The notes under the pieces: model-generated
The model's database searches: none
Told to the model about the DNA's origin: nothing
Seen by the model: only the letters and a program-made list of their open reading frames with translations
Part shown: one piece after another, positions 1 to 64,000 of the stretch
Layout: every line of letters starts with the position of its first letter
How positions within the stretch are numbered: the stretch's first letter is position 1
Position numbers and translations under genes: made by a program
Source of the DNA: Obrimoposthia wandeli
Lineage: Eukaryota
NCBI GenBank assembly: GCA_977020255.1
Contig: CDROCS010000529.1
Location: 124,001 to 188,000, forward strand
Reading direction: 5' to 3'
Length of the DNA: 64,000 bases

Positions 1-1
1 C

Positions 2-343
2 TTATACATGCATTGTTTCTTTTATATATTGTATTTCAATGTTTATTTCTAAATTAGATAAATCACAAATCATTTCAAATAATGATTTGTATTCTCCATA
101 TCGCATCATTATATATTTTAAAACATATTTTATTCTGTCTTTTGTGAAAAACCTTTTCAAGTATCTGATTTGATTTGTATCCATCAACATATCGAATTTT
201 TCTGTAGTTATATGATATTCAATTATACAATCTGTTTCAATTTTCTCAATAACATTAGCATCAATATAGTTTTCTAAACTTTTTGAATAACATATATTAG
301 ATAATTTTATATCAATATCTGATACATATACTTTTCGAATCAA
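2..343 (-). CDS. Hypothetical 113-aa ORF in the Polinton-like gene array (intronless, co-oriented with the BIR and TBP-like genes)
   Basis: ORF track; lies about 30 bp downstream of the BIR gene stop on the same strand; no recognisable motif; TTG start, so the true 5' end may be frameshifted. Confidence 0.4.
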   Translation of the reverse strand: MIRKVYVSDIDIKLSNICYSKSLENYIDANVIEKIETDCIIEYHITTEKFDMLMDTNQIRYLKRFFTKDRIKYVLKYIMMRYGEYKSLFEMICDLSNLEINIEIQYIKETMHV

Positions 344-374
344 TGGTGATGTATCAAAATCAATTTTCTTATTA

Positions 375-727
375 CTAGTTTCTATTATTGGTACATTTGA
401 AACATTTAACTTTAAAAGAAATGGACATGTATGAAAAAATTCATATGTTGCTTCATTGATTTAACATAAAATTCCCATTTGAATAATGCACCTTGACAGT
501 ATATACATGTTTACTTTATTGGTTGAATCATCATCATGTTTATAAAATCCGGCTTTTGCTAAATCATATGCAGATTGTTTCCCCATAAAATGATATAATA
601 ACGATTTCAATCTTTTACTTTCACGTCTATATTTCACATATAAAACTTTCATTTTAGAATAATCTACTTTTCGTCTAACTAAAACATCATTAACAGTTTT
701 ATAATTAAGTATATAATCAACAAGCAT
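375..727 (-). pseudogene. BIR-domain (IAP-like) gene with two single-base frameshifts
   Basis: ORF 461..727 gives RLKSL..DLAKAGFY..D.V. Removing one A near 508-512 and adding one T in the run near 432-438 gives TCIYCQGALFKWEFYVKSMKQHMNFFHTCPFL, an exact BIR C-x2-C-x16-H-x6-C pattern; stop at 375-377. Confidence 0.8.
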
Positions 728-1248
728 TTTTAAAAATCAAATAATTTTCAAGAAAAAATACAATAGACTCGACTTGACAATGATAATCAAAATCTTTAAT
801 ACTGTAAATAATCACTTTTCCACTAGCAAACTCCTTAACACACAGAGGATTAAACTTTAAAATTCTGAGTGCTGAAACAATGCTGGTTCAAACATGCAAT
901 TTCTTCCCATTTCATAGATATCTTATACAAATTAACCTTCTTGTTGATATTCACTAGGATACTTACAGATAGAATACGTTCAAATTCTATATTTTGAACA
1001 TGTTTGATAGGTTGTTTGCAACCCATAATTCTGCATGAGCCTAAATAGTATTAATAATAATAGTAGTAATAATACCTGATGGAAATATAACTATAGTATA
1101 ATCTTTTAACTTTCAACATATTGTATAGGTTTCTTTAATCGGAAAGTTAAGTGACTAACACTTCCCTTAAATTTACCTTTATAATTTATATTGATTATTT
1201 TCCTTATATGATAATAATTTATGATATCACAGACGTATATAGTTTCAT
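717..1248 (-). pseudogene. TATA-binding-protein-like (TBP fold) gene, frameshifted
   Basis: Minus-strand pieces NINYKGKF..LTFRLKKP..VIFPSG/SCRIMGCKQP (repeat 1) and ILSVSILVNINKKVNLYKI..RNCMFEPALF/ALRILKFNPLCVKEFASGKVII (repeat 2; compare TBP YEPELFPGL..LIFxSGKxV); its stop (717-719) overlaps the BIR start codon region. Confidence 0.7.
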
Positions 1249-1339
1249 ATTATCCAATGAGAATCAACAACCAATCAGATTCAAGTAGTCAACTATAACT
1301 ATCAAAACATTTCAGTTTACTCTCATTAATCATGTTCAA

Positions 1340-1845
1340 TTTACAAAAAACCGATTTTGAAGAGCATACAGAAGAGGAAGAACGGAATTTTAAATACAAC
1401 CAAAGTTAACCCGATTCCTATAGATTCTGATGATCCCGAATAAGAAGATATTTTCAAAGAGACCTATTTAATGAATCTGTACCTTATTTTAGCTATAAAA
1501 TGAATTTCCTCAATATGCCTGTTCCATATGAATTTCTATACCCTATTATTCTAAGAAAGTCCAACTTTGATTATGTCATATCAAGGATCCATAATACGGA
1601 TATTAATAATATCAATGCTATTTTCAAAGGAATGAAATTGGATATTAAAATTGAAAACTTTAGTGCTTTCATTAAAGCCGATGAAAATCCGTTCAAAGGA
1701 ATATATAAAAAGACTGAAGAATAATTTCCAAATGCAAATATTGGATTTTATTTATTCAAATTCAAGGATTCAAAGTCGATAAACTCGAGAGACTGAAGCC
1801 TATATGGAGAATTAATGAAGGACATAAAAAAGTTTAATAAATATT
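1340..1845 (+). pseudogene. Decayed hypothetical ORF of the Polinton-like element (core ORF 1500..1724; copy at 31721..31945)
   Basis: Frame continues past the stop at 1724 (FPNANIGFYLFKFKDSK..); a stop near 1795 is a sense codon (AGA) in the duplicate; no motif recognised. Confidence 0.35.
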
Positions 1846-1889
1846 GATTTTTAGTGTGTTATTGTATTTTTACTATAAACAAAAATATT

Positions 1890-2264
1890 CTAAATATATT
1901 CTTTGCCAAATGTACTGTCCAATCATGCAGGGCTCCTCTCTTAGAAGGCTCCGCAAGGGAGACGTTGGTCACTTAAAATCATTAGTTTTTTTAAACGGCA
2001 AGAAATAGCGCAATATTTGAAAAAGGTCTTGAAATCATGCATACTACGCCAAAATGGTTTTGCAGTAAAGAGTACACCCCGGGGGACTTATTACCGTTGG
2101 CGTAGTATGTGTGATTTTGAGACCAAATTTAGGTTAAGATTTGAAATCGTGCATACTACGCCAAAATAGTTTTGCAGTAAAAAAATACTACCAGGTATGT
2201 ACTGACGTTGTATGCAGGATTTCGGGGGTGACGCAGTAGCGTTGTACCGACACTATATACTACT
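1890..2264. repeat. Right terminal region/TIR of a Polinton/Maverick-like element ending ..TATATACTACT (reads AGTAGTATATAG inward on the minus strand)
   Basis: AGTAGT-type terminus is typical of Polintons; internal direct and inverted 21-40 bp repeats (AAATCATGCATACTACGCCAA at 2032 and 2144, inverted at 2097); adjacent to virus-like ORFs; partner TIR not in window. Confidence 0.6.
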
Positions 2265-3329
2265 TATAATGATAGTCAAGAGATGTAATTTTTCAAAATT
2301 TCGCCTGTGTACAAAACTAAATAAATTTTATAACGAAAAACAGAAAGATAATGTACTCAATTAATCGAAATTTTCACAGAAAATGTATTTGCAAATATTG
2401 AATTTGGTTCACAAATTAACACTGCCTCGTATTCCCTTTAATTTTCCAAGTTTATATACTTGCTATAAATACTGAAATACAATATAAAATAATGCTTTTT
2501 AAATATAATTAATGGGCCAAAATTATTTTTAATTGGACCTGAAAATAATGTTATTAAATATTATAATTTAGTCTTAGTGAATCAAAAGTTAAATGAAATT
2601 AAGAAATTAGGAAAATACGTGTAATGAACTTGTTTATTAAAATATGAAAAGACAAATAAATACAAAATTAATTGAAATAAAACGTAAATTTAATAATTTC
2701 GCATTATTAAATGCAGAATAACTGACACACGTGCTAGGTATAATTTTAAATATTAAATATTATAAATTATGTCAAATAACCCTTTCTTGTTTTAATATCT
2801 CAATTTTATCACTGAATATCTAGCGTCTATTTAAATACGCATTCAATGGGAAATTTACAATTTATGTAAATCATAATGCATTTTTTCGTGAATTCTATAG
2901 TCATATTTTGTATATTATTCAATATTGTGGAATTGGATCTGTTAAAGTAAGATGTTTATCACTTTTGATAATTTATAATTATTTGCCTGCCTTTATTGAA
3001 CTGTGTAATTAATTCTATAATATTTAGCTCTACTTTGTTCAATAAACAGTGCCTCGGATTTTGACGACCAACATACATTAAATCGCTAATGTCTGTTCTT
3101 ATTTTTTTTTCAAATTTTGTCAGAAGGACTTAACAGGTTTAAATTATACTTGGAGAGTTTTTGTGAGTGTTTTAAAGAAAACAGTTGAATGTATCATGAT
3201 TAGCAAGCAATTAGTCACATTTCATAATTATCTGACCTTGTTTGTTAATAGTTAATTGATCTATATTTCAATTTATTTGCTTACGAAACATTTAATATAA
3301 ATATTATTTGTGGTTGACATTTCAGAATA

Positions 3330-3620
3330 ATCAATTACCTATCATGGTGATAAGGGGAATAATTAATTCTTGTTCACCAGTAAGTAACAGCTTTTCTTCA
3401 GTGGGGTGCGCTGAACTATTATCTCAAAATAATTTTGCTTTGGGCACGCATTTCAGTATGTTAACTTTTTCTAAACCTGTAGTACAAAACCGTTTGGAAC
3501 AATCCGGTCAATTGTAACGATTATGAAGAATTTTAGTATCCATTTCCACCTTTATGCTGATTATACGCACCGTTTGTTGATTTTGATTCTATTGACTGAA
3601 AAATAATATTTATCAAATAG
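3330..3620 (-). mobile_element. pogo/Tigger (DDE_1) transposase relic
   Basis: Minus-strand translation AYNQHK..MDTKILHN..KAKLF*DNSSAHP matches the Tigger-type W-M-D..LLLDNAxAHP region; copy near 33550-33840. Confidence 0.55.
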
Positions 3621-4399
3621 CCAAATGGATGAAATAAAGACGATTGAAGATGAATAAAAATAGAACTGAGGCTATATTATTTATTTCTTATATACACCAT
3701 ATTAACAAAAAAACTTCTACTTGTCGGAAAATATTATTAATTGGAAAAGCAAAATAAAGAACATCGGTTGCGACTTCGACGGAAACATTACAGCGAAATG
3801 TCAACTTAATAAAGTGACAAGAACAAGCAAAAGTCATGTCAAAAAGATTTATCTAATAAAAATACCTTACTACTGAGATAACTACAATTCTAACGCATGC
3901 GTTTATATCAAGGAGTGATTTTCATAATTCTTTGCTGATTAATATTCCACCTTATCAATTAAATTCCTAGCAAACTTTTAAAACTAAACTTTCAGAATTA
4001 TATTTAAATTAAAAATGAGCCAGTACAAATGAATATTTAGGGAAGCTCCATTGGCTGCTGACCAATCCCAGAATTGAATTCCAAATCCTTCTTATTACAA
4101 AATAATGTATTTCCTCACATAAATCCAAATATGTGTATGATCTTGTCGAGCCTAGTGTATTGAGTAGGTATATGCATCGTAGGAGCAACGATTATTACAG
4201 CAGATGGGTCTAAAAATTCTCAAATGGCAAACATAATGATGGAATATTTGAAATTTATAATCCGAATCTTTACAACAATCTTCAAAATAAAGGAAACGGT
4301 AATAATGTTGAAAAATTCGAAAAGCAGCCGAAGACTTTACTATTCAAAAAATAGCGCTATATTCAATATTTTATTTTATTAATCATCCCTCAAACCAAA

Positions 4400-5340
4400 C
4401 GTGTTAATCCAAGTCTTTTTCTGATTTGATTAACTAACCGGAGGGTTTCTTCGACCTGGCCTTTGAGACTTAAGATTAGATAATAATAACTTTTTATGGA
4501 AGCTATCACATTTGAGCTCATCTTTATAAATACCCTTTTATTGGCTCTTTTGTATCGGTTACTGCATTGTGAATTGTTTCCTAAGTTTGTTTGAAACTGA
4601 AGAATAAGAAATTACTATGAAAAAAAAATTAAATTGAAAAAATTAGCTTTGTTTTTGCTGCGACCTTGGTATTTTCAAAATTAAATTGAATGCGAGCATA
4701 AACTGGTCGAATGGTGTTTTTGATCGATGCCTCAATGAATAGCGTGAGAGCTGTGTTCCTGTATAGAGGAGATAAGCTACCAACCGAGTCTGTCGCGGAT
4801 TCATTAGCGATGCGTGAAAGCTTCACTAATCTGAAAGTTATTCTTGAAGCAATACAGTACAACAAACATTAGGAGAACTCAAAGTTGTCAAACTGAATAG
4901 ACCAAGTTATATTACTTTCTGTGCCATTTTGGGCTAATGATAATACTCAATAAAACAGTTTAAAAATCTATAAAAATGCAATGCTACAATAGCACAGTTA
5001 AACAGCAATATATTTACAAGATAACTAATTTTCCTTTGTCGAGCATTTCTGAGTCTGACCTGATGTTGTCCATCTAGTGACGTACAATGTTACAGTACAA
5101 ATGTAAGAACTCCACTGTATCTTTCCAGGTTTTGCCGCCATCCAATCAAAAAACCTCAATTTACTCACTGAAAAACTAGCGGATATCTTCGAAATTTTTT
5201 TGATTTCTATATAGCAATTGTTAGTAATTTATTTTACTTAGTGTAGAACTCAATTTATACAGGAAATTGCGGAATTCATAGAGAACGCCCTGTCAAAATA
5301 TATGAGTGCGGTGCTTCATTATTCAGTGATTATGCAAAAT
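4400..5340 (+). mobile_element. Chapaev3/CMC-like DNA transposase relic
   Basis: Pieces FCCDL..EW.FLIDASMNSVRAVFLYRGDKLP..MRESFTNLKVILEAIQYNKH, TKLYYFLC and LPP match the WRLFIDSSKxSLKAVLLH..TKYxCFLC..LPPLH family; superfamily name is from recall; copy near 34620-35560. Confidence 0.5.
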
Positions 5341-6446
5341 GAATTTCTGAAAAATATGTTTGAAGTAAAAGTCATGCTCAGTTAGTGAGCCAGTGTCAAT
5401 TATAGCACTACTAAAGCATACCAATCCTTTTATTTTAATGCTAGAGAGAGAGTTGAAAGCAGTGAATACTCATTGAAGACTGACTAAAAATTTTGTAAGA
5501 AGTTTGATGACAAAATTGAATTTTGATTCAATAAATGTAATATTGAGCAATTAATAACAAACTCATAAAACTATGCACGTTCTTTTACTAAAGTAAATAA
5601 TAAACATCCAAATAATAAATTAAAGTTATTTGAAATACAATTAAATTAAAAGTCAGACTCCGTTGAAAGACAAACCAATAATTATTTTACTCTATACCAT
5701 GCAATAATTTTCACTTCTTTACGTTATTATTATACCTGTAATTCACATTCAGTGTGCAATTTTGCATTTAAAATCAAAAGTTTTATTTACACAAAAACAA
5801 ATTGAATATTAGTCACAGTTTAGTAATTACATTGGGATAGCAAATGAATCCACCAGTAAAACGACGATTTGAAATGAAATCGATGAATAAAATCAATTAT
5901 ATTCAAATGCAATTTATATTCATATTCAGTGTATTATGGTGTTCATATATTTATTTCTTTGGGTTTTGAATTATAAAAAAAATCTCTACACAATAAATGT
6001 ACATTTAAAACATTTATTAAATTGCTCGAAAACATAAAATTGTTGTAAAACAAGAGTCTGCATGATCATATTATTTATGACAAAAATGAATGGCGTACGG
6101 ACAGATTAATTACCGCAATTTTCGAGTTTATTGGTGCATTAGAATAATTTTGTCGGAATCAGGATGCAAAAATATCCTTCAAAACATTTTTATTGAGGAG
6201 AGGAAGAAGTTTCATAACAAACATGTATAAGCTTGACCTTTCTTCCAAGATGATCTATATCTTATATGAGATGCGAGTTTAAATTAACATTAACTACACC
6301 GACAAATTAGTTAAATATTGGAACTTGAATTCTTGATCTCCTGAAAAAATCAAAGTTAATAACAATAAACGGGCTGTTATTCTGCTAAAGACTACATATA
6401 TCATTCCGATAGTACAGATTCTGAATATGAAGACGATTCTAAAAAG

Positions 6447-6848
6447 TTGAGAATTTGTGATAGGCGTTGTATATCTTTTAGAGGAGCTTCTGGTTTATTT
6501 GATATATCTCATGAAACAGTACGACGAAAGCGAAAAAAACAGAGAGAATCTGTCTATATAAAAATTCAAAGAATTGTTGAGAATGTGTTAAATGTCGTAA
6601 TTTATTTTGGTGGTAAGAAGTGCGATGGAGTAGAAAGAATAGCAGTTATTGTTGATATAAATAATGGAATGGAGTACATACTAGGCGTTCCTTTTCAATC
6701 GGATAGACGAGGAATAACAACATGTGATACTGTGTTTGGGTTATTGACTCGTTGGAATATTATTAATCGTGTTATAGGTTTGTGTTTTGATACTACAGCC
6801 TCAAACACTGGTATCACATCTGGAAGTGTAGCATTGTTCCAAAAATAA
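6447..6848 (+). mobile_element. hAT-like (hATm-type) transposase fragment
   Basis: ERIAVIV..ILGVP..VFGLLTRW..VIGLCFDTTASNTG motif; subgroup name from recall; copies at 27667..28068 (-) and 36670..37053 (+). Confidence 0.6.
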
Positions 6849-8078
6849 ATATCCCAAAATGTAATTGGATACCCAGATTTTTTTCTTATTGTTAATTAAC
6901 TTCTTATTAATTATTTATTACTAAAACAAATTATTTAAATATTTATTTAAAAATTAATTTTTTAATAAAAAAATTATAATTATTCAATCGTTTAATTTTG
7001 CCTAATTAATTTATAACTTATTCGATTTAGGTTTATAAGTTTAATTGAATTGAAATATTCATATTTAATGCAATATTATTCATGGATTGTAATATTTTAA
7101 ATATGATATCTTTTAATATAATTGTACTTTTTAAATACTCAAACGCAACTGATCTAATGAATGAAAATAAAAAATAAACACATCACCATTCATAATTTTA
7201 AAATCAATTTCTAAAAATCTAATATTACAGAAAATATTACATTTTATTCACACTGAATGGATTGAAAAAATCCATTAAAATATAATGACAAATAATAACC
7301 AATTAATTTATTGTTTAAAAAGTGGGGAACTTACTCCTTTTTAATATATCTATAAATACGTGTTTTTAGTGCCTGTAATGTTACCACATATTCAGACAAC
7401 AAATAACTAAATTATATAACTAACTAAAACACAAATTCATTCAAGCCCAAACATGATTTTTGACTTTTCATAATTTTATTATCGATATGTCCTTTTTGGC
7501 CAATTCATTAATGTTTTCTCAATTGTTTCACCTAGCTTTATGTTTCGCAGTTTTAAATTATCAGGAACTTTGAGGAGCTTAGTTGGACGTTGTGTTTGAA
7601 GTCTGTTTATTTTTGAGATAAATAAAATGGTTTAGACTCCAACTTTTCATGGAGGTAAAAGTTTAGCAGCTACTTACAATTTAAAGAATGTTATCATTTA
7701 ATAAATCAGAAATGTACTTAGGAAATCTCTTATTAGTAAATGCACGTGCCTCAAAATTATTGCAGAATCTGTCAAAACAATTACCATTGGATACGGGTAC
7801 AATAAATTTTCGTAACAAAAAATAACTTTTTTGCCTTTAACGATAGAGAATGTTTCTAGTCTACATGTTGGCTTAATACTAAAATGGTATAAAAAAAATC
7901 CATTTCGTCATGATTTTGAGATATTGATATGGTCAGAAAACACTATTTTATACATTAAATAACAATTTACCATATTTATGAAACATCACATTTAGTTATA
8001 CAATTAAATATCAAGTACGATCTGTTACGATCTATTGCTTTATTCGATTATAAAGATAAATATGTTCATCATTTATAT

Positions 8079-9647
8079 CAGTGCTTCTCAAACCTTTTTA
8101 TAATACGGCTCTCAAAATCTGAAGAAAAAAAATTCAAGGCTCCCCAAAAATTTTAATTTTTAGTGACAACACTTCTTTTTTCCATTAATAAGTATAGCTA
8201 CATTTTAAAAAGAAGAAACATTTTTTATTCAAAAACTTGTTTACAAAAATAACAATAAAAAAATTCAAATAAACTTCAAATTTTCTAAAATCTAAAAAAC
8301 AATTTAATGGGAGAGATGGGATTGAATGTTTTTACATAGCAAATCAAGTTCAGGTTGAATATTTGAAATGCTTATTCGTAGGGTTTGATCCAAAGCATCT
8401 GTTGAAAGATACAGCCTATGTTTATTTTCTATTACCAGTAATGATAAAAATGCTGTTTCAAATAGGTATGTTATCGCAAAAAGAATTATGCCCAATAACG
8501 CTGCTTTGGCGATTGGCGGGTATTCTTGCTGTCACTTGATTCAAAATTCTGCAAGGCTTTTGTCATTAAATTCCACTTCAAGATTATTATCAAGATTAAT
8601 TCTTCTTGAGCAATCCAATTAATATGATCATATTCTATGGATTTAGCAAATGGTGTTCTTATCCTGTCGTACTTTGTAGCATGAAAGCAAGTCCGTAGAT
8701 CCCTGATTAATACCTTCTTTGTTGGAAAACTTGAAGTTTGGTATTCAGAATTAAAATGTTTGTATCTTTTCATCATCGAAATAAGAAGAAAGATCTGAAT
8801 TTTTGTCATACAGAAAGAGGCAAAGTTCATCACGAAGCTCTACAAATCTTCTTAAAAATTTTCCGTGAGAAAGCCAGCGTACTTCAGTATGATACTGTAG
8901 AACTTTATGCACGGATCCCATCTCTTTGCATAAAATATTAAAAAGCCACGAGCTTACAGCACGACATTTTACGAAATTAACTATTGACGTAACTGAATTC
9001 AAAACATCACTGAGTTCGCAACACATTTGTCGAAAAACTAAATGTCCTGTATGAATTACACAGTGAATATGTTTGTCATCGGGGCTTACGTTTTCCACTT
9101 CTGCCTTGAATCCAGAAATCGCCAATAGTTGCTTACATAAAAGCAAATCATCATGAATTTGAGAGTCATACTGATATCTAACAAAAACCATCAACTAGGA
9201 TAAATTTGTAATATCAGTAGATTCATCCAGTTGTATTGCAAAGAAGTGGCTGCCTTTCATGCGAGATATTAACTGAGCTTTAATATTGTATGCCGTGTCA
9301 TAAAATCTTCTTTATATTGTATCATTTGAATTCAAAGGATTGCAAATATTTTATCACCATGGATAATCTCACAAAATTTTATTGCTACTGGTAATATAAG
9401 ATCTTCTCCTATGGTGTGAGTTTTTTAGTTTTCGCAATTAATAAAGCTAGCTCAAAAGATGCTTTTAACAGTTGATCATTCAGTTTTGTATAATTTATAA
9501 GAAAATTTGTTTGTCGTTTGTTACCTGCTGCTTTTCTTTGAAAAAATTCTAATAGTTTATTTTGATAATCCGGGTGCATCATAGTTAAATGTCACATCAG
9601 TTTTCCCGGCATCATACTATCATTTGATAGTTGGGTGAAACAAATTA
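8079..9647 (-). mobile_element. Buster/Charlie-type hAT transposon (ZBED5/SCAND3-like transposase), truncated
   Basis: TIR CAGTGCTTCTCAAA at 8079; [13 protein letters not shown] and QLDESTDI motifs; other end missing relative to the full copy 39092-41418. Confidence 0.9.
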
Positions 9648-9649
9648 TT

Positions 9650-9930
9650 ATTTATGACGCCCTGTATAAATGATATCATTAATGACGGTAACCTTCTGGA
9701 CCATCCAAGTTGAACCGGTTTTCATTATTAAAGAATATATCATTGTCTTTAACTGTCAGATTCCAGCTACATTTATGCAATTGTTTTTCGTGATGCTTTA
9801 TGAACTTCTGCAAATTTCAATTCTCTTCATTTTACAATGCGTGTACGTTGTTTGTTTCATAAAATTGCGAAATGTTCCATGACATATATTTGTTTTGCAA
9901 CCATTTAAGCACTTTTCATTTAGTTTCTGC
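9650..9930 (-). mobile_element. Tc1/Tc3-like transposase relic upstream of tra2 (mirror copy ~24600-24880 +)
   Basis: Minus-strand IFFNNENRFNLDGPEGYRH matches the FSDEKKFNLDGPDG motif. Confidence 0.6.
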
Positions 9931-10333
9931 CCATTTACTGTCATTATTTACCTCTGAATGGTCAAGTATGTGTTGAAAAAGCTGCAAGCATTTGGTGTAG
10001 AGAATTTAATAGCAATCATCTACTGGGTTGAGCAATTGATTGACTCAGTCGCTGTTGATAAACAAAGTATAAATAACTATGTTGAAACAGGAAATTTCTC
10101 CTTGATAACACATTATATTTCAGTGGCAGGGAAAAGATAATCAAAGACCAAGTAACGATGCTCCTATGCGCCAAAATGAATGCCTGTAATATAATGAAAC
10201 CACTCGTATTCGGGAAAAGCACAGTTTTCTCCATGTCTTAAACCAGAGAAAATTAAATGTACTAAAATTTGTTTAAATATTTCAAATTAAAAATAACAAT
10301 CAAAAAATTCATTTTAACTTTCAACTGGAGAAA

Positions 10334-11565
10334 ATGTGCAAAGACCATGAAGTGAGCATTTACTTTGTTTTTGTTTTTATTGAATATTTTTAGAATCGTT
10401 CATCATCTGCTGGACAAGATCCGTCTAGATCTAGATCCCCAGTCTCACGTTCTAGATCTGGTTCAAATCGTGGATCTCCTATGTCTCGTAGTCCAATGAA
10501 GAACTCTTTATCTCCACATGGAGCACGGGATAGTAGATCACCTGTTCGTAGACGTAGTGGATCCAAAAACAAAGCCTCACGCTCTAGATCTGCTTCAAAT
10601 CGTGTATCTCCTATGTCTCGTAGTCCAATGAAGAACTCTTTATCTCCACATAGAGCACAGGATAGTAGATCACCTGTTCGTAGACGTAGTGGATCCAAAA
10701 ACAAAGCCTCACGCTCTAGATCTGGTTCAAATCGTCGTTCAAATGTTTCTCGTAGTCCGGTTAAGAATTATTCAAAAAAACATTCATCTCCATATGAACC
10801 ACGTAGACGTAGATCTCCCAATCGTAGATATAGACGCTCCAGATCCCCAGTGAATCGAAGAGGTGATTTTTCGTCACCTAAAGACCGTAGACACCGAAGA
10901 TCAAATTCACGATCACCACCAAGAAAAAGTGGTAGAGGCCAAAATATCCGTGATAGAGAAAATCCTTCGCCTTCAACATGTATCGGTGTTTTTGGATTGT
11001 CAAAAAGAACTGATGAAAGAGATCTGCACAAATATTTTGATAGATTTGGTAAAATTAAAAGCCTAAATCTGATTAAGGATAAATATACATCTGAATCAAT
11101 GGGTTTCGCATTTGTCTACTACGAAGATGTCGACTCTGCAAGTAAAGCAAAGGATGAAGGATCTGGAGTTGAATTAGATGGTCGCCAAATTCGGGTAGAT
11201 TACAGCATCACAAAAAAGGCCCATTCTCCTACTCCTGGAATGTACATGGGAAAGAAATCGTAAGTTTTATTCATTTTCATAAAACTCAAATTTATAGTTG
11301 AATATACGGAAATGAAAATGTCGTTTTTGTATTGCGAAATAATTAATTAGACTTAGTTTTTATTTTTTAAATGTAGAACATTACAACTTATTATTAAGAA
11401 ATATTCTGAATTTTCATTTCTTTTAGTGTAAGGCGCCAAGGACGTTTCGACTCGCGTGAGGAATCACGGGATTTTCGTGGCCAAAGACGTGACTTTGAGC
11501 GGAGGAGACCGCTTTCTCGGAGTCGGTGCAGTCGGTCGAGATCGCGCAGCTATAGGAGATATTGA
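10334..11565 (+). CDS. tra2: Transformer-2 (TRA2) SR-like splicing factor, copy 1; exons 10334-10351, 10394-11259, 11427-11565; 340 aa
   Basis: RS1-RRM-RS2 architecture; NPSPSTCIGVFGLS..GFAFVYY..LDGRQIRVDYSITKKAHSPTPGMYMG is diagnostic of TRA2; GT-AG introns of 42 and 167 nt keep frame; ends RSRSRSYRRY*; AATAAA ~90 nt downstream. Exon 1 is predicted from splice signals. Confidence 0.95.
10445..10737 (+). repeat. 132-bp (44-aa) tandem repeat, about 2.2 units, inside the tra2 RS1 domain
   Basis: ATGTCTCGTAGTCC at 10481 and 10613; mirrored in copy 2. Confidence 0.95.
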
Positions 11566-12156
11566 TCCAAATATATATTATTAGCACATATGTAATTGTT
11601 TTGAAAGCTGTATGACACTTTTATTTTCTTTAAATTATATAATTTCTCATATTTTAATAAAAATTTATTCCTGTTTTTTGTAGAAGGATAAAAGAAATTT
11701 GTTATAAATATTTCAGGAATTTTACAAAAGAGGTCAAGGTCAAATTTTGTTTTCAAATCGTTTCTTTTCGTTAACTGAAATCTTGTAAAAATAAACTGAA
11801 CAATTTTGAAGAAAGATAAGATAAATTCTTAAGGAGTTTTTTGTAAGGAGCTATACAAACATAACGAGTTATCTACATTTAATTCATGTTGAAAATTTAA
11901 GAAAAATACTTTTAATTCGGAGTTTAAGTGCCAAAAATAAGATAAATGAAATGCAGATATGGTCTACTAAATAACATAAAGCATGTCCAGAGTTCTGAAA
12001 TTTTCATTTTACGGTCTTGAGAACGTTTGCAAAATAGTTTATTTACCCGCTACATTAGATAAAATAGAAAAATAATTCTCATGTGTAATAACCCATAAAT
12101 TTGGTCACATCACTGTTATATGTAATGTGACCAGCTGTCATATTTGGCAGAAGACA

Positions 12157-12275
12157 GTAGATGGTTATGTCTGGCCTAATCCACCACTCTCCATATCCCG
12201 AGGAGTGGGGTATGTAAACAACATACCTTTAAAACGTATATGTGTGTATGAAGCGAGAATTTGTGCTTGCATCTT
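12157..12275 (+). mobile_element. Diverged terminus related to the MITE at 59808-60245
   Basis: GTAGATGGTTATGTCTGGCCTAATCCACC..CCTTTAAAACGTATATGTGTGT resembles the MITE TIR GTAGGTGGATGTGTCCGGTCTAATCCACC..CCTTTAAAACCGTGTATGTGTGT. Confidence 0.5.
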
Positions 12276-12584
12276 AAATATGTATGTCTAGATATTTTTC
12301 AATCTGAAAGATACATAAACGTTTTAACCCAAGAGCAATTTACTGGTGGCGGATATTTCAACAGTCAAGCTTGTGAAAAGGAATTGGAAGATTAGAAAAT
12401 ATGATACTTAAATTCAATCAAGCGCAAGTTAACATGCGGTCTTCACCAAAAGACATCTCGTGTGTATGTGTGTTCAAGCTTAAGTTATATACATGTGTAT
12501 GTATATATGTAGGTGTACTCTTTCAACTCACGTGTATAATACCTCTATTTATTTGCAACAAAGGAACTATTCATCATAAAGACA

Positions 12585-12990
12585 TCAATTATCCTCAATA
12601 TATTTTGAAAAAACATTAGTTTGTTCAAACTGTATTGCTCTGTATACAAAATCTACCTTAGCACCAAGTCTAACGTACATTTGTAATAATCTAGAATGTA
12701 CAACATAATGTTTCTTAGGGTACTGTGTTAGTAATAATTTTTCAGTCTTACACCCTGGTGGGTGCTGTTTAATTGGAGCAAGTGGAAGATCGTCGAATTT
12801 ATTATGTAGCTCATTGGGAATTGATAAATCTATTTCCAATAAATAAGCGAAGCGACTACATGATAAATCTGCTGATTTTAAGCTGGAAATAATATTCTCC
12901 AACTCTAATCGATCAGTTAAGTAGGCAGATGTGGCACTTCTGGAATAAAGCCCCCCCATAGGACAAGATGTTTTTATTGTAACTTTCAGG
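12585..12990 (-). pseudogene. Fragment of a second, divergent protein-primed family B DNA polymerase
   Basis: YLLEIDLSIPNELHNKFDDLPLAP..KLLLT..KKHYVVHSRLLQMY..G is homologous to, but clearly different from, 18590-18780; YGGALFQK in an adjacent frame resembles YGWALSQ. Confidence 0.85.
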
Positions 12991-13370
12991 TGACTCATCG
13001 ATGACTCTTCGAACAAATACCATGACTCATCGATAAAGTCATCGATGACTCATATCCTTTGTTCTCCTAAAGTGCACATGACTCATCACGTGACCTCACG
13101 AGGTCACATGAGACCAAGGTCATGTGATGTAGGTCAAAGTTCTCCTGAGTACACTTTTTTTCAAGGTCACATGTAGCTAAAGATCATGTGACCTCACGAG
13201 ATCACATTACGTCATAAGTATGTCAAATTTCTCCCGAGTATGCATGATATTTCAAGGTCATGTCCTTTGTTCTATTATACTCATCACTTGAGCCCATATG
13301 CTTACTATGAGCTCAAGGTTATTATAAGGTTCATGAGCCCATGTGCTCACCATGAGCTCAAGGTTATCAT
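12990..13370. repeat. Cluster of short palindromic TGAC/GTCA repeats (enhancer- or origin-like)
   Basis: Repeated GACTCATCGATGACTC, GTGACCTCACGAG, AAGGTCA and CATGAGCTCAAGGTT; 8-bp-arm palindrome GTGACCTC-AC-GAGGTCAC at 13090-13107. Confidence 0.7.
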
Positions 13371-13590
13371 GATATTAAGTTCACTTTCTTTTAATACTTC
13401 GAAACATCTTATTAAAATTTAAACAACTTTAAATAGTTTACTTATATTTTATGAGTAACTAAAATAAATCAAGTTCTATAAGTATTTACACATGAGTTAC
13501 TATGATTTTATAAAATAACTTTAAGAATTACATGTATGTATGTATGTATGTGAGCATATTTGATTACTAGTAGATTAACAAAGACATCAG

Positions 13591-13866
13591 ATGACATCCC
13601 TTGCACATATTTTGCAACTAAATGTTGATTGTATCTAAGATGATGATGATGTAACATCTGAAGATTTTAAGGAACGTTATCCATTTTTTACATTCGTATT
13701 GGCCCCTGACTTTGTTATAAATCAACATTCATTACTGAGACAAGGTAATCTAAGACTTGACGCAAAGTTTCTCAAAGGATGGAAACATCCGCCAAACATT
13801 ATAATTTACAGTGTTTTCGATACTGAAATTCAAGTAACTAAAAGTAAACGTGCAATTGTTGGATGA
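13591..13866 (+). pseudogene. C-terminal part of a Polinton/adintovirus major capsid protein
   Basis: EDFKERYPFFTFVLAPD..GNLRLDAKF..IIIYSVFDTEIQV matches the Polinton MCP C-terminal pattern (F.FDLTPD..G.LRLE..F..IVY..FD..IEI); one internal stop. Confidence 0.75.
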
Positions 13867-13899
13867 AGTAATTGTTTATTGATCTGAATAATAATTAAT

Positions 13900-14241
13900 G
13901 TAGTTATCAAAAGGTTAATACTGTGGGAATTGAATTATTGGAACATAAATTCAAAGTATTGTTTCCCATGGATAAAATACCGACTCTAAAGCTGGGGATA
14001 TGTTGTAAATACTCATACGAGTAATTTGCCTGGTGAACACTGGATTGCACTATTCGTGAGACGTGATAGTGGACACGTATTCGACCCTCTAGGAATTTAT
14101 TATCCATCAGCACTCATCAGACATGTATAAACTCAAGGGAAACGCCATGTATTATATAATAAAACTGGTATGCAAAACCCATTAACTACTTATTGTGGTC
14201 CTTTATGTCTTTTATGGTTGTATCATCAAGTTTCTCAATAA
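13900..14241 (+). pseudogene. Adenain-like cysteine protease (Polinton PRO)
   Basis: FKVLFPMDKIP../GYVVNTHTSNLPGEHWIALF..VFDPLG..MQNPLTTYCGPLCLLWL contains the catalytic His, Asp, oxyanion Gln and Cys motifs of clan CE proteases; one frameshift and one stop. Confidence 0.9.
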
Positions 14242-15438
14242 AATTTTAGGACTTTAAATGACATATTTTATAAAAGTATGTATAAAGATTATAAATAATA
14301 ATCATTTCAATAAATTTTTTTAATACATTTGTAAATTTCATGTTTTACAATCGTTACAAATTAGTTTTATAAAAATAATAATAAACCTTTTCAAAAAATA
14401 TCAATTCAAAATTTAAAAATTCTAAGAAATACTGTATGATCATACTAAATTAAATAAAACAGACAACTAAAAATAATTTAAAAAATATACTACGTTGTAG
14501 GCTTTTATTACCAAAATTTTATTTTTAGTATAAGTTGTTTCATTGAAATATTACGTTGCAGTATTTTGATCTTGTATATAAACAAGACATTATCATCATG
14601 AAAATTTTAAGAATATTAAAAATAAATAAGCAATTACAATCACTTATTCATGTGATTACAATACGGCTTTTCATGATAACATTAGTTGTAGTATTTTGAT
14701 ATTGTATATAAACAAGACATTATCATTAATGGCCCCCTCTGTTTGACGATTTTTGATATAAGTAATTTTTGAATATTTTTATTGTTTTTATATTGTTATT
14801 TAGATTCATTTATTGGAAATTTGAAGTTGAAGTTGGATTTAAAAATCTAGAATTGAAAAGGTTTTATTGATTGAAAAGTTAAGAAATTGAGAAGATTATT
14901 TTTGATACGATTTGTGATATAAGCTATTGTGTTTGAAGCTATCAAGAAGTTAAAACTATCAAGAAGTAATTGTGACTATTTCTTTGACGCTCTATCTCTC
15001 TTGAATCTCTATATCTCTCTCTATTATTATAATATATATTTTTATAATGATTAACTTTAACAATTTTAAAAATGATAACATTGCTGCCCTGTTTTCGGAT
15101 GAAGGGCTCCCCGCTTTAGGCGGCTCCGTAATGAATATGTTATCATCCCCTTTTAAAAATAACAACAGCAATAACACTAAATATTTTTCATTCAAAAAAC
15201 CACATCCGGTTTCCCCATCAGGTAGCCCAAACACATCTCCTTTTAAGGATACAAGCCAATTTTAGTCGATAATAGCGATAATAAAACCCCATATAAAAAT
15301 TATTATCGTGATGCACGAGATAATATTAATGCTAAATCAATAATCAAAGTTAAAGTGCTAGGTAAACGGGGTAAGCGCCTTAAGGATAAGCTAAAACGAC
15401 GCTTTGAAAAGAAGGAAACTTAAAAGGAGCTAGAATAA

Positions 15439-15886
15439 TTGACAATTCATGCTGATTTATTGCATGCCGTTAAACTAATAAAAATTGAACCTGATAAACT
15501 AATTAGGGACCTGGCTGAAAAATTTATTCGGTTCAAGCAAATTATATTTTAAACAAAATGAAAAGTATTTTAATTTTTGTGACAAGGTTAGTGATGTCTT
15601 ATATGACGGAGTACTTGTCACCGTTTTCCCTAAAATGTTTGGTGTACATTCTAGTTTTAATGATCGTTTTATGAATATCAATACAAATTTACTTAATTGT
15701 TTTAAAGTTATTAAAATATCACAAGATGCCCTGATAAAAGACTTAGCTGAGAAAATTTACTCAATATATGGAACCCGAAAATTATATTTTAATCATTTAG
15801 GTACATCATTTAACTTTGATGATAGGTTAGGTGATGTAATGTTTGATGGCGCCTTAATTAGTGTTTTTCTTAAAGTATTTGGTGGT
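15439..15886 (+). pseudogene. Two tandem ubiquitin-like domains upstream of pPolB; the second ends in Gly-Gly
   Basis: UBL1 TIHADLLHAVKLIKIEPDKLIRDLAEK/GSSKLYF..FNFCDKVSDVLYDGVLVTVFPKMFGV; UBL2 MNINTNLLNCFKVIKISQDALIKDLAEKIYSIYGTRKLYFNHLGTSFNFDDRLGDVMFDGALISVFLKVFGG; length and hydrophobic pattern follow ubiquitin; the units are clearly paralogous. Confidence 0.7.
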
Positions 15887-16453
15887 TCCCCACCACCATG
15901 TAACTTTATAACTATTGTACTAATAATTGTCACGATGTTATGAAAAAATATTATAAGTTTAAAAAGTGGTACATATGTCCCTTGTATGATATATTATTCA
16001 CAAAAAAAATATATATATATATTTTTATTCAAATCATAAAAATCCCTTAACTTACTTTAATACCAAGAAATCATATTATAAACGTAAATCATCATCATCA
16101 CTTTCAAGAAGTAATAAAGTTATAAAACTAGAAACAATTAATAATATAATACCGGTTTATAATTTTGATAATAGTTTTAGTTTCAAAATAGTTGATAGTT
16201 GGTCACGTCTTAATAGTCCAACATTTCCTCCTAATTTTGATTTCACTACATTTTTAAATAATGATGATGAATTAGATAAGCATTTAATAAATCCCTATAT
16301 TTTAATGATTTACTTTATACACATGAAAAGCCATTTGTTGATGAATTATATAATGATTTTATAGCAACTGTAGGCCTTGAAGCAATAACAAGTACTCAAA
16401 TAGGTGGTGTACTTCAAGATAATCTTATTTTTGATACTAAATCTAACCAGAAT

Positions 16454-19400
16454 ATGCTAAAACTGGTTATTAATAATGATATGAAAAATGATTTATTAAA
16501 TAAAATTAATGCATTTGGGCCTTGTAAAATTCAATTTTGTATTCAAGCTCAATTTGTAAACATAGAAAACCAATTTAAAACATGGCATATTAGTTGTAAG
16601 GCTGCAGTTTACGACGATGATTTTATTTTTATTATAACAGATAAGTTAAATAATTGTATTGAAAAATACTCGGAATTGAGTAGTGGTTGGTCAATCCATA
16701 AAATATTACAAATTTCTTTTAAATTAACTAAATTATCCAGTGTTTCGGGTTCTTCATTTATACCAACACCACTTAAATTATTAAATAAAATGGCATTGAT
16801 CAATGTAAAAAACGATGATAATAAATGTTTTCTCTATGCTATTCTTAGTGTTTTAAAACATGATGAAATTTGTCATAGAGATCGAACATCTTCTTGTGAT
16901 CAATATTTAAATGAGTTAAAATGTCAGCCGGGTCCTATGCCTTTAACCTCAATACCTCAATTTGAACGTGATAACCAAATAGCAATTACAGTTTTTAAGT
17001 ATTCTGAAATTAATAGTAAATACCCGATTAAAGATGTGGTGAAAATTCCTGATGTTAGTATAATTTACCGAACAAAACTACGGGAATGTAATCAAATTGT
17101 TAATTTACTTTTGTTAGAAGACCGTAACACTTATCATTATTGTGGTATTCCTAATATAAATAGATTATTTAATTGTCATAGTTATGGTTTACGCCTTTAC
17201 TGGTGTCCGAAATGTCTTTTTGGTTTTCGAACTGGGGCTGCTTATGATAAACATATAATCCATTGCAATTTTAATACTGATACTACAACTTTATTCACTA
17301 TGCCGGATAATAAATATTGTGAATTCACAGATTGGTCAAAGTCAGTTCAACCTCATTTTGTAGTTTACGCTGATTTTGAAAGTGTTTTAGGACCTAATGT
17401 GACTGTTAAACATATTCATACTCCCATTGCAGTTGGAATGTTGTTGAAAAATAATGTTACTGACACAATAGAATACTTTTCGTATTTCGGTTTAGATTGT
17501 GCTATCAACTTTATTAATAAATTAACGGAAATTCTTAATAAAATTGTTGTACTTTTTTGTAGAAATAATATGAACGCACGTCTTATAATGACAAATGAAA
17601 ATCAGGTAGCTTTTCAAGCGAGTCGCATATGTTACCTTTGTTATAAAATCACTAGAAATTTAGTCCGTGGTAATGATCATATTTCAGGTGCATTATTGGG
17701 TGCAGCATGTAATAAATGTAATTTATCTCGTAGATTCGGTAAGTGGCCTATGTTACCAGTACTTTTTCACAACTTAATGGGTTATGATATTCATCATATT
17801 TTAAAATTTTCAAAATTAAAAGGGAAAGGTTATTCAATCATACCCAAATCTATTGAAAAATTTATGGATCTCAAAATAGAATTATTAACTGGAACATTGA
17901 CATTTTTAGATTCATATATTTTTTACCACAACTAGTCTTGAAAGATTGGTTAGTTATCTTCCAAGTTCGCCGTATACATCAAGATATTTTAGTACTGATT
18001 TGTTATCTACTAAAGGTGTTTTTCCCTATGAATATATTTCCAGTGAATCTAACTTGTATGAAGATAGATTACCTCCAAAATGTGAATTTCCTGATAGCGT
18101 TACAGATGATAAATATAATTTAGCTCATACAATGTGGACGAAACTAGCTTGCATTAATATTAACGACTATATGATGGAATATATGCGTCTTGATGTATAC
18201 TTACTTTGTGATGTATTTGAGTATTTTAGACAGAAAGTTAGATTTGATGATAATTTTGAGGATCTTTATTTCTTTAGTATACCCGGTTTTAGTATGTGTA
18301 GTGCAGTAAAATCATTAAAACATAAAGTAGAATTGATACATGATCCGGAAATGTTTAATTTATTTGAAGCAGGTATTAGAGGAGGTATGACTTTTGTTAA
18401 TAAACATTATTGTAAGTCCGATGATAGTACATCACTTCTCTATATAGATGTGAATAACTTATACGGATGGGCTTTAAGTCAACCTTTACTGCATATAGAA
18501 TTTAAATGGGTGCATAATAATTTTGATGATATTTTGAATTTAGTTGGAAGTGAAAAGGATTTAAGTAAAACCGTATGGGGTTTTCTTGTTGAAGTAGATT
18601 TACATATTCCGGATCATATACATGATAAAGTTGATGACTTACCTATTGGACCACATAAGATGTGTCAACCAAACTCAAAAACTCCTAAATTACTTTTAAC
18701 ACATAATGATAAAGAACATTATGTAATACATTTTCGTTTACTACAATTCTATGTTTTTCTTGGTGCTGAAATCTTAAACATTCATAGGGATATTCGGTTT
18801 AGACATGCACCCGTTTTAAAACAATATATAGATTTTAATTCAAACAAGCGGGCAACTAGTGTTAATAAGTTTGAATATGAGTTTTACAAATAAAAAAATA
18901 ATACCGGTAAAACGGTTAAGAATCTTAAGAGGCGACTTGATATTAAATTATGTAATAATGATAAACGGTTTGAAAAATTAGTTTCAAATCCTTGGTTTAA
19001 ACGACATACTCAAATAAATGATGATTTAAATTTAGTTTTTATGCAGAAACAGGAAATATGTTTAAATCGGCCTTCATATATCGGTCAAGCTGTACGTGAT
19101 CTATCTAAATTACGAATGTATCAATTACAATATGTTGAGCTTGAACAATATAGGCAAACTTTTAATTGTAGTATTATAATTGTAGCTATGGACAAAGATT
19201 CTATTTTACTTGAGTGTGTGAATATTAATAAGGATAAATTACTCAAAGAAATGATTAAGGATGGGTATTTAGATACGAATAATTATCCTAAAACACATCG
19301 TTGTATTCTGAAAACTTTAAAGCTGTAATTGGAAAATGTAAAGATGAAAGTGAGGATACTGATTATAATGAATGGGTTTTCTTAAAATGAAATTGTTATT

Positions 19401-19644
19401 CACTTCAAAATAAATTAAGAGCTAAGGGTATTTTTTAAAACAAACTAACTTAAGACATCAAGACTACCTCAATTGTTATGAAAATGAAGAAATTATTAGT
19501 ATTAACCAGTCACGTATAGCATTGATTAACCATCAGCTTCATACAACATTTACTTCTAAAGTTGCTTTAAAATGTTTTGACGATAAAAGGAGATGGGTTA
19601 ATAAGAATAAAAGCCTTGCTTACGGTCATTTTAATTTAACTTAA
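16454..19644 (+). pseudogene. Protein-primed family B DNA polymerase of a Polinton/adintovirus (terminal-protein region, exonuclease with EndoVII-like insert, polymerase), disrupted
   Basis: ORFs 16454..17935, 17946..18893, 19041..19328: NVKNDDNKCF, VYADFES, HNLMGYD, GIRGG, YIDVNNLYGWALSQ, MDKDS (degenerate YxDTDS), DDKR and LAYGH C-terminus; stops, frameshifts and a damaged motif B. Confidence 0.95.
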
Positions 19645-19862
19645 TAATTTCTAAATAAGATATATAGTTAGTTATTGTTGTTGTTATTATTATTTAATGT
19701 CATCATTTGTACACACACTCATTCACTTGTATATATTAATACATCTTTTGTGTTTAATCGCTTTATTTATTATATAGGATTATTTTGATTAGTTGACCAA
19801 TTATATTGAAGTTACGTTTTTATATAATCGAAACACTTTAGTTTTAAAATCATTTCATCATT

Positions 19863-20045
19863 ATGACTCTAAGTACTTTAGACATGTTATGCGCTCTTCG
19901 TATCAATCTTAAAGAAGACATTTTCAAGCTATATACATCTCAATATTTTTCATTATATTGTTCTCCGAAACATTTCGAATTAAGGATAGTAGAACCTTTC
20001 CAATATCATCAACGTAAGATTTTTATTTTAAAATATTTAATATGA
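19863..20045 (+). CDS. Hypothetical small ORF downstream of pPolB (mirror at 28842..29024)
   Basis: ORF track only; position in the viral gene array. Confidence 0.25.
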   Translation: MTLSTLDMLCALRINLKEDIFKLYTSQYFSLYCSPKHFELRIVEPFQYHQRKIFILKYLI

Positions 20046-20179
20046 ATTTAATAGTTATGGGAGATATTCAATACTAATATCATCATGAGACGCCGAATTG
20101 TAATCATATGAATAAATAAATATTTGATTTATTATTTGTCTTTTTCAAGGTTAAAGGTTTACTATAACCAAAAGTAATA

Positions 20180-20374
20180 TAAGTATATAATCTTTGCCAA
20201 AGGTGCTGCCTGGTCTTCTGATGAAGGGCTCCCCTCTTAGGAGGCGCTGCAAGGGAAACTTTGGTAACTTAATTTTTGTTTTAAACAGTAAGATATAGCG
20301 CCATATTTGAAAATGGTCATTAAATCGTGCATACAACGCTAAAATGGTTTTGTAGTAAAGGGTACTCCTACGGG
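20180..20374. repeat. Truncated paralogue of the Polinton subterminal region at 1890-2085
   Basis: Colinear similarity (TCTTTGCCAAA..GGGCTCC..AAATCGTGCATACAACGCTAAAATGGTTTTGTAGTAAAG); cut at 20375. Confidence 0.7.
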
Positions 20375-20548
20375 GTGAATTCACAATATTTATTATCCAG
20401 CATAGTGAATAAAGTTGTAGTATCAGTATTAAAATTACAATGGATTATATGTTTATCATAATCAGCCACAATTCGGACACCAAAAAATCGTAAACCATAA
20501 CTATGACAATTAAATAATCTATTTAAACTAGGAACACAACACTACTGA
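20375..20548 (-). repeat. Short inverted, diverged copy of pPolB sequence ~17130-17328
   Basis: Starts at palindrome GTGAATTCAC; reverse complement of the PolB segment with an internal deletion; also present in the 28340-28515 mirror. Confidence 0.8.
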
Positions 20549-22160
20549 TGTTAGGATTAGGTTTTGAGTAATTTTAAATAATTAATTAATTTTATACTAA
20601 AATAAAAATCCTTGAAAGCAAGGTTAAATATAGACTAAATTAAATTTAAATATAAATTAAAATTGAAATTAAATATAGTTTTTGTAGAAACATATTAGAA
20701 CCTTGAAAGGTCATGTTTAGTGTGCGATATATATAGAGGTTAAAATTAAAGTAAAGGGCCCCAAAAAGAATTAGCCAAGAATCATAAAACTGATTAATCA
20801 GAAGAAAAAGAAAAACGAATCAATTAAGGAAATATCGACGCATTGTGAGAAGAAGGCCAGCATTCAATAATCGGCACTAATCGATTGCGAGAATATCCCG
20901 GACAAACCATTTCCGTGAGCGTCTGAAAGTATCGACGCATTGTGAGAAGGAGAAGCAGTTAGTAATCGACACTCCGGACAATCCATTACCGTAAGCGTCT
21001 GGAAGTAAGTGCTTTTGGTTGAGTTATTAATTAAATCCATTTGCAGAAATTTGGAATTTGCAGCTGCAGCCTCGAGAGTATAAAAGAGAAAGTGAGGCAG
21101 AAAATTGAGGGAGAAAATTGAGGGAGAAAATTGAAACGAAGTATCAGTGGAATCTGACAAGTTAGAGGAAGATTGTAGAATCGAGAAGTGGAAATAGGAA
21201 CAAGCCACAAATTAAGTCTCGTAGAAAAATCGAACAGCGAAAAAATCCACGAGAAGATACAGTTGAAAAGGAGAAAAGTTATTTAGAATTCCAATAATTA
21301 GACGGCGGCCACCCAATCTCCAGAAGCAGGTGAGAAGGAAACCAGAATCGGAGAATTGGATTAATTTATCCACACCATTTTGCAGAAAACATAAGGATCC
21401 AGACGCCAACTCAACTCGCCAACCAAAACGGAACCAGAGCGAATCCAGGAGCGTAATCCGAGACACAGAGCGAATCCAGGAAGAAACTCGCCGACCGAAC
21501 CTAGGGAATCGATTCCGGAGTGAACTCAGAGGAGAAAGGACTATGTGGATTAAGAGGACGAGCAATACGAGGAAATCGGTTGGTTAAACGAAGTTTAAGT
21601 CTATATTAGTTAAAGTTTTCGCGTATTGAATTTGTAAAAGACCAAGTGTTAAGTCTAAAAAAAATTAAGTTTTTGCGTATTGAATCTATAAAAGACAAAG
21701 TGTTTAAAATCTATAAAAGATAAAGTTTTCATAATAAAGATAAATTGTGAAAGTAGGAGTGAGTGTTAGGGCCGTGTCCGTACAAAGTCAATAAACTAAC
21801 TGTATAAAATCAATCCATATTTTGAGCAACAGCTCGCTCAACTTAACCCATATTTGCCATAATTTTAGAGAAACAACCCTCTAACTTTAACCAAAATCAG
21901 CACATATTTTAGAACAACCAGCTCTCTAAACTTAATCCCTATTTAGAGTTAACAACTCTCCGAAAAACCTACCCTTTTAACCTTGCCACATTTTAGAGTA
22001 AAGACTCTAGCGACCAACCAACCCTAAAATAAAATCGATACGTGGATCATCCCCACTGGTGTAGAGACTTTGTGAAAGTCTTCGGAGTAGTATAGTCATT
22101 TTTAGAACGTAGTTAGAACGTGTTTAGCTTAGTGTGTTTAGTAATAAAAGATTTCCTACA
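20549..22160 (+). mobile_element. LTR-like block (probable solo or truncated LTR of a retrotransposon)
   Basis: Begins TGTTAGG; TATAAAAG at ~21078; internal short tandem duplications; AATAAA..TACA at 22143-22160; higher GC; no matching TSD, PBS or gag/pol seen. Confidence 0.4.
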
Positions 22161-22422
22161 ACTAGACAGCGTTGTTATAGACCCTTCCAACTTAAAAATA
22201 ACAAATCTTCAAATAAGAATTGAGACAGGCAAGCATAACATTAAGTAGGCCACAAACATTTACAAGTCCTGCTTCTATAAAACTCACGTTAGGGCCCTCC
22301 ATTCAGAGGATCTATATTAGAAAACAGTTTCATATAGAAACCCCAACAGTAGTATCAAAAATAAGATTATCTTGAAGTACACCACCTATTTGAGTACTTG
22401 TTATTGCTTCAAGACCTACAAT

Positions 22423-22557
22423 TGTAAACAACAGACCTTTAAAACGTATATGTGTGTATGAAGCGAGAATTTGTGCTTGCATCTTAAATATGTATGTCTA
22501 GATATTTTTCAATCTGAAAGATACATAAACTTTTTAACCCAAGAGCAATTTACTGGT
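22423..22557 (+). repeat. 135-bp direct copy of 12213-12347 at the inner breakpoint of the inversion
   Basis: Nearly identical (two mismatches seen); abuts the inverted arm with GT microhomology. Confidence 0.9.
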
Positions 22558-22961
22558 AGACCATATCTGCATTTCATTTATCTTATTTTTGGCACTTAAA
22601 CTACGAATTAAAAGTATTTTTCTTAAATTTTCAACATGAATTAAATATAGATAACTCGTTATGTTTGTATAGCTCCTTACAAAAAACTCCTTAAGAATTT
22701 ATCTTATCTTTCTTCAAAATTGTTCAGTTTATTTTTACAAGATTTCAGTTAACGAAAAGAAACTATTTGAAAACAAAATTTGACCTTGACCTCTTTTGTA
22801 AAATTCCTGAAATATTTATTACAAATTTCTTTTATCCTTCTACAAAAAACAGGAATAAATTTTTATTAAAATATGAAATTAAAATTATATAATTTAAAGA
22901 AAATAAAAGTGTCATACAGCTTTCAAAACAATTACATATGTGCTAATAATATATATTTGGA

Positions 22962-24193
22962 TCAATATCTCCTATAGCTGCGCGATCTCGACCGACTGCA
23001 CCGACTCCGAGAAAGCGGCCTCCTCCGCTCAAAGTCACGTCTTTGGCCACGAAAATCCCGTGATTCCTCACGCGAGTCGAAACGTCCTTGGCGCCTTACA
23101 CTAAAAGAAATGAAAATTCAGAATATTTCATAATAATAAGTTGTAATGTTCTACATTTAAAAAATAAAAACTAAGTCTAATTAATTATTTCGCAATACAA
23201 AAACGACATTTTCATATCCGTATATTCAACTATAAATTTGAGTTTTATGAAAATGAATAAAACTTACGATTTCTTTCCCATGTACATTCCAGGAGTAGGA
23301 GAATGGGCCTTTTTTGTGATGCTGTAATCTACCCGAATTTGGCGACCATCTAATTCAACTCCAGATCCTTCATCCTTTGCTTTACTTGCAGAGTCGACAT
23401 CTTCGTAGTAGACAAATGCGAAACCCATTGATTCAGATGTATATTTATCCTTAATCAGATTTAGGCTTTTAATTTTACCAAATGTATCAAAATATTTGTG
23501 CAGATCTCTTTCATCAGTTCTTTTTGACAATCCAAAAACACCAATACATGTTGAAGGCGAAGGATTTTCTCTATCACGGATATTTTGGCCTCTACCACTT
23601 TTTCTTGGCGGTGATCGTGAATTTGATCTTCGATGTCTACGGTCTTTAGGTGACGAAAAATCACCTCTTCGATTCACTGGGGATCTGGAGCGTCTATATC
23701 TACGATTGGGAGATCTACGTCTACGTGGTTCATATGGAGATGAATGTTTTTTTGAATAATTCTTAACCGGACTACGAGAAACATTTGAACGACGATTTGA
23801 ACCAGATCTAGAGCATGAGGCTTTGTTTTTGGACCCACTACGTCTACGAACAGGTGATATACTATCCCGTGTTCTATGTGGAGATAAAGAGTTCTTCATT
23901 GGACTACGAGACATAGGAGATACACGATTTGAAGCAGATCTAGAGCATGAGGCTTTGTTTTTGGATCCACTACGTCTACGAACAGGTGATCTACTATCCC
24001 GTGCTCCATGTGGAGATAAAGAGTTCTTCATTGGACTACGAGACATAGGAGATCCACGATTTGAACCAGATCTAGAACGTGAGACTGGGGATCTAGATCT
24101 AGACGGATCTTGTCCAGCAGATGATGAACGATTCTAAAAATATTCAATAAAAACAAAAACAAAGTAAATGCTCACTTCATGGTCTTTGCACAT
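22962..24193 (-). CDS. tra2: Transformer-2 (TRA2), copy 2; exons 24193-24176, 24133-23268, 23100-22962; 340 aa, intact
   Basis: Mirror of copy 1 with the same splice sites and no stop or frameshift; six amino-acid differences seen. Confidence 0.95.
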
Positions 24194-24879
24194 TTTCTCC
24201 AGTTGAAAGTTAAAATGAATTTTTTGATTGTTATTTTTAATTTGAAATATTTAAACAAATTTTAGTACATTTAATTTTCTCTGGTTTAAGACATGGAGAA
24301 AACTGTGCTTTTCCCGAATACGAGTGGTTTCATTATATTACAGGCATTCATTTTGGCGCATAGGAGCATCGTTACTTGGTCTTTGATTATCTTTTCCCTG
24401 CCACTGAAATATAATGTGTTATCAAGGAGAAATTTCCTGTTTCAACATAGTTATTTATACTTTGTTTATCAACAGCGACTGAGTCAATCAATTGCTCAAC
24501 CCAGTAGATGATTGCTATTAAATTCTCTACACCAAATGCTTGCAGCTTTTTCAACACATACTTGACCATTCAGAGGTAAATAATGACAGTAAATGGGCAG
24601 AAACTAAATGAAAAGTGCTTAAATGGTTGCAAAACAAATATATGTCATGGAACATTTCGCAATTTTATGAAACAAACAACGTACACGCATTGTAAAATGA
24701 AGAGAATTGAAATTTGCAGAAGTTCATAAAGCATCACGAAAAACAATTGCATAAATGTAGCTGGAATCTGACAGTTAAAGACAATGATATATTCTTTAAT
24801 AATGAAAACCGGTTCAACTTGGATGTTCCAGAAGGTTACCGTCATTAATGATATCATTTATACAGGGCGTCATAAATAA

Positions 24880-26437
24880 TAATTTGTTTCACCCAACTAT
24901 CAAATGATAGTATGATGCCGGGAAAACTGATGTGACATTTAACTATGATGCACCCGGAAAATAAACTATTAGAATTTTTTTCAAAGAAAAGCAGCAGGTA
25001 ACAAACGACAAACAAATTTTCTTATAAATTATACAAAACTGAATGATCAACTGTTAAAAGCATGTTTTGAGCTAGCTTTATTAATTGCGAAAACTAAAAA
25101 ACTCACACCATAGGAGAAGATCTTATATTACCAGTAGCAATAAAAATTTGTGAGATTATCCATGGTGATAAAATATTTGCAATCCTTTTAATTAAAACGA
25201 TACAATATAAAGAAGATTTTATGACACGGCATACAATATTAAAGCTCAGTTAATATCTCGCATGAAAGGCAGCCACTTCTTTGCAATACAACTGGATGAA
25301 TCTACTGATATTACAAATTTATCCTAGTTCATGGTTTTTGTTAGATATCAGTATGACTCTCAAATTCATGATGATTTTCTGTAAGCAACTATTGGCGATT
25401 TCTGGATTCAAGGCAGAAGTGGAAAACGTAAGCCCCGATGACAAACATATTCACTGCGTAATTCATACAGGACATTTAGTTTTTCGACAAATGTGTTGCG
25501 AACTCAGTGATGTTTTGAATTCAGATAGGTCAATAGTTAATTTCGTAAAATGTCGTGCTGTAAGCTCGTGACTTTTTATATTTTATGCAAAGAGATGGGA
25601 TCCGTGCATAAAGTTCTACAGTATCATACTGAAGTACGCTGGCTTTCTCACGGAAAATTTTTAAGAAGATTTGTAGAGCTTCGTGATGAACTTTGCCTCT
25701 TTCTGTATGACAAAAATTCAGATCTTTCTTCTTATTTCGATGATGAAAAGATACAAACATTTTAATTCTGAATACCAAACTTCAAGTTTTCCAACAAAGA
25801 AGGTATTAATCAGGGATCTACGGACTTGCTTTCATGTTACAAAGTGCGACAGGATAAGAACACCATTTGCTAAATCCATAGAATATGATCATATTAATTG
25901 GATTGCTCAAGAAGAATTAATCTTGATAATAATCTTGAAGTGGAATTTAATGACAAAAGCCTTGCAGAATTTTGAATCAAGTGACAGCAAGAATACCCGC
26001 CAATCGCCAAAGCAGCGTTATTGGGCATAATTCTTTTTGCGATAACATACCTATTTGAAACAGCATTTTTATCATTACTGGTAATAGAAAATAAACATAG
26101 GCTGTATCTTTCAACAGATGCTTTGGATCAAACCCTACGAATAAGCATTTCAAATATTCAACCTGAACTTGATTTGCTATGTAAAAACATTCAATCCCAT
26201 CTCTCCCATTAAATTGTTTTTTAGATTTTAGAAAATTTGAAGTTTATTTGAATTTTTTTATTGTTATTTTTGTAAACAAGTTTTTGAATAAAAAATGTTT
26301 CTTCTTTTTAAAATGTAGCTATACTTATTAATGGAAAAAAGAAGTGTTGTCACTAAAAATTAAAATTTTTGGGGAGCCTTGAATTTTTTTTCTTCAGATT
26401 TTGAGAGCCGTATTATAAAAAGGTTTGAGAAGCACTG
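24880..26437 (+). mobile_element. Inverted copy of the truncated Buster-type hAT
   Basis: TIR TTTGAGAAGCACTG ends at 26437; same chimeric junction as 9647. Confidence 0.9.
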
Positions 26438-27666
26438 ATATAAATGATGAACATATTTATCTTTATAATCGAATAAAGCAATAGATCGTAACAGATCGTA
26501 CTTGATATTTAATTGTATAACTAAATGTGATGTTTCATAAATATGGTAAATTGTTATTTAATGTATAAAATAGTGTTTTCTGACCATATCAATATCTCAA
26601 AATCATGACGAAATGGATTTTTTTTATACCATTTTAGTATTAAGCCAACATGTAGACTAGAAACATTCTCTATCGTTAAAGGCAAAAAAGTTATTTTTTG
26701 TTACGAAAATTTATTGTACCCGTATCCAATGGTAATTGTTTTGACAGATTCTGCAATAATTTTGAGGCACGTGCATTTACTAATAAGAGATTTCCTAAGT
26801 ACATTTCTGATTTATTAAATGATAACATTCTTTAAATTGTAAGTAGCTGCTAAACTTTTACCTCCATGAAAAGTTGGAGTCTAAACCATTTTATTTATCT
26901 CAAAAATAAACAGACTTCAAACACAACGTCCAACTAAGCTCCTCAAAGTTCTGAAAATTTAAAAATGCGAAACATAAAGCTAGGTGAAACAATTGAGAAA
27001 ACATTAATGAATTGGCCAAAAAGGACATATCGATAATAAAATTATGAAAAGTCAAAAATCATGTTTGGGCTTGAATGAATTTGTGTTTTAGTTAGTTATA
27101 TAATTTAGTTATTTGTTGTCTGAATATGTGGTAACATTACAGGCACTAAAAACACGTATTTATAGATATATTAAAGAGGAGTAAGTTCCCCACTTTTTAA
27201 ACAATAAATTAATTGGTTATTATTTGTCATTATATTTTAATGGATTTTTTCAATCCATTCAGTGTGAATAAAATGTAATATTTTCTGTAATATTACATTT
27301 TTAGAAATTGATTTTAAAATTATGAATGGTGATGTGTTTATTTTTTATTTTCATTCATTAGATCAGTTGCGTTTGAGTATTTAAAAAGTACAATTATATT
27401 AAAAGATATCATATTTAAAATATTACAATCCATGAATAATATTGCATTAAATATGAATATTTCAATTCAATTAAACTTATAAACCTAAATCGAATAAGTT
27501 ATAAATTAATTAGGCAAAATTAAACGATTGAATAATTATAATTTTTTTATTAAAAAATTAATTTTTAAATAAATATTTAAATAATTTGTTTTAGTAATAA
27601 ATAATTAATAAGAAGTTAATTAACAATAAGAAAAAAATCTGGGTATTCAATTACATTTTGGGATAT

Positions 27667-28068
27667 TTATTTTTGCAACAATGCTACACTTCCAGATGTG
27701 ATACCAGTGTTTGAGGCTGTAGTATCAAAACACAAACCTATAACACGATTAATAATATTCCAACGAGTCAATAACCCAAACACAGTATCACATGTTGTTA
27801 TTCCTCGTCTATCCGATTGAAAAGGAACGCCTAGTATGTACTCCATTCCATTATTTAGATCAACAATAACTGCTATTCTTTCTACTCCATCGCACTTCAT
27901 ACCACCAAAATAAATTACGACATTTAACACATTCTCAACAATTCTTTGAATTTTTATATAGACAGATTCTCTCTGTTTTTTTCGCTTTCGTCGTACTGTT
28001 TCATGAGATATATCAAATAAACCTGAAGCTCCTCTAAAAGATATACAATGCCTATCACAAATTCTCAA
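27667..28068 (-). mobile_element. hATm-like transposase fragment (inverted copy)
   Basis: Mirror of 6447..6848. Confidence 0.6.
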
Positions 28069-28277
28069 CTTTTTAGAATCGTCTTCATATTCAGAATCTG
28101 TACTATCGGAATGATATGTAGTCTTTAGCAGAATAACAGCCTGTTTATTGTTATTAACTTTGATTTTTTCAAGAGATCAAGAATTCAAGTTCCAATATTT
28201 AACTAATTTGTCGGTGTAGTTTATGTTAATTTAAACTCGCATCTCATATAAGATATAGATCATATTAGAAGAAAGAT

Positions 28278-31200
28278 GATTTTTATTTTAGTATAAAATC
28301 AATTAATTATTTAAAATTACTCAAAACCTAATCCTAACATCAGTATTGTTGTGTTCCTAGTTTAAATAGATTATTTAATTGTCATAGTTATGGTTTACGA
28401 TTTTTTTTTGTGTCCGAACTATGGCTGTTTATGATAAACATAGAATCCATTGTAATTTTAATACTGATACTACAACTTTATTCACTATGCCGGATAATAA
28501 ATATTGTGAATTCACCCCGTAGGAGTACCCTTTACTACAAAACCATTTTAGCGTTGTATGCACGATTTAATGACCATTTTCAAATATGGCGCTATATCTT
28601 ACTGTTTAAAACAAAAATTAAGTTACCAAAGTTTCCCTTGCAGAGCCTCCTAAGAGGGGAGCCCTTCATCAGAAGACCGGGCAGCACCTTTGGCAAAGAT
28701 TATATATTTATATTACTTTTGGTTATAGTAAACCTTTAACCTTGAAAAAGACAAATAATAAATCAAATATTTATTTATTCATATGATTACAATTCGGCGT
28801 CTCATGATATTAGTATTGAATATCTCCCATAACTATTAAATTCATATTAAATATTTTAAAATAAAAATCTTACGTTGATGATATTGGAAAGGTTCTACTA
28901 TCCTTAATTCGAAATGTTTCGGAGAACAATATAATGAAAAATATTGAGATGTATATAGCTTGAAAATGTCTTCTTTAAGATTGATACGAAGAGCGCATAA
29001 CATGTCTAAAGTACTTAGAGTCATAATGATGAAATGATTTTAAAACTAAAGTGTTTCGATTATATAAAAACCTAACTTCAATATAATTGGTCATTTAATC
29101 AAAATAATCCTATATAATAAATAAAGCGATTAAACACAAAAGATGTATTAATATATACAAGTGAATGAGTGTGTGTACAAATGATGACATTAAATAATAA
29201 TAACAACAACAATAACAAACTATATATCTTATTTAAAAATTATTAAGTTAAATTAAAATGACAGTAAGCAAGGCTTTTATTCTTATTAACCCATCTCCTC
29301 TTATCGTCAAAACATTTTAAAGCAACTTTAGAAGTAAATGTTGTATGAAGCTGATGGTTAATCAATGCTATACGTGACTGGTTAACACTAATAATTTCTT
29401 CATTTTCATAACAATTGAGGTAGTCTTGATGTCTTAAGTTAGTTTGTTTTAAAATAATACCCTTAACCCCTAATTTATTTTGAAGTGAATTACAATTTCA
29501 TTTTAAGAAAACCCATTCATTATAATCAGTATCCTCACTTTCATCTTTAAATTTTCCAATTACAGCTTTAAAGTTTTCAGAATACAATGATGTGTTTTAG
29601 GATAATTATTCGTATCTAAATACCCATCCTTAATCATTTCTTATCCTTATTAATATTCACACACTCAAGTAAAAAAGAATCTTTGTCCATAGCTACAATT
29701 ATAATACTACAATTAAAAGTTTTGCTATACTGTTCAAGCTCAACATATTGTAATTGATACATTCGTAATTTAGATAGATCACGTACAGCTTGACCGATAT
29801 ATGAAGGCCGATTTAAACATATTTCCTGTTTCTGCATAAAAACAAAATTTAAATCATCATTTATTTGAGTATGTCGTTTAAAAACCAAGGATTTGAAACT
29901 AATTTTTCAAACCGTTTATCATTATTACATAATTTAATATCAAGTCGCCTCTTAAGATTCTTAACCGTTTTACCAGTATTATTTTTTATTTGTAAAACTC
30001 ATATTCAAACTTATTAACACTAGTTGCCCGCTTGTTTGAATTAAAATCTATATATTGTTTTAAAACGGGTGCATGTCTAAACCGAATAGCTAAAAATATC
30101 TTGATGTATACGCCGAACTTGGAAGATAACTAACCAATCTTTCAAGACTAGTTGTGGTAAAAAATATATGAATCTAAAAATGTCAATGTTCCAGTTTATA
30201 ATTCTATTTTGAGATCCATAAATTTTTCAATAGATTTGGGTATGATTGAATAACTTTTCCCTTTTAATTTTGAAAATTTTAAAATATGATGAATATCATA
30301 ACCCATTAAGTTGTGAAAAAGTACTGGTAACATAGGCCACTTACCGAATCTACGAGATAAATTACATTTATTACATGCTGCACCGAATAATGCACCTGAA
30401 ATATGATCATTATCATGTACTAAATTTCTAGTGATTTTATAACAAAGGTAACATATGCTACTCGCTTGAAAAGCTACCTGATTTTCATTTGTCATTATAA
30501 GACGTGCGTTCATATTATTTCTACAAAAAAGTACAACAATTTTATTAAGAATTTCCGTTAATTTATTAATAAAGTTGATAGCACAATCTAAACCGAAATA
30601 CGAAAAGTATTCTATTGTGTCAGTAACATTATTTTTCAACAACATTCCAACTGCAATGGGAGTATGAATATGTTTAACAGTCACATTAGGTCCTAAAACA
30701 CTTTCAAAATCAGCGTAAACTACAAAATGAGGTTGAACTGACTTTGACCAATCTGTGAATTCACAATATTTATTATCCGGCATAGTGAATAAAGTTGTAG
30801 TATCAGTATTAAAATTGCAATGGATTATATGTTTATCATAAGCAGCCCCAGTTCGAAAACCAAAAAGACATTTCGGACACCAGTAAAGGCGTAAACCATA
30901 ACTATGACAATTAAATAATCTATTTATATTAGGAATACCACAATAATGATAAGTGTTACGGTCTTCTAACAAAAGTAAATTAACAATTTGATTACATTCC
31001 CGTAGTTTTGTTCGGTAAATTATACTAACATCAGGAATTTTCACCACATCTTTAATCGGGTATTTACTATTAATTTCAGAATACTTAAAAACTGTAATTG
31101 CTATTTGGTTATCACGTTCAAATTGAGGTATTGAGGTTAAAGGCATAGGACCCGGCTGACATTTTAACTCATTTAAATATTGATCACAAGAAGATGTTCG

Positions 31201-31340
31201 ATCTCTATGACAAATTTCATCATGTTTTAAAACACTAAGAATAGCATAGAGAAAACATTTATTATCACCGTTTTTTCATTGATCATTGCCATTTTATTTA
31301 ATAATTTAAGTGGTGTTGGTATAAATGAAGAACCCGAAAC
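28278..31340 (-). repeat. Inverted partial copy of the pPolB region (contains ORF 30196..31146) with an ~800-bp internal deletion
   Basis: Reverse complement of 20610-18791 joined at ~30089 to 17991-16745. Confidence 0.92.
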
Positions 31341-34300
31341 TATTGTATAGGTTTCTTTAATCGGAAAGTTAAGTGACTAACACTTCCCTTAAATTTACCT
31401 TTATAATTTATATTGATTATTTTCCTTATATGATAATAATTTATGATATCACAGACGTATCAAGTTTCATATTACCCACTGATAATCAACAACCAATCAG
31501 ATTCAAGTAGTCAACTATAACTATCAAAACCTTTCAGTTTACTCTCATTAATCATGTTCAATTTACAAAAACCGATTTTGAAGAGCATACAGAAGAGGCA
31601 GAACGGAATTTTAAATACAACCAAAGTTAACCCAATTCCTATAGATTCTGATGATACCGAATAAGAAGATATTTTCAAAAAGACCTATTTAATGAATCTG
31701 TACCTTATTTTAGCTATAAAATGAATTTCCTCAATATGCCTGTTCCATATGAATTTCTATACCCTATTAGGCTAAGAAAGTCCAACTTTGATTATGTCAT
31801 CTCAAGGATCCATAATACGGATATTAATAATATCAATGCTATTTTCAAAGGAATGAAATTGGATATTAAAATTGAAAACTTTAGTGCTTTCATTAAAGCC
31901 GATGAAAATCCGTTCAAAGGAATATATAAAAAGACTGAAGAATAATTTCCAAATGCAAATATTGGATTTTATTTATTCAAATTCAAGGATTCAAAGTCGA
32001 TAAACTCGAGAGACAGAAGCCTATATGGAGAATTAATGAAGGACATAAAAAGTTTAATAAATATTGATTTTTAGTGTGTTATTGTATTTTTACTATAAAC
32101 AAAAGTATTCTAAATATATTCTTTGCCAAATGTACTGTACAATCATGCAGGGCTCCTCTCTTAGAAGGCTCCGCAAGGGAGACGTTGGTCACTTAAAATC
32201 ATTAGTTTTTTTAAACGGCAAGAAATAGCGCAATATTTGAAAAAGGTCTTGAAATCATGCATACTACGCCAAAATGGTTTTGCAGTAAAGAGAACACCCC
32301 GAGGGACCTATTACCGTTGGCGTAGTATGCGTGATTTTGAGACCAAATTTAGGTTAAGATTTGAAATCGTGCATACTACGCCAAAGTAGTTTTGCAGTAA
32401 AAAAATACTACCAGGTATGTACTGACGTTGTATGCAGGATTTTGGGGGTGACGCAGTAGCGTTGTACCGACACTATATACTACTTATAATGATAGTCAAG
32501 ATATGTAATTTTTCAAAATTTCGCCTGTGTACAAAACTAAATAAACTTTTATAACGATAAACAGAAAGATAATGTACTCAATTAATCGAAATTTTCACAG
32601 AAAATGTATTTGCAAACATGGAATTTGGTTCAAAAATTAACACTGCCTCGTATTCCCTTTAATTTTCCAAGTTTATATACTTGCTATAAATACTGAAATA
32701 CAATATAAAATAATGCTTTTTAAATATAATTAATGGGCCAAAATTATTTTTAATTGGACATGAAAATAATGTTATTAAATATTATAATTTAGTCTTCGTG
32801 AATCAAAAGTTAAATGAAATTAAGAAATTAGGAAAATACGTGTAATGAACTTGTTTATTAAAATATGAAAAGACAAATAAATACAAAATTAATTGAAATA
32901 AAACGTAAATTTAATAATTTTGCATTATTAAATGCAGAATAACTGACAAACGTGCTAGGTATAATTTTAAATATGAAATATTATAAATTATGTCAAATAA
33001 CCCTTTCTTGTTTTAATAACTCAATTTTATCACTGAATATCTAGCGTCTATTTAAATACGCATTCAATGGAAAATTCACAATTTATGTAAATCATAATGC
33101 ATTTTTTCGTGAATTCTATAGTCATATTTTGTATATTATTCAATATTGTGGAATTGGATCTGTTAAAGTAAGATGTTTATCACTTTTGATAATTTATAAT
33201 TATTTGCCTGCCTTTATTGAACTGTGTAATTAATCTATAATATTTAGCTCTACTTTGTTCAATTAACAGTGCCTCGGATTTTGACGACCAACATACATTA
33301 AATCGCTAATGTCTGTTCTTTTTTTTATTTTCAAATTTTGTCAGAAGGACTTAACAGGTTTAAATTATACTCGGAGAGTTTTTGTGAGTGTTTTAAAGAA
33401 AACAGTTGAATGTATCATGATTAGCAAGCAATTAGTCACATTTCATAATTATCTGACCTTGTTTGTTAATAGTTAATTGATCTATATTTCAATTTATTTG
33501 CTTACGAAACATTTAATATAAATATTATTTGTGGTTGACATTTCAGAATAATCAATTACCTATCATGATAAGGGGAATAATTAATTCTTGTTCACCAGTA
33601 GGTAACAGCTTTTCTTCAGTGGGGTGCGCTGAACTATTATCTCAAAATAATTTTGCTTTGGGTACGCATTTCAGTATGTTAACTTTTTCTGAACCTGTAG
33701 TACAAAACCGTTTGGAACAATCCGGTCAATTGTAACGATTATGAAGAATTTTAGTATCCATTTCCACCTTTATGCTGATTATACGCACCGTTTGTTGATT
33801 TTGATTCTATTGACTGAAAAATAATATTTATCAAATAGCCAAATGGATGAAATCAAGACGATTGAAGATGAATAAAAATAGAACTGAGGCTATATTATTT
33901 ATTTCTTATATACACCATATTAACAAAAAAACTTCTACTTGTCGGAAAATATTATTAATTTGAAAAGCAAAATAAAGAACATCGGTTGCGACTTCGACGG
34001 AAACATTACAGCGAAATGTCAACTTAATAAAGTGACAAGAACAAGCAAAAGTCATGTCAAAAAGATTTATCTAATAAAAATACCTTACTACTGAGATAAC
34101 TACAATTCTAACGCATGCGTTTATATCAAGGAGTGATTTTCATAATTCTTTGCTGATTAATATTCCAGCTTATCAATTAAATTGCTTGCAAACTTTTAAA
34201 ACTAAACTTTCAGAATTATATTTAAATTAAAAATGAGCCAGTACAAATGAATATTTAGGGAAGCTCCATTGGCTGCTGACCAATCCCAGAATTGAATTCC

Positions 34301-37300
34301 AAATCCTACTTATTACAAAATAATGTATTTCCTCACATAAATCCAAATATGTGTATGATCTTGTCGAGCCTAGTGTATTGAGTAGGTATATGCATCGTAG
34401 GAGCAACGATTATTACAGCAGATGGGTCTAAAAATTCTCAAATGGCAAACATAATGATGGAATATTTGAAATTTATACTCCGAATCTTTACAACAATCTT
34501 CGAAATAAAGGAAACGGTAATAATGTTGAAAAATTCGAAAAGCAGCCGAAGACTTTACTATTCAAAAAATAGCGCTATATTCAATATTTTATTTTATTAA
34601 TCATCCCTCAAACCAAACGTGTTAATCCAAGCCTTTTTCTGATTTTATTAACTAACCGGAGGGTTTCTTCGACCTGGCCTTTGAGACTTAAGATTAGATA
34701 ATAATAACTTTTTATGGAAGCTATCACATTTGAGCTCATCTTTATAAATACCCTTTCATTGGCTCTTTTGTATCGGTTACTGCATTGTGAATTGTTTCCT
34801 AGGTTTGTTTGAAACTGAAGAATAAGAAATTACTATGGAAAAAAAATTAAAATGAAAAAATTAGCTTTGTTTTTGCTGCGACCTTGGTATTTTCAAAATT
34901 AAATTGAATGCGAGCATAAACTGGTCGAATGGTGTTTTTGATCGATGCCTCAATGAATAGCGCGAGAGCTGTGTTGCTGTATAGAAGAGATAAGCTACCA
35001 ACCGAGTCTGCCGCGGATTCATTAGCTTCACTAATCTGAAAGTTATTCTCGAAGCAATACAGTACAACAAACATTAGGAGAACTCAAGGTTGTCAAACTG
35101 AATAGACCAAGTTATATTACTTTCTGTGCCATTTTGGGCTAATGATAATACTCAATAAAACAGTTTAAAAATCTATAAAAATGCAATGCTACAATAGCAC
35201 AGTTAAACAGCAATATATTTACAAGAAACTGTTAATGATATGAGGAACTAATTTTCCTTTGTCGAGCATTTCTGAGTCTGACCTGAAGTTGTCCATCAAG
35301 TGACGTACAATGTTACAGTACAAATGTAAGAACTCCACTGTATCTTTCCAGGTTTTGGCGCCATCCAATCAAAAAACTTCAATTTACTCACTGAAAAACT
35401 AGCGGATATCTTTGAAAATTTTTTGATTTCTATATAGCAATTGTTAGTAATTTATTTTACTTAGTGTAGAACTCAATTTATACAGGAAATTGCGGAATTC
35501 ATAGAGAACGCCCTGTCAAAATATATGAGTGCGGTGCTTCATTATTCAGTGATTATGCAAAATGAATTTCTGAAAAATATGTTTGAAGTAAAAGTCATGC
35601 TCAGTTAGTGAGCCAGTGTCAATTATAGCACTACTAAAGCATACCAATCCTTTTATTTTAATGCTAGAGAGAGAGTTAAAAACAGTGAATACTCATTGAA
35701 GACTGACTAAAAATTTTGTAAGAAGTTTGATGACAAAATTGAATTTTGATTCAATAAATGTAATATTGAGCAATTAATAACAAACTCATAAAACTATGCA
35801 CGTTCTTTTACTAAAGTAAATAATAAACATCCAAATAATAACTTAAAGTTATTTGAACTACAATTAAATTAAAAGTAAGACTCCGTTGAAAGACAAAAAA
35901 ATAATTATTTTACTCTATACCATGCAATAATTTTCACTTCTTTACGTTATTATTATACCTGTAATTCACATTCAGTGTGCAATTTTGCATTTAAAATCAA
36001 AATTTTTATTTACACAAAAACAAATTGAATATTAGTCACAGTTTAGTAATTACATTGGGATAGCAAATGAATCCATCAGTAAAACGACGATTTGAAATGA
36101 AATCGATGAATAAAATCAATTATATTCAAATGCAATTTATATTCATATTCAGTGTATTATGGTGTTCATATATTTATTTATTTGGGTTTTGAATTATAAA
36201 AAAAATCTCTACACAATAAATGTACATTTAAAACATTTATTAAATTGCTCGAAAACATAAAATTGTTGTAAAACAAGAGTCTGCATGATCATATTATTTA
36301 TGACAAAAATGAATGGCGTACGGACAGATTAATTACCGCTATTTTCGAGTTTATTGGTGCATTAGAATAATTTTGTCGGAATCAGGATACAAAAATATCC
36401 TTCAAAACATTTTTATTGAGGAGAGGAAGAAGTTTCATAACAAACATGTATAAGCTTGACCTTTCTTCCAAGATGATCTATATCTTATATGAAATGCGAG
36501 TTTAAATTAACATTAACTACACCGACAAATTAGTTAAATATTGGAACTTGAATTCTTGATCTCCTGAAAAAATCAAAGTTAATAACAATAAACGGGCTGT
36601 TATTCTGCTAAAGACTACATATATCATTCCGATAGTACAGATTCTGAATATGAAGACGATTCTAAAAAGTTGAGAATTTGTGATAGGCGTTGTATATCTT
36701 TTAGAGGAGCTTCAGGTTTATTTGATATATCTCAGCGAAAAAAACAGAGAGAATCTGTCTATATAAAAATTCAAAGAATTGTTGAAAATGTGTTAAATGT
36801 CGTAATTTATTTTGGTGGTAAGAAGTGCGATGGAGTAGAAAGAATAGCAGTTATTGTTGATCTAAATAATGGAATGGAGTACATACTAGGCGTTCCTTTT
36901 CAATCGGATAGACGAGGAATAACAACATGTGATACTGTGTTTGGGTTATTGACTCGTTGGAATATTATTAATCGTGTTATAGGTTTGTGTTTTAATACTA
37001 CAGCCTCAAACACTGGTATCACATCTGGAAGTGTAGCATTGTTGCAAAAATAAATATCCCAAAATGTAATTGAATACCCAGATTTTTTTCTTATTGTAAA
37101 TTAACTTCTTATTAATTATTTATTACTAAAACAAATTATTTAAATATTTATTTAAAAATTAATTTTTTAATAAAAAAATTATAATTATTCAATCGTTTAA
37201 TTTTGCCTAATTAATTTATAACTTATTCGATTTAGGTTTATAAGTTTAATTGAATTGAAATATTCATATTTAATGCAATATTATTCATGGATTGTAATAT

Positions 37301-40300
37301 TTAAATATGATGTCTTTTAATATAATTGTACTTTTTAAATACTCAAACGCAACTGATCTAATGAATGAAAATAAAAAATAAATACATCACCATTCATAAT
37401 TTTAAAATCAATTTCTAAAAATCCAACTGACGAAATTAGATTCGTAAAAAAATTAAAAACATTGACACCCTAATGTACACAATATGATAATTTAGAGGGA
37501 CCTCGAACAACCAATCATCTTACAGGATGACACAAAGCATGAAAGTCGGAATTCGACAAGCCACATCCAAACCTGTTTTGTTTTATGGATGGTTGCAAGA
37601 ACCGAACAGCGACATGTGTAGTGACAAATCACAGAGACTTCTGCGTCTAAAATCAGTTTATTGATAAAGGGAATTTCAAAGTGTCATACGATTTGAAACA
37701 CCGATATCGAAATTGTTAGATAGGTATTTCTTAGATTACCTTAAAGTGGCTTTAAGATTTATTTATCATCTCTGAAAATGTATTTGGAGATTAGAAAATT
37801 GTTTTGTATTGTTCTGCCAATATTATTTCTAAAGTTCGTATAACTGTACTAATTTTATCTAATTTTGGAAAGCCATAATCCCAATCGTACAATGTGACCA
37901 GAATTCCAATTATTAAACCCTCACATAATAATACCTAATCGAGTATCATATTTATCATTTGAAAGAAGAAACAAGGAAATGATTTTTTTGCTGCAATCAA
38001 TTATCAGAATGAAATTAAATTTCTCATTTTAGCTCATTAATCCCGTTGCTTTTTTAGAAAATTAAATTAGTTCCATTATTTCGAAAAATGTTGTTTATGA
38101 CAACTCCAGTAATTAGAATAGCTGAAAAAGATAAATTTAATCGATATGGAAAATGTATTTCAATTTGCATTTTTCAATTTAAATACGAGATTTTTATTTT
38201 GTACATTTTAATACAGAGTTAATTTGAATTTTTTATCTGATGGCTTGGTATTGTTTATTCCACTTTTGGTCAGAAAATATTACATTTTATTCACACTGAA
38301 TAGATTGAAAAAATCCATTAAAATATAATGACAAATAATAACCAATTAATTTATTGTTTAAAAAGTGGGGAAATTACTCCTTTTTAATATATCTATAAAT
38401 ACGTGTTTTTAGGGCCTGTAATGTTACGACATATTCAGACAAAAAATAACTAAATTATATAACTAACTAAAACACAAATTCATTCAAGCCCAAACATGAT
38501 TTTTGACTTTTCATAATTTTATTATCGATATGTCCTATTCATTAATGTTTTCTCAATTGTTTCATTTAGCTTTATGTTTCGTATTTTTAAATTACCAGGA
38601 ACTTTGAGGAGCTTAGTTGGACGTTGTGTTTGAAGTCTGTTTATTTTTGAGATAAATAAAATGGTTTAGACTCCAACCTTTCTTGGAGGTAAAATTTTAG
38701 CTGCTACTTACAATTTAAAGAATGTTATCATTTAATAAATCAGAAATGTACTTAGGAAATCTCTTATTAGTAAATGCACGTGCCTCAAAATTATTGCAGA
38801 ATCTGTCAAAACAATTACCATTGAATACGGGTACAATAAATTTTCGTAACAAAAAAAAACTTTTTTGCCTTTAACGAAAGAGAATGTTTCTAGTCTACAT
38901 GTTGGCTTAATACTAAAATGGTATAAGAAAATCCATTTCGTCATGATTTTGAGATATCGATATGGGCAGAAAACACTTTTTTATACATTAAATAACAATT
39001 TACCATAGTTATACAATTAAATATCAAGTACGATCTGTTACGATCTATTGCTTTATTCGATTATAAAGAGAAAGATGTTCATCATTTATATCAGTGCTTC
39101 TCAAACATTTTCATAATACGACTCCCAAAATCTGAAAAACAAAATTCAAGGCTCCCCAAAAATTTTAATTATTAGTGACAACACTTCTTTTTTCCATTAA
39201 TAAGTATAGCTACATTTTAAAAAGAAGAAACATTTTTTATTCAAAAACTTGTTTACAAAAATAGCAATAAAAAATAAAAAAAAACTTCAAATTTTCTAAA
39301 ATCTAAAAAACAATTTAATGGGAGAGATGGGATTGAATGTTTTTATATAGCAAATCAATATCAGGTTGAATATTTGAAATGCTTATTCGTAGGGTTTGCT
39401 CCAAAGCCTCTGTTGAAAGATACAGCCTATGTTTATTTTCTATTACCAGTAATGATAAAAATGCTGTTTCACATAGGTTTGTTGTCGCAAAAAGAATTAT
39501 GCCCAATAACGCTGCTTTGGCGATTGGCGGGTATTCTTGCTGTCACTTTATTCAAAATTCTGCAAGGCTTTTTTCATTAAATTCCACTTCAAGATTATTA
39601 TCAAGATTAATTCTTCTTGAGCAATCCAATTAATATGATCATATTCTATGGATTTAGCAAATGGTGTTCTTATCCTGTCGTACTTTTGGTCCTCATTTAA
39701 ATTTGGGAAATATTCGTTGAAAAAATGTTGGGATTCGGCAATATGATTAAGTATAACGTTTATAACCGAAGTCGACAGTGATATTTCATTGGTGGTAAGA
39801 AAGTCATTCAAGCATGAAAGCAAGTCCTTAGATCCCTGATTAATACCTTTTTGTTGGAAAACTTGAAGTTTGGTATTCAGAATTAAAATGTTTGTATCTT
39901 TTCATCATCGAAATAAGAAGAAAGATCTGAATTTTTGTCATAAAGAAAGAGGCAAAGTTCATCACGAAGCTCTACAAATCCTCTTAAAAATTTTCCGTGA
40001 GAAGAAAGCCAGCGGACTTCAGTATGATACTGTAGAACTTTATGCACGGATCCCATCTCTTTGCATAAAATATTAAAAAGCCACGAGCTTACAGCACGAC
40101 ATTTTACGAAATTAACTATCGACGTAACTGAATTCAAAACATCACTGAGTTCGCAACACATTTGTCGAAAAACTAAATGTCCTGTATGAATTACACAGTG
40201 AATATGTTTGTCATCGGGGCTTACGTTTTCCACTTCTGCCTTGAATCCAGAAATCGCCAATAGTTGCTTACAGAAAAGCAAATCATCATGAATTTGAGAG

Positions 40301-40779
40301 TCATACTGATATCTAACAAAAACCATGAACTAGGATAAATTTGTAATATCAGTAGATTCATCCAGTTGTATTGCAAAGAAGTGGCTGCCTTTCATGCGAG
40401 ATATTAACTGAGCTTTAATATTGTATGCCGTGTCATAAAATTTTCTTTATATTGTATCATTTGAATCAAAGGATTGCATATTTTATCACCATGGATAATC
40501 TCACAAATTTTAATTGCTACTGGTAATATAAGATCTTCTCCTATGGTGTGAGTTTTTTAGTTTTCGCAATTAATAAAGCTAGCTCAAAAGATGCTTTTAA
40601 CAGTTGATCATTCAGTTTTGTATAATTTGTAAGAAAATTTGTTTGTCGTTTGTTACCTGCTGCTTTTCTTTGAAAAAATTCTAATGGTTTATTTTGATAA
40701 TCCGGGTGCATCATAGTTAAATGTCGCATCAGTTTTCCCGGCCTCATACTATCATTTGATAGTTGGGTGAAACAAATTA
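31341..40779 (+). repeat. Segmental duplication, copy 2 (direct repeat of 1119-9647), including a second copy of the Polinton terminus ending at 32484
   Basis: Colinear near-identity; retains 847-bp and ~120-bp segments absent from the other two copies. Confidence 0.95.
36670..38200 (+). mobile_element. hATm-like transposase relic, longest copy
   Basis: FDTTASNTG region (FNTT here) plus a downstream segment with a degenerate HLW-type motif in 37424-38270. Confidence 0.55.
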
Positions 40780-41418
40780 CAAACATACTGATGAGTAAAT
40801 AAAAACATATTTCAAATAACCTAGCATAATATTTTCGAATTTTACCGTTTCTTTATTTCTTTTATTATCAGTTGAAACGGTTGGTGTTGACGTAGAAGGA
40901 TCTGTTAAAATTGAATCCTTCGCTTATAAAATTTCTATCGTTTTTAGTCCTGCTTCACTTCATTCTCGTACTTTATTTGTTTTTATTATCCACATCCATT
41001 TTTAGGACTAAAATTAAAATAGTTATGTTAAACCAAAGTATAATATTACATATGTATGTGGAAATCTAATTTCTATGATAATACGAATAATAATTAATAC
41101 CTCAAAATCCTTTGTTATTTTCACTCTGATTTTTAACACTATCAATAATATAAATTATAATCTAACTTAAATTAGTTTCTTTATAATTAATGTTATTCAT
41201 TAAAAATATCCATATTTATAATGATTACATTAAAATAAACAATTTATACAGTTGTACTACTGTTCAATGTGTCAGTAGTATATATGTTGCTGAAAATATT
41301 ATTAAAAAATATTCTTAAAATAAAAATATTCTTATTAAATCCTGAGATATTTCACGCCTCCGAAACAGGAGCTTCATAGCTCCCACGGGAGCCGCGACTC
41401 CTAGTTTGAGAAGCACTG
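39092..41418 (-). mobile_element. Full-length but decayed Buster/Charlie-type hAT transposon (2327 bp)
   Basis: 14-bp TIRs CAGTGCTTCTCAAA / TTTGAGAAGCACTG; 8-bp TSD ATTTATAT / ATTTAAAT (nnnTAnnn, one mismatch); BED finger MRPGKLMRHLTMMHP, QLDESTDI, HCVIH and EVRWLS motifs. Confidence 0.95.
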
Positions 41419-42584
41419 ATTTAAATAGTATTTTTTCTTGAAAAAGTAAACATAAATATGCTTTTGTAAAAAATCCTTTTGTAAAACTTGCTTTTAAAAA
41501 AATATTAAACAGTAGAATTAAATAATAAAGTCATATTTTCTTAAATTGTGTCGAAATCATTTTCAAATGACTGATTTATTCAGCTGATAAATAATTACTG
41601 CATAAATGACTTATCATGAATCAATCGTACCTGTATCAATGTAGTGGAAACTCTTCTGGGAGTAAAATGAGGATTCAAGTTAATGGATGCTTGAGAAACA
41701 TGGGTTTTATCGTTCTCCAGACTTTTGTTTTCAGTTCTACAAGTTCTGCAACAATCGTCTTCGTCAGCATGCTATCCAGATAGACTGCAACAATTTATAG
41801 AATTTTAAATTTCTGTGGCCTATGATTAGTTATGGGAAAGAGAAAAATAGAACTTAGTTAGATTATCAATGAAATACACATAAAACAATATATCAATTTT
41901 AAACAAGATTTGAACTTTAAATCTACTGCTAGTAAAGAGCCATGTATCTTTACCCAATTCAAATTTTGATGAGAAGTGGACATATTAAAGCATAAGAAAT
42001 GCTAGAATCGGCAATAGGATTTTATCCCTCCATTTCCTATACATTTTGCAGCGGCTTATAAATTATTTTTGAGATAAATGCAATTTTCTAGCCTCTTGTA
42101 GTTTCGTATAGTAAAATTTTATGAATTTCTGGGGGTAAATTTTAGAACAAATGCTGAAAAGAATTTTTATTCTGGATTTCTTTTTGAATTTCTTAAATTT
42201 ATTAGTATATATCTCATATTCTGATATTAGTTCATACAGACATTCTGGCTGTTTCTTTACAAATCATTTCTTTACAGTTGTCAATAATTTATTATTTATT
42301 CCAACTCTCCTTTAGTTGATTATTTTTTCACATTTCGTTACACACCAGCTTCTTTAAGTAACATTCTGAAGCATTGTATAGGAACGAATTTGGAAATGTT
42401 GAAGTTCAGTGTAATTAACATTATCTCTGTTTTGACCAGTAAAACATTTTTGCTGTAAAATTAGTTTAAAATCTGCCATTTGAGCAATTTACAGCAAGCA
42501 TTCAATCAAAACGACGCTGCTCGTAGAAAAATAAACAAACTATAAATAACATAGCTTAATTTGATAATATGTCCACCTTATATA

Positions 42585-43110
42585 CAGCGTGTCCCATTGA
42601 ATTTGAACTATTTCTTATGTAAATAAAAACACACACATATATACAATTTTTCTTGAATATTGATTTTATATTTTATTAAGTAAGGGTTTTTATTTTATTA
42701 TACAGACAATATTTATAAAAGATTATTATGGAAAATATCGATCGGGACATCATAATTTTATATTATGAAAATATCAAGAGTATAATTTCGACTATTGAAG
42801 CCTGCAATATTAAATATAAATTGAAGCACAATATCTTTGATAAGAATAAAGTTTGGAGAATAATAAAGAAGTTTGAAACTGGAAATTGGAAATAATTTGA
42901 AAAGTTGGAAGTGGTGGAAAAATGATAATTGATGACGATGGTAAAGGATTAGAAGACACCACAGAAAGTTTGATGAAACAAAGTAATAATGGATTAACAA
43001 GTATAAGAAAGATAGCTGAAAAAGTTGAATGCAGTAAAAATACCGTACATCGTTGGCTAAAAAAGTTGGCATATAGTGATAAAACATGTACCGTTCAGAC
43101 TTCAAGTAAT
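42585..43110 (+). mobile_element. mariner/Tc1-like element 5' end and paired-type HTH relic
   Basis: TA-CAGCGTGTCCC terminus; VWRIIKKFETG..GSG..SIRKIAEKVECSKNTVHRWLKK. Confidence 0.6.
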
Positions 43111-43129
43111 TATTGAACAAAATGGCGGA

Positions 43130-44400
43130 CACCTTTTTGTCTACAATCTATTTATTAGTGTTTTTTATAATATATATATATTATTGCTTTGTGATTTTAA
43201 TTTATAATAGTTCGTTTTTCTGTAGCACACCCTGCAAATATATTTGTAAATCTTCTTCGAATACCTTTCTTGCTGATTCCTTTTCTTCGTATTTATGTGA
43301 AAAACTGCTTCGTGTAAATATCAAGAAATTTCATTTCATTATTTTCAATGCACTAATATGTTTTTATGCATGTACTAATATGAATCGCTATATTTTCATC
43401 GTTATGTAACCATGTTCCAGGACATTAATCCTGGACCACCAAAATTCCAATGTTGTCTTTCAATTTCAAACTTTGGAGAGCTCCTACTACTCATAGTAAT
43501 ATAACAGATATTGCCAAATAATATGGGTCATACTATTGTAATAAAAATTATGGTCATACTATTTGGATAGGCATACTATTTGGACCTTTCAAATAAAAAA
43601 TGATTAATTTAATTTTTTTTTTAATTTAAAAAATATTTTATTGCTAAACAATAAATTGAGATTACTGTTAAAAAATAATATAAGTATAAAATAAACATTT
43701 ATTCATCTTCTATATCAAATATGTCAGAATTATCTGATAAATATTTCAAATCTTGAGAATTATTCTTTGATTGTGTTTCAACAAATCTTACCTTAAATAA
43801 AGAACCATAAATATAATATTTGGAAATATGCCATTCGGCACAAACAGTGGAGAAGCCAGCAGATTTTATAGAATTTACAATATTGTTTATAGATAAATCA
43901 TCCCAAGAATCTTCAATCCACGAATTGACTCTGGAAACTGAAGGTGGTTTAGGTTTTCCACCTTTGGTATATTAAATTTCCAGCGAATATCATGTAATAA
44001 AATTTGTTCTTTTTAATTCAATTATTTTAAATTTTTTATGGCCATACTATTAGGAGAGGTCATACTATTTGGCAATATCCGTTAATATATCAAAAAATAT
44101 GTAAAGTCCCAATTATCTGGACCGTCCAATTTAAACTGTGTCTCATCCGTACAAGCAACTTTAGACTAGTCCATATTATTCTCAATCCATAGCTTTACTT
44201 ATATCGTTCTTCTTAAATTCTATTTACTCAACAATATTCGTCGTAGATGTTTTTCATACCTCATGTCATTTCTTAGTAAAAGGTTATTCAAGTTTCTTCT
44301 CTAGGTATTCTATGTGACTTTAATATTTCAAAATTCATTTTATTTATATATTTGATAATCATACAGCTCAGCATTCTATCTATGTAGTTTTTTGTTCATT
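43130..44400 (-). mobile_element. Tc1-like transposase relic interrupted by a pogo element
   Basis: KLWIENNMD*SKVACTDETQFKLDGPDNW before, and RQHWNFGGPGLMSW after, the insertion. Confidence 0.7.
43504..44082 (-). mobile_element. Internally deleted pogo-family element (579 bp) with TA TSD
   Basis: TIRs AC(A/G)GATATTGCCAAATA(A/G)TATG; subterminal GGTCATACTATT repeats; TKGGKPKPPS..SWIEDSWDDLS..IVNSIKSAGF is a pogo transposase C-terminus. Confidence 0.85.
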
Positions 44401-46599
44401 TTATGTTTATTTTGTTTACCATTTTGGTTAAAATTTACATATATTCAAATATACAAAATTAAACAGATTAGTATTTTAAATTGTTGCTTTAAACACTTCT
44501 TAACAGTGTTGTATTAATACAAAAAAATATATATAGCATAGGCATTAGAAATTTAGAGTAATAAAAAGAGCAACAACAAAAAACTTTGCCATCACTGTTT
44601 TTCAGTGTAATGATAAATGTGGAATTTGTTTAATTTCGCTTTTTAGATTTGCATTTTAGTTAATTATGTGTATTTAATGTGAAAGAGTTCGTCGATGAAA
44701 GCTAACTAAACTATTGAAAAATTCATATGTATCGTATTTTTGTACTGCAATGCTATTTTACTATTTAAGTTCACTTGGCAGCAATTTATTCGTGAGGCTA
44801 TCGGGGCTGTAATTAATTGTATTAAATCTGGGATAGAAATTAATTGGGCAAAATTTCACCTTGTATTGATTCATATATTTTTTGTCGAAGAAAATCATAG
44901 AGTTATGTTGTAATTTATGCATTTGAATATATATTATGATTAGAAATATTTTCTACTATACAAAATATTTTACGAAAACCTTTGCTGAAAATTTGTAAAT
45001 TATTTGAAATTTAAATTGACCAATTTATACACTTTGCTTTGGTGCATATTACTAAATTTGTTTGCCATATTGGCCATTGTGGTTTTGAGTGCACACTCGT
45101 GGCGTGTATGTGTATGATATGTAATAGCCAGCTATTTTGATAAGTGAGGTTTTTAAAAATAATAAATTTATAAAAAATGTTTTTAAAGTTTTTAAAGTAA
45201 GAGTGTATGAAAACGTATTATGATGAATGTTTTTTTGTTTTGATAATGATAGTAATGATTGTGACTTGGAGGAAAAATGAGACACAGTACCACTTTCAGT
45301 GACAATGAAGATATTGTAATCTGTTTTATTTTGATTACAAAGGTAATAAACAAAATGTGAAAAGCAATTGCTCAATAGTTCACTAACATATTGATATGGT
45401 CAATTTTCCCCTTAAATTTTCAAGTGTAATTTTTCACCCCATACAAATTTGAATTCTATATTAAATAATCATTTTCTTTAACACAATAGAAAAATAAATT
45501 TCTTTTACACCTCAGTCTTTTCAAATTCTTTTAATATTTTAACGATATATTTTAAAACAATCAACGCACCCAGGTACTAAACAGAGATTTTAATTTGTAT
45601 TGAAGGCTTTGAAAATGCTTCTGGTCAATGGGTTACAGTAATTATATTGAACTTCCTTGTTTTTTTACGATTTTATGTGTATATGTTTTTAAAGGTAGCA
45701 TAATATACTTAATTTGGCCATATGAACAAATCTAAATTATGTATATAAAGAAGATTTTTTTCGAAAATATTAAATATTGATTATTAAAATTCCTAAGAAA
45801 CTCAGGTAACATTTTCATAATAAAGTTTTAAAAAAAGCAACATCAATATCTGTATTTTCACTTATTAAAGAATAAATGTTGAAATCATTTTATGCAATGT
45901 ATTAAAAATTGTCTTTTTATTCTCATATTATTTTCAAAAAGATTATAATTCTATTTATCAATCTTCGGTAATTATTTATTAGCAAACATAACCAACATGA
46001 CATCGCAGAATTCTAATATATTTGAAAATAATATGAGAATAAAAGAAAGAACATTAAATTAATAATATATATCTATCCACAAAAAGAGAAATGCAAATTG
46101 TAGTCTCATTCAATATTGAAATATTTTGCCGAAACTGAATTTGTGGTAGCAGTTAGAAGACGTAATTGAAGTCCTCGGTGACGAGAAAAGAACAAAGACT
46201 GCTACAGAGGATTAGGGAGGCGTCTATTTGGTTGTGGGGTACAGGCAAAGGGGAAAGAAGTGCCGATGTGGAACCATTGATTCAAAGTGAGTCAGTGACT
46301 GAAATTTGACAAATCTAACGGAAATGAATTAATCGAATTGAACCAGTAAAAGCATGAAGAAGAAAGAACAATACTGTAACATCGTTCGTGAATTATAGAA
46401 TGAACATAATCAGTTTCTTCTTCGTTTCATTTCTCAGCTAATATAATCAGACAATTAATAAATCGGTAAATTATATATTAGAATTGATGTTTCTGTTACA
46501 ATTACTTCCTTTTTTGCTAAATGAATAACCTGACAAATGACATCTCAAAAATCTGCTATTTTCTATATATTTGAGTAATAAAAAAATGGTAAAAAAGGT

Positions 46600-47010
46600 G
46601 TAAATGTTTTGAACCCCAGGTAATTTTTGATAAATTCTCTTATTGATGACATTTCCATGCAGTTTTTTCCCACAAAGTAAATCTTTACATAACCAATGTT
46701 AGTTGGTCCACTTCGTTCTGTAGCATCAGCTACGCTGTATGTGGTTTTACACTTTTGAATTAATTTTCCAATAGTTGTAACTAAAAATGGATCATTATGG
46801 AGACTGTTTATTTTTATGTGCTCTTAGAGCTAGCAGTGTTGATTCATTGTTTGCATAATATAGCTTTACAATTTTGAGTCGTATTATTCATTATATATAT
46901 ATATTTCACGTGAAATAACAAAAATCTTCCACTTAAATTCCTTCGTAGGTTTTTTAAATGAAAATATCTGTTTTTTTTAAGTTTTATATAACGTTATAAA
47001 TCACCCTGTA
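46600..47010 (-). mobile_element. mariner-like 5' end relic
   Basis: TA-CAGGGTGATTT terminus on the minus strand; TTIGKLIQKCKTTYSVAD..RSGP resembles the first HTH region. Confidence 0.45.
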
Positions 47011-49861
47011 TTAGGATTAACTAGTCTATTTCTTTGTCCATAAACATTGTGTCGCAAATATGGACTCTGTTTTTGTCAAAAAGTAGTTCTATTTGACGAT
47101 ATAAATAGCTGGGATGTGATCCTGGGATGTGTTCGACTCGCAATTAACAGAAAGATAATTTCGTTTTTTGAAACTGATAGTTTATTTTTCATTTTCCTAT
47201 AACGTTTCAGCCATCAAATCTGTAGCAATTACATTTATAAATAGACTGAAAAGATTGTATTTTAAGTGCATAAATCTAACAGTTGTACATAACCTTTACT
47301 CGAACATGCCATCTTCATAATTATTTTTCTTCGTGTCCTTCTTTCTCTTGTCTCATGTTCAATTAATGTGATTTAACTTAACCCTAGACAATTTTACGAA
47401 TGTCGTTGGGCAGTGTGTTGTACACCTTTAGAGTAAATATTGAAAACATTTTTTTCTCGATTTGTTTTCGATTTTAAAAAAAATTATTAATCTAAATCTC
47501 ATTTTCTGTGTTTTTCTTTAAGAAACACTTCTTTGCGATTGTCATTATTTTATTATTATTCTTTCTCTAACATGCTACCGACCAACTATTTTAGTGTTTC
47601 ATTTAAACTTTTACACTTTTTTTTATAAAGACCAAGTGTGTAGCTCAGTTCTGAATAACATTTAAATAACATTCTGAAGAATTATATAAGAGCAAACTTT
47701 GAAAATCTAGTTTAGATGATAAAATACGTTGTGTCATTAATATTTTTGCGTGTTTTGACATGTTTTTCCTTTTCAAATTCAAAAAAATATTTTAACTTTA
47801 TTTTTAGATTTCGTTCAATTTTTAATTAACTATTATTTTGCAGTATCTGGTTTTACAATGATATTAAAAAGTAAAATAGGAAATAAAAGGTTGTTTACAT
47901 ATTTCTTTGTTATATTTAATAATGAGTTTCTTCAATTAAAAGAACATTTTTCATTTTCATTATTTTCAAATTCTCACCATGGGAATAAATAAATTTACAG
48001 TAAATTTTCCTCAAACACAACTTGATGTTTTGCAGCAACTATGAGTTGTCACAACGCTCGTCATAGTTGTATCACCCTTCTTTACGTATTCTTAAAACTG
48101 GTAGATAATGTGGGTACTTTCATTACCATATTATTACTGTTGTTGAGGTGCAAATATGGAGAATTAAATGAAGGAATTTAAGTAAAATTAGCTATATTTA
48201 TAATCCTGACCAAATTCAAATTGTGTTAAAAATATGGTTCAAATAATTAAATCAAATCCAAGATTAAATACCGAAAAGAAGAACAATAAATCAAAATTAA
48301 TTACCCTGGCCAATCTCATCTCGCGTGCTGACGATAACTTAGACATTCAGTCTGGTGAGTCTACGGGACTCAACAAATGTAGTTAACAGCAGAAACATGT
48401 GCGAAAACAAGAGAGAAGACATAGAACTTGTTACTATAATAGTCCCTGAAATTCAACAGCCATCCCAGCAGCGAGCAGCGAAACAACCACCATCCGCTAA
48501 TCAGAAGCCTGCAAATACAGAGAACAATCAAACACAATTTGAGTTGGAAAATCTCGTAATTGACAACTTAATTATATTGATTAAAAGACTGCATTTATAG
48601 CTATGCAGAAATCGATTGATTGACATCAAAGACATTTAAATGAGATATTTTACATGAATTTGAACTCCCACCTTTGCTCTGATATATTTAAATCTTAGTT
48701 TAATTTACCACCTAAACTTGTGGACCTGCAACGGTTCAATCATTTATTAAATTCCATACACATACTACCTGAGTAACCTGACACGGTTCTCAGCACTTAA
48801 GACGAGCAGTAACAGCTCTTTTTATCTGACTGTTTGTACAAATTTCTCCTGACGAAATACCTGTTAGTTGCACCAACGTTATTTCACTGAGAAATCGCTT
48901 TTACAGACGACAAAATCACTCTACGTAAAAGTTCTGTAATTTTAAGAACTAGCGAGTTAGATGCTTTCATAAGAAGGGCTATAACTCCAGCCACAACACT
49001 CTGTTTTAAAATTAGGGCCAGAAACATTGACGATCGTAAAAGAACAAATTTGCTCAGTTGAAGCAAGTTAACTTTGGTGATTTGTCAAGTAGTTTTTTCA
49101 CAAGTTTTCTTGCAATCAGATCAATTACGCTTCATTGTCTTTTCACAGTGCTCTCAGACATCAGGAAATTACTTTTTATTTGTATACTGCCGTATTAGAT
49201 TTGTTTTTCTTCTATCTTCATGCTCGTCTGATGTTCTTACACATTTCCAATTGTTTCGCTGGTTTGTTCCCGGTCATACTTCTTTTTGAGGTCGTAACTT
49301 GTGAAGTTGTCCATTCAGCATGAAATCGAAGTGCATGTTAATCAGCACCACGGTAAGCATGGTCTCCTTATCGTTTCATTGGAAGTACAATGGTTAGACA
49401 AAATCAAATTGATAAAGGCTAAAAGAAAGTTTCAATTACCGTTACTACTGTTTAGATCGACAATCCATGGACGTAATTTAGTATTTCTCGCAACTGAAAG
49501 CAAATATAAATCATTCCGACTGAAATCTAATTTAATTACAACAAAAAATCGTTGTTTGGATAATAAAACTCTTGAGTAAATAAAATACGTGGGCTACGTT
49601 AAGCGAAATGGGATTTGAGTGTTTTGAGTTAATAACTGCTCTAAAAACAAACTGAACTAAACTGTTAACTAGTTAAAAGTTTGTTATGAAGATATGTTTT
49701 TATACAGCATTTACAGATTAAACAAACTTAGAAAAACTCGACTTTTTGAAGCCTAAATATGCTATCAAATGGCACAGATAACTTCAGAGCTGTAAGACTA
49801 AGTTAATGGGAAATTTGCAACAGTTCTTATAACATCAGAATAATTGCCCTTATCGATCCAG

Positions 49862-49946
49862 ATCCTTAGAAACTCTGAGCAAGAACATCGATCAACACGT
49901 GCAGAGCAAACTCGATTCAGTGTTTCAAAAAGAAAAAATTAATGAG
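49862..49946 (+). CDS. CACNA2D: Calcium channel alpha2-delta subunit, exon equivalent to vertebrate exon 2 (SLETLSKNIDQHVQSKLDSVFQKEKINE)
   Basis: AG/GTGAG boundaries; phase 2 to 0 and 85-nt size fit the exon preceding 51414; sequence similarity alone is weak. Confidence 0.6.
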
Positions 49947-50203
49947 GTGAGCGGAAATTTAATTTACAACACTTTTTGAACTTACAGAAGAACGAGAGTC
50001 ACCTTGTTGTATATAGAAATATTTCAGATATTTTTATCGTTAAAATGGCCATGTCAAAGCCATTTGTTGCAACATGTATATATCTGTAAGGGGTCTGAAA
50101 TATATTTTTAGTATAGTTCCTCCCCCCCTTTTCTATTTGTTTTGGTTTAGTTAACTAATTTAAAAATGTTGTAATATTATTCTTAAGAAAAAAGATTACA
50201 AAA

Positions 50204-50545
50204 ATGAAAAAACAGTGTGAATATAGAGAAAAAAAGCTAAAAATAGTTAGTAAGTGGATTGAAGAAAAAATTGTTAGGGAAATTTTTATTTTTAGCGACA
50301 ATAGGCGCTTTTGGTTAGATGGACCAGCTGTCTGGCTAATATGTTGTGCAAAGGATAGTTGGCATTTCGGCGGCGATGGCTTTCTATTATGGCTTAAGGT
50401 AATGCTGAATGGTTTGCTGTGTTTCACAGTTACCAATTTTCGTCTACCATACCTGAAATTGAATTTAGTATTTTCAATTAGACCACAAAAAATTAAAATC
50501 ATTGTGCAAGATTCCGGAATTTGGAAGCTGATGAATGAGAACTAA
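50204..50545 (+). mobile_element. Tc1-like transposase relic in an alpha2-delta intron
   Basis: KWIEE..IFSDNRRFWLDGP..GGDG..W; same family type as 43130-44400. Confidence 0.6.
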
Positions 50546-51413
50546 ATCATGAGCAGTGTATGGCCTGGCATTATCATGCAAATAATGAATGTTATTCAGT
50601 GATTGGTCAAAACTAATGAGACACCTTCGTTTTTTTGTTTGATAGCTACAACTAGTATATCTAACTGGTCTCGGTATACATCATTGTTGACCGTTTTACC
50701 TCGAAACAAAATGTCAACTAACAGGATTCCCTAAGTGTTCCAGAACAGGCTAGAAACCTACGATTTGTCTGCGATTTACGCACCTCAACTGCGGGTGCCG
50801 CCCAGATCCATGTCAACGACGATGACTAGATTAACCTCACTTATCTCAATAGATCTAAACGTTATGCATCGTTTATCAAAAGCAGCTCATTGCAACTTCT
50901 TTCTCTATTTGCTTTTGTGTTTCTGTCAATTGGTGAGGTATTCATATGTTACACAGATACGTTTTCCCCATTAATATCAATTTTTTCCTTACGGTTTTTG
51001 TGCGAATCATCAAGTTTAACATATATACTAAGGGTTGTACACTGTGCCATTGTGCCAATGCAGATTTGAAATTGATCGATAATTTCAAGTGAAGGTCTAC
51101 CTACTGGAAGCAAGCATTAAATATCCCTTTATGAAGTTGGAAGTCAATCCCCGTTCACTCAGTCAGAGTATCTCTACCAAGTAAATTCCATTGATCTAAC
51201 AAAACAGGCAGTTGAAATAAAAACAAGATAATTTTTAAAATAAAATTATATTAAAGTTTAGGTTTAAGCAGTACATTAAAGGAAATGTTCTGAACAGTTC
51301 AATTGTCAAGGGGTCTATTAGCTTGATAGTAGAATGTTTATCTTTCTCAAATTCGTGCTGATTCGTAAAATGAAACTGGCATATAATTTCAACGTACCCT
51401 CAATTTTGCTCAG

Positions 51414-51536
51414 CTGTTCGTGGGTCTATATACGACTGCTGCTTTTGAGCTCGTTCCCGTGAACCCCCTGGAAATCGCCAAGGGCTTCTCAAAGCAGTTT
51501 GCCGATGAAATAAACAAGAAAATGGCGGCCCTCGAG
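51414..51536 (+). CDS. CACNA2D: Calcium channel alpha2-delta subunit exon (LFVGLYTTAAFELVPVNPLEIAKGFSKQFADEINKKMAALE)
   Basis: CAG/GTGAG boundaries, phase 0-0, 123 nt; aligns with the N-terminal alpha2-delta helix region. Confidence 0.85.
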
Positions 51537-53824
51537 GTGAGAAGAAAATCGTACAGTGGGCCTGAATCCATATGTTCTGGCGAAAAATTCATTTTTACTT
51601 TTGATCATAAAATATTGAACGTATGCTAATTCAAACAAGCCAATTCTTTAGTAACATTTTTATAACATAATTCGAATAATTTAAACATTTTTGGTCCAAC
51701 GAAAACTTTGTAAGTCTGTTTCATAGATTTATTTGATAATTGTTAATGATTTATATTGCATTTTCAACAGCAAGTTATGATTTTCAATCCATATGAAGTT
51801 TTTAAAATCAATTTTATTAAGGTCCGAAAACGAAAATATCATTGATAATATTTAGTGGAATATTTTATATTAAAGAATATTGGTTAAAACAAATGAAAAA
51901 GGAAAACAAATATTAATTACGCTGTATGAAACTATAATTTGATCCAGCGTCCACTATATGATAGTATTTTCTACACTGATTACCAATCTGATATTCATAT
52001 TTACTGAGAAAAAGTCATTGCTGTTCTCAACCATTTTACTTGTTCCAATTCATATTTAATTCTGTAATTGTAGCCGAAATATAAAAGTATTATAGAATAT
52101 TTGATTTGCATAAGCCAGCAGAAATCAGTCATCTTCTTTCATCAGCTCGTCCTGGACTAATTGACTAATTTTTAATGAAAACGATCGCCATGTTCATAGC
52201 TTAAACAAATCAATGTGACTATGGCGAAAATGTATCTTCAGTAAAAGTTTCACTCTCGTACATTATTCTAACATTATTTAGAATACTTTATATGTAATTA
52301 TGTAAACGAGAATTTTTCTACTGTGTTTCTCTGTATTTAACTTTATTTTACGATTCTTTAAAATATTCATTATTTTCTTTTTCTGGTTCTACAACATGAA
52401 TTAAAACTTTTACAAAGTTTTTTTAAAATTTAAATATAATGGTGGTTAATTAATAATTTAATTGTAATCAGTGATACATTTGTATATTATATATTATTTT
52501 ATACACCTACTGACACACACACATATATATATATATATATTGGAGTTTCAGAAGAGAAATGATTGATAATTACTGATATCTGATTCAGTTTCAAAAGGAA
52601 AATTTTGAGAAATAAGCTTGGAAAGTATGATTTAAAATAATTTATAATTTTTTTTTTTTTTATCAAAAATTTATATGTTGTATATTAGAAATTGACGATA
52701 GTAAATGTTAGTAATTTAGAAATTAAAAAAACAAGTGTAAAGAATTGTTACTAAATTCGGTTATACGTAACACTTAGAATTTATAAAAGTTTCATTTTAC
52801 TATAGAAGCAATGCACGAAGTGCAGATTTTTCGTCAAATCAATAATGACCCAAAGAATTCAAAAAAATAAATAAATAATGCAATAGCACACCCATAAATT
52901 CTCTAAAATATGAATAAACCTTTTACGTTAACTTTAAAATCTTGAATGAGTCCGAAAATGAAATTTAGAGGACTGTTATTTAATTAATTTTTCAATCACC
53001 TATCTAAATAACAAAGTCCGAAAATGCGGTTATGAAAAGGGTTATTTGCTAGCAATGGTTTCTACATGTTTAACAACTATTTATTTCAACTTAACTTTTA
53101 TGTGTTTTGTAATGTTATTTTTCAGTTAATTAAAACAATTACACAAATCATTTTACCTTTTGTATATTTTTACTCATTTTCCAATTCAATTTGTTTGATT
53201 TTGAAATTAATATAAAATCATCATATTTTAAATACTTAGATTTTTAGAAATTAAGATGATTTTAATCAAACTCATAGTAATTTATAAAATAAAATTTTAG
53301 AGAAACTAATGGAATTGGAAAAATTGACGAGTTTATACAGTTTTGATAACATTTTCATTATTTTTATTGCGGATTCCGAGAAGTTAAGAATTCGCCTTTG
53401 ATGGGACAAAACAGGTCGTAAAAAAACAACAAAAAACTGTTGCATTTGTGCAATGGTACAAAAATATTTCAGAATAGTTTTATCTAATTAATATTAAAAA
53501 ATCAAAATTTAAACAATCGAATAATTTATCACTTGTTGTTTAGGGAATCATAAATTGTCAAAGAATTTAAGCCCGTACTAGATATTAAGAAATAAGAAAA
53601 ACGTCTGGTTCATTAATCATATAACGCATAATTGTTTAATTATTTTAAAAAGTATACTTATTATTTCAGTGGAAAATGTATTTGTACAATTCTCGTTTTA
53701 GAGTACAAAATTCCAAAGCACCGGATATTGATTATTCGCACTCTATATTGCCCATTCGGGTGTGTATGGATGTAGCTGTATGTATATGTGTGTGCATGTA
53801 GTTGATCTGTCTGTGCCATTTCAG

Positions 53825-53884
53825 AGGTCAGTCAAGATAGCTGAGAAGGTGGCCAGAAACTACAAGGTGGACCCAAATCTCGAG
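53825..53884 (+). CDS. CACNA2D: Calcium channel alpha2-delta subunit exon (RSVKIAEKVARNYKVDPNLE)
   Basis: CAG/GTAAT boundaries; 60 nt, matching the RLxxxAE exon of vertebrate CACNA2D. Confidence 0.88.
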
Positions 53885-54542
53885 GTAATTTGGTGCACAT
53901 GTGCACTTCTACTTAGTGTGGTGTGTGTTGTGTGTGCACTTATCTTCGTGGGATTAGGTGGGCCTATCCAGAATCGTCACCCAACAAGTTTGGCAGCACT
54001 GAATTGCTGATCAATATTCGTTGAATATTTCTTTCAAGTAACTAAATATTAATCCGTGTTTGTTGAAAAAATCTGCTTGGGAAAAACAGTCAACGTTCTA
54101 TTTTCCATATCAATTTTCATATATAATTCCGATTTCTGCAAATTAATTTCAAAATCAAAATTATTCTCAATGCAGTTTTAAAATTTAAAAAAAATACACT
54201 GTATGCTCTATATTACAAGGCCATATTAAATTGCTGACAAAAATGCGGAGTGGATGAGCAAAATTAACGACTGCACTTCAGATTACTTTAAAAATTAGTC
54301 TAAAAGCACAAATTTCGACTTTGCAACTAAGATTGATTAATATTTTTCTAAGTAAATTTGTGTATAATATATTTGTCTCATGTTTGCCTGATGCTAAAAT
54401 TTAGAAGTCCCTACTGGCGTTGAAAGGTTCTAATCCCATCTAATCTGCCTCGGCATCTAAATTTGTATATCTTCATTTCGTTTATTATTGTATGATGACC
54501 ATAGATAATTTTTCAAATCTTTTCAAATTATATTATTCATAA

Positions 54543-54616
54543 TTTTTGACAAAAAATTACATATCATAGAGACTACTTTTTGACAAAAAATTACATATCA
54601 TAGAGACTACTTTTTG
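54543..54616. repeat. Tandem duplication of ~34 bp (TTTTTGACAAAAAATTACATATCATAGAGACTAC x2)
   Basis: Seen directly. Confidence 0.9.
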
Positions 54617-55544
54617 AAAGTAATCCTTGAGACGGTAACTTATTTCCTCATTACCTACAAGGTGGTCAACATTAATTTGAACAAAAGTTTTGTTTATGTA
54701 TGATCTTGACTATGAAAATCGAAAACTACTGAACTAGATAAATGCAAATCTTTGCTAAATTTGGCTTTATTAGAAGGTGGACTTACCAAAGCATCAAATA
54801 AAAATAAAAGTAAGCATTTTTTAATATTGGAAGATTTTCATTAAATGCTTATTCATGTAGAGAAGTAACAAAGAGGCTTTCAAATATTTCTGATTGCTCT
54901 CAAATACAAGATGATAAATAATTAGAATTAAATTTTTTTTTTCTAATTCAAATATTCTTATTATTTAAAAGCCTCGGTACTTAAGTGATATGTTATTCAT
55001 GTATATATATATTCATGTTTCTTATTTATATAATCAGTCCCTACTTCATCTGCGAAATTGCAAAAACTATGGTTAAGAAGTTTTATGATAAGAATAATTT
55101 AAGAGAAGTAAACAGAGTTAAGTGCTTTTGAAAAGTCTTTGTCAGCAGATTCTAGCGTTATAATAAATTGAATTTTTGTTGTTGTTTAAATATAGTAAAT
55201 AATATTAATGAAAAATAACTGGAAGTAATTTTCTTCCCTTAGAATAGTGTTTTATACATCAAATAAATTCGTTACAAATATTTATTTTTAATAAAAATTT
55301 TCTAAACAAATACCTTAGTTGATGAGTTTAGAATTTCGAAGGAAGTTTCAAAAACTTTGTTACAGTTTAATGATTTTTATTTATTAGTCCACCCACTTCG
55401 CCTTTGTCTACAAAACACCATGAGGTTAAAAGAAAACATTTCATCTTTTGTGGATTAATATTAGCTTTTAAACGATTTATTTACTTATCTTTGAACACAA
55501 CATCAAGAATTTAGCTTCTAAAGAATTCTGTTTTCCAAATGCAG

Positions 55545-55680
55545 AAGGTCAATGTAACCTACATAAACTCAAAGGAAATCCTGCCCAATGATACGAGCCT
55601 TCAGTACAATCCAATCTTCCGGACCAAGGTCGTCCCTACCGAGTCTTCCGTGCATATTCCCACCGAGATTTATGATGGAG
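55545..55680 (+). CDS. CACNA2D: Calcium channel alpha2-delta subunit exon (KVNVTYINSKE..SSVHIPTEIYDG)
   Basis: VHIPTEIYDG matches the conserved alpha2-delta VHIPTDIYEG motif; CAG/GTAGG, phase 0 to 1; next exon not found in window. Confidence 0.92.
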
Positions 55681-56719
55681 GTAGGAGGCTGAACGACTGT
55701 TTAACCAATTCTTCTGGTAAAATAATTTAGGTGGAGTCTTAAAACTCGATCTTTTTAATATAACAAAACCATTTAAATTCTGAAAGCCGAAATAAATGTA
55801 ATATACCAAATATCAATAGTAGCCATATTTTCGCAAACAGTTCATTGACGAAAAGATTTTTTTGAATTTAGACTCAAAATCTCTTGAACCCCTGTTGACA
55901 TCAACAAAGTTACTTTCCCAAACAATTTTCTATTCACCAAAATAAATGATAACCCGACGGAGTCAGGTCTGGACTATCTGGTGGATGTGGTAATAATCCG
56001 ATTGCATCTATTTCTTGGGTTCTATTTGGGATATGTGAACGAAGATTATAAGGTTTAATATCTTTTAAGCATAACATTTAATTAACACTTTACATGGATG
56101 TTCCAGTTTCAACTTGTTTCAAAAATCTTGTCTGAATTTGAAAATGAGTAAAGTCATGAGGAACGTAATTTATGTTTCAAAATTAACCAAAAAATTTTAA
56201 AAATACACCTAATCTTAGAACAAGAGAATATTCTCAACTGGGTACCTCTGAATATTAAAATAATCAATTTTAAATAAAGGTAATAAAATATAAGATGTCA
56301 TTTTTAGCAATCACAACTTCTAAAAACCTGTAAAACCCGAGACAGTATTAACTAGCAAATCATTGGTTAACATTTTAATGGAACTGGTTTTGAAATACAC
56401 TCAAACCTTTCGAAAACGAACCATCTGGTTAACAAACAGCAACTTTGTGTTTTACTAATTCAGTAACAATTAGTACAACTCCTGTTTATGAAATTTCTTC
56501 ATTTCCACTCTTGTAGTCAACTTTAAACAAATGACATTTTAGTTTTAAATAAGGAACAAAAAAAAATGTTTAAACATAATTTATATGTGGAAGTTTTAAT
56601 TTTTAATATATTTTTTAAAACACGGTAGTTAAATATCTATTATTTATTTAGTCAATTTTACCCTTTAAATTATAAACCAAAGAAGAAACAACTATTCGAG
56701 AAAAAAATCTAACTTTTAA

Positions 56720-57060
56720 AAGAAAGAAGGGAAATTTGCAGAAGATAATAGAAACTATTCTCAAAGAGATATTGCAGAAGGTTCGAAATCCCACTTGGTA
56801 CAGTAAATTATATTCCTCAAAGAGCTGATGTTATCAGAAACGTTAAAGAAGAAAATTACAAATATCGAAATCCTATTGAGAATTACCCATGCTGTTAATA
56901 AAGCTTTGTTCCAAAGGTTTCTTCCCAAACGTTCAATCCCCGAATTTTAAGAGGACCAGATATTTTTCAAGGGTATATCATGCTACATCAGTTTTGGTTA
57001 GAAGCAAACGAATATAAAGAAAAATACATTCTTGGTTAAAGTGATGATACTTTAAACATT
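56720..57060 (+). mobile_element. pogo/Tigger N-terminal (CENP-B-type HTH) relic
   Basis: YSQRDIAE/FEIPLGTVNYI..NKALFQRF pattern with frameshifts. Confidence 0.45.
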
Positions 57061-59807
57061 CGAGAATCCAAAGACCGAGACTTAATAAATACAACGTACC
57101 GTGAAATTGTTGACCCAACACAATTGTGTGCTATTGTTTTAGAACCGACACTTTACGTCTCGAAATTTGTTTGGTCTTATGCGTCACTTACGATTATGTA
57201 GGTTAATATTTTGTAACATTAAGTATATAGTTCAAAAATTTAAAAATTCAAAATTGTGATTTCTTGAGAAGGGTGATAACATGATTACAAAATTTTATGA
57301 TTTTTGTGACGAATTTTTGTAAATGAGAAAATGAGTACAAATGAGAAAATTTGTACAAAATGAGAAAAAGTTAAAAGGAAGTAATAAACAAAAATTTCAA
57401 TCCACCCAGTCGTCATTAACAGGTTTGACTGTAATTATTTTGAAAGCTTCAATTTAAAATTAATTTGGTAATCAAAATATTTCATTTTATTTTCAATTCA
57501 CATTTTTAAATTAATTAAGTAAACATATCATTTGAAATATTTTAAACTTTTAAAAATAATGCTTTATCTCTTAATTTCTTTAATATATGTATATATCAAA
57601 TAGTAAGCGCACGTTCGTCATCATTTTATATTTTTATACTACAAATTAAAAATTACTAAGATTGAAGAATACCACTCGAGATCATTTCATTTTAATTGGT
57701 TATATATTAAAGTTGGTAATTGTATATATTTTAATGTATTTATTGTTAACTAACTAGTTTATTAGAGAAACTCAAAGAAGCGTGAAATGTTACATATGAA
57801 AGTTGAACATGAAAAATTTCTACAATGAAATAATCTAAATATTGTTATTTACATGTTCTTTAAAATTAAAAAAATATTTCTGAAAGTTCATTTTTAAATA
57901 AAATCAGGATTATTCATAGTTTTATCAAAATTTCCATGTGGCGAGAAATTCTTCGTAAATTTGTTTTACTGTTTTCAAAAGGCTGCTTTTAATTCAGTTC
58001 CCAACACGAAATTTAGCTGCAAAAAATAAATATTTAACAAATTATTATTTTGTTGATTATAATTAATAAATAGAAAATATTGAGAAAACTAAAGTCTAAT
58101 GACAAAATTCAAATTAATTTTTTATCATAGAAAACGAGTATAACGAGTTGCATTTAAATATTTCTATATTTTTGCTTAAATATCCAAATATGAGCCTAAG
58201 TTACATTGAGAATTCACAAATAAAATTTTGAGAAAAATATTTTACAAAAAATCCTTATGCAATTACATTGCGTCATTTAGAGCCGTGGTTCTCAATCTCT
58301 TTCAAGTTGATGAATCCTCAAGAATCTTTCCCCAACAACGCTAAATAAAACATAAATATTCAAAACATTGACTCTACATTGGTTTGCACATTTTTGCATA
58401 TTAGGAATGAGCTCCGTAATCATTTCCTACCTTTGACCTGATGTGTATCACCACACAGAATCCATTATCAGTCAAGCAGAAGGTAAGGTTCCCAAACTCA
58501 TTGTACACAGGCTGTGGCCATCTTTGGGCGAGAACCGATCTTACTGGGAAAAAACATATCAGTCTCACCTCGATCAGCGTCTTCTTCCATAATTGCAAAC
58601 ATCCACAAAAGCTGTATATGACACTCATACATTCAATTACTGTTGAATAAAGTATTTGTAGTTTCGAGTTAAGCCGACTAGGTTCAATTGCTGCTGCTAA
58701 AATTCCTTGTAAATGAGTTGCAGTCGTTGAGAAAGGTGTTTAAATTTCTTCTTCAGAAAAGTACATAGTACATTGTTTATTCATCAGTTGAATTATTTTT
58801 TTCTAAATTTATTTAATAAAACAATATTGGTCTTTTCGCCTACCTCAGAATATGCTAAGTCCTGTGTAAGAGTAAATGGATGTTTTGATATTTGATGTCG
58901 ACTCAATCTAGAGGGTTTCAATCTACTTTAGTACGACTCATCGATGACTCATGATCTTTGTTCTTCTATTTTGAGTAACTTACATATGTTTTGATTTGAA
59001 ATTCATATTGACATGTATTCATTACTATTATGATGGAAACTTGCTGTTGAAAATACTGATTTAAGTAATCCAATTTAAATTATGTTTTTTTAATTTAAAT
59101 AAAACATTACTGAACAACCCACTCTGTTAACTTTGTCATTAGCAATGAAAATGAAGTTCCAGAAAAGCATTTCGTGAGATACTAAAGGTTTGCTGCATGT
59201 TTAATACACTGACATATTTCTAAGGTTATGCATAAAAATCAACTTGGCAGGAACTTCAAACTTAAAGCTACGACTATTTTTTAATTTAAATATCGATAGG
59301 AAAGATATTCACTTCAATTGTATTAATGTCATTTGAAACGTGCGTTCATAGAAGATTGATGTGCTTTTCTCGAAGCATAACACGAAGCCAACGAGATGGA
59401 GTGTTGCGATTATTCCTCACTTATTCACGCTTGAGATTGTGTTGACAGTTATTCAGAAATATAACTCCAGTTTTGTTTTGAAAAACCTAACTTCCAACTG
59501 TCTTAAAGCAATTTTAAATTTGTTTGGAAAAAATAAGTAAAAGAGTATAAATATATAAATATAGGGAAATTTTAACTGAAACAATGTTGCAACTGCCGGA
59601 AAAATGAAGAACAAAATTATTTTAAAAATTACTCTATGTTATGTTCTACTTTTATTCACAAGTAATAAATGTATGCATACATTTATTTGAACTTTTGGAT
59701 TTTTTTTAGAAAATACATAATCAGTTACATATAAAAACAGACTAACTGAATAAACACTATTTAATTAGGCTGTATAGTAAAATAAATTAAATTTTAACAC
59801 TAACATA

Positions 59808-60245
59808 TAGTAGGTAGATGTGTCCGGTCTATTCCACCCCACCGGAGGGGGGTTACCACTGTCCTTTAAAACCGTGCATGTGTGTGGTGTGAAATTTCGT
59901 GCATGTGTGTGGAGTGAAATTTCGTGCTTGTGTGTACGCGAATTTTTTGTTGTTGTTGAAAAATTGAAAAAGCAATGAATAGAGGGGGTGGAGAGTACCG
60001 GAAAACTAGAATAAAGCCCGCCCCTTTGGGGCGAGCAGTGGGGCGGGGGATTCGCCCCAAGAGGGACGAAAAACATTTTGGGTGGGGGTTAACCCCTACT
60101 CCCCCTATTCGTTGCTTTTTCAATTAAAAAGAAATCGCGTACACACATGCACGAAATTTCACCCCACACACATACACGGTTTTAAAGGACAGTGATAGCC
60201 CCCCGGGGGAGGGGGGTGGATTAGACCGGACACATCCACCTACTA
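59808..60245. mobile_element. GC-rich palindromic MITE (438 bp) with ~130-bp imperfect TIRs, TAGTAGG..CCTACTA ends
   Basis: TIRs seen directly; flanked by CATA on both sides (4-bp TSD; a TA TSD with shorter ends is also possible). Confidence 0.9.
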
Positions 60246-63200
60246 CATATCTTTGATTTGATCACTCTATTTTGACTCAAAGATAAAAATAATAACAAAT
60301 AAGATTCTAAAAATAGATGTTTTAACACTTATTACTCTTTTCTAAATATTTTCTGTAAAAAAAATATTTGAAAAATGTACAGTTTTAGAGCCACAGTCCT
60401 GATATTTACAATACTTCGTTTATTAGAAACACCAATGCATCGGTCAATAGTATTGGAGTATTTTTCAACTGTATTAATGAAATTTCGTCGTGTGATATTC
60501 GTACCAACAGCTAAATTGAATAATATGTGAGAATTTAAGGTCACCTTATCAAGCATATCATAAAAAACAAATACATGTCATCGACGCTTTGTAGATTTTG
60601 ATGAATATAATTGTAAAATATTTTCCAGAATATACACTCCCCCTTTATTATGATTGTAAGATGTAATTATGTGACTTTTTCTGCTAATAGAAAAGATAAT
60701 TAACTGTAGTTATATAACAGCATTTATTTGGTATCACCAATTATCATTATCACTTTCAGAACCTTAATTGGCACGATTTATGTCTTCTATTATTTGTAGA
60801 AAGATTTTGTTTCCTTTTGACACTTTCAAATTATCTAAAATATTTAAATAAAATGAGCATTAAAAATGTTTTTTTGATAGTTGAAATTTTTAATATTTTT
60901 ATGTGGCTCAAATGATCTAATATGGATGTATCAGGTATAATGTATTTTAAAATCGTTACAATTTACAATTACAACTTGAAATCCTGTAGAAATGATCTCC
61001 ATAGAAAATCAATAATTCATCCACTGTGATTGACTCTGTAAAGTCATTGAAAATTTGCAACAATACTTCATGGAATCAATTTGGAGTAGACATCCCAGGT
61101 TGTCAATTAGCTCTGATCCTGTTCACCAGCCTGATGTCTTTGTCTACCCGGACTCGGAAAGGACAAGGTGGATTGATAATGAATCAGTCGTCCTGTGATC
61201 TCCGCTGACTTTCTAGCGACTGGGAACAGCAGCCAGATGGAGGAAGTCGTGCAATAAAGATTATGTCTCTCTCTCACATCTTTCATCTTTCTTTCCTTTT
61301 CCAAGAATCCGATATTGAGTTTTGGCAGCAGACTACAAAACCGTTTTTTAAGAAATATTCACAAGTTACTGACTTAATATTTTTTTAACTTAGATTTTTT
61401 GTGCGGATTTTTAGAGTTTTTATAAATAATTTCGAAATTTAGGACATTACCTTAATTCATCAAGAATACAAGAATTGCGATATTAATTTCATTAAAATAA
61501 TCTTCATTAATGGTACCACTTTTATAAGCTCAGATATCTGTGGATTTTTAAAACACTCCACAGATTTTAAACTTCAGCGAATATAAACCGTGATTTCTCT
61601 GTTTAACTACAAACTGGTGTATATAAGGACCAGAAAATGTCATTTTAGGGATGCTGATTTCTATGCCTCAAATCGTGATTACAGCAAATGAAGTTGATAC
61701 CTGATCTATATATGTTAAATTATATCAATCCAAACAAGCAAGTTTGTAAACATGACTGGCAGCTTTACTGTTTCTACTGTTGTTTATTTTTCGGAGAAAA
61801 TGTACAATTTTGTGAAGGCTTCAATGACTGCAATAATTCTACATACAGAACTTCTGAAATTTCACCGAACAAAATACTAATAGAAATTCAAAATAAAAAT
61901 TCAAAATAAAATTCAAATAGAAAAATGACGGATTCCAGGATTAGAATTCAACAAAATATTATAAATATTATCAAACTTAATTTTTAGTTTAAATAAATAT
62001 ATTTTTATCAAATAAACAATTTTTTAAACATTACGAAAGGTATCAGTATTGGCCTAAATCTGAATATATGTCATTTAAAATGCTGATAGAAAACAGTGAG
62101 AGTATGCAACCATGTTAATATATTTTCAGACATTTTAGGCAATCTTTTGTTATGTTTAGCGGAAGACTGTTTTATTTAATGCTCAAAGCCTCACGCAGTT
62201 CTTTCGAAATAATTTCTATTATTTTTATGAGTTACTACAAACTTAGTCTTTAAATTTGCGAATGCTTGCACAGACTTGATTAGACTCAAACGCACCTACT
62301 TGAGAACGGATATAAAGAATATTCTATTGAGTTATACTCATTGGACAATAGTAAAACCTTTAGTTAAATCTTTCATAATAATTGTCTGATTATCCCAGTT
62401 CCATAAGCTTTCGATAGTTCAAAATGACTATAAACAAACTCTTTGACAAAAAATGTGGCATGTTTCACAATAGTTTAAAGTTTTCAATATGATTTCTAAT
62501 CAATTTTCTTCATCAAAATATCTTATCTCTAATTTAGAATAGCAGTTTCAACGTGATTGTTATAATGTCGCATACATAGGAGAGACAAATCGTCACCTCC
62601 AAACTAGAGATTGTGGTTATTCGTATAAATGAAGGGTTAATTTGAAAGAACAACGTGTGAGGTTTTGTGTATAAAAGGAAACAGACCTTCATTAAAGATA
62701 CAAAGGGATTGGCATGATTGCATAATCGCACTATTTTTGGATGTTGCACAATGCTACTGTCAAGATATTTAATGAGAAACAGTTTACACCAGCACTGATG
62801 ATGAGTTTTCATACACAAAACATGTTTACAATATAAGTTTTAACTTTTAATTGACATGAATATTTTGATAATTTAAATATTCAAATTGTCATATTTTAGG
62901 AAAGTCAATTTTCATCAAAGGTAACGGTTATCGCAGGTTTAATCAGGCTCGGATCGTCTTTTTTTACTCTTCTGTTGTGACCACATTTCAAACAAAATAT
63001 TAACTGATTATAGATGTCATGTTGAGTTTTACCATTGCAATGAGAACGTTGTGTTTGAATGTTATTAACTGTCTTTTTATGTGTGAGTTTGAAAATTAAT
63101 TTCAAGATGGATATCCCTCATCCGCACTCTTGTTTTGGATTTGATGAAATTCATTCAGGAGAATATTTGTTCGCACTTATATGTGCTTTCAAAAACTGAT

Positions 63201-64000
63201 ATTTGCTTCTTAACAAAGTCTATGTGACGTGGAAGGTCTTCTTGGGAGAGATTCTTATAAAATTAAAGCAATGGGTACATTGGAAATCAATATTACTTTT
63301 CTCACTTCATATTCAGTTATAGTGGGGCTTGATCAAGTAAACGTTCTGTCTCATTTTGAAGTCGTTAAATCTGTCAGCAAATTGTTTTTCAATGGTATTT
63401 GATTATTTTATTTTCTAAGGTTGCAGAATGATAAGTTTTACCATTCTTTATATGATCTTGTCAAAGTTGTATTTTAGTTTGAATTATTTACTATTGGAGA
63501 AAAACTCGTGGAATAATTGTCTTCGTTGTAGTTTGAAGTAGTGGTCATTTGGGTGTGATATAAAATCAATAGCAAATGATAGGTCTCGAACCCACGCCTG
63601 TCTTTCAGTTCTGCGACTGGCTTTTCTTTCATTTCATTGAGGTGCAAATGTAAACTCTGAGGGTACGAAACAGTTCAAGTATCAGGCGTTGACTCTTCCA
63701 GTAAAATCTCATAGTAGTATATAAGATTTCCCGAGAAGGGTCGCCAATTTTTTCCTTCATGGATGGTTTTTTACTAAAAGTATTAAAGCGGTTTATTTTG
63801 CCATATACTCTTCTAGCCTGGCTATTTAAATGCATAAATACGAATGAGAACGTTTCGGGCACGGACATTTTGGACTAGGAAGTTTTGGACTTTCCAGATT
63901 TATGCTAGATAATAGTGTTCTTTCTAAAAAGATGTTTTATACCAATTTTAAAAAAATAGTTAGTTATCTAAAAAAATTAGAATTGAGTCGATTTATTTTT

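Follow-up and report, generated by a model that had tools for sequence, protein, structure and literature searches.

A TBP-derived gene of Polinton elements in Obrimoposthia wandeli, with a predicted mini-intron and a candidate late-promoter word

Background

The TBPs of Nucleocytoviricota usually act together with a viral RNA polymerase. Late TBP mimics are described from the beta- and gammaherpesviruses (KSHV ORF24, EBV BcRF1 and HCMV UL87), where the corresponding promoter word is a TATT box (PMC12529657). Polintons, or Mavericks, are elements with terminal inverted repeats (TIRs) of the end type (AGT)2//(ACT)2, a 6-bp target site duplication (TSD) and genes for pPolB, integrase (INT), ATPase, protease (PRO) and capsid proteins; vertebrate elements are described with eight intronless ORFs and nematode Mavericks with intron-bearing cargo genes (PMC8097293, PMC10748475, bioRxiv 2022.07.12.499685). 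The term 'TBP' is absent from the main texts of these three sources. Planarian Polintons are silenced by piRNAs and desilenced in differentiation (PMC8532177). In a literature search that was weak on subscription papers and RepBase entries, TBP was tied to Polintons, among the papers listed, only as a 'TBP' gene label in the map of a mid-size MELD virus with an adintovirus-like PolB (Starrett et al. 2021, PMC8502044, Fig. 5 legend). In the accessible parts of that article the label stands alone in the text; neither a family nor an analysis of residues, nor an intron, nor a promoter word goes with it.

Here we describe a TBP-derived gene from a stretch of 64,000 nucleotides of Obrimoposthia wandeli DNA (assembly GCA_977020255.1, contig CDROCS010000529.1, positions 124,001 to 188,000, forward strand), referred to below as the window. 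An initial annotation had proposed a TBP-like gene of a Polinton-like element at 717..1248.

Results

The window copy and its sisters

Window positions 1204-717 (minus strand) hold a dead, decayed copy of a TBP-derived gene of approximately 145 codons, arranged as follows:

1076..1204, minus strand: exon 1 of the TBP-like gene, which spans strand S1 through to the first-repeat Phe and is alignable with the N-terminus of intronless homologues
1041..1075, minus strand: predicted spliceosomal intron of 35 nt with GT...AG ends, interrupting the Gly codon of the F-x-S/T-G motif in phase 1
717..1040, minus strand: exon 2, which completes repeat 1 and holds all of repeat 2 of TBP
31341..32484, no strand assigned: second window copy (5' part of the TBP gene, orfX and TIR), a segmental duplicate that is ~98% identical

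The start codon is lost at 1202-1204, exon 1 has a frameshift near 1110, and exon 2 has frameshifts near 910 and 873 and a 3'-end deletion near 744 (at all four of these sites the window is shorter than 19 sister copies). Four motifs can still be read in different frames of the minus strand: DYTIVIFPS (1103-1077), SCRIMGCK (1038-1015), FEPALF (892-875) and FASGKVII (830-807). The Ala of FEPALF is private to the window copy, as relatives read E-P-E-L-F. Both half-repeats can be reconstructed as had been proposed, with the qualification that the first is reduced and lacks both helices in the model of a homologue. The proposed gene is likewise present, but sister copies and homologues place its start at 1204 and the start at 1248 was rejected. 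That a TBP-derived Polinton gene lies at this locus is as good as certain.

A DNA search of the surrounding genome, which is AT-rich, 1.35 Gb in size and animal in its gene content, produced 2465 first-look candidates, 40 of which were scored and were found to be 85-90% identical apart from the window itself; the median identity among sister copies was 89.6% (55 pairs). These copies, designated family A, decay near neutrally, with dN/dS values of 0.45-1.68 in ten pairs chosen for an open exon 2, and both exons are open with a GT donor in just 2/20. It is the family, and not the dead window copy, that carries the interest.

Residence in Polinton elements

The TBP gene is located near one end of a high-copy Polinton/Maverick family. 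The following features adjoin it in the window:

23..727, minus strand: IAP-like gene, broken and cut before the RING; BIR and RING are both present in an open sister copy
1205..1304, no strand assigned: bidirectional early promoter for TBP and orfX, inferred from sequence only (CCAAT at 1254 and 1271, TATATA at 1236, no ATAAACA)
1305..1834, plus strand: orfX, broken here, which travels with the TBP gene in most families (also L066 2024-2389)
1869..2264, no strand assigned: TIR remnant, with the element end ...CACTATATACTACT at 2264 (end type (AGT)2//(ACT)2)

Family A elements have the gene order TIR, orfX (opposite strand), TBP, IAP, orfY, ATPase, basic protein, integrase, mCP, pX-like, MCP, protease, pPolB, TIR. 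Two copies, both internally deleted, are flanked by 6-bp TSDs (TACATT for C625 and ACATTA for C1754). The predicted linkage of this gene to Polinton core genes is borne out by related families, in which TIR-bounded elements of 12-16.5 kb hold TBP together with pPolB, INT, ATPase, PRO and the putative capsid genes; pPolB is complete in families B-F, and family A copies hold just a part of it. When loci were chosen by ATPase, TBP was found within ~2 kb upstream in 9/10, and when they were chosen by polymerase it was found beside pPolB in 10/10. Metagenome contigs show the same links between TBP and Polinton genes, and IMG/VR scans with TBP and ATPase alignments returned no relatives. A single element contains pPolB, an rve integrase, an A32-like ATPase and an adenain-like protease, the last with a weak Pfam match (E 0.004). 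The capsid labels are weak: MCP has a weak PF21738 match (E 0.039) in one homologue, mCP has no Pfam match, and both names are tentative ones based on size and gene order.

The Polinton load of this genome is very high (31344 first-look ATPase and 24442 first-look pPolB candidates), and elements are often nested in each other. The duplicate at 31341..32484 is cut at 31340 by the pPolB gene of another element, another Polinton family is represented at window positions 15503-20368 and 28278-31340 by a broken pPolB gene and a TIR-like end, and at the start of the window the IAP gene borders directly on the tail of a further pPolB. A polymerase related to the broken pPolB carries an endonuclease VII/HNH-like domain. 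The window also contains two uninterrupted 289-aa frames with an RS-rich region and an RRM (PF00076), at 10394-11260 (plus) and 23267-24133 (minus), with a further one at L022 5557-6423. This frame, which we presume to be tra-2-like, is multiplied within large direct and inverted duplications of 6-12 kb, and could have arisen as a retrocopy whose numbers rose along with those of the Polinton remnants around it.

Several neighbouring genes deserve mention. In family B, an IAP gene (BIR and RING) and a dual-specificity phosphatase-like (DSPc) gene flank TBP (L175 1757-2755 and 3866-4651). Among the structure neighbours of orfX in the Atlas are ssDNA-binding proteins of viruses, although every match falls below the bar for naming, and searches of Pfam and PHROG gave no family for it; these weak resemblances hint that orfX is possibly an OB-fold ssDNA-binding protein. 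In most families the start of the integrase gene is overlapped by a short conserved frame, behind an ATAAACA, that starts with MG and has two Cys at its end (L075 3400-3600; L157 4870-5000), and its sequence would possibly suit a small myristoylated virion peptide.

A predicted mini-intron

The insert at 1041-1075 had been described as an AT-rich, microsatellite-like sequence splitting the gene, and in family A its interior is indeed a TAT/TAC microsatellite. An intron is the better reading of it. The insert is found in 20/20 family A copies (26-41 nt, GT start in 19/20, AG end in 20/20, all frame-shifting) and is therefore not a copy-specific lesion. At 45 further junctions from the same genome, an insert is present in 37, always in the same phase-1 Gly codon; 33/37 are GT...AG and 0/37 can be read through in frame. 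These 37 comprise four unrelated sequence types (12, 6, 13 and 5 copies) and one probably mis-called row (L167), which was left in the count. Inserts are also present in young families at 97-98% identity. Among 27 metagenome loci, 15 showed the anchor; 14 of these are intronless and one (contig L075) has an unrelated 40-nt GT...AG insert in the same codon. The host TBP has a 47-nt intron at another position and none at the element site, and a genome search for an intronless processed copy of the family A gene gave 0 matches. Family A alone proves little, but because unrelated sequences share one codon position and GT-AG ends, we consider the insert very probably to be a spliceosomal mini-intron.

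The intron-bearing families are not one clade in a quick-method tree, so both a single gain followed by losses and several gains are possible histories on these sequences. Candidate GT...AG introns of ~40-45 nt were also seen after a Gln codon of orfX, just upstream of the orfX match, in L065, L067, L069, L070 and L072, where the TBP gene is intronless. Introns may be a general trait of early genes in these elements.

The protein

Natural open exon-2 frames of four sister copies passed the Pfam TBP (PF00352) cut-off of 22.9 with 29-41 bits and an intronless relative scored 65.5 bits, while the window's own 66-aa piece alone had no Pfam match. An exon-2 profile of the sister copies retrieves TBP chains in the PDB, and of 7990 candidates that were scored it found 413 proteins; most of the best 120 have a length of 144-165 aa, with 37-54% identity. 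A profile built from 101 homologues identified 59 clusters (50% identity level) at E<=1e-30. In fourteen of the best 150 representatives the sequence starts precisely with the first exon-2 Met (profile position 48), which could reflect a gene-caller effect behind the intron, or contig ends.

The TBP fold that had been proposed was recovered by structure prediction. AlphaFold2 modelled the natural homologue P0002 (using 101 sequences) as a TBP saddle with a pLDDT of 96, and the 44 PDB matches that Foldseek listed with E<=0.001 are to chains that contain TBP (TMq 0.64-0.77). In this model little is missing from the second repeat; in repeat 1 the strands are present and there is no helix of four or more residues.

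Yeast TBP DNA-contact positions were taken from Table 1 of PMC12529657. Pairing of the first strand with these numbers was inferred from repeat and motif symmetry (MAFFT placed this strand differently and hhalign left it unaligned), and on this numbering the equivalents of F116, F207 and E188 are found in 101/101 homologues, those of F190 and N69 in 100/101, and that of E186 is E in 97 and D in 4, while the F99 equivalent is Phe in just 13/101. Of the four DNA-intercalating Phe residues, F116, F190 and F207 are conserved and F99 is not. Other positions of the DNA face are polar or otherwise altered with similar constancy, again among 101 homologues (V71>N in 97, V122>R in 100, T124>M in 101, N159>S in 99, L205>N in 101 and V161 almost invariantly T/S). 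This pattern is mostly repeated in 92 further rows, many of them with an unaligned first strand. The protein has also kept the acidic stirrup, which would serve for docking of TFIIB.

A PF00352 search of the genome gave 19768 first-look candidates, of which 150 were scored. In a quick tree, 70 element-type and 45 cellular-type rows are split by a long branch (SH-aLRT 100), and the host TBPs fall among the cellular ones. Capture from the TBP of O. wandeli itself was rejected, as the host TBP groups with cellular TBPs outside the element clade. Comparisons above the level of single copies point to selection on the element gene: dN/dS was 0.12 for a pair of intronless subfamilies and 0.15-0.36 for pairs of families with unsaturated dS. 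The host TFIIB gene consists of short exons.

A shared upstream word

In an unbiased 7-mer ranking of 70 regions upstream of structural and integrase-block genes, ATAAACA came top with 57/70 (mean 2.5 and maximum 10 in 1000 shuffles); this set included one MCP start mis-assigned as protease, without which it has 69 rows. ATAAACA is found upstream of 56/69 structural and integrase starts (37/45 genome lineages and 19/24 metagenome loci) versus 0/18 TBP starts, counts that are not independent because the lineages are related. It is absent at 13/69 late-block starts, including all three correctly assigned protease starts, and occurs before some orfX and IAP starts (3/32 in the TBP/IAP/orfX group). 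At the TBP gene, a canonical TATA is present in 6/7 genome lineages and 4/11 metagenome loci. The late block of nine copies of one intact family, which count as one family, contains 106 sense versus 0 antisense occurrences, with 0 in pPolB. Where the word overlaps the integrase frame, the encoded amino acid varies (N/H/D/Y) and the DNA word is constant. A role of ATAAACA as terminator was rejected, as it stands behind either terminal gene in 0/9 copies, at positions where AATAAA stands in 8/9 and 9/9.

Discussion

With a probability of roughly 0.68, we propose that the minimal TBP of these Polintons, encoded by a gene with a predicted mini-intron, binds ATAAACA before the capsid, packaging and integrase-block genes and recruits host TFIIB and Pol II. 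The TBP gene would be transcribed early by host TBP and Pol II from a canonical TATA, often with CCAAT, and its transcript would be spliced by the host. The product would recognise (T)ATAAACA through its rewired polar saddle, and the kept acidic stirrup would dock host TFIIB, bring in host Pol II and turn the late genes on. TFIIA, Mot1 and TAF1 bind the repeat-1 helices of cellular TBP, so that in shedding these helices the element protein would have shed their sites. The outcome would be an early-to-late cascade run by one 145-aa factor. The first repeat of cellular TBP reads the 3' half of the TATA box; it is suggestive that word (C for A/T) and protein (V122>R, T124>M, F99 lost) appear to depart most at the same half of the box. 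The initial annotation had offered control of the element's own transcription or mimicry of host TBP as possible roles. The shared upstream word supports the former, and plain mimicry is less likely because the DNA-contact residues are invariantly changed. The element TBP is, on these patterns, probably a late-promoter factor.

The word could instead be read by a host factor, either a forkhead protein or the host TBP/TRF, with the element TBP doing something else. ATAAACA fits the forkhead consensus (RYAAAYA), (T)ATAAAC is one base off the canonical TATA box, there are several paralogues of TBP in the host, and loci chosen by distant ATPase or by PF03175 contain TBP and supplied no TBP-less Polinton as a control. 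However, the forkhead variant GTAAACA is present in just 2/69 promoters and reverse-oriented sites in 0/69, the word peaks 30-49 nt before the ATG (34/59 sites), and its C is retained, with TATAAAC strongly strand-biased (88 vs 3) while the canonical TATAAAA is not (35 vs 37). We regard a host reader as unlikely. It is more doubtful still that the element TBP is a decoy or repressor that titrates host TFIIB or occupies host TATA promoters as part of a host shut-off. The invariant acidic stirrup, the lost repeat-1 helices and the adjoining host-modulating genes (IAP and DSPc phosphatase) are in keeping with such a role, but an invariantly rewired DNA face would be superfluous for a decoy, and a matching word confined to the late block of the element would be left unexplained.

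A last alternative takes the insert for an inactivating microsatellite lesion, or the gene for a fragment of host TBP that was picked up as cargo and is now in decay. The interior of the family A insert, a triplet repeat of variable length, would agree with this, as would the near-neutral decay of that family, its few copies with both exons open, and the scatter of intron-bearing families over the quick tree. We nevertheless consider it very improbable, as the four unrelated insert types in this genome and one elsewhere share codon position and GT-AG ends, young families carry inserts as well, and the host TBP lies apart from the element clade with no intron at this site.

How capsid genes are switched on bears on whether Polintons form virions, and the element TBP and its matching seven-letter word make this testable; ATAAACA could also be used as a late-promoter mark when annotating these elements. 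A broader generalisation, to which we give slightly less than an even chance, is that many animal Polintons form a widespread group of nuclear viruses, whose early/late cascade depends on a single TBP of 145 aa with altered specificity that recognises ATAAACA, binds host TFIIB and has no surfaces for host TBP regulators, and that a mini-intron conserved in several lineages ties their late expression to host splicing. Such a cascade would be smaller than any viral late-transcription system known, and its TBP a naturally occurring case of altered specificity.

Comparison with known systems

The element protein resembles cellular TBP (PF00352; PDB 1mp9, 1ytb and 1cdw) in its saddle fold, its near-complete second repeat and its retention of F116, F190, F207, N69 and E188. 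In contrast to cellular TBP, it is ~30 aa shorter, has a repeat 1 without both helices, does not keep F99, has S/T in place of N159 and has polar residues in place of V71, V122, V161 and L205. Like the TBPs of Nucleocytoviricota, recovered as BFVD matches (e.g. HaV01 A0A1C9C511), it is a virus-type TBP fold encoded by the element itself; unlike them, it belongs to elements without a viral RNA polymerase, and identity to those mostly longer proteins is just 8-22%.

The element families share the TIR end type, the 6-bp TSD and the core genes, with the capsid genes as tentative assignments, with published Polintons and Mavericks, and differ from the nematode Mavericks in that the predicted intron is in a gene conserved across element families rather than in recent host cargo (PMC8097293, PMC10748475, bioRxiv 2022.07.12.499685).

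The herpesvirus vTBPs (PMC12529657) share with the element protein a polar DNA face at V122, V161 and L205 and a non-canonical, TATA-like late word. According to the same source, ORF24 has several domains and a length of 752 aa; F99 and N159 are retained in it, the acidic residues for TFIIB are absent, and it acts together with further activators of the virus. In contrast to this herpesvirus vPIC, the element protein is ~145-150 aa in length with no extra domain and has kept the acidic stirrup, and no homologue of a partner activator was seen in the element gene maps. The two are likely convergent and not homologous lineages. The element TBP may represent a further form of viral TBP mimicry, in a class of elements whose control of transcription has received little study. 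Like the herpesvirus vTBPs, it would be an example from nature of a TBP with a re-programmed sequence specificity.
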